Shown here: positions 1 through 64,000 of the stretch, piece after piece
Numbering within the stretch: the stretch's first letter is position 1
How the letters are laid out: every line of letters starts with the position of its first letter
NCBI GenBank assembly: GCA_964354405.1
Contig: CAYGZP010000001.1
Span: forward strand, 148,879-212,878
Length of the DNA: 64,000 bases
Source of the DNA: Candidatus Woesearchaeota archaeon
Lineage (GTDB): Archaea; Nanobdellota; Nanobdellia; Pacearchaeales; UBA284
Reading direction: 5' to 3'
Position numbers and translations under genes: made by a program
Notes under the pieces: generated by a model
Seen by the model: the letters and a program-made list of their open reading frames with translations, nothing else
What the model was told of the DNA's origin: nothing
The model's database searches: none

Positions 1-184
1 TAAAAAAATTAGTTATTGCTATTGTCCCAGTCTTACTATACAAATGTAATCTATCTCCAATTTCATTAAGAATAATCCATGGTTCTTTACTCCATACAGA
101 CGCGTCTTTCAAAGCGATAGCTTCTTTTTCACTAAGAAAAAGTTTAGGTTCTTTTATTAATTCGAATATTTTTTCATCAACCAT
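1..184 (-). CDS. Hypothetical protein, 5' part only (runs off the window)
   Basis: ATG at 184 opens MVDEKIFELIKEPKLFLSEKEAIALKD... with no stop before base 1; a promoter-like GGAAAAATCTATAA lies about 25 bp upstream. Confidence 0.55.
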   Translation of the reverse strand, partial: MVDEKIFELIKEPKLFLSEKEAIALKDASVWSKEPWIILNEIGDRLHLYSKTGTIAITNFF

Positions 185-249
185 ATCTGGCCGGCCAGAC
201 TCCGGCCCTTATAGATTTTTCCCTCACACACCTCCGACTACCCAAACTA

Positions 250-319
250 ACAAAAATACAAAACGCAAAACACAAACTAAGGGTCAATAAGAACCAATTT
301 GCTGGTGCTGGATGCTTTG
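250..319. repeat. Dispersed repeat, copy 1 of 3
   Basis: 69/70 identical to 1379-1448; core also at 4098-4143. Confidence 0.95.
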
Positions 320-366
320 TTTTTATTCTTTACTCTTCTTTCTTCTTTTCCTCTCTCGGCGATGCG

Positions 367-1266
367 TTAAAATCTGATTTTGCTTTCTTTTAATAGCTTT
401 AATAATAAGGCTACAAAGGGCCTTAAATTTCCTTTGATTTGGGCTTCTTGCAGTGCTTTATAATATCTGTGCTTTATGGCATTGGGGATGTTTATCATTG
501 GATATCTGTTTTTATACAGAATAAAATTCATTAATAATCTGCCCACCCTACCATTGCCGTCAATGAAAGGATGTATAAGCTCAAAAGCAGTATGAAAATA
601 AGCGGCAATAACCAAAGGAGGCAATTTATTCTTGTTTTTTGAGTACCATGACAATAAAGATTTCATTTCTTTAGGCACTTTTTCCGGTTTAGGGGGAATC
701 CATTCTACTCCCCTTATATAAACCTGAACTGTTCTGTAATTGCCCACATATTCTTCTAATTCAGCTCTTAAGGTGTTTTTTACTATGATTTTATGCAATT
801 TACAAATTAATTCTTTCGTGATATCCCCATTATATTTAATGATAAAATCAAAAGCTTCTTTATGATTTAAGGTTTCATTTATTTCTCTTAAAGACTTCTT
901 AGGGGTTATATTTTCAAATAACAATTGAGAAGTTTCTTGCAAAGTTAATGTATTGCCCTCTATTGCAGCAGAATTATAAGTGAAAAAAGAGCAGAAAGCT
1001 TCATATCTGCTCTCAATATTCTCTTTAGGCTCTTTGATATACTCTTTTTGTATTTTTTCCAAGATTTTTAGCTCTTCTGCTGTCAAAATACCGCTCAAGA
1101 AAATCAATTCTTTGTCAGCCATTTTTTCTTTAGCCATCAAATTTTCTTTAGCCAAATTCGCCCCCAGATATATCCTTTTTTTCTTTATTTTTTTGCCTTC
1201 CCTCACAGAGATAACTCTATAATAATACCTTCTATTGCCCTTTGTTTTAACTTCTGTGTAAGTCAT
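367..1266 (-). CDS. Fic family protein (class II) with N-terminal basic beta-sheet putative DNA-binding domain
   Basis: Fic motif HPFIDGNGRVGR; inhibitory motif SAAIEGN; start moved to ATG 1266, just downstream of a TATA box. Confidence 0.92.
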   Translation of the reverse strand: MTYTEVKTKGNRRYYYRVISVREGKKIKKKRIYLGANLAKENLMAKEKMADKELIFLSGILTAEELKILEKIQKEYIKEPKENIESRYEAFCSFFTYNSAAIEGNTLTLQETSQLLFENITPKKSLREINETLNHKEAFDFIIKYNGDITKELICKLHKIIVKNTLRAELEEYVGNYRTVQVYIRGVEWIPPKPEKVPKEMKSLLSWYSKNKNKLPPLVIAAYFHTAFELIHPFIDGNGRVGRLLMNFILYKNRYPMINIPNAIKHRYYKALQEAQIKGNLRPFVALLLKLLKESKIRF

Positions 1267-1274
1267 AATATTTA

Positions 1275-1316
1275 TACGTCTACACTCTTTATAAATCTTT
1301 CTGATATGTAGACGTA
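1275..1316 (-). promoter_or_regulatory. BRE/TATA promoter of Fic gene bracketed by a perfect 10-bp inverted repeat
   Basis: TACGTCTACA (1275-1284) and TGTAGACGTA (1307-1316) flank the minus-strand GAAAGATTTATAAA. Confidence 0.75.
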
Positions 1317-1378
1317 AAGAAAGAATGTCTCCATTTAACCTCTTCCTTTTCCCCGCACACATCTCCGACTAGACAAAG

Positions 1379-1448
1379 ACAAAAATACAAAACGCAAAAC
1401 ACAAACTGAGGGTCAATAAGAACCAATTTGCTGGTGCTGGATGCTTTG
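1379..1448. repeat. Dispersed repeat, copy 2 of 3
   Basis: 69/70 identical to 250-319. Confidence 0.95.
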
Positions 1449-1482
1449 CTGTTTTAGAATCTAACTTTACTTTTCCCCGAAC

Positions 1483-1587
1483 TCAACTTTCTATTTTTCT
1501 CCTGAACTCTTCAACAGAACTATACTTGGTAAACTTGCCTTTCTTAATCTTATCCAGCTTTTTCAAATAACTCTTTTTGACTTTCAT
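1483..1587 (-). CDS. 34-aa peptide resembling the C-terminal part of archaeal type II antitoxins (not in the ORF track)
   Basis: MKVKKSYLKKLDKIKKGKFTKYSSVEEFRRKIES; ATGA overlap with the upstream gene. Confidence 0.5.
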   Translation of the reverse strand: MKVKKSYLKKLDKIKKGKFTKYSSVEEFRRKIES

Positions 1588-1853
1588 AAAACCCCCAATG
1601 CGCCCTTCAAGTAAGGCATATTTTTCTCGATAAACTCTATTATTTCTTTTTTAAAATGTGGATTAGCTGAAATTGCCCTAAATTTTGTTTTTTTAGTCAG
1701 GATAAGCCAACCGTTTTTAACAAGTTCACTAATAGTTTCTTTTGAAAATCTTTTGAAATGCTCTAACCTATCATAACAAGCGCCCCAGTTTTTCTTCCCT
1801 CTAATAACCTTAAACAACAGTTGCGCTTTTTCAAGATCACTTGCTTTTTCCAT
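1584..1853 (-). CDS. Small conserved-looking hypothetical protein, possibly a TA component
   Basis: 89-aa ORF with its own TATA (GAAACATTTAAAA); divergent from a wHTH gene. Confidence 0.7.
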   Translation of the reverse strand: MEKASDLEKAQLLFKVIRGKKNWGACYDRLEHFKRFSKETISELVKNGWLILTKKTKFRAISANPHFKKEIIEFIEKNMPYLKGALGVL

Positions 1854-1949
1854 AATAATTATTAGATTTAGATACTTTTAAATGTTTCTATCTTTGAAAT
1901 ATCTATTAATTCAATAGAAAGATTTAAATAGCTTGATTATTTAATAAAT

Positions 1950-1970
1950 TTAAATAAATGATTTATTTAA
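1950..1970. promoter_or_regulatory. Palindromic operator candidate upstream of wHTH gene
   Basis: TTAAATAAAT-G-ATTTATTTAA, a perfect 10-1-10 palindrome between the promoter (GAAAGATTTAAATA, 1917-1930) and the ATG; very AT-rich. Confidence 0.45.
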
Positions 1971-1979
1971 TAATATAAA

Positions 1980-2321
1980 ATGAAAATAAAAGAAAACAAA
2001 TCTGTATTTTTAGAAGTCTTTGGAGACACGCCTAAATTGCGAGTCTTGGACTTTTTAATAGAAAATCACATGTTTGACTATCCTATGACCGAGATAGCAA
2101 GAGGGAGCAATGTGAGTTATAATTCTATAAAGGGTTTCTTCTCGAACTGGATCAAGGAAGGAATAATCATAAGAACAAGAAAAATCGGAAAATCCGATTA
2201 TTACAAGTTTAATTTGGATAATCCTTTTGTTAAAAATCTCATAAAATTAGATTGGATTCTCACTAAAAAGGCGCTTGCTCCAGAACTAACAAAAAAGCAG
2301 TTCTCTCCAATCCCTGCATAG
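1980..2321 (+). CDS. Winged helix-turn-helix protein
   Basis: FGDTPKLRVLDFL...MTEIARGSNVS...TRKIGKSDYY, an ArsR/MarR-like wHTH pattern. Confidence 0.8.
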   Translation: MKIKENKSVFLEVFGDTPKLRVLDFLIENHMFDYPMTEIARGSNVSYNSIKGFFSNWIKEGIIIRTRKIGKSDYYKFNLDNPFVKNLIKLDWILTKKALAPELTKKQFSPIPA

Positions 2322-2461
2322 ACTTTTTATTCTTATCTACTCCCCCTAGCAACACGCACCATCCTTTTAACTTTTTCTCCTTTATCGTTAAATGATAAAC
2401 CTCTTGCCCTAGAAACCGCACCCTTCAATCACTTACTTCTTATCTCTCGCTTTGTTTTAAA

Positions 2462-4018
2462 TTAATAGTTCCTTGCCTGATGGAACTTCGCCCGTCTTTG
2501 GAGTTTCTTTCTGTTCTCTGAATCATGCCGGGATGATTTTCTCCATGTTCTCTGTGTCTGTGCTCCTTCAGGGCTTCTGCTATCTCTGTTATCGCTGCCA
2601 TGGCTACCCGGATTTCTATCATCTCTGTATTGTCTTTCAAAGCTCCCCCTTTCTTCTTTGCTTTCTCCAATATATCCACTGCCCCCGCCGTATCCTCTGG
2701 ATTCTCTGGGTCTGCTGGGGCCAGGGCATCTATTTTCATGGCTATGGCTAAATCTACGACGTCCATGGCTAAATCTGCTGTCACGGCTAAAGCTGCGAGG
2801 ACTTCTGCCATAACCCCCTCCTCTCCCCCTGTCACCTACTCCTCTTTCCTCTCTTCCTCTTTCCCCCCTTCTGCTGTCCTCTCTTCTGCTTGGGCTTTTG
2901 ATAAAAACTCTTTCAAATTGCGGAAGCTCTGTTTTTTGGATGTTCAATGACTGGTCGCTTATAACCCTGTTGAAGTTTTCATAATCTCTTTCGGCAAGAA
3001 TAGTTATTGCCTTTCCTTTTTTCCCGGCTCTCGCAGTTCTTCCAACTCTATGGATATATTCTATGCTTGTTTTTGGAGAGTCATAGTTATAGACATGCGA
3101 AACATGCGGGATGTCAAGCCCCCTTGCAGCAACATCTGTGCATACAAGAATAAATTTGCTGCTCTTGTGGAATTCCTCAAGAACCCTGCTCCTTTGATTC
3201 TGTCTTAAGTCTCCATGAAGAGCAAGCGCGTCAAAACCATTTCTGTTCAAGCTCTTTCCGATAAAATCAGCGTTTCTTTTTGTGTTGCAGAAAACCATTA
3301 CAAGTTTTGAATTCTCCTGTTTGAGAAGATGCACCAGCAAGGAGAATTTTTCATTCGGAGGAACATCATAAAAAACCTGCTCAAGCTTTGAGGGGTCAAC
3401 ATAAGATTCAGCCGAGACTTCTTTAGCATTCCGCATGTATTTTTTTGAAATCTCTATTATCTGGCCTGATATAGTTGCTGAAAAAAGAAATGTCTGCCTA
3501 TCCCTTGGGCATCTCTCAATTATTCTTGTTACTTCCTCAAGAAAACCCATGTCAAGCATCCTGTCAGCTTCATCAAGAACAAGAAATCTTACTCTTGAAA
3601 GGTCAATTGTCCTTCTTGAAAGATGGTCAAGTATTCTTCCGGGAGTTCCTACAACAATCTCTGTTCTTTCCAGCCCGCGTATCTGGGGGATCAATGAAAC
3701 CCCGCCATAAACAGCAGTGATTTTCAGATGATAATACTTTGCAAATATTGAAAGAGCCTTTGAATCCTGCTGCGCCAATTCTCTTGTTGGGGTAAGTATC
3801 AGTGCCTGAATGCCTTTTCCAGGCTGAACATGCTCTATGATTGGCGCCCCAAAAGCAAGAGTTTTTCCTGAGCCAGTTGCGCTTTCTCCAATGATATCAT
3901 GGCCGGCAAGAGCCAGGGGAAGTACTTTCTCTTGGATTTCAGTCGGCTCTGTAAAGCCGCTTTCCTCAATAATTTTCAGCAAATTCTGGCTTAACCCCAG
4001 TTCTTTGAAACTTTTCAT
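2462..4018 (-). CDS. DEAD-box RNA helicase with R/G/S-rich C-terminal tail
   Basis: Q motif, SATGSGKT, PTRELA, DEAD, SAT and HRVGRTAR motifs; true start at ATG 4018. Confidence 0.97.
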   Translation of the reverse strand: MKSFKELGLSQNLLKIIEESGFTEPTEIQEKVLPLALAGHDIIGESATGSGKTLAFGAPIIEHVQPGKGIQALILTPTRELAQQDSKALSIFAKYYHLKITAVYGGVSLIPQIRGLERTEIVVGTPGRILDHLSRRTIDLSRVRFLVLDEADRMLDMGFLEEVTRIIERCPRDRQTFLFSATISGQIIEISKKYMRNAKEVSAESYVDPSKLEQVFYDVPPNEKFSLLVHLLKQENSKLVMVFCNTKRNADFIGKSLNRNGFDALALHGDLRQNQRSRVLEEFHKSSKFILVCTDVAARGLDIPHVSHVYNYDSPKTSIEYIHRVGRTARAGKKGKAITILAERDYENFNRVISDQSLNIQKTELPQFERVFIKSPSRREDSRRGERGREERGVGDRGRGGGYGRSPRSFSRDSRFSHGRRRFSHSHENRCPGPSRPRESRGYGGGSGYIGESKEERGSFERQYRDDRNPGSHGSDNRDSRSPEGAQTQRTWRKSSRHDSENRKKLQRRAKFHQARNY

Positions 4019-4097
4019 TTTATATTGAATATTATTTATTGCTTTTAACCCTTTCTCGTTCGGATTCCCAATCAGGCAAAGACAAAAACACAAAACT

Positions 4098-4143
4098 AAA
4101 CTGAGGGTCAATAAGAACCTGTTTGCTGGTGCTGGATGCTTTG
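4098..4143. repeat. Dispersed repeat, copy 3 of 3 (csp 3' UTR / helicase upstream region)
   Basis: 44/46 identical to 1403-1448. Confidence 0.9.
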
Positions 4144-4151
4144 TTTATTCT

Positions 4152-4361
4152 TTACTCTTCTTTTCCTTTAAGTTTCTCAACACTCTCAGCTTTAGGGCCT
4201 TTGTCGCCCTCTACAGCCTTGAACGAGACCTTATCGCCTTCATCAATTGAAACGCCTTCCTTCAATCCAGTTCCGTGGACGAAGTAAGTTTTGCCGTCAT
4301 CTCCGTTGATGAATCCGTAGTTCCTCATTCTGTTGAAAAACTTGACTGTTCCTTCTGTCAT
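4152..4361 (-). CDS. csp: Cold-shock domain protein
   Basis: GTVKFFN, RNP1 YGFI, RNP2 YFVH, GPKAESV. Confidence 0.95.
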   Translation of the reverse strand: MTEGTVKFFNRMRNYGFINGDDGKTYFVHGTGLKEGVSIDEGDKVSFKAVEGDKGPKAESVEKLKGKEE

Positions 4362-4425
4362 TTTATTCAATATATAGTTTAAGTGTAAGCGCTTTTTAAC
4401 CCTTTCTACCTAACTTTCTCGCACA

Positions 4426-4478
4426 TTACCCTTACAATTGGCTCAATAACACAAGATTTAAATAGTTTGTAAGAGTAA
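4426..4478 (+). promoter_or_regulatory. Promoter of second Fic gene bracketed by a 12-bp inverted repeat
   Basis: TTACCCTTACAA (4426-4437) and TTGTAAGAGTAA (4467-4478), 11/12 complementary, flank CAAGATTTAAATA. Confidence 0.7.
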
Positions 4479-4485
4479 GATATTT

Positions 4486-5337
4486 ATGAGAATAATCAAA
4501 ATAAAGAAAGGCAAAGAACACTATTTTTACTTAAAATATTCTTATAGGAAAGGAAAGAGGGTAATAACAAAAGAGAAGTATCTCGGCAAGAAAATTCCTA
4601 AAGATATAGATAAAATAACGCAAGATTTGAAGGAAGAACTGCAAAAAGGCATTTATGAGAAACTTGAAAAGATAAAAGATAATTTTCGGGAAGAATGGAA
4701 AGGCTATCCCGAAACCGTGAAAAATAAAGAAAAAGAAGAAATTGCCATAGCTTTTACTTATAATACTAATGCTATTGAAGGCTCTACAATAACTTTAGAA
4801 GAAGCCCGCGAGATAATACATGATAAAATTGCTCCCAATAAGCCATTGAGAGATGTTAGGGAAACAGAAGCTCATTCCCAAGTTTTCTTAAAAATGCTTG
4901 ACAAGAAAGAAGAAATTTCTAATTCATTGCTTCTGAAATGGCATAAAGATATTTTCGGAGAAACAAAGCCAGACATTTCTGGCAAATATAGAGACTATCT
5001 TGTAAGAGTCGGCGATTATATTGCTCCTGACTGGCAGGAAGTTAAAGAATTAATAAATCAGTTTATTAAATTTATAAACCATGCCAAGATACATTCTGTC
5101 GAATTGGCTGCAAGAGCCCATCACAGATTTGAAATGATACATCCCTTTGGAGATGGAAATGGCAGAATAGGAAGATTGATTATGAACCACATTTTATGGC
5201 ACAAGGGTTATCCAATGCTTATTATAGAATACAAAAAAAGAAAGTCTTATTATAGAGCATTACAAAGAGGTGAAGAGAAATTTGTCAAATATTTTTTTAG
5301 AAGATATCTCACAGTCCATAAAAAAAGATATTCTTAA
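4486..5337 (+). CDS. Fic family protein (class II) with N-terminal basic beta-sheet putative DNA-binding domain
   Basis: Fic motif HPFGDGNGRIGR; inhibitory motif TNAIEGS. Confidence 0.92.
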   Translation: MRIIKIKKGKEHYFYLKYSYRKGKRVITKEKYLGKKIPKDIDKITQDLKEELQKGIYEKLEKIKDNFREEWKGYPETVKNKEKEEIAIAFTYNTNAIEGSTITLEEAREIIHDKIAPNKPLRDVRETEAHSQVFLKMLDKKEEISNSLLLKWHKDIFGETKPDISGKYRDYLVRVGDYIAPDWQEVKELINQFIKFINHAKIHSVELAARAHHRFEMIHPFGDGNGRIGRLIMNHILWHKGYPMLIIEYKKRKSYYRALQRGEEKFVKYFFRRYLTVHKKRYS

Positions 5338-5386
5338 TCGTAATTATTTATTTTCTCTAGCATTCAAAGACTTTTAACTTTTTCTT

Positions 5387-5716
5387 TTAATACTTGAATG
5401 CCCTTTCGTACTTTTTATGATCTTCAAAGAAATCAATAATAATTGAAAGAATTTCCACTTCATTAGGGGTAGTTATAGAATAAATCAATCTTGCGCTCTT
5501 TGATAAGTCTATTAGCCAGAGATTGTCTATCTCAAATTTTTTAATATATTCTTTTGGGATTATTCTTTTTGGAATGGACTCTCCAGAAAAAGCATTTTGT
5601 TTAATTTTCTCTATAGCTTTTTTAATCGCCTTTTTTAGAGGATCGGCATCATTTAGGTTGAAATAAATCTCTTCTAGCTTTTTGTCAGCAAATATGACTT
5701 TAGACGGTTTTATCAT
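5387..5716 (-). CDS. RelE/ParE-fold toxin candidate
   Basis: Pattern IEKIKQNAFSGE...LWLIDLSKSARLIYSI...DHKKYER; ATGA overlap with the upstream gene. Confidence 0.75.
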   Translation of the reverse strand: MIKPSKVIFADKKLEEIYFNLNDADPLKKAIKKAIEKIKQNAFSGESIPKRIIPKEYIKKFEIDNLWLIDLSKSARLIYSITTPNEVEILSIIIDFFEDHKKYERAFKY

Positions 5717-6015
5717 AGGCTTTTTCTCCTTAGTCTCATGAATTTTTTGGCAAGTTCTGGGTTCCATATATAGACTAGAATTCCTTTTCTTGAGATGGCT
5801 ATTTTATTAATGCTTTCTAGATACCCTATAACTGTAATATAGGTCTGCCACATTACTTTTTTAGGTAGTTTTTGCCATATCTTCCTTCTAGTAAACTCGC
5901 CACTGTACTTCTTTATCGTGGCCTCTACCATTGATACCGTATCTAGGGTAGGGGATCTAAATAATCCAGATATCTCCCTACAATAACTATTTTTTCTTTG
6001 AATTTGGATTGGCAT
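5713..6015 (-). CDS. wHTH-like putative antitoxin or regulator
   Basis: SPTLDTVSMVE...LPKKVMWQTY...YIWNPEL; translationally coupled to the RelE-like gene. Confidence 0.7.
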   Translation of the reverse strand: MPIQIQRKNSYCREISGLFRSPTLDTVSMVEATIKKYSGEFTRRKIWQKLPKKVMWQTYITVIGYLESINKIAISRKGILVYIWNPELAKKFMRLRRKSL

Positions 6016-6040
6016 TTTTTACCCTAATAGTATTTTATAA

Positions 6041-6058
6041 GTATATCAATTGATATAC
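6041..6058. promoter_or_regulatory. Perfect 18-bp palindromic operator of the TA operon
   Basis: GTATATCAATTGATATAC lies directly downstream of the minus-strand promoter CGAAACCTTTTTAA (6061-6074). Confidence 0.75.
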
Positions 6059-6167
6059 ACTTAAAAAGGTTTCGGTTTTAACTAGCGACTTTTTAACTTT
6101 TTCTCTAGCCCCCCCAACCTTCTTCGTGCCCGCGAAAATTTAAATAGGCTCTTTTATAATATTGATA

Positions 6168-6383
6168 ATGCCAGTGAAAATAGATTATGAAAAATGCTGC
6201 TGGAAAAACAATAAATGTGTAAGCAGCAGCTGCGGCTGCGGGACTTGCTGTAAAGGATGCGTTGAAGCCTGTCCAGTTAAAGCATTAGCAAGAAAGAAGC
6301 AAGTTGTTGTTGACGAGAAAAAATGCATTAGCTGTGGCGCTTGCATCTCGGCATGCAAGCATGGGGCGATTTCTTTTAAATAA
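6168..6383 (+). CDS. 4Fe-4S dicluster ferredoxin
   Basis: CKGCVEACP and CISCGACISAC motifs. Confidence 0.9.
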   Translation: MPVKIDYEKCCWKNNKCVSSSCGCGTCCKGCVEACPVKALARKKQVVVDEKKCISCGACISACKHGAISFK

Positions 6384-6478
6384 ACCCCAGTCTTTTCTAT
6401 GGTTTTATAGTAGGACAACCCCCCTACTCGAGAGCTCCGCCTTTCCTTATCACTTAACAACAAAAGCCTTAAAAATGT

Positions 6479-6685
6479 CTAAAGAATTTTTTCCTCAATA
6501 ATTCTAGAGATCGGTTTTTTTGTTTTATGACTTAACCATCTTAATTTGTTTATAGTTTCCACTGAGAGAGTTAGGTCTATTCTCTTCCTCTGGAAAGGCA
6601 ATTCTCTTGTTTTGTCATAGTTTTCCAGAGCTTCAAAGACGTCTTTATATTTTCTTAGTATGCTTCTTATCTTAGATGATCGCAT
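6479..6685 (-). CDS. Ribbon-helix-helix putative antitoxin
   Basis: C-terminal RKRIDLTLS...PISRIIE RHH pattern; overlaps the Doc-like gene. Confidence 0.7.
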   Translation of the reverse strand: MRSSKIRSILRKYKDVFEALENYDKTRELPFQRKRIDLTLSVETINKLRWLSHKTKKPISRIIEEKIL

Positions 6686-7007
6686 TTTTCAACCTCTGCT
6701 CTATGTTTCTTATGTTAGTTATATTTTGTTTTGCAATTGAAACTATGTGATGTAGCAACAGTTCTCTGCTGATTTGTTTCTTATTCTCTTCTGCGAAAGC
6801 CATTGCTATAAAAGCAGATGTTCTCTTGTTCCCATCGCTGAAAGGATGATCTACAAGTATTGCACGAAACAAATAGGCAAGCTTCTTGTATGGGCCTAAT
6901 TTTTTGTTTCTCTGCATGTCAATCGCATAGTCAAGACTAGAGCCACTTCTAAGGTTGCCGCCGAAACCTTCATTTATCCTTAACAAATTTATCTTACTAA
7001 TTTTCAT
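6672..7007 (-). CDS. Doc-type Fic-fold toxin
   Basis: HPFSDGNKRT motif (Doc-type lysine); about 111 aa. Confidence 0.85.
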   Translation of the reverse strand: MKISKINLLRINEGFGGNLRSGSSLDYAIDMQRNKKLGPYKKLAYLFRAILVDHPFSDGNKRTSAFIAMAFAEENKKQISRELLLHHIVSIAKQNITNIRNIEQRLKNAII

Positions 7008-7172
7008 ACACATAAATATTAGTTACTTGTTTATAAACCTTTTGGTTTCCTCTGTGAACAGCAAACCTTAAAAACGCTGAAAATGTGACTATATTGAGGT
7101 GACTGAGGTGATCAGCACCAGACTGATTTCTGGATAAATTTGAGATAAACGAGAAGGAGATAATAAGTTAAA

Positions 7173-7373
7173 ATGACAGAAGAAGATTTAAAGAAAATAG
7201 CTATCGAGATGAGAAATGTCTTATTGGAAAACGAATGTATTTTTCATGTAGTGGTATTGAAGACAGGGGATGGACTAAGAGCACATGAATTTTATAAAAA
7301 GTGTTATCCTTGCATAGGCCATAACTCGGAATGCAAAGACTATGAGCCGTGCTTTCCAAAAAGGCAGCCATAA
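7173..7373 (+). CDS. Hypothetical protein (Cys-rich C-terminus)
   Basis: ORF with AAAATG start; first gene of a 4-gene array. Confidence 0.55.
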   Translation: MTEEDLKKIAIEMRNVLLENECIFHVVVLKTGDGLRAHEFYKKCYPCIGHNSECKDYEPCFPKRQP

Positions 7374-7384
7374 ACTAAGATAAA

Positions 7385-7795
7385 ATGGTAAAGATAAGAG
7401 AGCCTGAAACTCTGATTAAGGTTGCGACATCTTATGAGGATTTGGAAAAGATAGTTAAGAAATTTAATCCAAACGTAATCTCTGTAAAAAGCATTCTAGG
7501 CAACACAGTACAATATCATCTTTATGAGGAAAAGCCAGAGCATTGCATGATAATCCTTTCACAACAGGTAAAAAAGGAGGTAGCCCCCGGGGATTCTAAC
7601 ATCCAATTGACTATAACCTCTGAATCAGAAGATCTGAATAAAAAAGTTTATGAAGAATTAAGCCAAAGAACTGGGCTTGAGTTCAGAGAAGCTCCGGAGT
7701 TTTTGCAAAAAATTATGCCGGGGCTAAATGCTATATTTCCGGTCTTTAAGAAACATGGAAAAGAAGCAGTCATAACTTTTTTAAGAGGGCTTTAA
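7385..7795 (+). CDS. Hypothetical protein
   Basis: 136-aa ORF with AAAATG start. Confidence 0.7.
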   Translation: MVKIREPETLIKVATSYEDLEKIVKKFNPNVISVKSILGNTVQYHLYEEKPEHCMIILSQQVKKEVAPGDSNIQLTITSESEDLNKKVYEELSQRTGLEFREAPEFLQKIMPGLNAIFPVFKKHGKEAVITFLRGL

Positions 7796-7820
7796 AAATA
7801 AGATAAAATGACAGGCAAAA

Positions 7821-8135
7821 ATGACAAAATACAAGCCTAAATACGGGCCTAAACTAAATTGCGAGCATAGAGTTTTAGATTACAATCCAGAAACAGGGCG
7901 ATTGTGGCATCCGCCATATTGTGTGCACAGTCTCGAGCCCCAAGCCAGGGGCAAGATTGAATGCCCATATGTTGGAAGCTGCATAGAGTTGACTATCACA
8001 GAGCAATATAATGAAAGCAGAAAAACAGTTGTGAATGTATGCGATTTGGCAGATAGAGTAGACAGCAAGCCCAAGAAAAACTGGCTGGTGTGCTTGTTAA
8101 GCCGTGAAATCAAGATATTTGGAAGAAAAAAATAA
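7821..8135 (+). CDS. Hypothetical protein (Cys/His-rich)
   Basis: 104-aa ORF in tight co-directional array. Confidence 0.6.
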   Translation: MTKYKPKYGPKLNCEHRVLDYNPETGRLWHPPYCVHSLEPQARGKIECPYVGSCIELTITEQYNESRKTVVNVCDLADRVDSKPKKNWLVCLLSREIKIFGRKK

Positions 8136-8166
8136 GATAAAATGGCAAGGTTAGAGAGATATTAAG

Positions 8167-9243
8167 TTGGATGAAATGTTAAATTATAAGATAAGGCATA
8201 AAGAAATATCAGAGTTGATTTTGAAGCAGATAAAAGCCTTTGGGGCAAATTACGCTTCCAAAGAATTGACTAAATTCATATATGGGGCATCTGGAAAACA
8301 AGGAGATTATCTCGATAAAAGGATTAGGAGCGCAAATTTAAGCGAGGAAAAGAAACAGGAGCTGATAGGAGAGTTAAGAAGAGTTTGCCAGGGCATTAAG
8401 GAAAGATATAATGCTATAACCGCCGAGGCAAAACCAAAATCACCAGGAACAGAAACAAAACCCCCACAAACAACATCCTCAGGAGCACAGGCAACAATAC
8501 AACAGCCGAAAGCACAACAGCCGAAATATGACACAAGAATAAGAACTTTGGATTTCTACATCAACACCGCATACACACGGCTCAACCTTGAGGAGAGTGT
8601 AGACGAGAGCAATTTGGATGAGATAAATAGTCTTTTAGAAGACAGTTCAAAATTGCTTGGAAGTATAAATTTGCCCGAAACTCAGATACAGAAGTATACG
8701 AAACGCCTTAAAATTGCGCATGGCATTCTCGAGAAAAAATATGGAATAATAGGGGAAGAGAATTATATTTATTATAGCACGATGGCGCAACACCTGAAGG
8801 CAAACGCCGAATCAGGGATAATAGATGAGATTTTCAGTGAGATTAAGAGCATGCAAGCAGAAATCGCGCTGTTCCGCATGCCAACAGGAAAGCGGGGGGA
8901 AGTGAGGCAGATGTTGAATAATGCATGGGATATCGCCAAGGAAAAAAATATCACAAGGCTTGAAGAAACTTTGACCAAATACGAGTCTATACTAACCAAA
9001 AAAAATAGCCAGATTGTAGAGGGAGAAAATGAAATCAAAAGACTCGCGGAAATGAAGAAAGGTACGCAGGCCAACTCGAGAAACTTTTCTAACGTGGAGA
9101 TTGACAGGTTCATCACTGAAAAACAAACCTATATCACTAGTTTGCAGAATCATACAGCAGATATAACCGGAAAAATAGAGGGACTAAAGACAAAGTTAAT
9201 GGAAACCAAGGGCAAAAATAAAAAACCTTCAAATTCAGAGTGA
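8167..9243 (+). CDS. Hypothetical helical/coiled-coil protein (start uncertain)
   Basis: 358-aa ORF with P/Q/T-rich linker and heptad-like C-terminus. Confidence 0.75.
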   Translation: MDEMLNYKIRHKEISELILKQIKAFGANYASKELTKFIYGASGKQGDYLDKRIRSANLSEEKKQELIGELRRVCQGIKERYNAITAEAKPKSPGTETKPPQTTSSGAQATIQQPKAQQPKYDTRIRTLDFYINTAYTRLNLEESVDESNLDEINSLLEDSSKLLGSINLPETQIQKYTKRLKIAHGILEKKYGIIGEENYIYYSTMAQHLKANAESGIIDEIFSEIKSMQAEIALFRMPTGKRGEVRQMLNNAWDIAKEKNITRLEETLTKYESILTKKNSQIVEGENEIKRLAEMKKGTQANSRNFSNVEIDRFITEKQTYITSLQNHTADITGKIEGLKTKLMETKGKNKKPSNSE

Positions 9244-9355
9244 CTTTTTCTTTTAATAAGTTATAGATTGATGACAAGCCCCTTTTTATATATAATTGAT
9301 AAACCCATTTTCTCAGAAATTCGTTTTTCACATTAACTTTCTATTTACTTCTAAC

Positions 9356-9841
9356 TCAAGTTATGCTTGGAGGTTTGCAAACTGGACAAGGCCAATAGTC
9401 ATGCATCTGTGCATCCAAAGCATCGTCAAAGCAGATGATATTTGATCTTGGTGTTGATGTCGCGATATCACAATCGCAATAATGGAACTTCTTCGAGCTT
9501 TTTGTGCCTACAAAACTTGTTCCTTGGGGGCATCCAAAGTTTATGACACACATATTATCTTCTGTGAAGTTTGTTGCGTTTCCTCCGCCCGTGCCTTCTC
9601 CTCCTCCGCCCTCTCCCTCACCCATGCTCAAATTTGCCTCGCTCAGGTTTTCAGTTGCATTTAAATTCTTGCCAAGGTTAGGATCATGTTTTCTCTGCGA
9701 GTTAGAATTAGATAGAAGATAGCTTCCCGAACCTATTATAAGAATGATAACAATGACAACAACCCACACAAGCAGCTCTTTATGTGCCTTGGGCTTGTTC
9801 ATAGAGCTCGGTTTCTTTTCTTTCTCTCGCCCCTTTTTCAT
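9356..9841 (-). CDS. Membrane-anchored protein with Ada-type metal-binding domain
   Basis: Single TM helix; FVGTKSSKKFHYCDC...CF...PCPVCKP. Confidence 0.8.
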   Translation of the reverse strand: MKKGREKEKKPSSMNKPKAHKELLVWVVVIVIILIIGSGSYLLSNSNSQRKHDPNLGKNLNATENLSEANLSMGEGEGGGGEGTGGGNATNFTEDNMCVINFGCPQGTSFVGTKSSKKFHYCDCDIATSTPRSNIICFDDALDAQMHDYWPCPVCKPPSIT

Positions 9842-9880
9842 ATGGCTGTAAAGAAGGAGATGTTTTTAATAATTATGCTT

Positions 9881-10324
9881 TTAATCTCTGATATAGAGAG
9901 TGTGTTTATCATCTATTCCTATCATTATTGGCCCGCGGGGCATCGGCATCTCAAGTCTCTCTCCTTCCAAGTATGCGACAAGCTCACTTTGCCCATCAGT
10001 GGCGCGATTTTCATTATAAGCTCTATTAAATTCTAAAGCTCTTTCGCAATTTTGGCAATAAGCCATGTTTAAAATCGCTCTTTTCATAGGTAAGTTGTTT
10101 TGATCAAAGGCATTGCACAATCTTCTATTCTCGCTGACAAAGAATGGGTGAATAGGATTAAGAATCTTTTTGACAATCCCCAGAGCTTCATTGAGCTTAT
10201 CAAACAACTGAAAGCCGTCTAAGCCTTTGAACTCATCACATTTTGAGACATGCTCCAAGTCAACATCTACCTTAATTCGTATATTATAGGGCTTTATCTT
10301 CCCATCCGGTTTTTCTGCGAGCAT
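9881..10324 (-). CDS. Hypothetical protein
   Basis: 147-aa ORF with CxxC; promoter-like sequence upstream. Confidence 0.6.
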   Translation of the reverse strand: MLAEKPDGKIKPYNIRIKVDVDLEHVSKCDEFKGLDGFQLFDKLNEALGIVKKILNPIHPFFVSENRRLCNAFDQNNLPMKRAILNMAYCQNCERALEFNRAYNENRATDGQSELVAYLEGERLEMPMPRGPIMIGIDDKHTLYIRD

Positions 10325-10553
10325 CAGATAATCTCGAGTTAGGCATTAAAAAAGATTATTGTAATGCGAGATATAATACCATAGTAAAATATAATGCCCT
10401 ATATGAGTTTTCCGTTTTACATAAGTTTATAAACCAAGGGCTTTAATTATAATTATATAAGAAGGAGTTTAGGCGAATTCTTATAGAAATTTAATAGAAA
10501 ATAGAAACTATCATAAGATAGAATACAATAAGAAATTAGGAGGATTTTTTAAA

Positions 10554-10817
10554 ATGCCATATGGTGGCGGTTTTAGACGAAGCGGCGGCTTTCGAAGAAG
10601 CTTTGGCCCAAGAGAGATGCACAAGATAACTTGTTCAGAATGCGGCAAGGAAGATCAAGTACCTTTCAAGCCAAAAGAAGGAATTCCAGTTTTGTGCAAA
10701 GAGTGTTATTTCAAGAAGAAAGGAATAACCCCTAGAAAACCTTTTGAGCGCAAGGAAGAAAGCAAAGAAGCAGAAGGCGGAGAAGCTGAAGAAGAAGCTG
10801 AAGAGTCAGCTGAGTAA
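10554..10817 (+). CDS. CxxC-x17-CxxC zinc-ribbon protein
   Basis: PREMHKITCSECG..VPFKP..PVLCKEC; GGAGG SD sequence. Confidence 0.9.
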   Translation: MPYGGGFRRSGGFRRSFGPREMHKITCSECGKEDQVPFKPKEGIPVLCKECYFKKKGITPRKPFERKEESKEAEGGEAEEEAEESAE

Positions 10818-10897
10818 ACAGTTTCCTGTTTAGTAAGAGATTTTTATTTTTTTCTCTTTTTTTATTTTTTCTTTATTATTTATTTTTTCTTTATTCT

Positions 10898-11164
10898 CTA
10901 TTTTTTCCAGAATTTGTCAGCTTGCTTTTCTAATCTCTCAAGTCTTGTGTAATAATCCGGAAATTCATTCAAATGCGCTAGTGCAATTTTGCCGGTTTTT
11001 ATAGGGTTATCGTTCGTGACATTTGTTTTCTTGTGTATTTTTCCATGTTCTAATTCAACATCTAGGCCCATCCTGAATTGTTCGACATTCCATTTATCCC
11101 ATTTTATCCCAAGCTTCTGGCCTATTATTTGTGCCTCTTTTGTTGTAAAATGTTTTTTCACCAT
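10898..11164 (-). CDS. DUF5661-like protein
   Basis: GLDVELEHG...KIALAHLNEFPDYYTRL signature. Confidence 0.85.
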   Translation of the reverse strand: MVKKHFTTKEAQIIGQKLGIKWDKWNVEQFRMGLDVELEHGKIHKKTNVTNDNPIKTGKIALAHLNEFPDYYTRLERLEKQADKFWKK

Positions 11165-11198
11165 TTTTTTATTTGATTTACCTCCTTAAATTTTAATA

Positions 11199-11882
11199 TT
11201 AAACATTAATCAGCCCGCACCATTCGCACTCTGAAACTTTAGGACAAGGGCCTTTTAGCAATTTAAGAGCTTTGTTGAAAAGTCTTTCTGCGTTTTCAAC
11301 ATCGACTTTCATCTTCACAAGCTGGGTGTCAAACATTACTTCTCCAGTCTCCAAGACTTCCCGCGGATAATAAAACAATAAGAATGCGAAATCTTCGGTT
11401 TCATAGTCGTTTTTTCTCAACAAGAAGTTATAGATATCAAGTTGATTTCGATAATGTTCTGCAGTATCATCCTTTAGAGCATACCCCCTTGTCTTGTAAT
11501 CCAAAACAATCAATTTTTTTCCTCTCACGAGTATGTTATCAACTGCCCCATGAAATATATTTCCTTGTCTGTCTTCCCATGATATTCCTCTAAGATTATT
11601 TCTCCATTGTTTCAGAAGCTCGGCATTCCCGAACAACCTGCATCCGAAACAGTGTATGTTTTCTCTAAGTTCGGGAGGCATGATTCCTCTTGCCATGAAC
11701 CTGTCAAAATGAGTTTTGAGAATCCTATCCATGCCCGAAGGCAAGGAAGGAAATATTCCTGCGGGCCTTTTCCAAACCCCATGCTTCTCAAGCCAGAAAC
11801 ATCTGGGGCATTCTTCCATCAAGTTGATTCCTGATGGTGATAATTTGAAAACCTCTTTCTCCTCTTTGTCTTTTTCAGGCAT
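11199..11882 (-). CDS. PD-(D/E)XK nuclease, Cas4/RecB-like
   Basis: LSPS..CPRC, GAVD, LDYKT, QLDIY and terminal CEWC. Confidence 0.9.
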   Translation of the reverse strand: MPEKDKEEKEVFKLSPSGINLMEECPRCFWLEKHGVWKRPAGIFPSLPSGMDRILKTHFDRFMARGIMPPELRENIHCFGCRLFGNAELLKQWRNNLRGISWEDRQGNIFHGAVDNILVRGKKLIVLDYKTRGYALKDDTAEHYRNQLDIYNFLLRKNDYETEDFAFLLFYYPREVLETGEVMFDTQLVKMKVDVENAERLFNKALKLLKGPCPKVSECEWCGLINV

Positions 11883-11913
11883 TTTTTTTTACCTCTTTTA
11901 TTAATTATTATAA

Positions 11914-12597
11914 TTACAACTTTAGCTTTAATAAATCTTTTATGTCATTTATCTCGTAATCTGCCGGGCTCTTGCCTTTCTTTGACATAGGCTCTGAGTT
12001 GAATTTTGCGCCATATCTTGCATAACAAGTCTTTATTCCAAGTCTTTTTGCAGGCAAAATGTCTCGCGAGAGCCTGTCACCAACCATCAAAGCCTCTTCT
12101 GGCCTTATGTTAAGTTTCTTTAAGACAGCATTGTAAGGCGCTGCATGAGTTTTCGTTTTTCTCACATCAGCAGAGGTTATGACAACATCAAAGAACGAAT
12201 CAATGTTCATCGTTACAAGCCGCATCCATGCTCGCATTATTGGAGCATCACTTATCACAGCTAATTTGTATTTTTTTCTTAGCTCGAGCAGGGTCGAGAG
12301 GACATTGGGATAAGGAGAAAGATAACTTTCCTTGACTTTTCTGTAAGCTATAATTCCATGAGCTACTATCCTGTAATCTATCTTGCCAGTGGCTTTTTTC
12401 AGGAACTTTTGCAGAATCTCTTTATGCTCGATTCCATATTTATCATAAAGCTCAAACAGGATTTTCCTTGCTTTTCTTCTTTCAAGTTTCAATCCCGCGC
12501 CGATCATCGCGTTCAACGCAGCATCGCAGCTCTTGTATTTCATAGTCATGAAATCTATGAGAGTGTTGTCAATGTCAAACAAGATTGCTTTAATCAT
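11914..12597 (-). CDS. HAD-superfamily hydrolase
   Basis: FDIDNTL and MVGDRLSRD motifs. Confidence 0.93.
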   Translation of the reverse strand: MIKAILFDIDNTLIDFMTMKYKSCDAALNAMIGAGLKLERRKARKILFELYDKYGIEHKEILQKFLKKATGKIDYRIVAHGIIAYRKVKESYLSPYPNVLSTLLELRKKYKLAVISDAPIMRAWMRLVTMNIDSFFDVVITSADVRKTKTHAAPYNAVLKKLNIRPEEALMVGDRLSRDILPAKRLGIKTCYARYGAKFNSEPMSKKGKSPADYEINDIKDLLKLKL

Positions 12598-12640
12598 TAA
12601 ATATTCAAGAATAAGGAGTTTAAAAGTTTTTATAAAGAGA

Positions 12641-13468
12641 TTACAAGGAAATCCCAGGAAGCAGATAGCTGATTATCTCTTGCTTGTCTTTTACGTCTTT
12701 CTTTAAACTGTCCCAGTCCTGAGCAGCTTGCATAAAATAAGCTGCATTGATTCCAGCCTGTGAACAAAGAACTAAAATATCATAAGCATCCGCATTAACT
12801 TTCAAGTTGTTCGCAAATTCTAAATTACCGATATGATAAACTGCATCTTCTCTAATTTCTTCTAAATGATTTAACAGTTCTTTAGGACTGCCTTTCTTGA
12901 ACTGGAGTCCTCTCTCGCTTGCATTCAAAACTCTTACTAATTTAGGCAATACAATATCTTCTGGGCTTGAAACCCTATAAGTTATTCCTTCTTTATTAGT
13001 CAATGCCTTTAATCTTGCATTTTCTAATTCTCTAATAACTCTTTTTTCACCACTGGCAAAATTTTTCAGATTTCTCCTTGGAAATTCGATTAAAATTTTA
13101 TCACCGTTTTTGCTTAGGCCCATGCAAAAAGTTTGATGGTGTTTTTTTGTATAAACTTCATATCCATTGTCAGAAAAGAACTCTCTTAATGGTTTGGAAA
13201 ATTCTTTGAAATTCTCATGATTTAATGGTCTGCCAACTAAAACATCAATATCTGCTGTAGGCCTTCTTTGCTCCTCTGGCAAATAACTTTGGCTTGCAAA
13301 ACCCCCTACAACCATATAAAGCCCCTTAGATAGATTAAAATGGTCTAAAGTGGATAATCCCTCTAATCCAAGTTGTATCATAGGATCAGTCAATGTCCTG
13401 AAACTATAACTCAACTTCTCTATTTTTCCATTAGTCAAATCATCTTCTGCTAGAGTTATCTTTTGCAT
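12641..13468 (-). CDS. Pol-beta-like nucleotidyltransferase (AbiEii-like)
   Basis: VVGGFA...RPTADIDVLV; downstream PEDIVLPKL and DAYDI. Confidence 0.75.
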   Translation of the reverse strand: MQKITLAEDDLTNGKIEKLSYSFRTLTDPMIQLGLEGLSTLDHFNLSKGLYMVVGGFASQSYLPEEQRRPTADIDVLVGRPLNHENFKEFSKPLREFFSDNGYEVYTKKHHQTFCMGLSKNGDKILIEFPRRNLKNFASGEKRVIRELENARLKALTNKEGITYRVSSPEDIVLPKLVRVLNASERGLQFKKGSPKELLNHLEEIREDAVYHIGNLEFANNLKVNADAYDILVLCSQAGINAAYFMQAAQDWDSLKKDVKDKQEIISYLLPGISL

Positions 13469-13601
13469 ATATCCTTAAGGAAATTTTCATTTATAAATCT
13501 TTCTTATTGCCACTACTATCAAGTGACTTTCGAAGATGTTTAAATAGCTCTTAAGATACATCCAAAGATATGTTTTTATATCTGCCGGGCCATAAGATTT
13601 C

Positions 13602-14285
13602 ATGGGTTTGTTCAATATATTCAAGAGAAAACCAAGGGAATTACAGATTATCCAACCGTTCTCCACAGTTAAAACAGCCAATGGTTCTTTTGATTCATTT
13701 TTCAACAGGTTTCTGAAGTACAGCCAGATAATGCTTATAACAGGTAAAAGGGGCTCGGGCAAAACGAGTTTAGGAATGACCTTGCTTGCTGTCTTGAATT
13801 CTTCAAACAAAAAATGCTACGCAGTCGGGTTCAATAAATCTAAATTGCCCTTATGGTTGAAAAAATCAGATAGTCTTGAAAAAGTCCCTAATAATTCTGC
13901 TGTCCTTGTTGATGAGGGGGCGATTGTCTATGGTTCTAGAGATTCTATGAAAGATGCTAATAAGACTTTGGGCAGGATTATGGCAATTGCAAGACATAAG
14001 AGCCTAAGTTTAGTGTTGATTGCACAAAATAGTGCAATGCTTGATGTCAATGTCTTAAGAATGGCAGACATGTTATTGTTGAAAGAGCCTTCCCTTTTGC
14101 AGACAGAATTTGAAAGAAAAGCTTTACAGAAAATATACGGGGAGATAAAGCCCCTATTTATAAGACAAACCCAAAGAGAGAGATTTTTCTATATATGGAG
14201 CGACGAATTCCAGGGGTTTCTCAGTTACGAGCTCCCAAATTTTTGGAACGAAAGCATAAGCAAGGCATTCAGCAGTTTTAAATGA
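13602..14285 (+). CDS. P-loop ATPase (Zot/FtsK-HerA-like)
   Basis: Walker A GKRGSGKT, Walker B VLVDEG, ARH..IAQ. Confidence 0.8.
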   Translation: MGLFNIFKRKPRELQIIQPFSTVKTANGSFDSFFNRFLKYSQIMLITGKRGSGKTSLGMTLLAVLNSSNKKCYAVGFNKSKLPLWLKKSDSLEKVPNNSAVLVDEGAIVYGSRDSMKDANKTLGRIMAIARHKSLSLVLIAQNSAMLDVNVLRMADMLLLKEPSLLQTEFERKALQKIYGEIKPLFIRQTQRERFFYIWSDEFQGFLSYELPNFWNESISKAFSSFK

Positions 14286-14347
14286 CAAGAATTTTAGTGG
14301 CATCTTATCATACAAAAGCTTAAAAATTTTCCGCGCTTGCTAAAAGC

Positions 14348-15103
14348 ATGGCTAGTTTAAAAGAGGCGCTCCTAGAGCTCAAAGAGATGGTGAATAATGT
14401 TCTTTCAAAGAATATAGACTTCTCTAGCAGGATTATCGAGGATGGATTTAACTTCAAGTTGAAAGAGCGCGACTATTACTCAAGAGAGATAGAGAACTCA
14501 ATGAAGCGAGTTGACACAATACTTTCTGAAAGCTTTGTTGTCTCGCCGAATGAACGAAGGCCTTTGGCAGAGGCTGCTGTTCGCATCAAAGAGCTGAAAA
14601 AGATGATAAACGAGAAAAGGTTTCTTGAGACAACAGTGGCTATTGAACAGATATATGACTTGGTTCCAATGATAAAAATCTCAGAGAATGACTTGCCCAA
14701 GTCTGAGTTTTTCCTGCCTCGCATTCCCCGCGAGATTTTTGCAGAGGTTAAAGCAAGTTTCGATGAACTGATTAAATGTTACGAGCACAACTGCCACAGG
14801 AGCGCAATCATATTATGCGGGAGAATCCTTGAAATCTCGCTGCACAGAAAATATTTTGAAGTTACACAACAAGATCTGCTTGAAAAGTCTCCTGATATTG
14901 GTTTGGGGAATCTTGTGTTAAGGTTCAAAGACAAAGGAATTCCTCTAGATCCTGGCTTGAGCAACCAGATTCATCTCATCAATCAGATTAGAATTGCCTC
15001 TGTGCATAAAAGAAAACAAGTTTTCAACCCCACGAAGAATCAAACCCAGGCAGCAATATTATATACATTGGACACTCTAAAAAAACTGTTCAGGACTTGG
15101 TAA
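14348..15103 (+). CDS. HEPN/DUF4145-like domain protein
   Basis: SAIILCGRILE...LGNL...RIASVH (Rx4H). Confidence 0.75.
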   Translation: MASLKEALLELKEMVNNVLSKNIDFSSRIIEDGFNFKLKERDYYSREIENSMKRVDTILSESFVVSPNERRPLAEAAVRIKELKKMINEKRFLETTVAIEQIYDLVPMIKISENDLPKSEFFLPRIPREIFAEVKASFDELIKCYEHNCHRSAIILCGRILEISLHRKYFEVTQQDLLEKSPDIGLGNLVLRFKDKGIPLDPGLSNQIHLINQIRIASVHKRKQVFNPTKNQTQAAILYTLDTLKKLFRTW

Positions 15104-15129
15104 GCCCGAAACTTTCTATTTATTTAAGA

Positions 15130-15747
15130 TTAAACTGTTCTATTGTGCGGTTTCAACACGGGCTGCCACGAGCCAAAATGCTTGTAGGCTCTCAAATCAA
15201 TATATGGCAGAACATCTTTGGCCAAGCTTCCGCGCTTTGGCAATTTGTCTGCGATTGATTTACTCAAGAAATAAACCCCGCAATTAGCCCAGATGTTCTT
15301 CAACAGTGGCTTTTCTCTGAAATTTTTCACAGACTGATGCTCAACTTCTATCATCCCATAGTGTAATCGCGGATTAGCCACAACTATCGTGTCAGTGCCG
15401 AAGTTGATGAGAGATTGCAAATCAATGTCACATATATCATCAACGTTCACGACAAGAAATTCATCTGTGTTCAGCAAAGACATCGCGTTCCTCAACGCGC
15501 CTGCTGAGCCAGGCAAATTTGGGCTCGTAGCAAAATGCACTCCTAATTTAGGATGATATCTCCTAATCTGCTTCGCCTCAAGTTCTGTACAAGTCACTAT
15601 TACTTTGTTTACATAAGGCCTTAGCCATTCGACTTGTTTTTCAATCAGAGTAGCGCCTCCGACTTCTAACAGCGCTTTTGGAAAAAGCTTTTCTCTGCCG
15701 AGGGAACCGCCTGCAAGAATTATTGCATCAACTTTTCTAGCTTTCAT
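15130..15747 (-). CDS. Sugar-phosphate nucleotidyltransferase family protein
   Basis: IILAGG..PKALL, VNVDD, FREKP, NCGVY. Confidence 0.85.
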   Translation of the reverse strand: MKARKVDAIILAGGSLGREKLFPKALLEVGGATLIEKQVEWLRPYVNKVIVTCTELEAKQIRRYHPKLGVHFATSPNLPGSAGALRNAMSLLNTDEFLVVNVDDICDIDLQSLINFGTDTIVVANPRLHYGMIEVEHQSVKNFREKPLLKNIWANCGVYFLSKSIADKLPKRGSLAKDVLPYIDLRAYKHFGSWQPVLKPHNRTV

Positions 15748-15918
15748 TTTCCCTCCATAGCCTCTAATTTAAAGAGGAGCTTTTGATATATAAGCTTTTC
15801 TTTACTTTTTTGCACTATTGATTTTGCCTATTTTTTCTCATTTTTACGCAATAAAAAGCTTTTTAAAACATCTTTCTCTTGTTTTTATAAGAGGTTATTA
15901 GCTATTTGGAAAATTAAA

Positions 15919-16290
15919 ATGGCAAGAGAAGGAAAAGAAATAAACCTGATACTTGGGAAAAACATCCAGCTATTGGGCTTTGGTGTGTTGGAGCCAAGCG
16001 AGATAAACATAGTCAAGGGACTGTTACAGAACTATGTAAAGAAGATAGAGACCAAGACAGATTATAACTTGTTAAAAATGAAGCTGAAGATGCACCAGCA
16101 CAACACCAATTTCATACACGAGCTAGAAAGCCAGTTGATTGTGCATCCAGGAAAATCTTTCGTTACAAATGTTTCAGATAAGAATATTTATAAGGCCATA
16201 GCGACCTTAATGAAAAAGCTCTTGTCTGAGATTGATCATTATAAAAGGCGGGATGTAAGACAAAGGCCAATCAAAAAATTTTCAAGATAA
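15919..16290 (+). CDS. Hypothetical protein, HPF/RaiA-like fold suspected
   Basis: Beta-alpha-beta-beta-beta-alpha pattern ending DKNIYKAI..LMKKL; heads the rpl21e operon. Confidence 0.55.
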   Translation: MAREGKEINLILGKNIQLLGFGVLEPSEINIVKGLLQNYVKKIETKTDYNLLKMKLKMHQHNTNFIHELESQLIVHPGKSFVTNVSDKNIYKAIATLMKKLLSEIDHYKRRDVRQRPIKKFSR

Positions 16291-16315
16291 ATTAATCGAG
16301 AGATAAAATTATAAA

Positions 16316-16567
16316 ATGTTAAAGCAAAAACGAGCAAGAGAAAGGGGCAAGATAAAGCCCTCGCATATAGTCAAGACTCTCAAAATCGGCGAGAGTGTAG
16401 TTCTTATGAGAGATTTGAGTTCGAGAGGAATGTTCCCAAAGCAGTTCCATGGCAGGATTGCTGTAGTCACAGGCAAGGCAGGAGATGCGTATACAGTGAA
16501 GTTTTTAAATGGTAAAGTCCATAAAACCTTGACTTTAAATCCGGTGCATTTAAAGAAATTAGGCTAG
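16316..16567 (+). CDS. rpl21e: 50S ribosomal protein eL21
   Basis: RERGK, FHGR, PVHLK motifs; synteny. Confidence 0.92.
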   Translation: MLKQKRARERGKIKPSHIVKTLKIGESVVLMRDLSSRGMFPKQFHGRIAVVTGKAGDAYTVKFLNGKVHKTLTLNPVHLKKLG

Positions 16568-16574
16568 GTGGAAA

Positions 16575-16886
16575 ATGATTAAGGACAAAAAACCTGTTAC
16601 ATTAGCAGAAGCTCGCGAAATTTTGAAAAGCTCAGAAGGCGAGCGAGTCAAGGCTACAGCTGACTTCATAAAAAAATTCACGAAGTTGAGCTCGGCAGAG
16701 GCTTTGAAACTGAAGAAAGAGCTAATGGAATTGGATATAGTCAAATTGAAAGAAGAAGATATAGTTAAAATAATTGATTTCATGCCAGAAGATGCAGAAG
16801 ACTTGAGAAAAATATTTTCTGGCTATGATATCAGCTTGGAACAAGATGAAATCACAAAAATACTTCAAATACTCAAGAAAAAATAA
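16575..16886 (+). CDS. rpoF: RNA polymerase subunit Rpo4 (F)
   Basis: KIIDFMP..EDLR motif; synteny. Confidence 0.9.
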   Translation: MIKDKKPVTLAEAREILKSSEGERVKATADFIKKFTKLSSAEALKLKKELMELDIVKLKEEDIVKIIDFMPEDAEDLRKIFSGYDISLEQDEITKILQILKKK

Positions 16887-16888
16887 AA

Positions 16889-17434
16889 ATGATGCAGGAC
16901 ACGAAAGAAGAAAAGGCTATAATATTGGATTTCCTTCCAAATGGCTATCCACTCGAGATGAAAAGGATGCCCATAGCCCAGGCTGTCGGAGCATTGCATT
17001 ACACACTTCTTGAATTGATTCCTAGAAAAGGCATAAAGCTTCAGTTGAAAGAAGAGGTTTACATCGGCCCGATGCGCCGTGATAAGATATATTTCATCCG
17101 AGGAAGGCTTCTCAAAGAAAAACTGACTGAAACTGCAAAATATCAAATCCAGGATTTTGTCGCGAAAGTAGTCAATGAACATGAGAAGAAATTTGTCGAG
17201 TTTTTCAATAATGCGCAGGCAGTCAACACAAGACTGCATCAGCTCGAGCTATTGCCTGGATTCGGCAAAAAATACACTAAATTGGTTTTAGAAGAAAGGG
17301 AGAAAAAGCCATTCGAGTCATTCGAGGACATAAAGCAAAGGCTTAAAAGCCTGCCTGACCCTAAAAAAACTGTCGAGAAACGACTTGTAGAAGAGCTGAC
17401 ACAAGAGACTCGTTATAGGTTATTCTCCGGATAA
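16889..17434 (+). CDS. DUF655 family protein
   Basis: RLHQLELLPGFGKK...FESFEDI; synteny. Confidence 0.92.
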   Translation: MMQDTKEEKAIILDFLPNGYPLEMKRMPIAQAVGALHYTLLELIPRKGIKLQLKEEVYIGPMRRDKIYFIRGRLLKEKLTETAKYQIQDFVAKVVNEHEKKFVEFFNNAQAVNTRLHQLELLPGFGKKYTKLVLEEREKKPFESFEDIKQRLKSLPDPKKTVEKRLVEELTQETRYRLFSG

Positions 17435-17472
17435 TTGTATAATTATTTGAAACAATCAAAATATAATCAAAA

Positions 17473-18075
17473 ATGGAAGAAAAGAAAGAACACAAAGAAG
17501 CAAAGGAAGAGAAGAAGGAGCATAAAGAGGAGAAAAAGGAATCAGAAGAAAAGAAAGGAGAAAAGAAAGAAGAGAAGAAAGATTTCAGGAAAGAATTCCG
17601 GCTAGAGAACTTGACAAGAATCATGACTACTGATATTCCTTCTAACATGTCTGTTTATGCCGGATTGACGAAAATCAAAGGAATATCATGGGCGTTGTCC
17701 GGAGCCATAATCAAGAATCTTAACTTGGACAAGAAGAAAAAAGTTTCTGCTCTGAGTGAAAGCGAAATAGAAAAAATAACTAACTTTATCAAAAATCTAT
17801 CATCGAGCAACTTGCCTACATGGCTGTTTAACAGGAGAAAAGACGTTGATTCAGGAAAAGACAAGCATCTGATTGCAACTGAGTTGGATTTGCAGCGCGA
17901 ATTTGACATAAGAAAAATGAAGAAAATTAAATGTTACAAGGGCATCAGACACTCGCTAGGCCAGCCTGTCCGCGGCCAGAGAACCCGCGCGCATTTCAGA
18001 AAGGGCCGTTCAATCGGGGTTACAAGAGCGAAGATGACTCCTGGAAAGCCGGCAAAAGCCGAGGAGAAGAAGTAA
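17473..18075 (+). CDS. rps13: 30S ribosomal protein uS13 with K/E/H-rich N-terminal extension
   Basis: YKGIRH..GQPVRGQRT. Confidence 0.97.
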   Translation: MEEKKEHKEAKEEKKEHKEEKKESEEKKGEKKEEKKDFRKEFRLENLTRIMTTDIPSNMSVYAGLTKIKGISWALSGAIIKNLNLDKKKKVSALSESEIEKITNFIKNLSSSNLPTWLFNRRKDVDSGKDKHLIATELDLQREFDIRKMKKIKCYKGIRHSLGQPVRGQRTRAHFRKGRSIGVTRAKMTPGKPAKAEEKK

Positions 18076-18076
18076 A

Positions 18077-18472
18077 ATGGATGGCGATACAAGATTTACA
18101 GAAAAAGACCCTTCTTTAAATGATTTGAAAAAATGCAAGCAGATGACAGGCCACAAGCATTACAGAAATTATTCTTTTTATTATGTGAAGATTTATCTAG
18201 AAAAAGATAGAAAAGAAACTAGTGACTGGGTGACTAGCGATAATGAATTGCCGCGCTCCAATCTTCTTAATATAATCAATAACGCTCTTTTGGAAGGACG
18301 TTTTATAGAAATGAGAAGAATAACAATGAAAGAGTATGCTCAAAAAGGTGGTGGCGAAGTTCCATATTGCGTAAAATATTGCAAAAGAATAAAAAAAGGC
18401 ACGCCCCTCTGTGTTATTGGATTTGATTCTAAAGGTTATCAATCAGGGAGCAAGTCAGGAGGAAAGAAGTAA
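18077..18472 (+). CDS. Orphan ORF inserted between rps13 and rps4
   Basis: 131-aa ORF exactly filling the gap; CxxxC. Confidence 0.7.
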   Translation: MDGDTRFTEKDPSLNDLKKCKQMTGHKHYRNYSFYYVKIYLEKDRKETSDWVTSDNELPRSNLLNIINNALLEGRFIEMRRITMKEYAQKGGGEVPYCVKYCKRIKKGTPLCVIGFDSKGYQSGSKSGGKK

Positions 18473-18481
18473 TAATATAAA

Positions 18482-19012
18482 ATGGGAGATCCAAAAAGAC
18501 AGCATAAAAAGTTTAATAGGCCAAGACAGCTTTTCTCAAAAACAAGAATTGAGGAAGAAAAAGCCATCACAAAGAATTACGGCTTGAAAAATAGAAGAGA
18601 AATATGGAAAGCTGGAACAGAAATCAACAAAATAAGAAGCCAAGCCAAAGGTTTGATATTGGATCCACAGGCTCAAGAAGCATTTCTCGCAAGATTGAGG
18701 AAAATGGGATTGATTAAAGGACAAATAAGCATTGATGATGTGCTTGCTTTGACAAAAGAAAAATTGCTTGAGAGAAGATTGCAGACTTTTGTATATAAAA
18801 AGGGATTGGCTAAAACAGTTAAGGAGGCAAGACAATTAATTACTCATAGAAAGATAAGGATTGGGGACAAATTTGTCAACATTCCAGGATATATAGTCAA
18901 AACAGATGAGGAAAAATTAATAACGCTCGCGAAAAAAGAAAAAAAGAAGCAAGAAAAACCGGGGTTGCAAGATATTAAGGAAAGTCCAAAGATGGAGGAG
19001 AAGAAACAATAA
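18482..19012 (+). CDS. rps4: 30S ribosomal protein uS4
   Basis: MGDPKR, YGLKN.RE.W, LERRLQT, ARQLITH. Confidence 0.97.
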   Translation: MGDPKRQHKKFNRPRQLFSKTRIEEEKAITKNYGLKNRREIWKAGTEINKIRSQAKGLILDPQAQEAFLARLRKMGLIKGQISIDDVLALTKEKLLERRLQTFVYKKGLAKTVKEARQLITHRKIRIGDKFVNIPGYIVKTDEEKLITLAKKEKKKQEKPGLQDIKESPKMEEKKQ

Positions 19013-19014
19013 AA

Positions 19015-19407
19015 ATGGAAAAGAAACTTGAAGGGACAGGTGTCGCGCACATTTTTGCCACATACAATAATGTTATGGTTCATATAACAGACATGGCGGG
19101 TAATACCATATCGATGGTTTCTGGAGGCGAAGTAACTAAACATGACAGATTGAAAGGAAACCCGACTGTTGCGATGTTTGTAGCGAAGAAATCAGCTGAA
19201 AAAGCAAAAGAATTTGGAATAAGAGCAGTTTATGTGGAAGTTTCAGGCAAAGGAGGAATTCTTTCACCAACACCAGGGCCAGGAGCAAATGCTGCGATAA
19301 AATCGCTCGCGAGAGAAGGTTTAAAAATATTAAACATTACTGACGTTACACCAATGCCACGCGGGGGCCCAAAGCCAAAAGGCGGCAAGAGGGGAAGGAG
19401 AGTTTAA
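19015..19407 (+). CDS. rps11: 30S ribosomal protein uS11
   Basis: PGPGA, DVTP, GGKRGRRV. Confidence 0.97.
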   Translation: MEKKLEGTGVAHIFATYNNVMVHITDMAGNTISMVSGGEVTKHDRLKGNPTVAMFVAKKSAEKAKEFGIRAVYVEVSGKGGILSPTPGPGANAAIKSLAREGLKILNITDVTPMPRGGPKPKGGKRGRRV

Positions 19408-19427
19408 ACAGGCAAAAAACAATCAAA

Positions 19428-20180
19428 ATGAAAATCGAAAAAATCAGCAAGACACAAGACAAGATATGTTTCACAGTTCAAGGAATAAGAAACAGCGTCG
19501 CTAATTCTATAAGAAGAAGTGTCTTAGATGTCCCTGCCTTGGCAATAGATTCTGTTGAGTTTCACAAAAATGACTCAGCATTATATGACGAAGTTCTAGC
19601 TCATAGACTTGGATTAATTCCATTAAATGCGCCGAAGAATTTTACATTAAGAGAAAAATGCAGCTGCAAAGGCAAAGGATGCTTGAAATGCACTGCAGTG
19701 TTCAAGCTCAAAGCAAAAGGCCCAGGTATTGTTTACTCGGGAGATTTGAAAGGCAAGGGTGCAGAAATAGTATACAAAGAAATGCCATTGGTTATCTTAG
19801 CAAAGGATCAGGAGTTAGAGTTTATGGCAGAAGCGATTCTGGGAAAGGGAAAACAACATGCTAAGTTCACTCCCGGGCTGTTATGGTTCAATGTTTATCC
19901 AGTTGTCAAAGAGATAAAACAATCAGAAAATGCAATAAAAGTTTCAGCTGCAGAATTCGACAAGATAAAAAAAGCAGATTTCAAGGCATGTCAGGATTAT
20001 ATCAATGAAAGTGTCGAATCAGAAGGAAAATTCTTGAAAATTGAGACAGACCCAGAAAACTTCATATTTTACATAGAGAGTTTCGGTCAATTGACTCCTG
20101 AAGATATTTTCAACGAAGCAATACAAGTATTAAATGAAAATTTAGATGAATCAGCGAAAGCAGTAAAAAAGGAAAAATAA
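19428..20180 (+). CDS. rpoD: RNA polymerase subunit Rpo3 (D)
   Basis: ANSIRR, NDSALYDEVLAHRLGLIPL, HAKF. Confidence 0.97.
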   Translation: MKIEKISKTQDKICFTVQGIRNSVANSIRRSVLDVPALAIDSVEFHKNDSALYDEVLAHRLGLIPLNAPKNFTLREKCSCKGKGCLKCTAVFKLKAKGPGIVYSGDLKGKGAEIVYKEMPLVILAKDQELEFMAEAILGKGKQHAKFTPGLLWFNVYPVVKEIKQSENAIKVSAAEFDKIKKADFKACQDYINESVESEGKFLKIETDPENFIFYIESFGQLTPEDIFNEAIQVLNENLDESAKAVKKEK

Positions 20181-20266
20181 TTCTCAAAATCCCAAGTCAA
20201 AATTAAAATTTAAATAGAGTTTAAATAAAGTTTAAATATTCACAAGCCCTTCGACACCCGCAACAA

Positions 20267-20350
20267 GCGGGAGTGCCGGAGTGGTCAAACGGGCATGGCT
20301 AAGGACCATGTGGCTTAGTGCCTACGCAGGTTCGATCCCTGTCTCCCGCA
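20267..20350 (+). tRNA. tRNA-Leu, anticodon AAG (A34)
   Basis: Cloverleaf with long variable arm and discriminator A; anticodon arm CATGG-CTAAGGA-CCATG; anticodon at 20301-20303. Confidence 0.9.
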
Positions 20351-20408
20351 CTAACATCAAAAGATAAAGAAAATAAAACAATAAAAACAAGATAAACAAA
20401 TAAACAAA

Positions 20409-20786
20409 ATGGTTTCAAAAACACAATTGGACAAGAGAAAGCAGAGAAAAACCAACGTGGAGACTGTTGCTTTAGTCAACTTTCTAAAGAAACAGAAGGC
20501 TCCATTATGGAAAACCCTTGCAACTCTTATAACAAGGCCTAGGAGAAAAGCAATCGCAGTTAATATAGAAAAAATCAACAAGCTCACTAACGGTGGCGAG
20601 ATAGCCATAGTTCCTGGAAAAATATTAAGCAAGGGCGAGCTGACTCATGAAACAGCGATAATCGCCTTGAGGTTCTCGGAACAGGCAAGAAAGAAACTCG
20701 CGAAAAAAGCAAACTTGATGACAATAAATGAGTTTATCAAAAAACAGAAAGATTTCAAGAATATCCCGATTAAAATAATCACTTAA
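20409..20786 (+). CDS. rpl18e: 50S ribosomal protein eL18
   Basis: AVNIEKI, IVPGKILSKG; synteny. Confidence 0.93.
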   Translation: MVSKTQLDKRKQRKTNVETVALVNFLKKQKAPLWKTLATLITRPRRKAIAVNIEKINKLTNGGEIAIVPGKILSKGELTHETAIIALRFSEQARKKLAKKANLMTINEFIKKQKDFKNIPIKIIT

Positions 20787-20807
20787 GAAAAAATAAAAAA
20801 CAGAAAA

Positions 20808-21266
20808 ATGGAAAAGCAAGTTAAACAAGAAAACTCAGAAAAGAAACAGGAAAATGAAACAGAAGAAATTGTTATAGACGCTGCAGATTCGGTCTTGGGG
20901 AGAATGGCAAGTTATGCTGCTAAACAACTGATTTATGGCAAGCATGTAGTCATAATAAACAGCGAAAAAGCAAAGATAATCGGCCAGCCTCGCGTTACCA
21001 TGGAAGATTTTCTTGCAAAGTCAAAATTGGGCAAGGGCGCTCAGAAAGGTCCGCTCATCTCAAAGCGGCCGGCAGACATAATGAGAAGGGCAGTCCGCGG
21101 GATGTTAGAAAGGAGAAGATCTCAAGGAAGAGCTGCGTTCAAGAGACTAAGATGTTATGAAGGCGTTCCTTTAGGATATAAAAACAAGGAAAAGATAAGT
21201 ATAGAGAAAAAACAAGCGATTAAATTCGTTACATTAGAGCAATTAAGCAAACATTTGGGCAGATAA
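20808..21266 (+). CDS. rpl13: 50S ribosomal protein uL13
   Basis: IDA..VLGRMAS, RRAVRGML. Confidence 0.95.
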   Translation: MEKQVKQENSEKKQENETEEIVIDAADSVLGRMASYAAKQLIYGKHVVIINSEKAKIIGQPRVTMEDFLAKSKLGKGAQKGPLISKRPADIMRRAVRGMLERRRSQGRAAFKRLRCYEGVPLGYKNKEKISIEKKQAIKFVTLEQLSKHLGR

Positions 21267-21309
21267 ATCAAATTATAAACAAGAAACACAAAAAAAACAA
21301 AAACTAAAA

Positions 21310-21744
21310 ATGGCAAAGAAAAAATTTGATGCAGGAAGGAAGATTATTGTAGTCAGCGGAACAAGAAAAACCAGCAAAGCCTGCGCAACAATCCAGGAAG
21401 GCACAGGAAGAATCTTGATAAACAAGAGACCCATAGAGACCTTCAGCAATTTTCACAGACTTGCCTTAATCGAGCCTTTAGTCATAGCAGAAGATATCTT
21501 AAAAGAAAAATTAAAACAGCAGGATGTCAGTGTTACGATAAGGGGCGGCGGAGTTGAATCACAGATTGAGGCTGCAAGACTCGCGCTTGCTCGAGCTTTA
21601 GTGGCATTCAACAAAAGCTCCGAGCTTAGAAACGCGTTCCTCAAATATGACAGAATGTTGCTTGTCGCCGACACCCGAAGAAAAGAGCAAAGAAAACCAA
21701 ATGATTCAAAAGCAAGAGCTGCAAGACAAAAATCATATAGATAA
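21310..21744 (+). CDS. rps9: 30S ribosomal protein uS9
   Basis: GGG..SQ, YDRMLLVAD.R, QKSYR. Confidence 0.97.
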   Translation: MAKKKFDAGRKIIVVSGTRKTSKACATIQEGTGRILINKRPIETFSNFHRLALIEPLVIAEDILKEKLKQQDVSVTIRGGGVESQIEAARLALARALVAFNKSSELRNAFLKYDRMLLVADTRRKEQRKPNDSKARAARQKSYR

Positions 21745-21880
21745 TTGCAATTAATCACACATAACTTTAATAAGCCATTTCTCCTTTTCTTAAAAAATTC
21801 TTTGATTTTTTACTTTACATTCATAAATCTAAATATAAAAAATTGAAAGGAGGTAAAATATAAATAACAAAAAAAGCAAA

Positions 21881-22921
21881 ATGAAAGAATCTATTGAAAA
21901 AAGACTTATTGAGCACAGAAAAACAAACATCGATTCTCAAGAGTTAGCCGCAGTAGCGTCAGTAGAGTCAGAAATAAGCAAAGGATTCCTTTCTTATGGC
22001 ATTTATAACAATTTTAAGTTAATAGATACCCCGCCCTTTACAGATGCAACAGGAGCATGCGAAAATTTTTTAACAGTATTTGATGTAGAATACTTTGGAA
22101 GGCCAGCTTATCTATCACAAACGGGCCAACTCTATCTTGAAGCTTTCTTGCCAAAATTTGAGAAAACTTGCTGTATAGGGCCGAGTTTTAGAAAAGAGGA
22201 TGTAGTTGATAATAGGCATGCAGTTGCCTTCACCTTACTTGAAATAGAAGTTGCAAAATGTGACCTTGAGAGTTTGCAAGAGCATATCGAAGGAATTTTT
22301 AGTTATATGCTCGAGTCAGTTTCTCGAAGTTGCAAAGAAGAGCTTTCAATGTTGGGGGTAGAGAAAGGATGGCTTGAAACTTTTAGGCCGCCCTATCAAA
22401 TAATAACTTATGAAGAAGCAATTAAAAAACTCGGGTTAAATTGGGGCGACGATTTGAAAGACAAGCATGAAAAAGAACTAGTGAAAATATACAACAATAA
22501 GCCGTTGTTTGTTACGCACTATCCTCAAGAGATCAAGTTCTTTAATATGCGAGTTAACAGACAAAATCCAAAAGTGGTTAATAGCATGGACTTACTGTTG
22601 CCTTATAGCGGTGAAGCAATCGGGGCAGCAGAAAGAGAAGAAGATTATCAAAGACTTACAAAAAGACTTGAAGAGTCTAAAATGCTGGAACTGATGGTAG
22701 AAATAATGAAAAAAGATGTGCATAACAAAGACAAAAGCGACGGAGAACTGAAAGAAAAAGCAATAATAAAATTTGACTGGTACATTGATTTAATTAAAAG
22801 ATATCCTGTAAAACATGCTGGCTGTGGCATGGGTAAGAACAGAATCACACAAGCATTTTTGGCTTCAAATGACATTAGAGCGTCGACAACTTATCCTCTA
22901 AATAAGGAAAGCTTGATGTAA
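21881..22921 (+). CDS. Archaeal asparagine synthetase (AsnRS catalytic-domain paralog lacking the anticodon domain)
   Basis: TGACE, YLSQTGQLYLE, SFRKE..RH, GAAERE, HAGCGMG..R; no N-terminal OB fold. Confidence 0.8.
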   Translation: MKESIEKRLIEHRKTNIDSQELAAVASVESEISKGFLSYGIYNNFKLIDTPPFTDATGACENFLTVFDVEYFGRPAYLSQTGQLYLEAFLPKFEKTCCIGPSFRKEDVVDNRHAVAFTLLEIEVAKCDLESLQEHIEGIFSYMLESVSRSCKEELSMLGVEKGWLETFRPPYQIITYEEAIKKLGLNWGDDLKDKHEKELVKIYNNKPLFVTHYPQEIKFFNMRVNRQNPKVVNSMDLLLPYSGEAIGAAEREEDYQRLTKRLEESKMLELMVEIMKKDVHNKDKSDGELKEKAIIKFDWYIDLIKRYPVKHAGCGMGKNRITQAFLASNDIRASTTYPLNKESLM

Positions 22922-22999
22922 AAAGGTAAAAAGCAAATCCAAAAGCGCATGGCAAAGCTTTTAAATAGGCTTTATTATTTCATTTTATTGTTTTAGAAA

Positions 23000-23197
23000 A
23001 TGATAATTCCAATTAGATGTTTCAGTTGCGGCAAACCCATAGCACATTTATGGGAGAAATTTAAAGCTCTAGTACAGAAGGGCGAAGACCCCAAGAAAGT
23101 TTTAGATGAATTGGGCTTGGAGAGATATTGCTGCCGCGCAGTCTTCTTAGGCCATGTAGATTTGTTAGAAATCACAAGCAAGTTCAAGAAATATTAA
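23000..23197 (+). CDS. rpoN: RNA polymerase subunit Rpo10 (N)
   Basis: MIIPIRCFSCGK...RYCCR. Confidence 0.98.
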   Translation: MIIPIRCFSCGKPIAHLWEKFKALVQKGEDPKKVLDELGLERYCCRAVFLGHVDLLEITSKFKKY

Positions 23198-23481
23198 GAA
23201 AGTTTGATTCTCATATAACTATTGCATTCCAAGCACTTTATTGTTTTTTTGCCCTTGCTTATTCTTATCCTGCAGTTTTTCCCAGGGATAAAAAGCAAAT
23301 TGCAATGGTGGCAGAAAAACCTTCTGTATTTCTTCAGCGAAATGTTGTTTCTCTTTGCCAATTTTCTCGCATTCGCCACATATTTTTTTGATAATGCTGA
23401 GTTTGTCTTGGCAGAATTATTAGCAGACTTGAATAACTCATCAATTTCTTTCACAATTTTCTTGTCCGGAATTTTTCTCAT
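23194..23481 (-). CDS. rnp4: RNase P protein Rpp21
   Basis: RRFFCHHC..IPG.NCRIR..KCLEC zinc ribbon. Confidence 0.88.
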   Translation of the reverse strand: MRKIPDKKIVKEIDELFKSANNSAKTNSALSKKYVANARKLAKRNNISLKKYRRFFCHHCNLLFIPGKNCRIRISKGKKTIKCLECNSYMRIKLS

Positions 23482-23499
23482 TTTTCAGAAATAGCATTA

Positions 23500-23617
<118 letters not shown>

Positions 23618-23665
23618 ATAACAAATAAAGGGATATTTTTAAACCTTTTTGTTAGTCGTTAAAAC

Positions 23666-23680
23666 GAAAAATTTATATAA
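23666..23680 (+). promoter_or_regulatory. BRE/TATA promoter of the structured RNA
   Basis: CGAAAAATTTATATAA about 22 bp upstream of the terminal stem. Confidence 0.7.
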
Positions 23681-23700
23681 GTTATCGACTATATTCAAGT

Positions 23701-23804
23701 AGAGGAAAAGCGAGGATAGTCTAGGATTTACAGTTTAGCACTTCGGTGCTTGCTGACGGTCTTCTTCGGGAGATCATCTAGATCCTTTTCGCTTTTCTTA
23801 CTCT
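23701..23804 (+). ncRNA. Unannotated structured ncRNA with bulge-helix-bulge motif and two cUUCGg hairpins
   Basis: Terminal stem GAAAAGCG/CGCTTTTC, BHB, three-way junction, own promoter, pyrimidine-rich 3' end, no ORF. Confidence 0.75.
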
Positions 23805-23853
23805 TTAAACTTCTAAAAAAATTTATAAGCAATAATTATGTTTATTATCTTAA

Positions 23854-23937
23854 GCGGGAGTGCCGGAGTGGTCAAACGGGCATGGCTCAAGACCATGTGG
23901 CTTAGTGCCTACCAAGGTTCGATCCCTTGCTCCCGCA
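23854..23937 (+). tRNA. tRNA-Leu, anticodon CAA
   Basis: Cloverleaf; anticodon arm CATGG-CTCAAGA-CCATG. Confidence 0.95.
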
Positions 23938-23954
23938 TGGTTATAAAACAAAAA

Positions 23955-24392
23955 ATGTCAGATAAAAACTCAAAATATCTTGTAGATACATCAGTCATAG
24001 CTCAAAGAAAGCTAGTAAGACTCTTCAGAAAAAAACTTTCGGGAGAAATTCTAATTCCAAATGCAGTGATTGCTGAACTTGAGAATCTTGCGAATAGGGG
24101 TAATGATGCGGGTTTTCATGGCTTGGAAGAAGTCGCAAAGCTCCATCATCTGAAGCCCCAAGTTAAGATAAAATTTATTGGCTTAAGGCCAACCGGACAT
24201 CAGATAAGATATGCGAAATCAGGCGAGATAGATGCTTTAATCCGCGAGCTTGCATATAAAAATCACGCTACTCTTATCACAGCAGATTTAGTTCAGGCTA
24301 AATCAGCTTTAGCATATAACCTTAAGGTTTTTTTCGTGAAAACCAAGCAAAAGAATAAAAAGAAAAGATTCTTTATTTTTAAACACAAATGA
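23955..24392 (+). CDS. Stand-alone PIN-domain protein (similar to the N-terminus of archaeal PIN-ATPases)
   Basis: [28 protein letters not shown]; true start at 23955. Confidence 0.85.
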
Positions 24393-24997
24393 TTCCAACT
24401 AAAGTTTTCTTCACAAAGGGCGTAGGCAAGGACAAAGAGCAGCTTAAGTCTTTTGAGATTGCATTAAGAGAAGCAGGAATAGAAAAATTCAACCTGGTTA
24501 ATGTCTCTTCAATTTTACCTCCAAAATGTAGAATCATCCCTAAAAATCAGGGGCTGCAATTCTTGAAACCTGGCGAAGTGGTTTTTTGTGTTATGGCAAG
24601 AAATGCCACAAACGAGCCAAATAGATTAATCTCATCAGCTATAGGCTGTGCTGTTCCTGCTGATGAAAACGTTTATGGATACTTAAGTGAACATCACGAT
24701 TTTGGATTGACTGACGATAAGTCAGAAGATTATGCAGAAGACCTTGCTGCAACAATGTTAGCCTCAACTCTCGGTGTAGAATTTAATCCTGACTTGAGCT
24801 ACGACGAAAAAAAAGAGATATGGAAAATTTCAGACAAAATTGTCAAGACAACAGCCCTTGCCCAGTCAGCTATAGGCGATAAAAATGGATTATGGACAAG
24901 TACAATAGTTGCAGCAGTTTTCATTTGCGAAGATGAAAACAATGGAAAGAATTCTCAAGAAGACTCAAGTAATCCAAACAATATCATAAAAGTTTAA
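24389..24997 (+). CDS. pdaD: Pyruvoyl-dependent arginine decarboxylase
   Basis: SFE.ALR.AGI..NLV.VSSILP, GYLSEHH. Confidence 0.93.
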
Positions 24998-25010
24998 AGG
25001 ATGAAACAAA

Positions 25011-25919
25011 ATGCCAATCAATGCATCTCCCGAGTACTTTCGCGCACAAGGCGAGTATCTCGCGGCTAAGACAAAAGAAGACAAGATTAAAACCTTAGAA
25101 AGATTGATTATGCTCGCGCCAAAGCATAAAGGTTCTGAGAACTTGTTAGCAAACCTAAAATCCAAGCTTTCAAAACTGAAGAAAGAAGTAGAGACTGAGA
25201 AAAAAAGGAAAAAGCATCGAGCATCATCAATAGCTCTTGTCAAAAAAACAGCTGATGCTTTTGTTGTTCTTGTAGGCTTGGCTAATTCAGGAAAAAGTTC
25301 TTTGCTCGCAGCCCTGACAAACGCCACTCCAAGAATCTCTCCATTTCCTTTTACAACAATCAAACCAGAGCAAGGGGTGTTTGATTATCAAGGCTGTAAA
25401 ATTCAAGTTGTTGATTTGCCTTCATTGCATAGCGATGTCAAGTTAGATTCCGAGACTCTAGGAATTGTCAGAATCTCAGATTTGATTGTCATTATAGTTA
25501 CAAGTAACGGAGAAATCGAGGCTATTTTACAGGAGTTGAAAGACACTAAGATTACACTGCCAACACTAATTGTCCACAACAAATCAGATATAATCCAGAA
25601 AGTCCCTTCTAAATCCGAGTTGTCTGTTTCAGCCAAGACAAAACAGAATATCCAAGAGCTTAAGGAAAAAATTTTCACAAAATTAAAGATAATCCGAGTT
25701 TTCACAAAAGAGCCTGGCAAGAAACAAGCTCAAATCCCAATAATTCTTAAACAAAGCGCGACAATCCGTGATTTAACCTCAAATATCCATAAAAGTTTTC
25801 TTGAAAAATTTAATTATTCTCTTGTATGGGGCAAAAGCGCGAAATTCAAAGGACAGCGATGCGGCCTTGATCACAAATTGCAAGATGGCGACATCGTAGA
25901 AATCTATTTAAGAAAGTAA
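25011..25919 (+). CDS. DRG/OBG-family GTPase with TGS domain
   Basis: PKHKGSE, GLANSGKS, PFTT, NKSD, WGKSAKF.GQ. Confidence 0.9.
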   Translation: MPINASPEYFRAQGEYLAAKTKEDKIKTLERLIMLAPKHKGSENLLANLKSKLSKLKKEVETEKKRKKHRASSIALVKKTADAFVVLVGLANSGKSSLLAALTNATPRISPFPFTTIKPEQGVFDYQGCKIQVVDLPSLHSDVKLDSETLGIVRISDLIVIIVTSNGEIEAILQELKDTKITLPTLIVHNKSDIIQKVPSKSELSVSAKTKQNIQELKEKIFTKLKIIRVFTKEPGKKQAQIPIILKQSATIRDLTSNIHKSFLEKFNYSLVWGKSAKFKGQRCGLDHKLQDGDIVEIYLRK

Positions 25920-25935
25920 ATTCTTTAATTGATAG

Positions 25936-26083
25936 GCTCCTGTAGCTCAGCTAGATAGAGCAACGCTCTCCTAAGCAATCTTTTGCGAAAAGATTGCATC
26001 AAAAGAATCTTTTTAGAAAAAAGATTCAATCAAAAAGAAACGGAGATAGGCGAAGGTCGCAGGTGCAAATCCTGCCAGGAGCG
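25936..26083 (+). tRNA. tRNA-Arg(CCT) with 74-nt intron at 37/38 (intron 25974-26047)
   Basis: Acceptor GCTCCTG/CAGGAGC; BHB central helix CTCC/GGAG with bulges TAA and ATA. Confidence 0.9.
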
Positions 26084-26096
26084 TTTATGTTTTAAA

Positions 26097-26666
26097 ATGC
26101 AATTGAAAGAGAGTTTTTTCGACAGAAAGGCAGAGATTGTAGCTAAGGAACTTCTTGGAAAAATCCTTATAAGAAATATGAATGATTGCGAGCTTAAGGC
26201 TAAAATAGTAGAAACCGAAGCTTATTATGGTACAAGAGACCCGGCTTCAAGAGCTTTCAAAAAAACAGAAATGGCCAAACCCATGTTTTCAAAGCCCGGC
26301 ACTTTCTTTGTTTATAATGTTCATAAGTACTGGATGTTTAATATTGTTACAGAAAAAGAAGGTAAAGCCGGCGCAGTGTTAATAAGGGCTCTAGAGCCAT
26401 TGAATTTCAAGGCTAATTTGTCAGGCCCCGGCAGATTAACTCAGATCTTAAATATAAACAGGGATTTCAACAAAAAACACATGACAGAAATTGGAGAAAT
26501 ATATTTTCTGAATGCAGATTCTGGAAAAAATGTAAAAATCGCATCTTCACACAGAATCGGCGTTTCTCGCGACTTGAAGAAAAAACTTAGATTCTTCATT
26601 GAAAAAAACGAATGCGTCAGCCGGGATTCGAACCCGGATAATCAGCTTGGAAGGCTGAAGTACTAA
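26097..26666 (+). CDS. mpg: 3-methyladenine DNA glycosylase (MPG/AAG)
   Basis: IVETEAY, DPAS, AVLIRALEP, GPG.LT, RIGVS; true start at 26097. Confidence 0.93.
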   Translation: MQLKESFFDRKAEIVAKELLGKILIRNMNDCELKAKIVETEAYYGTRDPASRAFKKTEMAKPMFSKPGTFFVYNVHKYWMFNIVTEKEGKAGAVLIRALEPLNFKANLSGPGRLTQILNINRDFNKKHMTEIGEIYFLNADSGKNVKIASSHRIGVSRDLKKKLRFFIEKNECVSRDSNPDNQLGRLKY

Positions 26667-26684
26667 CCATTATACTACTGACGC
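26613..26684 (-). tRNA. tRNA-Gly(TCC)
   Basis: Acceptor GCGTCAG/CTGACGC; anticodon arm TCAGC-CTTCCAA-GCTGA; GGTTCGAATCC. Confidence 0.95.
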
Positions 26685-26746
26685 TCCTTATTGAAAGCCT
26701 CATAGAATTTAAAAAGGTTTTTAAACAAAAACTGCGAAACATAAAG

Positions 26747-27787
26747 ATGGATGAAGTAAAGCAAGAAAATCAGGAAATTAAGGCTGAAAATAAAGAAGCA
26801 AAGGAAGAGAAGAAAGAGCATAAAGAGGAGAAAAAGCAAGAAGCTCCAAAAGAGCATGTAAAAGAGAAGGAACATAAAGAAGAGAAGAAAGAGCATAACC
26901 CCCGAGCTAAATTCTTTAGTTCAGAAGGATACAACAAGAAATACAAACTGCTCTTGACAGTCTCTTTATTATTCCTTGCGCTTTCTATAGCCTATCTTGT
27001 AAGTTTTTACATTCAAAATGGAGATATTATGCATAAAGATGTAACCCTTACTGGAGGCACTGCAATAACTGTTTATTCAGGAGAAATAAACCTTGATGAA
27101 TTAGAAGCCTTCCTCGAGCCCAAATTGGGGGAATTAAGCGTAAGAAGGCTTGAAGACATAACAACTCGGAGAACAATCGCATTTACAGTCGAAACTACAG
27201 CAGATGCTAATCTAACTCAATCAGCTTTAGAAGAGTATTTGAAATATCCTCTTGATAGTTCAAACTCCAGCATTGAGATTTCTGGCTCGACTCTTGCAGA
27301 AAGCTTTTACACCCAACTTTTAATAGCGATACTCGTGGCGTTTGTTTTCATGGCGATAGTTGTTTTGATAATTTTTAGAACATTAATTCCTTCGCTGATG
27401 GTTGTTTTATGCGCGGCAGCAGATATAATATGTACTTTAGCGATATCCAACATTATTGGTTTTAAGATTTCCACAGCAGGAATCGCTGCATTTTTGATGC
27501 TTATAGGTTATAGTGTTGACACTGACACAATGCTTACTGTAAGAGTTCTTAAACGAAGAGGTGAAGGAACTCTCAATTCAAGAATAAAATCCGCGTTCAA
27601 GACAGGAATAATAATGACTCTTACTGCAATAGCTGCGGTATTGGCAGGATATTTTACATCCCAGGCCGCAGTTCTTCAAGAGATATTCCTGATACTTAGT
27701 ATCGGCCTCGTTATGGATATATTCTTTACTTGGTGTTGTAACGCTTCATTGCTTAAATTATATTGTGACAAGAAAAAAATATCTTAA
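26747..27787 (+). CDS. secF: Protein translocase subunit SecF
   Basis: LTGG, LMLIGYSVDTD..LT.R; 6 TM segments. Confidence 0.93.
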   Translation: MDEVKQENQEIKAENKEAKEEKKEHKEEKKQEAPKEHVKEKEHKEEKKEHNPRAKFFSSEGYNKKYKLLLTVSLLFLALSIAYLVSFYIQNGDIMHKDVTLTGGTAITVYSGEINLDELEAFLEPKLGELSVRRLEDITTRRTIAFTVETTADANLTQSALEEYLKYPLDSSNSSIEISGSTLAESFYTQLLIAILVAFVFMAIVVLIIFRTLIPSLMVVLCAAADIICTLAISNIIGFKISTAGIAAFLMLIGYSVDTDTMLTVRVLKRRGEGTLNSRIKSAFKTGIIMTLTAIAAVLAGYFTSQAAVLQEIFLILSIGLVMDIFFTWCCNASLLKLYCDKKKIS

Positions 27788-27817
27788 AATAAAAACAAAA
27801 GATAAAAACCCCAAAAA

Positions 27818-29551
27818 ATGGCAAAACTAACTTGGAGAATCTGGTTTTTGATTATACTAATAATTATAGCAGTTATAGTTATATTCAACTGGCAAATCCT
27901 TTACGGAAAAATCACTGTTAAAGGCATTGTTCCCAACTCATCTGCAGCTTTAGTAGGAATTACTACAGGCGAACTGGTGAAGGAGATTAATGGGCAACCC
28001 ATAGAGAGTCTTGAGGATTACAGCAAAGCCATTGCATCATTATCTTTCGAAGCCAAAAACATTTCAGTCAGGACAGAGAATAGAACTTTTGAGTATCAAA
28101 GCAAAACCATAGATTTTACACTTGAAGGAAAAACTATATTTTTAGTTACAGGGAAGGCTCAGGAGGCAGGTTTAAAATCTGGGATGCTGGTTCAAGAGAT
28201 AAATGGATTTTCTTTGGATAATTACAGTTTATCTGAAATTAAGGATAAAATAGAATCGAAAGCAAAAATCGTGATTAAAACTGATAAAAATACAGAAGGC
28301 TACACTTTTTTGACAAATCCTGAGATTGGAATTACAGTTTCTGAAGTATGGCCCACCAGAATCAATGCAGGATTAGATTTGCAAGGGGGCGCTCGCGCAT
28401 TAATCAAGCCAGAGCGAGATTTAACACAGCAAGAGATGGTTAATCTGATTGAAACAGTGCGTTATAGATTGAATGTTTATGGCTTGACAGACATAAGTGT
28501 TAAGGATGTAAGTGATTTACAGGGGAATCGTTATTTGATGGTTGAACTTGCAGGAGCTACACCTACTGAACTCCAGGATTTGATTGCAAAACAAGGCAAG
28601 TTTGAAGCGAAGATAAGCAATGAAACAGTTTTTGTAGGGGGCCATAATGACATTACCTTTGTTTGCAAAAATGATGCCTCTTGTGCAAGAATTGAGACAT
28701 GTAACACAATTGAAAATGGCGAGACTTGCCGCTTCCAATTCGAGGTTCATCTATCTGAACCTGCAGCACAAAAACATGCTGATATAACTGCAAACTTGAG
28801 CGAAAACATAAGCCAGGGAAAAAGCTACTTGAACGAGACGTTAGATTTGTATCTTGATGATAAATTAGTTGATTCATTATTCATCTCTTCAGATTTGAAA
28901 GGCAAAGTTACCACAAGTGTTGCTGTCAGTGGCTCGGGAGTGGGCAAAACAAAATTAGATGCTTATAACGATGCTGAAACAAATATGAAAAAGCTTCAGA
29001 CAGTCTTGATTACGGGTTCGCTTCCTTTCAAACTTGAGATAATCAAGCTAGATTCAATCTCGCCTGCCTTGGGTAAAGAGTTTACGCGAGGAGTTCTTTT
29101 AGCACTTGTTGCAGCATTTATTGGGGTGTGTTTGATAATTTATCTTCGTTATAGAAAATTCAAACTTTTCATCCCAGTAATAATTACAATAATTTCAGAG
29201 GCAGTGTTGACTTTGTTAATTGCAGTTCTTATAAGATGGAACATTGATTTAGCATCAATCGCAGGAATAATCGCAGCAATAGGAACCGGGGTTAATGACC
29301 AAGTTGTGATGATAGACGAGTCTGAATCAAAATCATCAAAACAATTCAGCATGAAAGAGAGATTAAAAAGAGCATTCTTTATTATCATGTGCGCCTATGC
29401 TACAATTGTTGTATCATTATTGCCTTTATGGTGGGCTGGTGCAGGATTGTTAAGAGGTTTCGCATTTACAACTTTGATTGGGATAAGTGTCGGAGTTTTT
29501 GTAACTCGCCCAGCCTTCGCCGATATCTTGAGCAGGCTCACAAAAGATTAA
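27818..29551 (+). CDS. secD: Protein translocase subunit SecD with PDZ-like inserts
   Basis: GLDLQGG, TGSLP, IGTGV.DQ, GFAFTT, TRPAF. Confidence 0.93.
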   Translation: MAKLTWRIWFLIILIIIAVIVIFNWQILYGKITVKGIVPNSSAALVGITTGELVKEINGQPIESLEDYSKAIASLSFEAKNISVRTENRTFEYQSKTIDFTLEGKTIFLVTGKAQEAGLKSGMLVQEINGFSLDNYSLSEIKDKIESKAKIVIKTDKNTEGYTFLTNPEIGITVSEVWPTRINAGLDLQGGARALIKPERDLTQQEMVNLIETVRYRLNVYGLTDISVKDVSDLQGNRYLMVELAGATPTELQDLIAKQGKFEAKISNETVFVGGHNDITFVCKNDASCARIETCNTIENGETCRFQFEVHLSEPAAQKHADITANLSENISQGKSYLNETLDLYLDDKLVDSLFISSDLKGKVTTSVAVSGSGVGKTKLDAYNDAETNMKKLQTVLITGSLPFKLEIIKLDSISPALGKEFTRGVLLALVAAFIGVCLIIYLRYRKFKLFIPVIITIISEAVLTLLIAVLIRWNIDLASIAGIIAAIGTGVNDQVVMIDESESKSSKQFSMKERLKRAFFIIMCAYATIVVSLLPLWWAGAGLLRGFAFTTLIGISVGVFVTRPAFADILSRLTKD

Positions 29552-29559
29552 AAATTAAG

Positions 29560-29973
29560 ATGCTTCCTTACATTCACTTTATTTCTGCGGTTCTGGGTTC
29601 AATATTTCTTTTACTATTGAAATGGCAATGGTGGCAGATATCTTTATTCTTTCTAACGGCTTTTTTCATTGACATGGATCATTATATCTATTTTATCCAT
29701 AAGAAAAAATCATTAAGCTTAATCAGGGCTTACAAATACTTCTTGAATTTGAACAAAACTTTGAAAAAGAAAATTCATCTTTTATTTTTCTTTCACACAA
29801 TTGAATTTTTCATTTTGCTTGTTATTTTAACCATTATCTCTTTCAATATCTTCTTTCCACTTCTTCTTGGCTTTGCGATTCATTATGTTCTAGATTTAAC
29901 TGCAAGATTTATGGAGAAAAACCAGAGATACCACAGGGGGTTTTCAATAATCTATCACCTCTTAAAAAGATAA
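29560..29973 (+). CDS. Membrane protein, metal-dependent hydrolase-like
   Basis: H..., IDMDH, FHTIEF, H..LD motifs; true start at 29560. Confidence 0.75.
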   Translation: MLPYIHFISAVLGSIFLLLLKWQWWQISLFFLTAFFIDMDHYIYFIHKKKSLSLIRAYKYFLNLNKTLKKKIHLLFFFHTIEFFILLVILTIISFNIFFPLLLGFAIHYVLDLTARFMEKNQRYHRGFSIIYHLLKR

Positions 29974-30045
29974 TCAGAACCTTATTCTACAAAACATATT
30001 TTTTACTGCTAAAATGTTTTAAAGCTACACATTTCTTTTATTTAT

Positions 30046-30786
30046 ATGAAAGGGATAATCCTGGCGGGGGGTAAGGGAACAAGACTTTGGCCGTTGACTG
30101 CTGTCACAAACAAACATCTTGTGCCTGTTGGAAAACTGCCGATGATAGAATATCCCTTATTTACATTGAAAAATATTGGAGTAGATGCTATGAGCATAGT
30201 TGCTGGGGGCGAACATTTCCAAGCTATTGCCCAATATTTTGCAGATCTGCATAAAGAGCTTAATTTTTCTTACCATTATCAGGCAGAAGCTGGCGGGATT
30301 GCCCAAGCATTGTTACTGACTGAAAAATTTGTTGGTAAAGAAAAGATTGCAGTAATCTTAGGAGATAATATTTTCGGAGAAGCTTTCTCCGTGGCTGCGC
30401 AAACTCTTCAAAGTTTAGATTCTGGGGCTATGTTATTCTTAAAAGAAGTGCCAGATCCCCAAAGATTTGGAGTTGCGGAAATAAAAGATAATAGGGTGGT
30501 TTCGATAGAAGAAAAACCCAAAAAACCTAAATCTAATTTGGCAGTTACAGGATTATATTTTTATGATGCCACAGTTTTCCAAAAAATTAAAACTCTTCAG
30601 CCCTCGGTCCGCGGAGAGTTTGAAATAACTGATGTTAATAATCTATATCTAAATGAAGGAAAACTGAATTATCATATAGTATCTGGTTTTTGGAGTGATG
30701 CAGGAACTCATGAAAGCAGGGGAAGATGTGAAGAATATGTTAAGAAGGGATTAGAAGAGAAAATTCTAAAGACAATATCAATTTAA
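30046..30786 (+). CDS. Glucose-1-phosphate thymidylyltransferase-like
   Basis: LAGGKGTRL.PLT..NKHL, LGDN, EKP, RGEFEITD, W.DAGT. Confidence 0.92.
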   Translation: MKGIILAGGKGTRLWPLTAVTNKHLVPVGKLPMIEYPLFTLKNIGVDAMSIVAGGEHFQAIAQYFADLHKELNFSYHYQAEAGGIAQALLLTEKFVGKEKIAVILGDNIFGEAFSVAAQTLQSLDSGAMLFLKEVPDPQRFGVAEIKDNRVVSIEEKPKKPKSNLAVTGLYFYDATVFQKIKTLQPSVRGEFEITDVNNLYLNEGKLNYHIVSGFWSDAGTHESRGRCEEYVKKGLEEKILKTISI

Positions 30787-30824
30787 TAATAAAGAATATA
30801 AACAGCTTTTTTCTTTAATATATT

Positions 30825-32357
30825 ATGTTTACAAAAGTAAGGAATGCATTGAGAATTTTAAGCAATCCGCGAGATAAATCATTAACAAGACAAGCCATAG
30901 AAAATTCAACATATAGTTTTTTCATAAATCTCACTTCTAAGGCCGGCGGGCTTATATTCACCATCCTTTTGGCGCGAATGTTAATGCCCGAGTTATTTGG
31001 ACTTTATGCTTTAGTTCTTTCAATTATTATGACTATTGCCACATTTACTGATTTAGGGATTAACACTGCGCTATCGCGATACTTGGCAGATTCTTTGGCA
31101 AAAGGCAAGAGATATGAATCCGAAGCTCGCTCACGAGCAAGATTTTTCTTTAATCTAAAGATACTGCTTTCATTTGGGGTTTCGATATTATTATTTTTGC
31201 TGGCGCCTTTAATCTCAACGTTGATTTTCAAAAAAGCTGAGATGATAACCCCCTTACAGATTGGCTCGCTGTACTTGTTTGTGATGGCATTGCAAGGATT
31301 TTTTGGAACAATGTTTTATCCTTTGAGAAAATTAAAATATAATCTATTTTCAGAAATAATCTTTCAGATAGTAAAGATAGGGATGTTCTTGTTGCTGATG
31401 AGTTTATATAGACAACTCTCAACAGTATTCTGGGTTTTTATAATTTCCACAGCAGTTTCTGGGATATTTTACTTTACCACATTAACAATAAAAAGAAAAA
31501 GCCTATTTTTTGGAAAAACAATTCCCATAGAGAAAAGAAAAATAACAATTTTTATGGGTTGGGCTGTCCTTTTCTCATCTTTAGTCCCATTGGTTACTTA
31601 CATAAACACATTTATTCTTGGCTTGTTTGTAGCAAATGAATTTTTGGGGTATTACAGTGTTATTTTTTCTTTAGTCTTGCCAATAAGCACATTCATTAGC
31701 TTTAATGCAGTCTTTTTGCCAATCTTCACAGAAATAAAAAAAGAACGATTATTACGAGGATTCAAAAAAGTTGTAAAATATTCTTGCATTTTTGGGGTTC
31801 CCGCTTCTATTGGCTTAGCCTTCATTATTCTTCCAATAATCCGAGTTTTCTACGGTTCAAATTATGTTCCAGTTCTTTATTATATTCCAATTCTTATAAC
31901 TTCGATATTAATTTGTTTATTAATTATCGAGGAGATTTTAGTGATGAACTATATTTCATTATTCATCGCAAAAGAGAAAATGAAAGTTCCTACAACAGTG
32001 TTAGCATTAAATCTTTTGTTTAATATCATTCTCGCTTTTGTTTTAATTAAAGTAGCTTTGCCTTTTGGTCAGCAATGGGCCTTAGTTGCAATTGCCATAT
32101 CTATTTTTTTAACAAGATATTTACTTATGTTCAGTTTTGCGATCCTGGCTAAAAAACAACTAAATATCAAAATAATTAAGAAAGATATCTTTATTCCATT
32201 AGGAGCTTCGCTAATAATGTTAGCTTTCTTATTTATATTTAACAAATTATTAAATCCCGGATTAGCTCTAACAATTATTATGGTTATCCTGGCTGCAGCA
32301 GTCTACTTCATAAGTCTGTTTTTTATAGAAAGATTATCTAAATTTATTAAATGTTAA
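30825..32357 (+). CDS. Wzx-type flippase
   Basis: Polytopic membrane protein; ARML.PE.FGLY, DLGI. Confidence 0.88.
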   Translation: MFTKVRNALRILSNPRDKSLTRQAIENSTYSFFINLTSKAGGLIFTILLARMLMPELFGLYALVLSIIMTIATFTDLGINTALSRYLADSLAKGKRYESEARSRARFFFNLKILLSFGVSILLFLLAPLISTLIFKKAEMITPLQIGSLYLFVMALQGFFGTMFYPLRKLKYNLFSEIIFQIVKIGMFLLLMSLYRQLSTVFWVFIISTAVSGIFYFTTLTIKRKSLFFGKTIPIEKRKITIFMGWAVLFSSLVPLVTYINTFILGLFVANEFLGYYSVIFSLVLPISTFISFNAVFLPIFTEIKKERLLRGFKKVVKYSCIFGVPASIGLAFIILPIIRVFYGSNYVPVLYYIPILITSILICLLIIEEILVMNYISLFIAKEKMKVPTTVLALNLLFNIILAFVLIKVALPFGQQWALVAIAISIFLTRYLLMFSFAILAKKQLNIKIIKKDIFIPLGASLIMLAFLFIFNKLLNPGLALTIIMVILAAAVYFISLFFIERLSKFIKC

Positions 32358-32446
32358 ACTTGGAACAAAAATGATAAAATCTGCGGATAATACCATAAAA
32401 GTTAAATATAAATAGGACTAAAAATAAACTATGGGGTTTTTCAGAG

Positions 32447-33895
32447 ATGAATAAAAGAAAAGTATTGCTTTTTAATGCAAAACGGGATAAGTGTGATAGT
32501 GAATCTCCTCATTTGGGTCTTGCAATGTTAGCTGCGGTATTGAAAAAAAAAGGACATGAAGTTTTGGTAGTTGACTATCAATTTAAACATAGATGCCCTT
32601 CCCCTGAAGAATTTATTAAGGATTTTAAGCCTGATGTGGTGGGCATTACATTGTACACCGCTACAATGAAAGAGGCGAATAGGATAATCAACAGCGTTTC
32701 TAAATTTGATATACCAATTATAGTCGGGGGGCCGCACGCTACTTTATACTCTGATAAATTAGCTACAGATAGTAGAATTGCCTATATTGTTAAAGGTGAG
32801 GCAGAAGGTATAATCGCGGAGATTACAGAAAATATTGGAAATTATCAATCAACTTCTAAAAATCGAATTATACAATCAAATTTGCCTGATCCGCAAGATT
32901 TGCCCTATCCCGACTTTACTGCTTTTTTTTCATATAAAGATATTTTAGTTTATCCATTGCTAACAAGTAGGGGTTGTCCTTATAATTGTAGTTTCTGTGC
33001 AGTGCATTTAGTCTCATCTAAGAAATGGAGGCCAAGAAACCCCGGAGATTGTATAGCTGAAGTAATGAAAGCAAAAAGAGAACTGCCCGCCCTAAATTCA
33101 GTGATTGTATATGATGATAGCCCGATGACAAGAAAAGAACACGCAAGGGAATTTCTCGAGCTCTACATAGCCAATAACATTGACTTGCCCCTTAGTATAA
33201 TTAATACACGCGCGGATTGTTTGGATGAAGAGATGGTTCAATTATTTAAAAAAGTAAAATGCCCTTCTATTGGGATGGGGGTTGAACACGGACATCCAGA
33301 AGTTTTCAATGAAATTGGGAAAGGTGAGACCTTAGATGATATAAAAAAAGCAGCAAAATTAGTAAAAAAATATAAGATGCCCCTCTGTCTTTGTTTTATA
33401 ATCGGACTTCCTGGAGACTCTCTCGAGAAAACCAAGCATTCTATAAATTTGGCTAAAGAATTAAAACCGAATCATATATTCTGGAATATGGCAACCCCCT
33501 TCAAAGGCACAAGGGTAAGAGAGTGGTATGATCAATATGGAAAAGTTTTTGATGAAATAGATCATTCCTCTTTAGTTGATGGTGATTTTATGTGTGATGA
33601 GCCATGTTTAGAGTCGCCGGATTTTAGCAAAGAAGAGCGTAAGAAAGCGTATCTTATGGCTATATTGGAAACTGTTGATGCAAGATTAAAGATGAGACAC
33701 ATCCCGCGATTAATTCCTTATGTTCTAAAATACGGACTTTACAAGGAATTTTTCTTTTGGTTGCCAAAACATATAAAGAAAAGTCTTGTGTCAATTATAT
33801 TTCTACCGCAACAAGCAGTAAAAATTTACAGAGCAGGGGGGATAAAAGGAGTAATCCAAAGGGGTTATAAATTCCTAATTTGGAGGTTTATATGA
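32447..33895 (+). CDS. Cobalamin-binding radical SAM protein
   Basis: GGPHAT, GEAE, SRGCPYNCSFC. Confidence 0.92.
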   Translation: MNKRKVLLFNAKRDKCDSESPHLGLAMLAAVLKKKGHEVLVVDYQFKHRCPSPEEFIKDFKPDVVGITLYTATMKEANRIINSVSKFDIPIIVGGPHATLYSDKLATDSRIAYIVKGEAEGIIAEITENIGNYQSTSKNRIIQSNLPDPQDLPYPDFTAFFSYKDILVYPLLTSRGCPYNCSFCAVHLVSSKKWRPRNPGDCIAEVMKAKRELPALNSVIVYDDSPMTRKEHAREFLELYIANNIDLPLSIINTRADCLDEEMVQLFKKVKCPSIGMGVEHGHPEVFNEIGKGETLDDIKKAAKLVKKYKMPLCLCFIIGLPGDSLEKTKHSINLAKELKPNHIFWNMATPFKGTRVREWYDQYGKVFDEIDHSSLVDGDFMCDEPCLESPDFSKEERKKAYLMAILETVDARLKMRHIPRLIPYVLKYGLYKEFFFWLPKHIKKSLVSIIFLPQQAVKIYRAGGIKGVIQRGYKFLIWRFI

Positions 33896-34629
33896 ATTAC
33901 AGACAGAAATTAATTAAACGTTATTATTCTACGCAGTACAAGCATGTTATGCCTCAGACAGCAGAAGGATGGAACTGGGTGATAGATAGAATAAAGCTAA
34001 ATTTTGGCGGCGTTTTCTCCTCTATTCCTAAAGATGGGCGCATACTTGATGTAGCCTGTGGTGTGGGTTACCTTGAAGACTATCTTTTGAAGAAGGGTTT
34101 TACAAGAATTGAAGCTATAGATCTTTCTAAGGAGCAAATTCAGGTTGCTAAACAGAAATTAAAAAAATATAAGTTGCAATACGCCGATAAAGTTAAATTT
34201 AAGATCGCTGATGCTTTTGATTATTTAAGATCAGCTCGTGGCTATAACCTCATAGCAATGATTGACCTCTTGGAGCATTTCCAAAAGGATAAAGTCATAG
34301 AGCTTTTACAACTCGCACATAGCGCTCTCCGTAAGGGAGGAATTCTTATCCTTAGGGTGATCAATGCCGACAATCCTATGTTTGGCCGGTTTTTTTATCA
34401 TGATTTCACGCATGAAACTCCTTTTACTCCTGACAGTTTGAAGCAATGTTTAAGTGTTACAGGTTTTGAGACAATAAAAATAAATTATGAAGTCATGCCT
34501 AGAAGGGGAAGCTTGCTCACAAAACTCAAGCAATCAATTCGACGAGCAGTCTTTGGAGTTTTAGGAAAGTTCATTGGCGTTGCACCAGGGGCATTCGTGG
34601 AAGATTTAATCGCGGTGGCAAGAAAATGA
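33892..34629 (+). CDS. Class I SAM-dependent methyltransferase
   Basis: ILDVACGVG, LEH, DFTH. Confidence 0.9.
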   Translation: MNYRQKLIKRYYSTQYKHVMPQTAEGWNWVIDRIKLNFGGVFSSIPKDGRILDVACGVGYLEDYLLKKGFTRIEAIDLSKEQIQVAKQKLKKYKLQYADKVKFKIADAFDYLRSARGYNLIAMIDLLEHFQKDKVIELLQLAHSALRKGGILILRVINADNPMFGRFFYHDFTHETPFTPDSLKQCLSVTGFETIKINYEVMPRRGSLLTKLKQSIRRAVFGVLGKFIGVAPGAFVEDLIAVARK

Positions 34630-35429
34630 GAGATTTTTTATTAGAATCTTTGAAAGTGTATCCTGATAGTCCATCGCTCGCATTTTGGCGTGCTATTGAA
34701 GCTAAATTATTATCCGATGAACGTTTTAAATATCCTCTTTTAGACGTAGCATGCGGTGATGGTCTTTTCGGAAGAACCATCTTCGCAGATAGAAAGGGCA
34801 AAATTATCTTTGGTTGTGACATTTCAAAAGAATGTGTAGCAAAAGCAAAATTATACACAAACACATATAAAAGTATAGATGTCGCAGATGCGCGTGATTT
34901 ACCCTATAAAGATAATAAATTTGCCACAGTGCTTAGTAATTGCGTTCTTGAACATATTCCTGAAGATAAAAAAGTAGTAAGGGAAGTATCAAGAGTTCTG
35001 AAGATAGGGGGGAGATTTATCTTTACTGTCCCGAGTGAAAATTTTGTGAATAATTTAAGAACACATAATAAAAATTATATAAGGCATATGAATAAAAGAT
35101 TAGAACATTTCCATTATCGCTCACTTGAGGAATGGAGAAAGATTTTGAAAGAAGCAGGCTTAACAATCGAAAAATTTAGATGCTACCTCCCTAAATCAGT
35201 CCAACAGAAATGGGAGGATTTGTTCCGCTTTGACACTAAAAAACTGATGGGCTACGAATTACATAGATTTTTAGGTTCAAAGAAATACAGAATATGGTTT
35301 ATCATGCGTTTACTTTCTCCAATTATATTTAAGAGAGTATTAAAAAAGTGGTATTTAATGGGAACAGTTGATGACGGAAAAGGCGGGGCTTTATTGATCA
35401 TTGCTCGTAAAATAAGGAGAGTCAGATGA
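34626..35429 (+). CDS. Class I SAM-dependent methyltransferase
   Basis: LLDVACGDG, VLEHIP, RVLKIGG. Confidence 0.9.
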   Translation: MRDFLLESLKVYPDSPSLAFWRAIEAKLLSDERFKYPLLDVACGDGLFGRTIFADRKGKIIFGCDISKECVAKAKLYTNTYKSIDVADARDLPYKDNKFATVLSNCVLEHIPEDKKVVREVSRVLKIGGRFIFTVPSENFVNNLRTHNKNYIRHMNKRLEHFHYRSLEEWRKILKEAGLTIEKFRCYLPKSVQQKWEDLFRFDTKKLMGYELHRFLGSKKYRIWFIMRLLSPIIFKRVLKKWYLMGTVDDGKGGALLIIARKIRRVR

Positions 35430-36640
35430 AAATAGCTGTATTCCACAATTTACCCTCAGGAGGAGCCAAGAGAGTATTATATGGGTTTGTTAAGTATCTC
35501 ACCAAATCAGGGCATGTAGTAGATGTTTTTGTTCCATCCACTGCTGATGAAAATTTCTTGCCTTTAAGGGATTATGCTAATAAAATAATAAAATTTCCTG
35601 TAAGGAAAACTCTTAGGGGTCTTATATCTTCTACTATCCGCTATGTGCCCCCTGTAAGGGTTTGCTTAGCAGACATAGAGAAGACGGAAAGAGATATTGC
35701 CAATGCTATTAACAAAAAAGATTATGATGTTGTCTTTTGTGAGCAAGATCAATATACCATGTCACCATTTCTCCTGAAATTCATTAAAAAACCAACAGTT
35801 TACTATTGCCAACAACCTTCAAGGGCTCAAGAGAGCATTCTGCAGAAAATTTCTCAAGAAAAAGGATATAAAAAGCATCTTGGATTAAGAAAAATTGTAT
35901 TAAGAAAAATATGGCGCAAATGTTTCGATGGCAGAATGCTGAAGATAGATAAGCAAAATGCCTCCTTCGCCAAATACATCTTGTCGAATTCCTATTTTTC
36001 CAGAGACTCTATCTTAAGAGCCTATGGAGTCAATTCCTTCGTATGCTATCTTGGGGTAGACACTAAAATCTTTAGGAATACTAAAGCTTCAAAAGAGAAT
36101 TTTGTTTTGTCTGTGGGGGCTTGCATTGGTGCCAAAGGATTTGATTTTATTGTGAATTCCTTAGCTCTTATTGATCCTAAATTGCGCCCTAAGCTTATTA
36201 TCATCTCAAATGTTGTTGATGCTCGATGGAAGCAATATCTTGAGCAGCTAGCCAGGCAAAAAGAAGTTGAGATAGAAATAAAAGTACTTGTTGGAGAGAA
36301 CAAACTTGTGGAGTTTTATAATAAGGCAAAATTATTTCTCTATGCTCCTTACCTTGAGCCTTTCGGTCTGACACCATTGGAAGCGATGGCTTGTGGAACG
36401 CCGGTTGTTGCTGTAAATGAAGGAGGAATAAAAGAGAGCGTAATTCAAGGCAAGAATGGAATATTGACTGAAAGGGATGAAAGGATATTTGCCAAGGCTG
36501 TTGTGAAGCTTCTTTTAAATGAGAAGAAAAGAACCCTAATGGGTAAAAGAGGAATAAAGATAATTAAAAACTTCTGGACGTTAGAGTACGCTGGAAGAAG
36601 GCTACTTTTTCATCTAAAACGTGCCATGAAGATTAAATAA
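35426..36640 (+). CDS. GT4 glycosyltransferase
   Basis: EPFGLTPLEAMACG. Confidence 0.92.
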   Translation: MKIAVFHNLPSGGAKRVLYGFVKYLTKSGHVVDVFVPSTADENFLPLRDYANKIIKFPVRKTLRGLISSTIRYVPPVRVCLADIEKTERDIANAINKKDYDVVFCEQDQYTMSPFLLKFIKKPTVYYCQQPSRAQESILQKISQEKGYKKHLGLRKIVLRKIWRKCFDGRMLKIDKQNASFAKYILSNSYFSRDSILRAYGVNSFVCYLGVDTKIFRNTKASKENFVLSVGACIGAKGFDFIVNSLALIDPKLRPKLIIISNVVDARWKQYLEQLARQKEVEIEIKVLVGENKLVEFYNKAKLFLYAPYLEPFGLTPLEAMACGTPVVAVNEGGIKESVIQGKNGILTERDERIFAKAVVKLLLNEKKRTLMGKRGIKIIKNFWTLEYAGRRLLFHLKRAMKIK

Positions 36641-36679
36641 TTCTTATTTTTGGATTAAAATAAATATTATAAGGGTTTT

Positions 36680-37609
36680 TTATTTTCTGCAATATATTTC
36701 TACCTGATCGCTTATCTTTAATAAATTTACTATATAAGTCAAGGGCAAGAATAATATGTCAAGCAAGGTAAGGATTATCTCGTTTTTCCTAGCATTTAAA
36801 GCATAAATTAAAGAAATTGAGAACTGATTTGGCCTTGAGTTATATCTTATTTTTTCTATTTGGAAGCCCCCCCGTTTCAATTTATCCATGAGTATTTTGT
36901 CAGAATAATCAAATAAATGCCTTGGTACATCAAGTGCATACCAATTCTTTCTAAAGAGCCAATGAGCTAGACAATTATGGTTTGGTACACCAATTATTAA
37001 TATGCCCCCTTTTTTCATTATCCTTTTTATCTCTTGCAAATTTTCTATTGGATTATTGATGTGTTCTAAAACTTGATTTATAGTTATAATGTCAAAGTAA
37101 TTACTTGGATATTTTGCTTTGATTAAGTCTGTGTTTTTTATATTTAAGTCTAATTTTTTAGCATTTTTTTTGTCAAAATTACCTGGCTCGACACCATAAA
37201 CTTCCAAACCAAGTTGTTTCATTTCATAAAGAAACTGCCCAGAACCACAGCCAACATCAAGAAGCTTTTTACTTTTAGAAATAATTGTTCCTCTTAAATA
37301 AAACTTTAACGGCAAAAATAAAAATTTCAGCAGATAATTTCCCTTATGTGGATTAAAGTATACATTGTAAAGTAAAACTCTTAATTTTGATTTTCTTCTC
37401 TTGGTTATCTTGCTGAAAGAGTAATATGATTTTGGATAATGTCTTTCGAGTTCTTTGCCTTGTGGCTGTGGATTTATAAAAATTAGGCCACAACTTTTAC
37501 ATTTTACTATCTTGAATTTTCCAGGAATGTTATGATGTTTGTCTTTAGCATAAAATAGAAATTCAAACTTGTTTTTACTGCAAAATTCACAATTTTTTAT
37601 TTCTCTCAT
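36680..37609 (-). CDS. Class I SAM-dependent methyltransferase with N-terminal Zn ribbon
   Basis: CEFC...CKSC, LLDVGCGSG, VLEH, PRHL. Confidence 0.9.
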   Translation of the reverse strand: MREIKNCEFCSKNKFEFLFYAKDKHHNIPGKFKIVKCKSCGLIFINPQPQGKELERHYPKSYYSFSKITKRRKSKLRVLLYNVYFNPHKGNYLLKFLFLPLKFYLRGTIISKSKKLLDVGCGSGQFLYEMKQLGLEVYGVEPGNFDKKNAKKLDLNIKNTDLIKAKYPSNYFDIITINQVLEHINNPIENLQEIKRIMKKGGILIIGVPNHNCLAHWLFRKNWYALDVPRHLFDYSDKILMDKLKRGGFQIEKIRYNSRPNQFSISLIYALNARKNEIILTLLDILFLPLTYIVNLLKISDQVEIYCRK

Positions 37610-38507
37610 ATCTCTTCCTTAAAATTTCTCCTAAATTTCTTAAATTTATTATATATGCTTTAATCAACAAAAAGAATTTCTTAAAACAAGAAATAATATC
37701 TTTTTTGAAAAAAACAGAAGCCCAATGTATTAAAGAATATTTAATTATGTTTCTTAAGCTATAATTTAACCATTCCAATCTTATCGCATGCTTCTTTTTA
37801 ATGAACCAAACCCTATCTGCTGAAATAGTACCAGTTGATTTAGCCCCAAAATGAACTATAACCGAATTTCCAACATATCCAATATCAAATCCTGCTTTCT
37901 TTGCTCTTTCGCAATAATCGCTTTCTTCACCATAAAAAGGGGAGAATTTTTCATCCAACAATCCTATTTTTTTGATTGTTTTTCTTTTTATTAGAAAACA
38001 TGCCCCGATTATTCCCCCCGCTTTTATTTTTTGAGTGGAAAATATCTCTTTATCTCTCTGTTTGTTTCCTTTTTTAGAATAAGTATAAATTTTAGAATTT
38101 TTAGCAAAAAATTGCAATGAACCATCAGGATAAATTATTCTGCAGCCAAGAATTCCTATTTTTTCATTACTTTCTCCAACTTTAATCATATTGCTTAACC
38201 AATTTCTCTGGATGATTCCAGTATCATCATTGAGGAGCAGAAAGTAATCTGGGTTATAAGTTTTCAAGGCGGTTTTTATGCCTACATTGTTGCTTTTTGC
38301 AAATCCCATATTGTTTTTATTGACAATCAAGTTTATCCAGGGAAATTTTTTCTTTTCTTTCATGCCGATATTCTTTTCGCTGGCATCATCCACTAAGAAA
38401 ACCCTGTAATCTGGATAATTTGTCTTCCTTTTTAAAGATAACAAACACTTTTCTAAAAGCCTTTCCTGATTATATGTCGCTATAATTATTGCAACCTTCT
38501 TAGCCAT
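37587..38507 (-). CDS. GT2 glycosyltransferase
   Basis: VDDAS, LLNDD, EESDYC. Confidence 0.92.
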   Translation of the reverse strand: MAKKVAIIIATYNQERLLEKCLLSLKRKTNYPDYRVFLVDDASEKNIGMKEKKKFPWINLIVNKNNMGFAKSNNVGIKTALKTYNPDYFLLLNDDTGIIQRNWLSNMIKVGESNEKIGILGCRIIYPDGSLQFFAKNSKIYTYSKKGNKQRDKEIFSTQKIKAGGIIGACFLIKRKTIKKIGLLDEKFSPFYGEESDYCERAKKAGFDIGYVGNSVIVHFGAKSTGTISADRVWFIKKKHAIRLEWLNYSLRNIIKYSLIHWASVFFKKDIISCFKKFFLLIKAYIINLRNLGEILRKRYERNKKL

Positions 38508-38652
38508 TTTAGAATTAATTTATCAAGGCATTTAAACATTTATCTTCTCATTTTTCAAGGAAATCTATTTTATTAATCTTTGTAAAAGCTTAAACAAATA
38601 TATATTACATTAGCCAAATCTTTTTAAAGGTAAAATTATCCTTCTTAAGACT

Positions 38653-39948
38653 ATGAAAGTCGTTTTAATAAACCCACCGCAAACAAATTCCTTAGACGAT
38701 CACTTAGACCCCCCTCTGGGCTTAATGTATATAGCTTCTAGTTTAGAAGAACAGAATATAGATGTTTCTATTTGTGATTTATCATCTAAACCTCAAGAAG
38801 AATGGTTAAGTTCAATTTCGCCGGCAGATATCTATGGAATGACTCTTTTCTCAGCGTCATTTAACTCTGCTAGAGAGATTGCAAAAATAATAAAAGAAAG
38901 GGATGGAGCTTCTTTAGTTGTTGCTGGCGGGCCACATGCAACTTCTTTACCAGAAGAAACTATGTCTCATGGGAGATTTGATAGGGTTATAGTTGGTGAA
39001 GGAGAAGTTGAATTCCCCAAATTAGTAAAAGATTTTGAAGATGGGAAAACTATCCCTAAAATAATATATGCTAAACCAATTTCAGATATAGATAATTTAC
39101 CTTTTCCTGCAAGACATTTAGTTGATTTATTGGATTATCATCGGGAGGTAGAAGGAAAAAAAGTCACATCAGTTGTAACTTCTCGTGGATGCCCATATAA
39201 TTGCAATTTTTGTTGTAAAGATGTCCATGGAAGGAGAATTAGATTTAGGAGTGTTGATAATGTGGTCAGGGAACTTAAAGAAGTTATTGAGCATTATGGC
39301 ATTAAATCTTTTATTTTTTATGATGATATTTTTACTCTGAAAAGAGAACGCCTTCTTAAATTATGTGAAAATTTAAAGGAGCTTAATATAACTTTTAGGT
39401 GTAATGGTAGAACAGGCATTAACACTCTTGAAGATTATATGAAACTTAGAGAAGCAGGGTGTGAAGAAATCGCTTTTGGAATAGAATCTGGTTCTCAAAA
39501 GATGCTTGATATGATCAATAAAGGATCTACTGTTGAGAATAACTTTCAAGCGATTACTCTTGCGAAACAAGCCGGTTTAATAACAAAAGCATATCTGGTT
39601 GTGGGATTCCCAGGGGAATCTCAAGAAACCGTGGATGAAACTAAAACATTTATGGTTAGAACAAATCCCGATAAGTATACAGTCTTTGCATTTGTCCCAT
39701 TACCAGGATGTGATGTTTGGAAAAACCCCGGAAGATATGGCATCGTTGAAATTTCGAGAGATTGGAATCAATTTTTTAATATAGCCGGTAATTATGAAGG
39801 GGGGTATCCTTTTAGAACAAATGATTTAGATCCTTCTACAATTAAATTACTTCATGATGATTTAGTTAATTTTTTACTGACTAGAAAAGAAAATTATGGC
39901 CAAACTGGCAAACTACAGCAATATTATCAAAAATTAGAAAGAAGATAA
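38653..39948 (+). CDS. Cobalamin-binding radical SAM protein
   Basis: PPLGL, GGPHAT, GEGE, SRGCPYNCNFC, GIESGS. Confidence 0.92.
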   Translation: MKVVLINPPQTNSLDDHLDPPLGLMYIASSLEEQNIDVSICDLSSKPQEEWLSSISPADIYGMTLFSASFNSAREIAKIIKERDGASLVVAGGPHATSLPEETMSHGRFDRVIVGEGEVEFPKLVKDFEDGKTIPKIIYAKPISDIDNLPFPARHLVDLLDYHREVEGKKVTSVVTSRGCPYNCNFCCKDVHGRRIRFRSVDNVVRELKEVIEHYGIKSFIFYDDIFTLKRERLLKLCENLKELNITFRCNGRTGINTLEDYMKLREAGCEEIAFGIESGSQKMLDMINKGSTVENNFQAITLAKQAGLITKAYLVVGFPGESQETVDETKTFMVRTNPDKYTVFAFVPLPGCDVWKNPGRYGIVEISRDWNQFFNIAGNYEGGYPFRTNDLDPSTIKLLHDDLVNFLLTRKENYGQTGKLQQYYQKLERR

Positions 39949-39988
39949 TTATTCTAGATGTATAAAGACTAAACAAGATTACAGATTC

Positions 39989-41134
39989 TTATTTTTGGTT
40001 TAATAAAACTTTTAAATATTTCTTGCCCCACTTTTCTAAAGAAAGCTCTGCGACAGTTTTATGCTCTCTTTTTAATATTTCCTTTAGTTTCTGCTTGTTT
40101 TCAAAGATATCCAAGATTCTGGAAGCCGCTTTCTTATAATTCTCACTGATTATCAAACCGTTTTTTTCATTAACAATCACTTCTTGTTTAGCGTCTTCAG
40201 AGCAAACTACCAAGCATCCAGATGCCATTGCTTCTGATGTCACAAGTGTTGGGGCTCCTCCTTCATATCTTGAGAGATTGAAGAAAACATCGCAAGAATT
40301 GTAATAAAATGGCATTTTTTCTCTTGGTTGATTTTTCAAAGAAATGATGAATGGCTCATCAATCAAATGTTTTACTTTATTTTTGTCAGGCCCGATGACA
40401 ATAAGCCTGAATTTTCCATTAACTTTATGCAACTCTTCTGCTAATTTGACAACCCGGTCTAATCCCTTAGTATAATATCCCCCCTTGCCCACATAAAGTC
40501 CATAAATCAAATCCCTTTTCAATTTCAACCTTTGTCTTGCCATGCTTTTATTCCTCAATTTAAATAATCTCAAGTCAACTCCGCTCCTTATCATTTGAAC
40601 CTGAGTTCTTTTGTCATAGATGCTTTCCAGTTCTTTCTTCACTTTTTCAGAAACACAGATTATTTTATCAGCTTTTTTCCAAGGAGATAACTCAATATCA
40701 TGACTGAAAGAAAGCAAAGGAGAGAAAAGTATTCTCTTCAAAGCATTAAATCTATCTAAATGATTCTTAAAAAAGAAATAGGCAGTACCATGATAAGTAT
40801 GGATCAATCTTTGATTGTCTCTTTTTTTATATTTTTTCATCCAAGCGCCCCAAATCGCATGTGAGTTTATTATGTCAAAATCATTTTTCTTCAAAAAAGA
40901 AAAAACTCTCTGGTTAAACTGAATCTCATCCAAAGGATATAGCTTGGTGACTTTTAATTCTACATATTTTATATTGTTTTTTGTATAAGTGCTGTCATTC
41001 AAGCCTTTATATACCCAAGTTATATCTGCATTAAATTTTATTAATTTAAGATATCTTATAAAATTGTGCAAATACAAACTTATCCCCCCCAAAAAATTTG
41101 GATTTGATGATATAAAACATATTTTTATTTTCAT
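39989..41134 (-). CDS. GT4 glycosyltransferase
   Basis: SRYEGG..EAMASG. Confidence 0.9.
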   Translation of the reverse strand: MKIKICFISSNPNFLGGISLYLHNFIRYLKLIKFNADITWVYKGLNDSTYTKNNIKYVELKVTKLYPLDEIQFNQRVFSFLKKNDFDIINSHAIWGAWMKKYKKRDNQRLIHTYHGTAYFFFKNHLDRFNALKRILFSPLLSFSHDIELSPWKKADKIICVSEKVKKELESIYDKRTQVQMIRSGVDLRLFKLRNKSMARQRLKLKRDLIYGLYVGKGGYYTKGLDRVVKLAEELHKVNGKFRLIVIGPDKNKVKHLIDEPFIISLKNQPREKMPFYYNSCDVFFNLSRYEGGAPTLVTSEAMASGCLVVCSEDAKQEVIVNEKNGLIISENYKKAASRILDIFENKQKLKEILKREHKTVAELSLEKWGKKYLKVLLNQK

Positions 41135-42060
41135 TTTTCAAGAGTTTTATTAATCTTTTCAGGACCTAAAAAATAAACTTTCAACAATAAAAAGATATTG
41201 CTAATTGCATCTTTCCGGAATATAAAATTTCCAATTTTAGTAAGTTTCTCTTGATCTTTCTTTTTTCTAAAAATTGCAACTAAGGGAAGAAATACAAAAA
41301 GCCTAAAGAATTTATTCCAACCCCTTAAGTGCCTCCTTGAAAAGATTATATCATTTTTAAAACGAACTAAAAGTTTATTCTTGTTTTCAATAGAATTTAT
41401 AGTTTTTCCTTTGTTGTGAATAGTCTTAATAGAAGTAATGACTTTTATAGAATATCCAATCTCTTTCGCTCTTAAACAATAATCAGTATCTTCTAAAAGA
41501 TAGGGGGTAAAAATCTCATCATATCCTCCAATTTTATTAACAACCTCCCGTTTAATAAGCATGCAAGGCCCCATAAAATGATCTACATCTAAAATAGCAT
41601 TTTTTTCAAATTTCAAAATTTTTGTTAATTCCCATTTTTTTAAATATCCCCCTACATCTTGCAAACTTCCATCAGGATAAATTAATTGGCATCCAATAAT
41701 TCCTACCTTATCATCACTTTCCCCCAATTCAACCATCTTCTTAAGCCAGTTTTTCTGAATGATTTCAATATCGTCGTTCAATAGCAAGATATAGTCTGGA
41801 TTGTAGTCTTTCAATGAAATATTTAACCCCCTGTTAGAGGATTTAGGAAATCCCAAATTTTTTTGATTAATTATAACTCTTACCCAAGGAAAATTTTTTC
41901 TTATAACCTCACCTATTTTTCCTTTTCCACTATCATCCATTAAATACACCTTATATCTTTTATAATCTGTTTTTATTTTTAATGATCTCAAGCATACATC
42001 TAATAGAACATTTTGATTATATGTACTAATTATTATCGCAACTTTCTTTTCCCTTTCCAT
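41131..42060 (-). CDS. GT2 glycosyltransferase
   Basis: LLNDD, EDTDYC; paralog of 37587-38507. Confidence 0.92.
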   Translation of the reverse strand: MEREKKVAIIISTYNQNVLLDVCLRSLKIKTDYKRYKVYLMDDSGKGKIGEVIRKNFPWVRVIINQKNLGFPKSSNRGLNISLKDYNPDYILLLNDDIEIIQKNWLKKMVELGESDDKVGIIGCQLIYPDGSLQDVGGYLKKWELTKILKFEKNAILDVDHFMGPCMLIKREVVNKIGGYDEIFTPYLLEDTDYCLRAKEIGYSIKVITSIKTIHNKGKTINSIENKNKLLVRFKNDIIFSRRHLRGWNKFFRLFVFLPLVAIFRKKKDQEKLTKIGNFIFRKDAISNIFLLLKVYFLGPEKINKTLEK

Positions 42061-42086
42061 TTTGGTTTTGTCGATTTATTATAATC

Positions 42087-42896
42087 TTATAATTTATACC
42101 CTAATAAGTAAGGAACTCCCCTTAAAATCCTTAAAATTAAACTTTTGAATGATAATGAGAAATCGCTGAAATAAAATCTTCTGAAATGCATCTTACTATG
42201 AATTAAATCTTTGTAAATCCCTCTTTTCGTCAAATCTTTTGTGGTTCTGCCCCACCTATAAGTTCTTTTCCAGAATCTAATGATGCTTGAAGGCTCCATG
42301 TGCCACACCGCCCTAGGCAACTTACCAATGTTCTTACTAATTCTGCTGACTTCATAATAAATTATTGCATGATCGTGCGCAGCGCATATCGGCAAAGCCC
42401 GCTTAGGAACATGATTCATTCCCTTCATCAAAACATCCTTTCTGTAGAATCTGGCGAGGATTACCCCCCCAACTGCATCTATAAATTTTGGAGAGTGTTT
42501 CTGTGTAAGTTTTCTATCAGCTTCAAATAGTTTTTCAAGGAAACTTGTGGGTTTATATGTGAACTCCTGAAGCCATAACATCTCATATCGCTGTAATAGT
42601 TTAGCTCCTCTTGCCAAGGCTGTTTTTTCTAAAATTTGATCAGAGTCAAGCAACAAGACAAACTTTCCCTTGCTTGCTTTTGCTCCAACATATCTTGCTC
42701 CAAGGAGAGAGCCAGGATATTGGATGATTTTACATCCATACTTTTTGGCAATTTCTAATGTCTTGTCTTTGCTGTTGCTGTCAATGATTATGGTCTCAAA
42801 ATTCTTGAAAGTTTGTTTTTGCAGGGATTTTAAACATAATTCAAGAGTTCTTGCCGAGTTGTATGTAGGAATGTTTACCGAGACAAGGGGTTTCAT
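42087..42896 (-). CDS. GT2 glycosyltransferase
   Basis: IPTYN, IDSNSKD.T, LDSD. Confidence 0.9.
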   Translation of the reverse strand: MKPLVSVNIPTYNSARTLELCLKSLQKQTFKNFETIIIDSNSKDKTLEIAKKYGCKIIQYPGSLLGARYVGAKASKGKFVLLLDSDQILEKTALARGAKLLQRYEMLWLQEFTYKPTSFLEKLFEADRKLTQKHSPKFIDAVGGVILARFYRKDVLMKGMNHVPKRALPICAAHDHAIIYYEVSRISKNIGKLPRAVWHMEPSSIIRFWKRTYRWGRTTKDLTKRGIYKDLIHSKMHFRRFYFSDFSLSFKSLILRILRGVPYLLGYKL

Positions 42897-43933
42897 TTTA
42901 ATTTTTCAAAGACTTTTTCATACTGTTTAGCAATTATGTTCCAATCAAATTTTTTGCTGAATTTAAATGCTTCTTTTCCCATTCTAATTCTTATTTTTTT
43001 AGATTTTATAAATTGCAAGCTTTTGTCTTTGAATTCTTTATAGCTATTAGCCAAAAATCCAGTTTTATTGTTCTTTATTACTTCGGGCATTGAACATAGA
43101 TTATATGCAATGCTTGGCTTGCCGCATGCAGCAGCTTCCAAGAAAATTAATCCGAATCCTTCCCATTTTGAAGTAGAGACAAAGAAAGAGCACTCTTGAT
43201 ATAATTTTATTAGCTTTTTTCTTGAAACCTTTCCTGAAAACTTAACTTTATTTGCATGAATTCTATAGGCATATCTCTTCAATTTTTCAGTCAATGGTCC
43301 AGAGCCAGCGATTGCCAATGGAAAATTTGTATCTTTGCTCAATTTTATTAGCTCATGGATTCTTTTATGCGGCTCGTGCCTGCCGACAAAAAGCATGTAT
43401 CCGTTGTCTTTCCATAGGGGGTTGAATTCATCTGAAACTCCATCATTAATCACCACAATCTTTTCTTTGGATACACTTTTAGAAAGTTCTCTTGATAAAT
43501 ATTGAGATATAGTAATATTTTTCTTGTTTCTATTTAATGTAGATAGGACTCGCCAATTTAATATTTTCCTTAGCGGATTTTTGTTTATTGGTGAACCATT
43601 CCAAGTAACTACTGTTGGCAATCCTTTAAATGCAGGATTTAATGCAGAGTGATGCACATTGAACAGGTCAAAATTATATTTTTTATTTAATGATAATATC
43701 TCTTTCCTCAATTGTCTTATTTTATTAAAATAGAAATAATCTCCAATGCTTCCTGTATAAAGTTTGTTGGATTTTATTCTAATTATCTTAAAATTCTTTT
43801 CTTTGAATCCTTTGGTTTCAGAAGCTATAACATAAACTTTATGTCGTTTGCCGAGTCTTTTGGCTAATTCATAGATTACTGTGTCTGCCCCCCGGCCTTC
43901 AATAAACGTGTCATTGACAAAAGCTATTTTCAT
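42893..43933 (-). CDS. GT4 glycosyltransferase
   Basis: EGFGLIFLEAAACG. Confidence 0.92.
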   Translation of the reverse strand: MKIAFVNDTFIEGRGADTVIYELAKRLGKRHKVYVIASETKGFKEKNFKIIRIKSNKLYTGSIGDYFYFNKIRQLRKEILSLNKKYNFDLFNVHHSALNPAFKGLPTVVTWNGSPINKNPLRKILNWRVLSTLNRNKKNITISQYLSRELSKSVSKEKIVVINDGVSDEFNPLWKDNGYMLFVGRHEPHKRIHELIKLSKDTNFPLAIAGSGPLTEKLKRYAYRIHANKVKFSGKVSRKKLIKLYQECSFFVSTSKWEGFGLIFLEAAACGKPSIAYNLCSMPEVIKNNKTGFLANSYKEFKDKSLQFIKSKKIRIRMGKEAFKFSKKFDWNIIAKQYEKVFEKLK

Positions 43934-43965
43934 AGTAACTCAAAGGAATAAAGATTTATAAGTTT

Positions 43966-44973
43966 TTATAAGACGCAGATTAAAGTTAATATTGCCAAAA
44001 ATATCTCTAAAATAACTAAACTTAAAACTACATCATTTTCATATACTTTATGTGACGGTTTGATTTTTTTCAGAAGTTTTAAAGCAACATGTGTTAAGCT
44101 GTAAGTTCGTTTGTAAGGTGCTTCAAGTGAATTATCTTTATTTACTTTGCCGAAGTTTTCTGCCTTGAATCCACCGAATGCTTTAAGAATTCCTTCAATG
44201 ATAAACGGGATAAACAATATCAGGGCAAGTTTTTCAATATTGCCCAGGATTGCGAAACACGCGATGAGCGCGCCAATTCCATAAGTTAATGTGTCACCCG
44301 GAAAAACTTTTGCAGGAAATTTATTGAAAACCAGAAATCCAAGCAAAGCAAAAACAATAATTCCTGCAATAAGAACAAGCCATATATGCCCTGTTGCCAG
44401 AGAAATTGCCCCCAATGTCAAAAATATTATTGTCCCTAAACTTGCTTCTAAGCCATTATAACCCGCTAAAAGGTTTACACCATTTGTTGTTCCAACAACC
44501 GCAAGCAAAACAATAACTAAAGGATAAAACAAGCCAAAATCTATCAAGCCAAGAAAAGGAACAGACATTATATGCTGTCCTGCATTTATTACCATCAAAG
44601 GAATTGCTATTGGAATCGTCATTAAAATCTTCTGCCATCCCGCAATACCTTTCTTCCATCCAAGAATATCATCAACAAATCCTATGAAACATGCAAGTAA
44701 TAGTGTAATGACCAGAATTAAAATTTCAACAAGATTTGTCATTGAATTAAGAACAAAAGTTTTGAAAAAGATGTAGAGCATGATTGTCAAGACAATTGAA
44801 ATGACAACCGCGATTCCTCCTGCTTCTGCCACAGGAGGCTTGGAATATTTGTTCATGTCTTTGCCCTCAAGCTTGTTTCTCTTTGCCACAGAAATCCACC
44901 ATTTTGTTAGTAAAATCGCGACTAAGAAAGCTACAATAAAATGCAATATCGCTATGAAAACTTCTCCGTCCAT
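43966..44973 (-). CDS. UDP-GlcNAc:dolichyl-phosphate GlcNAc-1-P transferase (AglH/Alg7-like)
   Basis: GKDMNK, GFVDD, NLLAGYNGLE, PAKVFPGD. Confidence 0.9.
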   Translation of the reverse strand: MDGEVFIAILHFIVAFLVAILLTKWWISVAKRNKLEGKDMNKYSKPPVAEAGGIAVVISIVLTIMLYIFFKTFVLNSMTNLVEILILVITLLLACFIGFVDDILGWKKGIAGWQKILMTIPIAIPLMVINAGQHIMSVPFLGLIDFGLFYPLVIVLLAVVGTTNGVNLLAGYNGLEASLGTIIFLTLGAISLATGHIWLVLIAGIIVFALLGFLVFNKFPAKVFPGDTLTYGIGALIACFAILGNIEKLALILFIPFIIEGILKAFGGFKAENFGKVNKDNSLEAPYKRTYSLTHVALKLLKKIKPSHKVYENDVVLSLVILEIFLAILTLICVL

Positions 44974-44983
44974 TTTCGAGTTA

Positions 44984-47725
44984 TTAAGTACCAAGATAAT
45001 CTAATTTAGCCCATCCTTTATCAACATCTATGTTAACCCCCAGTTCTCTGTACTCTGGATAATCTTTGATTTCAGGTGGATAATTAACTTTCCATATTTT
45101 TATCGGCCCGAGCAAATCATTAGTATAAAGGAAATCTCCGATAGTTACATTATAAACATCTCTCAATTGTTGGATAAATAATGCATCTTCTTGATGCACT
45201 AACTCAAAATTTTCAGTTTCATTTAACAAGTAAAGCCTAACCCATTGAGTCTTAGCAGCCTTTTCACTTATATAGAAAGCAGCGCCCATGTTGTTTACTC
45301 CTTGTTGGGTTATTCTTGGGATAATATAGAATGTAGTATTGAGAGCAGCCTTATCTTTGGCTATATCATATCTTTGATTGTTTATATATACATATCGGAC
45401 TGGAATCCTAAACTGCTGCTTATTGGAAAACAACACAGCCTGGACATCATTTATTGTAGTTGTCTCTTTATCAATCACAAGTATAAAACCTGCAATTCCA
45501 GAAGAGCTCGCAGGGAATATTTGATTGTTCCAAGTCAGGTCTTCATCTAACATAGCTCCGCCTGTATAAACGTATGCTGTTTCATTCTTGCTGTCTTGAG
45601 TCTGTGCTTCATTTAAAACATAAGTCGAAACCCAGCTTAATCTGTCTCTTCCTGTTGAATCGCTTCCAATGCTGCCATAAGCAGGATACTTCCCGATATC
45701 CGTAGAATCTATTAAAACATATGAAACATTATGTGCTTTGCAAAATTGCAATGCCGTCTTTTCATTTTGGGCAGTTAACAAATAACGTCCTATAAAATGG
45801 TCCCATTCTGTAACTGCGTGAGCTCCATCAGTCACTGTTGCTCTTTCTCCTAAAGTCTGAACCCAGAAACCATAATCCCACCAATGCGCGAATATTGCAT
45901 CTTGTGCTGTGTTTTCTCTAGTCCATGCCATTGCTTGCTGCCATTGCTGATAATAAGGCCCAGGGATAGTATACTTTGCCTGGGTTGCAGAATTCTTTGT
46001 GTAGTTTATGAAAGTCAGCACAAGGAATATTGCTGCGACAATTATAACACACCACAACAAAATCTTATAAAGGTCATCTTTTGTCTTTGAGATATATTCA
46101 GAAATTTTTACAGGCAAGAACGCTGCAGCTAAAATCAAAGCAGGAGAGATGATGAAAAACAGTCTTATTGCCCCCCTCATAGAGATAATCATCCAAAATA
46201 TGAAAGCTAAAGTTAATAAATATGAAAAATTGATTTCTTTGAAGTCCTGAAGTGTCTTGTCGTCCTTTTTCACATAGGCCCTAATATATATGCTGATTAA
46301 AGCAACAACAAAAACAATCAAACCACCAAAATATAAAAATCTGCTTATAAAATTCTCACCATTAAGGAAACTTGTTGGAGAAATTCTGCTAAAAATAAAT
46401 GTCAATAGGAATAAAATAAATAAAATATTGAGCCATATTTTCTTTTTCTTGTCAAAATGTTTTACGGCTTCGTAGAATAACAATATTGTTCCAGCAAAGA
46501 AAACCCAAAATAGCCAGGAGAAACTCGTGAAAACTTCTACAAAGAAAGGAGCTTTATTCTCAGCGACTGTCAATCCAATTCTCTCGCGGCCAAAAGGATA
46601 AAGTAATCTTTCAACAATCATAGAAAATGCATTTGGAATAAAACTCGGACCGAAAACAACTAGCGCACCCAACAAAGCGATTATCGCCCCTACAATTAAA
46701 CTTATTATGCTCTCAGGTAATTTTATCTTGTCCTTGATTTTTTTCAATTTTGTGTTAAACAAGAGAGCATCTACAACTAAAATTGATAACATTACAGAAG
46801 CCAAAGCAGTATCGCTGAAACTAGTAAATAATCCTGATATGCTGGCCCCCCTAATAAGAGATGAAATTAAAGAGACAATCGCCCATATTGCATAGATAAG
46901 AAAATTTTTCTTTTTCTGTTTTTCAAACAAGAACACTAAGAATGTGGCTAGAGTGAAAGTCATAAAAATATAACGGTAACCTCCCCACGCAAAAATCATT
47001 AACCCCGTTGAAATACCTGAAAGCAAAGCAAAGAGTATAATTTTCTTCAAGTTCTTTTCTTGCCATGCCGAGACAAAGAATAAGAAAGCTAGCCAGAAGA
47101 ATAACATGCCCAATCCTTCTATTTCAGGAATGCCTCCTGTTGTTCTGTGCAGCATTTCAGGAATAACCGCATAAAATGCAGTGGCTATTAGCGCGATGAT
47201 TGTTGAATTAGTCTTGTTTGTGGCTGATAAAAATAGTTTTCTGACAAAGAAGAAAAATACCAGTAAAGTTAAAGACACTAGGATTACAGGTAATATAATT
47301 GACGCAAATTCTAATGTTGCAGTGGGAGGCTCAAAGAATACATCAAGAATTTTGTAGAGTGCCACAATCGCCCAGGGCATTAAGTTAGTTTTAGCATAAT
47401 TAGCAGTTCCGACTGGTGCTCCCCTCATAATATCCGGCTCTTTTAAAGTATGACTAACAATTTCATGAGCGTGTCTCAGATAAAGATAAGGATCCAAGTC
47501 AGGGCCCAAAGTATAGTTCCCGTCTGTTATATCTTTAAGTTGCGAAATATTTTGAGTTCTGATCCATGTCGAGAGAATTATTATTACAAGTAAAACAACA
47601 ATTGTAATCAAGCCAAACAAGAATTTTTGAGATTTCCAATCAATTTTGAATCTATTCTTTTCTTTTTTTATTTCGGGCTTTACTTCACTTTTTTCTTCTT
47701 TGTTTTCAACAATTTCCCCAGCCAT
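44984..47725 (-). CDS. aglB: Oligosaccharyltransferase AglB (STT3)
   Basis: DPY, TVAE, WWDYG and DIGK motifs; polytopic. Confidence 0.95.
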   Translation of the reverse strand: MAGEIVENKEEKSEVKPEIKKEKNRFKIDWKSQKFLFGLITIVVLLVIIILSTWIRTQNISQLKDITDGNYTLGPDLDPYLYLRHAHEIVSHTLKEPDIMRGAPVGTANYAKTNLMPWAIVALYKILDVFFEPPTATLEFASIILPVILVSLTLLVFFFFVRKLFLSATNKTNSTIIALIATAFYAVIPEMLHRTTGGIPEIEGLGMLFFWLAFLFFVSAWQEKNLKKIILFALLSGISTGLMIFAWGGYRYIFMTFTLATFLVFLFEKQKKKNFLIYAIWAIVSLISSLIRGASISGLFTSFSDTALASVMLSILVVDALLFNTKLKKIKDKIKLPESIISLIVGAIIALLGALVVFGPSFIPNAFSMIVERLLYPFGRERIGLTVAENKAPFFVEVFTSFSWLFWVFFAGTILLFYEAVKHFDKKKKIWLNILFILFLLTFIFSRISPTSFLNGENFISRFLYFGGLIVFVVALISIYIRAYVKKDDKTLQDFKEINFSYLLTLAFIFWMIISMRGAIRLFFIISPALILAAAFLPVKISEYISKTKDDLYKILLWCVIIVAAIFLVLTFINYTKNSATQAKYTIPGPYYQQWQQAMAWTRENTAQDAIFAHWWDYGFWVQTLGERATVTDGAHAVTEWDHFIGRYLLTAQNEKTALQFCKAHNVSYVLIDSTDIGKYPAYGSIGSDSTGRDRLSWVSTYVLNEAQTQDSKNETAYVYTGGAMLDEDLTWNNQIFPASSSGIAGFILVIDKETTTINDVQAVLFSNKQQFRIPVRYVYINNQRYDIAKDKAALNTTFYIIPRITQQGVNNMGAAFYISEKAAKTQWVRLYLLNETENFELVHQEDALFIQQLRDVYNVTIGDFLYTNDLLGPIKIWKVNYPPEIKDYPEYRELGVNIDVDKGWAKLDYLGT

Positions 47726-47792
47726 GATTAGATTAAAAAAATGGTACTTTTATACCTTTTTGTCTTTATATTTACTATTTTTTAATTATTTT

Positions 47793-49088
47793 TTATTTAT
47801 GTTTTTTCCTCAATAAGGTAGATAACAGGGCAAAGAATAATAGAGCATTTACAGCCAAAATAACAGTTATAAAATCTATCAAAGTTCTGTGAAATACAAT
47901 TAACAGAGCAATCAGTAAGAAAACGCAAGTCCCTAAAATTCTTGCAGTCAGTTTTTTGTTCCAATCTAGCGAGAGATTGTAAAAAATAAGCAAACTAGAG
48001 AGCGACAAGAAACCCATTGCGATAACCATATATTTCAAGAGGGGCGCGATACTAATGTATTGATTTCCAGCAACAATTTGTATAATAATTTCCGGTGCGA
48101 ATATAGAAGCTATCAAGAAAAATCCGATTAGTGCTAAAACATAGAGTCCTGCCGTAAATAATACTTGTTTGGCTTCCTGCTCTTTGGTTTTCATCTTTTT
48201 CTTACTTTTGCTTTTTTTTGCATGGTGCTCTGCAATAGAAGAAAACATAACTCTAGTGATTATTATTGAAACAAATAATATGAATTTACTTGCAACAGAA
48301 AGTGCTCCATAAAACCCAGAAGTCTTGGCCGAGAAAAAATATCTTGCAAGTATGGTGTCTAAAGAATATAGCGCAACAAAGAATAGAAATATGATAAAAG
48401 CAGCTATTGAATAGCGAATAATCTGTGTCTTTCCTTCAAATTTTTCAGTTTTTGCTTTTAATATTTTTTTAAGTGGCAAAAGTCCTACCAAAAATGCCAA
48501 TGCCATGGAAACTGGAATTGATATTAACGCTCCGTTCACTCCTAATCCAAATAAGATTAAACCCACCGCAATAGCCAGTTTTACAACACCCTCAACTGAA
48601 TTATTAACCCCCAGATGCCCAAAGCTTTGAATTCCCTGCAAGATGCCCCAAATTATCGGCAGCAAAAAAGCCACAAGTAAAGAAGCTCCAATAATCATGA
48701 TGTTAGAATAAGAAGCATGGAAAACCTGGATTAATAAAGGTGTCAGCAATAAATAAATCAAAAAGATGATTATAGAATAAATAAGTATATTTTTAACAGA
48801 AGCCAGGAAAAAACTTTTTATTTTCCCATATTCTTTTTTGGATGTTAGTTCTACAGTATAGCGCGCTATGACAGTTCGAATAGTTTCATGAGGTACAGTA
48901 AAAAGATAAGTTAATGCAATCAATGAATAAAGCAGCCCATAATCTTCAACACTCAACATTCTTGCCATCAAAAAGAAGAAAATATAACTCGCCACAGCCG
49001 CAACTATCAACATCGCAAGTTTTGTTACAACATTCCTGTTGAACTTTGATTTTATCGTAGAAACCTGCTCGCTATTTTTAATTTTCAT
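47793..49088 (-). CDS. Wzx-type flippase
   Basis: ARML..DYG; about 12 TM segments. Confidence 0.85.
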   Translation of the reverse strand: MKIKNSEQVSTIKSKFNRNVVTKLAMLIVAAVASYIFFFLMARMLSVEDYGLLYSLIALTYLFTVPHETIRTVIARYTVELTSKKEYGKIKSFFLASVKNILIYSIIIFLIYLLLTPLLIQVFHASYSNIMIIGASLLVAFLLPIIWGILQGIQSFGHLGVNNSVEGVVKLAIAVGLILFGLGVNGALISIPVSMALAFLVGLLPLKKILKAKTEKFEGKTQIIRYSIAAFIIFLFFVALYSLDTILARYFFSAKTSGFYGALSVASKFILFVSIIITRVMFSSIAEHHAKKSKSKKKMKTKEQEAKQVLFTAGLYVLALIGFFLIASIFAPEIIIQIVAGNQYISIAPLLKYMVIAMGFLSLSSLLIFYNLSLDWNKKLTARILGTCVFLLIALLIVFHRTLIDFITVILAVNALLFFALLSTLLRKKHK

Positions 49089-49121
49089 TTTTCAATTACT
49101 TTATCCTTATTACGTGATCCT

Positions 49122-50009
49122 TTAAAACAAAAGAGGGGTTATAAAAACTTCAATAAACGCAGAAACAATCAAGATGACTAGTGCAAGGATTATCAAATCT
49201 AGAGAATCTTGTAAAATGTGCCAAAACTTACCCTTGCCAAACTCATGTTTAATTAGCGCCGATCCTATGATACCGCCGGCAAGAGCCACGACAAAATAAG
49301 AAGCCACCTCTGGCAAGCCATGTATCATATATCTTCCCAAGCCCGCGGGCAATCCCGCGATGCTGCCTCTCGCAAATATCCCAATCGCGCTCGCTATTAC
49401 ACTGGCATTCCAAACCAATATAAATATCGCGCCAGCTCCAAATAAGAACGAAAGCAGCAACGAGAACAGCAACACATAAAAATTATTCGAGAGTATTGTT
49501 GAAACGCGGTTCATCCCATCCTTCAAAGTTATAGTGCTTTTAGAAGGCACGGGTGGATTAAACCCCTGTGCATTGAAAGCATTGGAAACACATTGCTCCA
49601 TATTGGTTCTCGCGTTAATAAGACAATATGTTTCGACTTGCGCTTTAAAATTGGAACTTGTCGTGTCTGTAGGCATAACAACAAAAAGCACTGAGAAAGC
49701 AATCACATAGCCCAAAAACAAGAAACTCAAGGCAGCTAAAGCTTTCCCATGTTCTTTGAGAAGCTTTCTTTCAGTCTTTATTTTAGTGTCCTTCTCTCCT
49801 TCAATCTTTATCATATAGAAAAAGAAAGGAATTGAAAGTATAACAGTGAAACAAACAATGAGCATACTTGTGTATTTTTCAAAAACATAGTTCTTCAGAA
49901 ACAAGAAGTTAACAATAAGCACAGATATTGTGGCATATAATGCCCCTATAATAATCATCTCCCAAGGCTTTCTCTCGGCTTTTTTAGGATTAAGAATTGT
50001 TTCAAGCAT
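49122..50009 (-). CDS. SpoIIM-like membrane protein
   Basis: ILSNN, WNASV, HGLPE, AFIE. Confidence 0.85.
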   Translation of the reverse strand: MLETILNPKKAERKPWEMIIIGALYATISVLIVNFLFLKNYVFEKYTSMLIVCFTVILSIPFFFYMIKIEGEKDTKIKTERKLLKEHGKALAALSFLFLGYVIAFSVLFVVMPTDTTSSNFKAQVETYCLINARTNMEQCVSNAFNAQGFNPPVPSKSTITLKDGMNRVSTILSNNFYVLLFSLLLSFLFGAGAIFILVWNASVIASAIGIFARGSIAGLPAGLGRYMIHGLPEVASYFVVALAGGIIGSALIKHEFGKGKFWHILQDSLDLIILALVILIVSAFIEVFITPLLF

Positions 50010-50149
50010 TTTTCTTTACTCTTTTTTCTTGTTTACTTTATATTATGCTTTGCGTTTTAAAAAGCTTTCCAAGGCTCAAATGCAAAAGTTTTTAATTATG
50101 GGGTTTTTAATACTCTTATAAAAAGAGGAAAAGCCGAGAAAAACTTAGA

Positions 50150-50983
50150 ATGAATGAGTTTGATAGAATATGTAGAGATATCAAAGAATTAAGAATCCAA
50201 GGCGCAGAGAATGTGGCTATCGCAGCAGCCCAGGCTCTGCTCTACAAGCATGATAATAAATCTGTCAAGAAATTGATGAGCTTAAGGCCCACCGAGCCAT
50301 GTTTGAGAAACACAATCAATTTCGTTATTTCATATGATAACATCAGGGAGGGAGTTGCTAGTGTTTTGCAACATTTTACTCTTTCTCAAAAAAGAATAGC
50401 TGAGATTGGCTCAAGATTAATTGAAAATGGCATGACAATCTATACTCATTGCCATTCTGGGGCTGTAATAGCGATTCTACTAAAAGCTAAACAACAGGGG
50501 AAAAGATTCAAAGTTCATTGCACTGAAACTCGCCCGCTCTTCCAAGGAAGGATTACAGCAGCCCAGCTTGCAAAAGCCAAGATTCCAGTTACATTATATA
50601 TTGATTCTGCAGCAAAAGTAGCTTTGAAAAAAGCCGATATCGCATTCTTCGGCTGTGACGCAATAACATCAACAAAAATATACAACAAGATTGGCTCAGA
50701 GATGTTCGCGCTGATGGCGAAACATTACAAAGTTCCCTTATATATTGCCACAGATTCTTGGAAGTTCGATGCCAAGTCTATATATGGCGCAGAAGAGAAG
50801 ATTGAAGAGCGCTCTTCAGAAGAGATATGGCAGAATCCTCCTAAAGGCATTAGAATAGAGAATCCCGCTTTTGAAAAAATAGATCCAAGAATAGTCACCG
50901 GAATTATTTCTGAGTTGGGGATATTCATGAAACAATCATTTATAGAAGCTGTCAGAGACACTTATCCTTTTACTTTTGCATAA
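50150..50983 (+). CDS. Ribose-1,5-bisphosphate isomerase (eIF-2B-like)
   Basis: IQGA, RPTEP, THCHS, ETRPLFQG, NKIGS, NPAF. Confidence 0.85.
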   Translation: MNEFDRICRDIKELRIQGAENVAIAAAQALLYKHDNKSVKKLMSLRPTEPCLRNTINFVISYDNIREGVASVLQHFTLSQKRIAEIGSRLIENGMTIYTHCHSGAVIAILLKAKQQGKRFKVHCTETRPLFQGRITAAQLAKAKIPVTLYIDSAAKVALKKADIAFFGCDAITSTKIYNKIGSEMFALMAKHYKVPLYIATDSWKFDAKSIYGAEEKIEERSSEEIWQNPPKGIRIENPAFEKIDPRIVTGIISELGIFMKQSFIEAVRDTYPFTFA

Positions 50984-51380
50984 CTTTTGCCCTTAACTCT
51001 TGTTCTAATGAGTTCATTGTTTCAACGATTGAGTTTACTTCAGAAGAAAGTTTATTGTAAACATCCAATGCAATGTTCAACTTAGTCTGGATGAATTCTT
51101 TTGCGTCTTCTGTATTTTTCTTGCAAAAAATCTTTGCTCCAGTATTGATAAAAATCTCCTTGTTATCTTTCAATTTTGTTTTTACGAAAACTCCTGGGCT
51201 TACTGCAGCGAGCATTTCAGTCTCGGGTTTTATATTTTTGATATCTTCTAATGCAAGCCCACAGACTTGCAGCTCATTTATCTGTTTCTCAAGCAGAGCC
51301 ATCTGTTGTTCCAATTCTTGCAGTTTCCCATCAAGTAGATTTATCTGCATTATGTCTTTCTGCAGTTGTTCTTTTTCCAT
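50970..51380 (-). CDS. pfdA: Prefoldin alpha subunit
   Basis: Coiled coil, beta-hairpins, coiled coil; IFINTGA. Confidence 0.88.
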   Translation of the reverse strand: MEKEQLQKDIMQINLLDGKLQELEQQMALLEKQINELQVCGLALEDIKNIKPETEMLAAVSPGVFVKTKLKDNKEIFINTGAKIFCKKNTEDAKEFIQTKLNIALDVYNKLSSEVNSIVETMNSLEQELRAKVMQK

Positions 51381-51387
51381 TGTGAGT

Positions 51388-51837
51388 TTAAAGTTTGAAT
51401 ATTTTTCTTAATATAAGGCTAAAAATGAAGCTGAAAATAATGTAACAGAAAAGCCATCCTCCCCCAGTGTCTACTATAGGAATTTTTGCGCCCCAATTAA
51501 TTATATTGCCCCCCACCTTTGCAGCATCCATATAGAGCCATTTCAATCCCGCGAATACCGCGAGCAATGGCAAGAAAGTGATTAACATTGGTTTCATTGT
51601 TAATCTCAAGTTGTCCATGCTGATCTTCATCATCTCCCGTTGTATCTCTGCAAGTTTCTCAGGGCTTTTCTCTTCTTTTAATTTTGCCTGAAGCTCTTTC
51701 TGCCGGTCTTTAAGCGCCTGGGATTTTTTCTGATTTATAAGAATCTTGTAGAGAAAAGTCAATAGTGCAGTGATAATTAAAGAGAATACAATCATGCTAA
51801 CAAGCGGACTCCATAAAACAAAATCAACGAGGAACAT
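51388..51837 (-). CDS. EMC3/TMCO1 (DUF106) membrane insertase family protein
   Basis: KPMLITFLP, GW..YI; downstream of secY. Confidence 0.9.
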   Translation of the reverse strand: MFLVDFVLWSPLVSMIVFSLIITALLTFLYKILINQKKSQALKDRQKELQAKLKEEKSPEKLAEIQREMMKISMDNLRLTMKPMLITFLPLLAVFAGLKWLYMDAAKVGGNIINWGAKIPIVDTGGGWLFCYIIFSFIFSLILRKIFKL

Positions 51838-51962
51838 TTTTATCTTTTATTTTTTATAGTTTGTATCTATTTAGTTTTATCTATTTTTTCTTTTCGTCTT
51901 TTGCTTAAAGATTTTTTAAATCTTTATTTTGATAAAATCTTTGATTTTCGTGCGTAAAAGAT

Positions 51963-53336
51963 TTATTTCGCCACAAACTTTCTTGCAAGAGGATTCATGT
52001 CAAGAGCATGCTGTTGAGCTATTTCTTCGTAAAGTCTGTATATAATCATGACACTTAACAAAATTCCCGTTCCTCTCACTAAAGCGCCTGAAACATCTGC
52101 CAGTGCCGCGAGCAGCCCTACAGCTGCGCCTCCCATAACAGTCAATGGCATGATATATCGTGAGAGTATGGATTCAGTGACTCTTGTATCTTGTCTGAAT
52201 CCGGGGATCTGCATTCCACTCGAAGCAATTTGTTTTGCTTGGCTCTGGGGGTCCTGTCCAGATGTTTTCATCCAAAATATTGCAAACATAACAGAGCCTG
52301 CAATCATGAACAAAATGTAAAATAAAGATTGCCATAACATTATCGGAGCAAAAGAGCCCTTGATGATATGTTCTACTAGTCCTGCTGACGGAGCAGAAAT
52401 CCAGAAAGCCAATCCACTCACCGGAACCCCATCTGCACTGAAACTTCCTAAAATAGTGGCATGTTTCGCGAACTTTTCAGCCAACATAGCGAATAGATTT
52501 ACATTTGCATGCAATGCCGCAGTTAAAATAACAGGAATGTTGCTTGTGTAGAAAAACGCAAGAGGCCACCTTATCCCAAATCCTCTTATTCTTCCGAACG
52601 ACAGAGGCACCTCGACTTTTATTGCCTGAGTGTAGACAACAACGATGAATACAACAACTGTCGCGGCAATCGCTGCGAAAGCCGCTATAGCTCCAGTCGT
52701 ATCGGCATTAATCAACGATACAATAAAAACAGGAATTTTTCCTATAGGCTGTAATGCTTTCTGTGGCCCTATGAAATTAAAAGATCTTATGCATAATTGC
52801 CAAGCCACTCCGCCGACAATGAATAATCCCACCCCATTGCCGAATCCCCATTTGCTTATTACCTCATCCATAAAGATAACGAGAATCCCCCCAAGACAAA
52901 GCTGGAAAATTAATAATCCCGCGAATCCTGGCGCTGCCTGCAATCCCCCCATCAGAACATATATCGCACCCTCGAACAGTGCAAAGAACACTGCTAATAT
53001 CTTCTGCAAACCCTGGAAAAATCTTTTTCCTTCAGGCGTTGTCAAATCTAACGAGATTAACTTCGAGCCTACAAGTAACTGTAATACAATTGAAGCTGTG
53101 ACTATTGGTCCAATACCCAAAGACATCAGACTTCCGAAGCTTGCCCCGAAAATTATAGCCAGATATTCGAACTTGCTAAGGGCATTTTCAGTCAATCCAT
53201 ACAAGGGGATATTAGAAAGTACAAAAAAGAAGACAAGAACTATCAAAGTCCACTTGAGTTTTGTTCCAAAGCTAAGTTTCTTCTCAGCAGGAGCTTTCAC
53301 TTCAGGCAGATTAATTATCAAATCTTTCAACGACAT
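51963..53336 (-). CDS. secY: Preprotein translocase SecY
   Basis: LGIGPIVTASI, KWGFG.G, YTSNIP, IPGFR. Confidence 0.98.
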   Translation of the reverse strand: MSLKDLIINLPEVKAPAEKKLSFGTKLKWTLIVLVFFFVLSNIPLYGLTENALSKFEYLAIIFGASFGSLMSLGIGPIVTASIVLQLLVGSKLISLDLTTPEGKRFFQGLQKILAVFFALFEGAIYVLMGGLQAAPGFAGLLIFQLCLGGILVIFMDEVISKWGFGNGVGLFIVGGVAWQLCIRSFNFIGPQKALQPIGKIPVFIVSLINADTTGAIAAFAAIAATVVVFIVVVYTQAIKVEVPLSFGRIRGFGIRWPLAFFYTSNIPVILTAALHANVNLFAMLAEKFAKHATILGSFSADGVPVSGLAFWISAPSAGLVEHIIKGSFAPIMLWQSLFYILFMIAGSVMFAIFWMKTSGQDPQSQAKQIASSGMQIPGFRQDTRVTESILSRYIMPLTVMGGAAVGLLAALADVSGALVRGTGILLSVMIIYRLYEEIAQQHALDMNPLARKFVAK

Positions 53337-53353
53337 TTTTTGTTTTTATGTAG

Positions 53354-53788
53354 TTATATAATCGTTACGCTTCCACCAGCTTTTTCTATTTTTTCTTTGG
53401 CTTTTTCTGAAAATGATGATGCTTTGACCGCAAGTTTTTCTTTGACATCCCCTCGAGATAAAACCTTATAGCCCTTGAGGGTTATCTCAATTCCTTCTGT
53501 AACTTTCTTCGCTTTTCCCTCTTTGATGAAATGTTCAATTTTTGTCTGCAAGTCATCCAAGTTAATTACTTTGATTATTACATCTTGTTTTAAGCTTGAA
53601 AATCCTTTCTTTCCGAAATAATCCGGCGCGTATTTTAAGACCCATGTCTTTTTCTGTCCAGCACGCTTGCCAGTTCCAGCCATGCCCTTTCCTCCCTGCG
53701 TTCCTTTTCCTCTATAGTTGTTTCTCGCGCCCATGCCACAGCTTCTTCTTCCTCTGATTCTTGAGCGCCTTGATCTTTTTTTAGCCAT
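53354..53788 (-). CDS. rpl15: 50S ribosomal protein uL15
   Basis: GG.GMAG, FGKKGF, KIEKAGG. Confidence 0.95.
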   Translation of the reverse strand: MAKKRSRRSRIRGRRSCGMGARNNYRGKGTQGGKGMAGTGKRAGQKKTWVLKYAPDYFGKKGFSSLKQDVIIKVINLDDLQTKIEHFIKEGKAKKVTEGIEITLKGYKVLSRGDVKEKLAVKASSFSEKAKEKIEKAGGSVTII

Positions 53789-53800
53789 TTTGTTTTTTCC

Positions 53801-54160
53801 TTATAACATTTTTAGCACAAGCTCGTTTATTTTCTCATTCTTGCCCAAGATTCCTTTAGGCCACATAAGCTTTGCGCTTTTCTTGAATCCCCCTCGTGGA
53901 GGATGTAGATGAAACACCTGTTCAGTGTCTTTTTTCTTGGCATTTCCCCTTTTAGCCATTAATTCTTTTAAAGTTTCTTCTTCAACTTCTCCGAAAGCAA
54001 CAAAATCCTGGATTTTTTTAACCATCCCAAAGATTTCTGGCTTGTCTTCTATAATAATACAAGAAAACTTCCTGTCAAGCCGGAGATTTTCAAAGGTCTT
54101 TCTTACATCAGGATGCAAATCTATCTTGCCTCTTATCCTTAAAACAATTATTTTTGCCAT
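53801..54160 (-). CDS. rpl30: 50S ribosomal protein uL30
   Basis: LRIRG, LHPPRGG. Confidence 0.93.
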   Translation of the reverse strand: MAKIIVLRIRGKIDLHPDVRKTFENLRLDRKFSCIIIEDKPEIFGMVKKIQDFVAFGEVEEETLKELMAKRGNAKKKDTEQVFHLHPPRGGFKKSAKLMWPKGILGKNEKINELVLKML

Positions 54161-54186
54161 TTTTATTTGATTTTTATAATTTACAA

Positions 54187-54996
54187 TTAAATTAATTCAT
54201 TGATTTTTTTCAAAGCATCCACAGTTGCTTTTATCATATTTATTTTTGTTCTTGTCTGCCCTGCGCTCTTGCTGTAGATATCTTTTATTCCTGCAAGCTT
54301 CAAAAGTTTCTTGCATTCATCATCCACCGCCAACCCTGTTCCTTTAGGCGCTGGAATTAATCTCACTCGCACACTGCCAACCTTTTTTTCAACTCTTAGA
54401 GGAATACTATGGGGTTCGTTGCATATGCAGTCAAAACTTCCACATCCCCTACTTATCTTGATCAAGTTCAATTTGGCGTTCCTTATCGCTTTTTGTTTTG
54501 CAGGTACAGTTTCTTTTGCCTTGCCATATCCCAAACCAACATGCCCGTTCTTGTCCCCAACAACAGCCATACAAGCGAAAGTAGGAACATTTCCTTCGGC
54601 AGTTTTCTTTTGAGTCTGTCTCCATGGCCTTCTCTTGCCGCCTCCGAATTTTCCTTTTGCTTGTCCGATATAAATCAAATCTGATTCTAGATTGGGCAAT
54701 AGTTTATCAACTATTTCCGGTTCTAAGATTCTTAAGTTCCTGTCAAAAATTTCATCTATATCCTTGATCTTGCCCTCTTTTACTTCTTTTCCAAGAGCGG
54801 TTTTTGGGATCCATCCAGAGACTCTTTCAGCTCGTTCTCTTTCTTCGCGGGTTTTAGCTCTCGTTTCCTTAGTTTCTTTCTCAAATTCTAGTTCTTTAGT
54901 TACCAATGGCTCAATCTTCGCCTCAACCTTTTCTTCCGCGACTTCTCTTGCTTTCATTTTCCTTTCGGATTCTTTTTCCTTTTCTTTCTTTACCAT
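54187..54996 (-). CDS. rps5: 30S ribosomal protein uS5
   Basis: WIPKTALG, VGD.NGHVG, PAPKGTG. Confidence 0.96.
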   Translation of the reverse strand: MVKKEKEKESERKMKAREVAEEKVEAKIEPLVTKELEFEKETKETRAKTREERERAERVSGWIPKTALGKEVKEGKIKDIDEIFDRNLRILEPEIVDKLLPNLESDLIYIGQAKGKFGGGKRRPWRQTQKKTAEGNVPTFACMAVVGDKNGHVGLGYGKAKETVPAKQKAIRNAKLNLIKISRGCGSFDCICNEPHSIPLRVEKKVGSVRVRLIPAPKGTGLAVDDECKKLLKLAGIKDIYSKSAGQTRTKINMIKATVDALKKINELI

Positions 54997-54997
54997 T

Positions 54998-55486
54998 TTA
55001 TTTTAAAATTTTATTTTTGATTTCTTCAATCTTTTTATCGATATCTTTTGTCTTGAGATGTGCCCCCTTCAATCTTTCATTTTCGGGGAACATCTTTTCA
55101 TCACAATTTATTTTCAAGCCGCCTTCGATCGCTCCCTTTATCACAGCATAAATCCTCGAGCCCCTCGTAGATCGCTGCAAGCCAATATCTACTATAGCTT
55201 CTTTAATTTTTCCTTCAGCTTTTGATGCGATTAAAAGTCCTGTTAAATAGGCTGCTGGCAGATTCTTGAAGCCATGATTCCATCCATATTTGCTTAATTC
55301 TTTGGAAACAGCGAAAGCAATGGTTGTATCTTTAGCCTCTTCGCTTTTAATTATTTGTGCTATAATATATTTGTTTGTCTTTCTTATGACAAGCCTGGGC
55401 TTTCTTGCCTGTAGCAACTTTATTCTGGAGTCATAGTCTGTCTTATGTTCCCTTCTTCTCCTGAAATTAACTTTTTTTGTCTTCAT
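54998..55486 (-). CDS. rpl18: 50S ribosomal protein uL18
   Basis: RRRREHKTDY, NLPAAYLTG. Confidence 0.95.
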   Translation of the reverse strand: MKTKKVNFRRRREHKTDYDSRIKLLQARKPRLVIRKTNKYIIAQIIKSEEAKDTTIAFAVSKELSKYGWNHGFKNLPAAYLTGLLIASKAEGKIKEAIVDIGLQRSTRGSRIYAVIKGAIEGGLKINCDEKMFPENERLKGAHLKTKDIDKKIEEIKNKILK

Positions 55487-55497
55487 TTTATTTTTTC

Positions 55498-55920
55498 TTA
55501 CTTTGTCTTTTCAATCAAGTCTTTTCTGCTTCTAATCAAGCTTGCTTTAGCCCATCTTCTAAATTTATGAGCCTGTTTATGAGTGATTGATTTATTTCTT
55601 TTCATTGATTGAATATGGCTTCTAATGTTTCTAATTCTTGTCATATAATCTCTTTTCTTCTGATTAGGGGTCATTTTTGTTTTGCCTACTCCCCTCCTTC
55701 TTCCTTTTCTCTTCCTTGCTTCCCTTATCCTTCCTGCTCTTCTTTTTACTCCCACATCAGCTTTTTTCTTGATCACTCCATCTTTGATAAGCGCTTCTAT
55801 ATCTGATTTTGTTATAGCTTCTTTGATTTCATTGAGACTTGTTGGATCAAACCATACTTTATTTCTCCCAACCCCCATAACTTGTGAGGCAAGTCTTTTC
55901 TGCGTCAATAGAGTTTTCAT
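55498..55920 (-). CDS. rpl19e: 50S ribosomal protein eL19
   Basis: QKRLA, VWFDP, KGRRRG. Confidence 0.95.
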   Translation of the reverse strand: MKTLLTQKRLASQVMGVGRNKVWFDPTSLNEIKEAITKSDIEALIKDGVIKKKADVGVKRRAGRIREARKRKGRRRGVGKTKMTPNQKKRDYMTRIRNIRSHIQSMKRNKSITHKQAHKFRRWAKASLIRSRKDLIEKTK

Positions 55921-56441
55921 TTTTTCTCCTCCTTAGTCTCTTTCTTATCTTCTTCCTTTTTCTCTTCTTTCTTTTCCTGCTTTGTCTCTGTAGCTTTCTT
56001 CGCCTTTGCTTTCCCTTCCTTTTTCTTTTCAAGTTCTTTTTTGAATCTTTTGATGAATTTTTTTGCATTTAGGTTGAGCAATCTGATGTTTTTTGCAGCT
56101 GCTTTCTCCGCGATTTCCATTTTATTTTTCTTGCCGATTTTTCCAACCACCCCTATCTCATCTTCCTTCAAGTAATCTAATTCAGCTGCATTGAAAATCA
56201 ATCTTGGCTTCAATTCTTGCACTAGCCCGCGGACAGCTTTTGGCGAGCTCCAACCTATTGAAGGCTGTATCATATGCCCTGTTCTTTTTTCTCTTAATTT
56301 GCTGTGTCTTCCTCTAGGCCTTTTCCATTTTTGTTTTTTCTTTCTCTTTCTCCCTAATTTTGATTTTTTGAAAGTGTCTTTTCTTAAGAACTCGGGTTTT
56401 CTCTTCTTCAAAATTTTTCTGAATTCATGTAGCTCATTCAT
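55917..56441 (-). CDS. rpl32e: 50S ribosomal protein eL32 with K/E-rich tail
   Basis: WKRPRGRHSK. Confidence 0.93.
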   Translation of the reverse strand: MNELHEFRKILKKRKPEFLRKDTFKKSKLGRKRKKKQKWKRPRGRHSKLREKRTGHMIQPSIGWSSPKAVRGLVQELKPRLIFNAAELDYLKEDEIGVVGKIGKKNKMEIAEKAAAKNIRLLNLNAKKFIKRFKKELEKKKEGKAKAKKATETKQEKKEEKKEEDKKETKEEKK

Positions 56442-56994
56442 TTTGATCTCTTCTCCCTTTCTCCTTTTTAATTATCCATATTCCGTCTTGGAAAATTCTT
56501 CTGTCTTTTGCCCGTATTCTTGTTATACTTTCTATTGTTGCCGCCTGCTGTCCAGTAAGTTCTTTGTTTATTCCTTTTACGATGACTATGTCTCCTTCAA
56601 CGCTGACATCGACTCCTGGCAGAATTTTTATAACTCTGTCTTTATTTTCTCCCAAAAAGTTCTTTATTTCGAACAATCCTTTTCCTTTCTCTATCTTTAC
56701 AGTGATTGGGAAGTGTATAGCACATATCTGTAATCTATACTCGTAGCCTTTAATCGTTCCTTGAATTAGATTAACGATGTGGCTTGCTGTGGTGTTGATT
56801 AATTTTTTTTCTTTTTTAGTTGCTTTGTCCTGGCTGATTATTATCTGATTTCCTTCCATTTTGATATCTACATTTTTTAGGTTGAAGACTCTCTCGAGCT
56901 CTCCCAATGGCCCCTTGACAGTTATTTTTGGGATGTTGAGTTTAACTTCAACGTTTTCCGGAACTGTTATAATCTTTTTTATTTCCCGTTTCAT
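56434..56994 (-). CDS. rpl6: 50S ribosomal protein uL6
   Basis: HFP, NFLGE, DRRIFQDGI. Confidence 0.96.
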   Translation of the reverse strand: MKREIKKIITVPENVEVKLNIPKITVKGPLGELERVFNLKNVDIKMEGNQIIISQDKATKKEKKLINTTASHIVNLIQGTIKGYEYRLQICAIHFPITVKIEKGKGLFEIKNFLGENKDRVIKILPGVDVSVEGDIVIVKGINKELTGQQAATIESITRIRAKDRRIFQDGIWIIKKEKGRRDQNE

Positions 56995-57008
56995 TTTATT
57001 TTTTGTTT

Positions 57009-57395
57009 TTAATAGCAGTAAGCCAATAAACTTCCCCCCATTCCTTTTTCTATTGCATCTTTATGGGTCATTATTCCCTTGTTTGTCGAGACAATCAGGA
57101 TTCCAAGCTGTCTTGCAGGCAGATATCTTCTGATGTATTTCTCGTAATCCTCTTTTTTTACGAAAAATCTCGGTTTTATTGCTCTGCAATCATTGAGCTT
57201 TCCTATGACTATAACAATTTTATCAAATTTTTCCTTCTCCACCCTAAATTCTTCAATATAACCATTATCTTTCATTATTTTCAGCACTTCCAAGATTAAT
57301 CTTGAGGAAGGGATGACTACAGTTTCTCTCTTTCCCGCCCTTTTACAATTAACCAAATCATTCAGCATGGATGATAACCAATCTCTCGTTGTCAT
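57009..57395 (-). CDS. rps8: 30S ribosomal protein uS8
   Basis: IKPRF, STNKGIMTH. Confidence 0.96.
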   Translation of the reverse strand: MTTRDWLSSMLNDLVNCKRAGKRETVVIPSSRLILEVLKIMKDNGYIEEFRVEKEKFDKIVIVIGKLNDCRAIKPRFFVKKEDYEKYIRRYLPARQLGILIVSTNKGIMTHKDAIEKGMGGSLLAYCY

Positions 57396-57414
57396 TTTTT
57401 ATTTTCTCCTGTGT

Positions 57415-57645
57415 TTACATATATTTTTTGAAGCCGATTTTTTCAGCAATTTCTCTGAAACATTGTCTGCATAAATGCAAATTATACTTGCTGATATGCG
57501 CGCCGTATCTTCCGCAATTCACGCACTTCTGCGCCGCAATTCCGTACTTTCTTTCTTTTGGTTTGCAAAATCGCAGGAATCGCGCCTTTATAGCAGGCTT
57601 CTTGTCAAGCTGCTTCATTATTCTTCTCCAATCGCTTGCTGGCAT
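57415..57645 (-). CDS. rps14: 30S ribosomal protein uS14 (Zn type, N-terminally extended)
   Basis: CVNCG...LCRQCFRE. Confidence 0.95.
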   Translation of the reverse strand: MPASDWRRIMKQLDKKPAIKARFLRFCKPKERKYGIAAQKCVNCGRYGAHISKYNLHLCRQCFREIAEKIGFKKYM

Positions 57646-57657
57646 TTTTTATTTTGT

Positions 57658-58182
57658 TTATTTAGTGATTATTTCTTCTGAAATTTTAATATTAAAGTTC
57701 TTTTTGAAAAAATTTATGGTTTCTTCTTTGCTTATTCTGTGTCTTTTTGGGATTCTCGCGTTTAATCTCTTCCTTTTTGCAATTCTCCAGCCTTTTCTTT
57801 TCAATGTGGCTACGACATCAAAGCCCATGATTCCAATCTCTCTTTGATATGGCAATGTAGGAATTTCGATATATTCCTTTATTCCGAAACTCAAAAATCC
57901 TGGATTGAACTGCTCTTCTTTTATCTCTGTGATTCCAGTGAATAGAGTTTTCAATAATTCTACGGCTTTTGCTTTCCTTATGGTGATTTTACATCCAATC
58001 TCTTGCCCTGGCTTGATTTTCCATGTGGGAATCCTTTTTTTAGCCAAGGTTTTTATCGGGGTGGCTTTTGTTATAAAATTTAACAGCTTCACCGATCTCT
58101 CGAGTTTTGCGCTATCTCCAGTAGAACAGTGTAAAGTTAAACTATCTAGTTCTAACTCGCGCATTTTATTATTGATTTTCAT
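57658..58182 (-). CDS. rpl5: 50S ribosomal protein uL5
   Basis: IGCKITIR, SFGIKEYI. Confidence 0.95.
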   Translation of the reverse strand: MKINNKMRELELDSLTLHCSTGDSAKLERSVKLLNFITKATPIKTLAKKRIPTWKIKPGQEIGCKITIRKAKAVELLKTLFTGITEIKEEQFNPGFLSFGIKEYIEIPTLPYQREIGIMGFDVVATLKRKGWRIAKRKRLNARIPKRHRISKEETINFFKKNFNIKISEEIITK

Positions 58183-58850
58183 TTTTCAAACTCCTTCTCT
58201 TCTAAAACAAACAAGTTTTTCTTTGGAACAGATGTTATCTTGTCTTTTATGTGGACTAAGGCATTTTGTTTCTCGATATTCTCTATCTTCCCATGTTGCC
58301 CTATACTCTTTCCGCCAAATATCAAGACAAAAGCTCCTTTGCCCAGTTTCAAATGATGGGTTATCTTGTTGGTCTTTAGCTCGATGATTAAGGTATCCCC
58401 CACATTGTAATCGGTTTTTCCCTGAACAATGAAATTTCTTCCATCATTGCAATTAATCTGTAGCTTTTTCCCTTTCAGAACTTTTTTTCCAACTATCCTG
58501 CAAGGTTTGCTTTCGCTCTTGTGTTTATCTATTTCCAGGATGGTCAATTTTCCTTTATCTGTGAAATATAAACTGAAATGTTTGTCCAATTTCTTTATAT
58601 AGATTCGGTCAAAAAGCCCGACTTTAGTCTTGGTTTCAACAACAATTTTATCGTTGATAAATATATTTTTTTGTACAAGAAGTTTCTTGGCTTCTTTTGA
58701 GTTATCTAATACTTTCAACAAATCTCTTAACACAACTAACAATGGTATAGACAACTCGTCTTTTTGGGCACCTATGCCCTTAATTATGAAAGTTCTGTCT
58801 TTTCTTTGCAAAGGCCAAGTTTTTGGCATTGTTCTTCTTTTTAAGTGCAT
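58179..58850 (-). CDS. rps4e: 30S ribosomal protein eS4
   Basis: HLKR..P..W, PL.VVLRD, DGRN. Confidence 0.92.
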   Translation of the reverse strand: MHLKRRTMPKTWPLQRKDRTFIIKGIGAQKDELSIPLLVVLRDLLKVLDNSKEAKKLLVQKNIFINDKIVVETKTKVGLFDRIYIKKLDKHFSLYFTDKGKLTILEIDKHKSESKPCRIVGKKVLKGKKLQINCNDGRNFIVQGKTDYNVGDTLIIELKTNKITHHLKLGKGAFVLIFGGKSIGQHGKIENIEKQNALVHIKDKITSVPKKNLFVLEEKEFEK

Positions 58851-58851
58851 T

Positions 58852-59280
58852 TTATTTTGCCTCCGGTTGCTTTGTCATTTCCTTTTTTGCAATTTTTTTC
58901 TGCTTCCTTTCCATAATTTTTACTCGTTTTTTATCATCCAAGTTCAAGGAAGTAATCATTAACTTTGAAGGATAAAACGCCACATTCACTTTTGTCCCCT
59001 CTTTTCTTGATTTTTGTATTCCTTCTACTAAAATTTTCATTTTCTTTGTGTTCACTGAAGCCACTTTCCCTTCTTTTCCTCTGAAATCGCCGTTCATCAC
59101 TTTTACAACATCGCCTTTTCTTAGAACCATGGCTCTTGTGCTATATTTCTTTCTAAGTTCTTTGCTTAGGTGGCTCGAAAGCATCTTGTGTTTGATATGC
59201 AAAGGGGAATTAAATCGATATTTCCTCTGCTTGCTTATCTTCTTGCTTCCTTTCCATGAAATTGAATTTTCTCTTTTCAT
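58852..59280 (-). CDS. rpl24: 50S ribosomal protein uL24
   Basis: KQRKY, LSKELR, RKGDVVKV. Confidence 0.95.
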   Translation of the reverse strand: MKRENSISWKGSKKISKQRKYRFNSPLHIKHKMLSSHLSKELRKKYSTRAMVLRKGDVVKVMNGDFRGKEGKVASVNTKKMKILVEGIQKSRKEGTKVNVAFYPSKLMITSLNLDDKKRVKIMERKQKKIAKKEMTKQPEAK

Positions 59281-59321
59281 TTCTTGTTTTTTATTTAGTT
59301 ATTTATATTAATTTATATTGT

Positions 59322-59723
59322 TTAAACAATTATTGTGGCTATTCTTGCTACGAAAGGCCATCTGTCTGCAGCCTCTCTTGCTAATGGACCCTTTATCTGA
59401 GTGCCTTTAGGATTTCCATCCTCATCTTTCAGCAAGGCAACAGCGTTATCCGAAAAACATATTCTTTCTCCTGTAGCTCGTCTGTATTCTTTCCTTTGTC
59501 TTATGACTACAGCCCAGAACACTTGTTTTAAGATGTCTGTGGCTCCTTTTCTAACGCTCACTTTTACTAAACTTCCGACACCGCATGAAAATTGTCTGCC
59601 CTTTCTTCCTTTCCCGCCCTTCACTCCGAAAATTTTGACTATTTTGGCTCCGCTGTTATCTGCGGCAGTTACTAAAGCACCCATATTCAATCCTCTTACA
59701 AGTCTCGCACTTACAGCTTTCAT
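59322..59723 (-). CDS. rpl14: 50S ribosomal protein uL14
   Basis: ADNSGAK, PKGTQIKGP; true start at 59723. Confidence 0.96.
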   Translation of the reverse strand: MKAVSARLVRGLNMGALVTAADNSGAKIVKIFGVKGGKGRKGRQFSCGVGSLVKVSVRKGATDILKQVFWAVVIRQRKEYRRATGERICFSDNAVALLKDEDGNPKGTQIKGPLAREAADRWPFVARIATIIV

Positions 59724-60064
59724 TTTATTTTCTCCACAACAATGAAATGCATTATTTTGCTCAGCGGCCTGCATTCGCCGATTTTTACTAAATCTCCAAC
59801 AGCTATCTGCTTTTTCATACACTCGGGCAGATAAGCATGTAATTTTGTTCTTGCTTTAGCAAATCTTTCATATTTTTTGAAACGTATAAGTCTTTCAAAC
59901 TCCACAACTGCTCTCTTACCTACTATTTTAGTCACAGTTCCTTTGAAATATCTGCCCCTCACGCTCAAACTTCCATGGAAAGGACATTTTTCATCCTTGC
60001 ATTCCACTTTCTCTGTTTTGCTTGGCATAGATTCTACTGTTTCTTTCTTTTCCTTTGTTTTCAT
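59720..60064 (-). CDS. rps17: 30S ribosomal protein uS17
   Basis: CPFHG, ECRPLSK. Confidence 0.96.
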   Translation of the reverse strand: MKTKEKKETVESMPSKTEKVECKDEKCPFHGSLSVRGRYFKGTVTKIVGKRAVVEFERLIRFKKYERFAKARTKLHAYLPECMKKQIAVGDLVKIGECRPLSKIMHFIVVEKIK

Positions 60065-60095
60065 TTTTTTCTTCTTGCTTTTTTCTTGCCGCGTT

Positions 60096-60392
60096 TTATT
60101 TCTCTTCTATGTTTTCTTCCTCAAATCCAAGTTCAATAAGCTTGTTTTTGGCTTTTCTCCAATGATCTCCCTGCAGTTCAATCGTTTTGTTTTTTACTGT
60201 TCCACCGCATGCAAAATCTTCCTTAAGTTTTTTTGCGATGTCTTTGGTGTCGTTTTCAATGCCGGAGATTATTGTAACTATTTTCCCGAATCTCCTTTTT
60301 GTTGTCTCCACTCGTATCTTTTGCTTTGTTTTTACTAAGTCTTTGCATATACACGCTTCAAGCGGTAAGCCGCACTTTGGGCATATATTCAT
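60096..60392 (-). CDS. Translation initiation factor aIF1 (SUI1)
   Basis: CPKCGLP, ACGGT, IELQGDH. Confidence 0.95.
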   Translation of the reverse strand: MNICPKCGLPLEACICKDLVKTKQKIRVETTKRRFGKIVTIISGIENDTKDIAKKLKEDFACGGTVKNKTIELQGDHWRKAKNKLIELGFEEENIEEK

Positions 60393-60412
60393 ATTTTTTC
60401 TTTCTCCTATGT

Positions 60413-60604
60413 TTATTTAATTTGATTTAATTGAGTATTTATTCTTGCTATTGTCCGTTTTATCTCCCGGATTTTCTTGCTCGCTCCAGCTGCCTGCCCC
60501 CGCTGTGCATTAATCTTCAATTCCTCCATTTCAAGTTCCTTTAATTTTTCCTTTAACTCCTGCGCGTTATATCTCTGTATTTCTTTTTTTCTTATTATTG
60601 CCAT
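60413..60604 (-). CDS. rpl29: 50S ribosomal protein uL29
   Basis: IREIKRTIARINT. Confidence 0.93.
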   Translation of the reverse strand: MAIIRKKEIQRYNAQELKEKLKELEMEELKINAQRGQAAGASKKIREIKRTIARINTQLNQIK

Positions 60605-60612
60605 TTTATATC

Positions 60613-61395
60613 TTATACCTTGGGTCTTTCCTCAATTTCTTCTATTTTTATTTGTGTTTTCTTTTTCCTAGGCTTTCTGGGCTTTTTTTCCTTGGTTTTC
60701 GCCTTCTCTTCTTTTTCCTTTTCTTCTTTAATCTCTTGACTTTTCTTCTCTACTTCTTTCTCTGCTTCCAGCATCTTCTCTTTGATTTCTCTTTGGATTA
60801 GCTCGTGGTTCAATTCTATTTTATCTGGGATTTTAGCACCTTTAGGCACAATTAAAACCTTAACTCCGATAGAACCCGGCCTTGTGAATGCAGTTGCCTT
60901 TGCCGAGTTCACGATATTTAATCCTCCGCCTGTCTTCTTCAGATAACCGAAGGCAAATCTCCAATTTTTCGCTCTTTCGCTTGGCAGTTTTCCTCCTAAT
61001 CTTATTTCAGCTCCAAGAGCTCCGGCTCGCGCAATCCTTTCCATCTCATGATAAGCTATAAGTTTAAAGCTAAGTGGCCCGAATTTCTCCAAAGCCAAAG
61101 CAATTTGATCCGCTACTGTCTGCGCATCAAAAATAGGCTCGGGCAACTCAGAAACTTCAATCTGGGGATTCTCTAACTTGAATCTTTTCTTCAATGAATC
61201 ATGCAACTCCTGTATCACCTCTCCTCCTCTTCCTATAACTAGCCCGGGCTTTGCCGTAATAATTATAATTTTCTCTCCGATTGGTGTTCTCTCTATCTTC
61301 ACATCGCTGACTTTTCCCTTGCCAATCTTTGATTTTATGAATTCTTTGATTGTATACTCCTGCATCTTTCCTTCAACGAATTTTCTCTCCATCAT
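60613..61395 (-). CDS. rps3: 30S ribosomal protein uS3 with K/E-rich tail
   Basis: PGLVIGRGG KH motif, GKLP.ERA. Confidence 0.96.
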   Translation of the reverse strand: MMERKFVEGKMQEYTIKEFIKSKIGKGKVSDVKIERTPIGEKIIIITAKPGLVIGRGGEVIQELHDSLKKRFKLENPQIEVSELPEPIFDAQTVADQIALALEKFGPLSFKLIAYHEMERIARAGALGAEIRLGGKLPSERAKNWRFAFGYLKKTGGGLNIVNSAKATAFTRPGSIGVKVLIVPKGAKIPDKIELNHELIQREIKEKMLEAEKEVEKKSQEIKEEKEKEEKAKTKEKKPRKPRKKKTQIKIEEIEERPKV

Positions 61396-61934
61396 TTTTT
61401 CTCTCCTAAGGTTCTTGCTTCCAACACAACATGGGTTCTCTTGAAACGCTTTCTGCCGTAAGCCATTCTTGTGGGTTTATGTGGCCTTGAAGCCTTGTTA
61501 GCCTTAGCCAAGGATATTCTTAAATGCTCGATATCTAAATTCTTGACATTTGCATTCGCTATCAAGCTTCCCAAGAGTTTTATGAAGATTTTGGAAGCCT
61601 TCATTGGATATCTTCCAGAGACTTTTCCTTTTGGCATGTTTTTTCTGTGAGGAATCTCTCCTCTCATCGGAACTGCTATTTTTTTATTCAAAACCTTTTC
61701 AAGTAATGCGATAGCATAATGTGGCTCTTTGCCTCTTACAAAGTTGCATAATGCAATAGATTGTTTTGTTGAAATCCCTAAATCTTTTCCATGGACTATT
61801 GCTGTTCCTTCAACTTTCTTTTTAGTTTCTTTCTTTTCTTTTATTTCGGGCTTTGCTTCTGCCTTTGTTTCTATCTTCTCTTCCTTTTTCTCTTCTACAG
61901 GTTTCTTTTCTGTTTTTTCTTTTGCTTCTTCCAT
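61392..61934 (-). CDS. rpl22: 50S ribosomal protein uL22 with K/E-rich N-terminal extension
   Basis: ISTK, GRYP.KA, ANA. Confidence 0.94.
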   Translation of the reverse strand: MEEAKEKTEKKPVEEKKEEKIETKAEAKPEIKEKKETKKKVEGTAIVHGKDLGISTKQSIALCNFVRGKEPHYAIALLEKVLNKKIAVPMRGEIPHRKNMPKGKVSGRYPMKASKIFIKLLGSLIANANVKNLDIEHLRISLAKANKASRPHKPTRMAYGRKRFKRTHVVLEARTLGEKK

Positions 61935-61944
61935 TTTATTTTCC

Positions 61945-62331
61945 TTACTTCACAGACAAGAATGCAGAGCTTCTTGTGGCTCCGATTCCTGGAGCTCCGT
62001 GCTCGACTTTTCTTCTCGTCATTGCGAACTCGCCCAATCGATGTCCTAGCATTTCTTCATTTATTTTTATCGGCACAAATTCTTTGCCGTTGTGAATATT
62101 GATATCCAAACCAACCATCTTCGGCACAATTATTATTGTCCTCAAATGAGTTTTGATTGCCTTATGTTTGGCGATTTTCTGTTCGCATCTCTTCAAAAAT
62201 TTCTCGACAAAACCAGTTTGCCTGAGCAAAGTTCTCCGCTCTCTTGCCGGGAGTATTTTTGCGAACTCTCCTAAGTTCAATTGCTTCAATTCCTCCAAAC
62301 TTTTTCCGCGATATATGAATTCTTTTACCAT
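61945..62331 (-). CDS. rps19: 30S ribosomal protein uS19
   Basis: THLR, GHRLGEF, GIGATRSS. Confidence 0.97.
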   Translation of the reverse strand: MVKEFIYRGKSLEELKQLNLGEFAKILPARERRTLLRQTGFVEKFLKRCEQKIAKHKAIKTHLRTIIIVPKMVGLDINIHNGKEFVPIKINEEMLGHRLGEFAMTRRKVEHGAPGIGATRSSAFLSVK

Positions 62332-62341
62332 TTTATGCTAC

Positions 62342-63043
62342 TTACTTTTTCCTCCCTGTTCTTCTTGGTCTCAAGAGTCCGACTTTTCTTCCCGGAGGTG
62401 CCCATCTCTTAGAAATTTTGCTCTTTATTCTCTTGCCTCTGCCGCTTCCGAATGGATGATCAATAATATTCATCTTTACAGCTGAGGTTCTTGGGTAAAC
62501 TCTCCCCCCAGTTGCCTTTGCTATAAACAACCCCTTACTTGCCTTTACAAGAGGTTTTTCAAGTCTTCCTGACGCTGCAACCGTTCCAATGCTCGCGCGA
62601 GCATTAGGATTGAATACTTTTTCTTTTTTTGAAGGCAGCAATACAGAAACCCCTTTGGGCTCTTTTTTTATAATTCTTCCAGCGATTCCGCTTGTTCTAA
62701 CCATTTTTCCGCCCATGCCCGGAATAGTTTCAATATTGTAGATTAAAGTTCCAAGAGGCAGCATCCCCAAAGGAATGATATTTCCGGTTGCTATAGGCAC
62801 ATTTTTTCCAACCATAATCCTTTGCCCCTCGCACATTCCTTCTGCAGCTATATTGTAGAATATTTCATGATTCAATTTTATTTTTGCCACAGGAGCATCA
62901 TAACAAGCAAGATGCATTAGCTTGAGAACCTCTCCAACTCCCTCTGTTCTAGGATAGCTCACACTGATTCTATAAGCCTGTTTTCTTGTTCTGTAAGCAG
63001 GGCCCCCATGGCCTCGCGCTCGTTGTATGATTCTTTTTCCCAT
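62342..63043 (-). CDS. rpl2: 50S ribosomal protein uL2
   Basis: MGKRI, DHPFGSG, PPGRKVG. Confidence 0.96.
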   Translation of the reverse strand: MGKRIIQRARGHGGPAYRTRKQAYRISVSYPRTEGVGEVLKLMHLACYDAPVAKIKLNHEIFYNIAAEGMCEGQRIMVGKNVPIATGNIIPLGMLPLGTLIYNIETIPGMGGKMVRTSGIAGRIIKKEPKGVSVLLPSKKEKVFNPNARASIGTVAASGRLEKPLVKASKGLFIAKATGGRVYPRTSAVKMNIIDHPFGSGRGKRIKSKISKRWAPPGRKVGLLRPRRTGRKK

Positions 63044-63044
63044 T

Positions 63045-63338
63045 TTATATATTCTCCAAAACTTCTAATAGTATATTTTCTAATACTTTATTTAATTTTG
63101 AGAAAACTTCTTCACTTTCTTGGTATAATGTAACCATGAAGGGTTCTTCTCTATCTGGGAGATAAGTTATCTCAAATTCATTACCAGAAAATTTTAATAT
63201 TTGAGAGCCATTAATTCTTCCAAAACCAAAAGTTTCTAGATGAGAAGGAACTTCATAAGATACATCTTCTCTCATTAAATATTTTACATCATCATTAACT
63301 GTTCTTAACATTTCATGATAATTTTGTGTTGTTCCCAT
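63045..63338 (-). CDS. Orphan ORF inserted between rpl23 and rpl2
   Basis: 97-aa acidic ORF with 1-bp spacing to both neighbours. Confidence 0.7.
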   Translation of the reverse strand: MGTTQNYHEMLRTVNDDVKYLMREDVSYEVPSHLETFGFGRINGSQILKFSGNEFEITYLPDREEPFMVTLYQESEEVFSKLNKVLENILLEVLENI

Positions 63339-63339
63339 T

Positions 63340-63588
63340 TTACATCATCCCAAGTTTAGTTGCAATATCTATGGCTGGCGAATCAGCCTTGAGTTTTATA
63401 GTTGCGATTTTTTTATTGTTTCTAATGTGCAAGTTTACCTTTGCGACCTTGACTTTGAACATTGTTTTAATCTCTTCGGCAATCTGCGCTTTGGTTGCTC
63501 TAGAATCGACGACAAAACTTATTTTATTCTCTAGCTCTACTTGCTTTATGGCTTTCTCGGTTGCTAAAGGATAGAGCAAGACTTTCAT
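63340..63588 (-). CDS. rpl23: 50S ribosomal protein uL23
   Basis: PLATEKA, ENK..FVV, ATK, A.DIATKLG. Confidence 0.95.
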   Translation of the reverse strand: MKVLLYPLATEKAIKQVELENKISFVVDSRATKAQIAEEIKTMFKVKVAKVNLHIRNNKKIATIKLKADSPAIDIATKLGMM

Positions 63589-63589
63589 T

Positions 63590-64000
63590 TTATCTCTTTA
63601 GCCCCTCAATAGCTTTTACTGTCCATACGATAACTCGGCCAGGAGTTCCGCCAGGAGCCAGCGCCATAATATTTAATTGATAAGTGTTGATAATGTCCAA
63701 GCCATAGTTTCCGAGTGTCTTAGTATTTTCGTTCTTATCCACAATCAACAGAACTTTATTACGGCTCTTGTATTTCCTTCCTCTTCTCTTTCCTAATCCT
63801 GCTCTAATTTTCTTTTCTTTTTTCAGCTCGATATTTGTCAATTTTTCTAAGAGCGCTACAGTTTCTTTAGCTTTACCCTCCAAAATTTTGGAATCGATTA
63901 CTATCGGAAGCGAATGGCTCAATTTAAGCTGCGGATATTTTTTCTTTAATATGTCTTGTGATGTCGAGGCAGCAATGGCGCTGTTTATCGCCTTTCTATT
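63590..64000 (-). CDS. rpl4: 50S ribosomal protein uL4, 3' part (start outside the window)
   Basis: KIRAG.GK.RGR, LAPGG.PGR..WT. Confidence 0.93.
   Translation of the reverse strand, partial: NRKAINSAIAASTSQDILKKKYPQLKLSHSLPIVIDSKILEGKAKETVALLEKLTNIELKKEKKIRAGLGKRRGRKYKSRNKVLLIVDKNENTKTLGNYGLDIINTYQLNIMALAPGGTPGRVIVWTVKAIEGLKR

Follow-up and report, generated by a model that had tools for sequence, protein, structure and literature searches.

A conserved small RNA gene of Pacearchaeota that carries a bulge-helix-bulge motif

What does a tiny archaeal genome encode between a 5S rRNA gene and a tRNA-Leu gene, in a segment that folds back on itself almost from end to end? The segment occupies positions 23701..23804 of the window, as we call the whole 64,000-nt stretch of DNA analysed here, and its host genome (G000) is 834 kb long and 98% complete. 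A preliminary description of the window had read it as an RNA with a bulge-helix-bulge (BHB), the motif cut by the archaeal splicing endonuclease EndA, and the stems, bulges, hairpins, BRE/TATA element, 5S rRNA and tRNA-Leu that it listed were all found in their places. Comparison with relatives confirmed that 23701..23804 holds a conserved gene for a small RNA, found in some tiny archaea (Pacearchaeota).

The gene lies on the plus strand. Its divergent neighbour is the 5S rRNA gene (23502..23614, minus strand; Rfam RF00001, 77.4 bits), and downstream, at 23822..23937 on the plus strand, sequence and tRNA/Rfam matches place a separate TATA box (23822-29) and tRNA-Leu(CAA) (23854-23937). A promoter is predicted at 23665..23679 (plus strand; BRE 23665-70, TATA 23672-79), while the 3' strand of the outer stem together with a U-rich run (23789..23807, plus strand) is a likely terminator; tails downstream of the RNA are pyrimidine-rich in most homologs. 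Because the neighbouring 5S and tRNA genes have a TATA spacing of 22-25 nt, the RNA is predicted to start near 23701-04. A strict BRE-TATA pattern 30-38 nt upstream of the helix was found in 20 of 40 homologs, in an A/T-rich background and as a count without a shuffle baseline, and in most of the remaining homologs an A/T box is visible by eye. The segment had also been called ORF-free, and so it is apart from a 51-codon TTG frame (23750-23905) that continues through the tRNA. Genes for SRP RNA, RNase P RNA, 16S and 23S are found at other loci of the same genome.

The RNA of the host genome has a minimum free energy of -41.6 kcal/mol (z -4.74), and none of 200 shuffles was equally stable. Rfam offered no known family for the segment, with no match at the gathering score and a best E of 0.45, a chance value, in a permissive scan. 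The fold begins with an outer, or processing, stem (23705..23713 paired with 23789-23797), followed inwards by the BHB and by an inner stem (23721..23725 paired with 23777-23781), which encloses two arms: arm B (23731..23755), which according to fold and alignment consists of a CAG/CUG lower helix and a C(UUCG)G hairpin, and arm C (23758..23775), a variable hairpin. The preliminary description had drawn the outer stem as 23705-12/23790-97, the inner stem as 23720-24/23778-82 and the hairpins as 23737-50 and 23758-75; the first hairpin is longer than drawn, as the CAG/CUG pairs extend the arm to 23731-23755.

Homologs were sought at several depths. BLAST against 101 related genomes returned, in addition to G000, 12 clear homologs and 4 weaker ones, and covariance models, built in three rounds, raised the number of genomes with the RNA from 21 to 25 and then to 26, out of 151 that belong to one archaeal order; it is always in single copy. 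By family, it is present in 12 of 23 genomes plus G000 (f1), 4 of 4 (f7), 4 of 5 (f8), 1 of 4 (f3) and 4 of 106 (f9), while the models found it in none of the 8 genomes of f2, f4, f5 and f6. Pattern scans added true matches from GTDB (12 of 35, titled Pacearchaeota in 8 cases, Woesearchaeota in 2 and archaeon in 2) and from metagenomes (13 of 41). After removal of 10 GTDB pattern matches that repeated sequences already counted, genomes, GTDB and metagenomes combined give 41 distinct homologs, one per genome. With strict filters, the RNA was not found in a phylum sample of 150 genomes (3 in the order) or in a class sample of 150 genomes (18 in the order). A single pattern match in a viral collection was, by eye, different from the RNA.

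The preliminary description had suggested looking for covarying homologs beside 5S and tRNA-Leu genes, and these were indeed found. In f1, f8, G025 and G122 the RNA adjoins the 5S gene, mostly upstream of a tRNA-Leu, and in f7 and G148 it is surrounded by unrelated genes. When 30 5S loci were taken from genomes without a first-round match, an unfiltered model found nothing in 29, and in at least several such loci the tRNA comes directly after the 5S promoter region; the loss of the RNA is thus real, at least at the 5S site. The gene is dispensable, being present in 26 of the 151 genomes of the order. The literature that we covered, which lies outside most subscription papers and supplements, holds no description of this RNA.

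In a 40-row alignment fitted to the model, one row of which is a reverse-strand artefact, 92.8% of 1300 cells were paired and 29 of 35 pairs showed two-sided change, counts of a kind that kinship inflates; none of 500 shuffles scored as high, and slid controls reached 35-46%. The two-sided changes fall on all nine pairs of the outer stem, whose sequence varies while its pairing stays, on four of the five pairs of the inner stem (98.5% of cells paired) and on all seven of arm C.

The register of the BHB was judged from an anchored count, made by a script tied to the stems and independent of the alignment, over 40 homologs (G025, which has no BHB, was excluded). The preliminary description had preferred the helix AGGA 23713-16/TCCT 23783-86, with bulges 23717-19 and 23787-89 and a 70-nt circle 23719-23788, and had mentioned a second register, shifted by one base, with bulges AGT and TTT. 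The pair unique to the preferred register is kept in 17 of 40 homologs, which speaks against it, whereas the four helix pairs of the shifted one are kept in 40, 40, 38 and 29 of 40; pairs unique to the minimum-energy fold of G000 are kept in 26, 38, 21 and 17. All four central-helix pairs show two-sided change, the closing outer pair is kept in 39 of 40, and these helix and closing pairs swap among G-C, A-U, C-G and U-A. These counts identify the conserved register as GGAT 23714-17/ATCC 23782-85 with bulges at 23718-20 and 23786-88, so that the 5' half of the BHB (23714..23720, plus strand) ends in the bulge AGT and the 3' half (23782..23788, plus strand) in the bulge TTT. The claim of a novel structured RNA whose BHB is conserved is thus borne out by homologs and covariation, and gene, fold and 3-4-3 geometry in the shifted register can all be regarded as shown by comparison.

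A census of the 41 homologs gave 27 with all four helix pairs and both flanks, 9 with three of the four pairs, 2 with a broken outer flank (L119, L007), 2 one base off (L048, L122) and 1 without a BHB (G025). The 5' bulge is AAT in 35 of 40 and AGT in 3, figures partly biased by pattern scans that used AATC, and the 3' bulge follows the pattern N-T-N, with T as the middle base in 38 of 40. Some caution is due with the fourth BHB pair, which is a G-A or C-A mismatch and thus unpaired in 11 of 40: a competing pair of the third bulge base with the same partner is possible in 39 of 40, so that the counts are matched just as well by a helix of 3 bp and two bulges of 3 nt. It is also worth noting that strict BHBs are not rare. 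A scan of the genome returned 14 matches, two of them the RNA itself, with 6 on contig C1, two local shuffles of which gave 1 and 2. Geometry alone is therefore insufficient, and it is conservation that makes this BHB real. Another strict BHB in the window (12773-12870) was dismissed as chance, as it lies within a 275-aa ORF and has a weak fold.

What the BHB encloses is quite plastic. Arm C is absent from four homologs (L055, L100, L103, L107), and arm B is present in two copies in L095, missing in G148 and swapped for other arms in G122; since homologs lose one or both of the C(UUCG)G hairpins, these are, on comparison of the sequences, not the essential core. Homologs of f8 carry extra inserted hairpins, and the predicted circles range from 36 to 96 nt. 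The minimal form, in G148, consists of the BHB and one hairpin (a 36-nt circle). G122, which was outside all training sets and was found by the last model only, carries different arms, without UUCG, on a BHB of perfect 3-4-3 geometry that includes a C-G swap. At the syntenic site of G025, on the other hand, arms B and C sit on a continuous stem with no BHB.

Does the host possess the machinery to process such an RNA? It encodes one EndA at C1 44290-44877 (196 aa, both Pfam domains), from which we infer a homotetramer, and one RtcB at C4 4601-5893; a Rnl3-type ligase was found in none of 5 genomes tested. Its eight tRNA introns form BHBs, which provide a standard within the same genome. One helix mismatch occurs in 4 of these 8, a U-first bulge on one strand in 3 and an AGT bulge in two, and in all 8 the bulge of the 3' strand begins with A and that of the 5' strand has a purine in second place. 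The preliminary description had worried that the UUU bulge is atypical; the U-first bulges and helix mismatches among the tRNA BHBs soften this worry. Neither BHB register is the minimum-energy fold in G000, both costing about 4 kcal/mol, and across the family forcing the BHB has a median cost of about 4.4 kcal/mol above the minimum; the cost in the eight tRNA introns is 0-5.1 kcal/mol.

Some features of these tRNA and rRNA genes may be recorded in their own right. A short repeat of palindromic sequence (AATCTTTT...AAAAGATT) makes up the 74-nt BHB intron of tRNA-Arg(CCT) (window 25936-26083); the introns of Ser-CGA and Leu-TAA are filled with it as well, it has many copies in the 16S-23S spacer (contig C2 of G000, about 2200-2800), and it appears that a small dispersed repeat enters tRNA introns. 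The 89-nt intron of tRNA-Ile(GAT) (C2 56925-57089) looks by eye like a multi-hairpin junction. An intron-containing tRNA on C1 (355019-355134) reads as Ile with a UAU anticodon, which is rare in archaea, and tRNA-Leu(AAG) (window 20267-20350) and tRNA-Pro(AGG) (C1 392679-392752) have A34 anticodons, unusual in archaea and also seen in L240. The flanks of 16S and 23S on C2 form long processing stems, in which a simple scan revealed no convincing canonical BHB.

The reading that we lean towards, and regard as moderately probable, is that of a stand-alone, single-copy BHB gene with its own promoter, whose transcript, once cleaved by EndA, is ligated by RtcB into a 68-nt circle, an exonuclease-proof, protein-binding RNA. 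Transcription would begin at about 23702 and end in the U-rich run near 23800, and the ends of the RNA would pair into outer stem, BHB and inner stem, as the covariation supports. By analogy with the tRNA introns of the genome, EndA would cut after the second base of each bulge (23719/23720 and 23787/23788), and RtcB would join 23787 to 23720. The predicted product (23720..23787, plus strand; -18.1 kcal/mol when folded as a circle) would be almost fully base-paired, with three hairpins. The outer stem might then serve for processing and be discarded, like that of pre-rRNA and of the Thermoproteus SRP RNA, and our best guess is that the circle may act by its shape, as a protein-binding RNA and not as a guide. 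A guide role is unlikely because the circle has almost no unpaired sequence and its longest match to the rRNAs of the genome is 9 nt. The conserved BHB pairs, the retention of the BHB in G122 and G148 and the presence of EndA and RtcB genes speak for a circle. Against it stand a BHB that is not the minimum-energy fold, the fourth-pair mismatch, a U-rich 3' bulge unlike those of the eight tRNA BHBs, the BHB-less G025, the offset (L048, L122) and broken-flank (L119, L007) homologs and the dispensability of the gene.

One may ask whether the BHB is not itself the working part. The RNA would then be a ligand or decoy of EndA, cut slowly or at the A-first bulge only and re-sealed, and would buffer or store splicing activity, much as 6S RNA buffers RNA polymerase. 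BHB and flanks are common to nearly all homologs while the arms come and go, the bulge sequence is kept beyond geometric need (AAT and the middle T), and the competing pairing could slow cleavage. However, arm B shows strong conservation, both inside families and across them, and is even duplicated in L095, G025 retains the arms without the BHB, and EndA is present in 143 of 151 genomes independently of the RNA; we consider a decoy unlikely.

Another possibility, which we find quite unlikely, is that the RNA is stable and linear, and that the double bulge, as a 3-bp helix with two 3-nt bulges, is no EndA substrate and binds another protein instead. It would account for the fact that the three central pairs and the competing U-A pair are kept in 38-40 of 40 homologs while the fourth BHB pair is kept in 29, and G025, without a BHB, is in line with it. 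Yet wherever the partner base is G, as in 5 homologs, it pairs with the fourth base of the helix (3 C-G, 2 U-G), L051 retains the BHB pair only, a helix mismatch is also found in half of the tRNA BHBs of the genome, and the U-A pair would close a new loop of the product.

That the RNA is part of a known one, permuted or split, be it a permuted tRNA, an rRNA fragment or a domain of SRP or RNase P RNA, is very improbable and largely refuted: its place among 5S and tRNA genes, the terminal BHBs used by permuted tRNAs (in the accessible part of PMC4090602), a 23S helix 25 that is about 46 nt short and an SRP RNA without helix 6 may all hint at it, but the 23S 3' end is intact, helix 25 is short regardless of the RNA, SRP RNA spans 260-272 nt in 81 of 81 matches, RNase P RNA is present in 136 of 151 genomes, and the would-be anticodon varies and lacks Y32/U33/R37.

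Tests against individual RNA classes were run on 39 predicted circles and agree with the preliminary description, which had seen no tRNA, SRP helix-8, RNase P P4 or hammerhead core. The SRP54-binding motif of SRP helix 8 (also without an Rfam match) and the RNase P P4 consensus were found in 0 of 39, the genome having separate genes for both RNAs, and CUGANGA and GAAA, the two hammerhead elements, occur together in 0 of 39. Box C is likewise absent from all 39 (CUGA is present in 25, but base-paired), and the Nop5/Nop domain of the box C/D machinery was found in none of five genomes (G000, G010, G034, G045, G124). As for box H/ACA, by eye the stem is followed by no ANA tail and loops are of 5 nt or less, and each of 5 genomes has a gene of the Cbf5/TruB family; Lsm is present in the 5 genomes tested, and Ro60 (TROVE), the partner of Y RNA, in 0 of 5. 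A T-loop motif occurs in 2 of 39 circles. ARAGORN called a tRNA in 1 of 39 doubled circles by default and, at a relaxed score, in 10 of 39, whose anticodons are inconsistent, as compared with 4 of 39 reversed controls. The presence of RNase P RNA and EndA does not track that of the RNA (151 genomes), and neither does that of Lsm and Cbf5 (5 genomes).

Three candidate functions in trans or as fragments were rejected. A 4.5S-like fragment of the 23S 3' end is contradicted by the intact end. Helix 25 in trans fails as this helix is short in all 19 loci parsed, out of 30 with or without the RNA, and helix 6 of SRP RNA in trans fails as short SRP RNA is order-wide and SRP19 absent with or without the RNA (0 of 5 genomes tested). 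Of interest in themselves, helix 25 (L138, about 330-430) falls about 46 nt short of the Rfam archaeal consensus in G000, and similarly in all 19 parsed relatives, and the SRP RNA (L031 1501-1764) lacks helix 6 within its 260-272 nt span, which suggests an order-wide loss. The RNase P RNA (L032 1501-1911) is 411 nt long, with several insertions and a 36-position stretch of the model cut to 5 nt. The 23S match breaks off near position 2035 of its model, where C2 ends (about 1-220), and resumes on C5 (about 18300), which suggests an intron near that position.

If a circle is indeed formed, the processing route is a known one, and it is the RNA family and the host-less BHB gene that appear to be new. 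A bolder proposal, possible but on balance doubtful, is that such a host-less intron gene represents a new class of archaeal ncRNA whose sole purpose is to be handled by the tRNA-splicing machinery, either a dedicated small circular RNA whose UUCG-capped arms are interchangeable or the first natural decoy that regulates EndA. That a gene with its own predicted promoter keeps a BHB across several reduced-genome families, its interior being remodelled, suggests selection for the circle itself or for the contact with EndA itself. If true, organisms very poor in stable RNAs would gain a further RNA class, and the tRNA-splicing machinery a wider role. Natural controls are available in the 36-nt minimal form of G148 and the BHB-less form of G025, and the 68-nt circle has a named junction.

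As far as the accessible parts of the published accounts go, archaeal BHB circles are by-products or rescues of known RNAs, namely tRNA introns, pre-rRNA, permuted tRNA and permuted SRP RNA (for circular pre-rRNAs and tRNA introns see PMC12558985, PMC4090602, PMC6379350, PMC5829648 and bioRxiv 10.64898/2026.03.23.713588), and the RNA described here is a member of none of these families. The circular C/D RNAs of Nanoarchaeum, in what could be consulted of PMC3491384, are also different. Archaeal tRNA introns share with it the 3-4-3 geometry, a similar energy cost and mismatch rate and a freely varying interior, but our RNA has no host tRNA (its flanks would ligate to a plain hairpin), has its own promoter- and terminator-like signals and keeps conserved inner arms. 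Like the circular pre-16S and pre-23S rRNAs, in the portions seen of bioRxiv 10.64898/2026.03.23.713588 and PMC12558985, it keeps its outer stem in pairing and not in sequence, around an interior predicted to be circular; unlike them, its interior is not rRNA and its distribution is patchy. With the permuted tRNAs of Cyanidioschyzon merolae, going by part of PMC4090602, it would share a terminal BHB and a circular intermediate, whereas it has only two inner arms, no T-loop and no constant anticodon. The permuted SRP RNA of Thermoproteus tenax, whose leader/trailer BHB, by the part of PMC4731332 at hand, is cut by recombinant EndA in vitro and whose circles are seen in reads, is, as predicted for our RNA, a separately transcribed non-tRNA RNA with a terminal BHB. 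Our RNA differs from it in having no helix-8 motif, in its predicted product of about 68 nt as against about 300, and in belonging to a genome that has an SRP RNA of its own.
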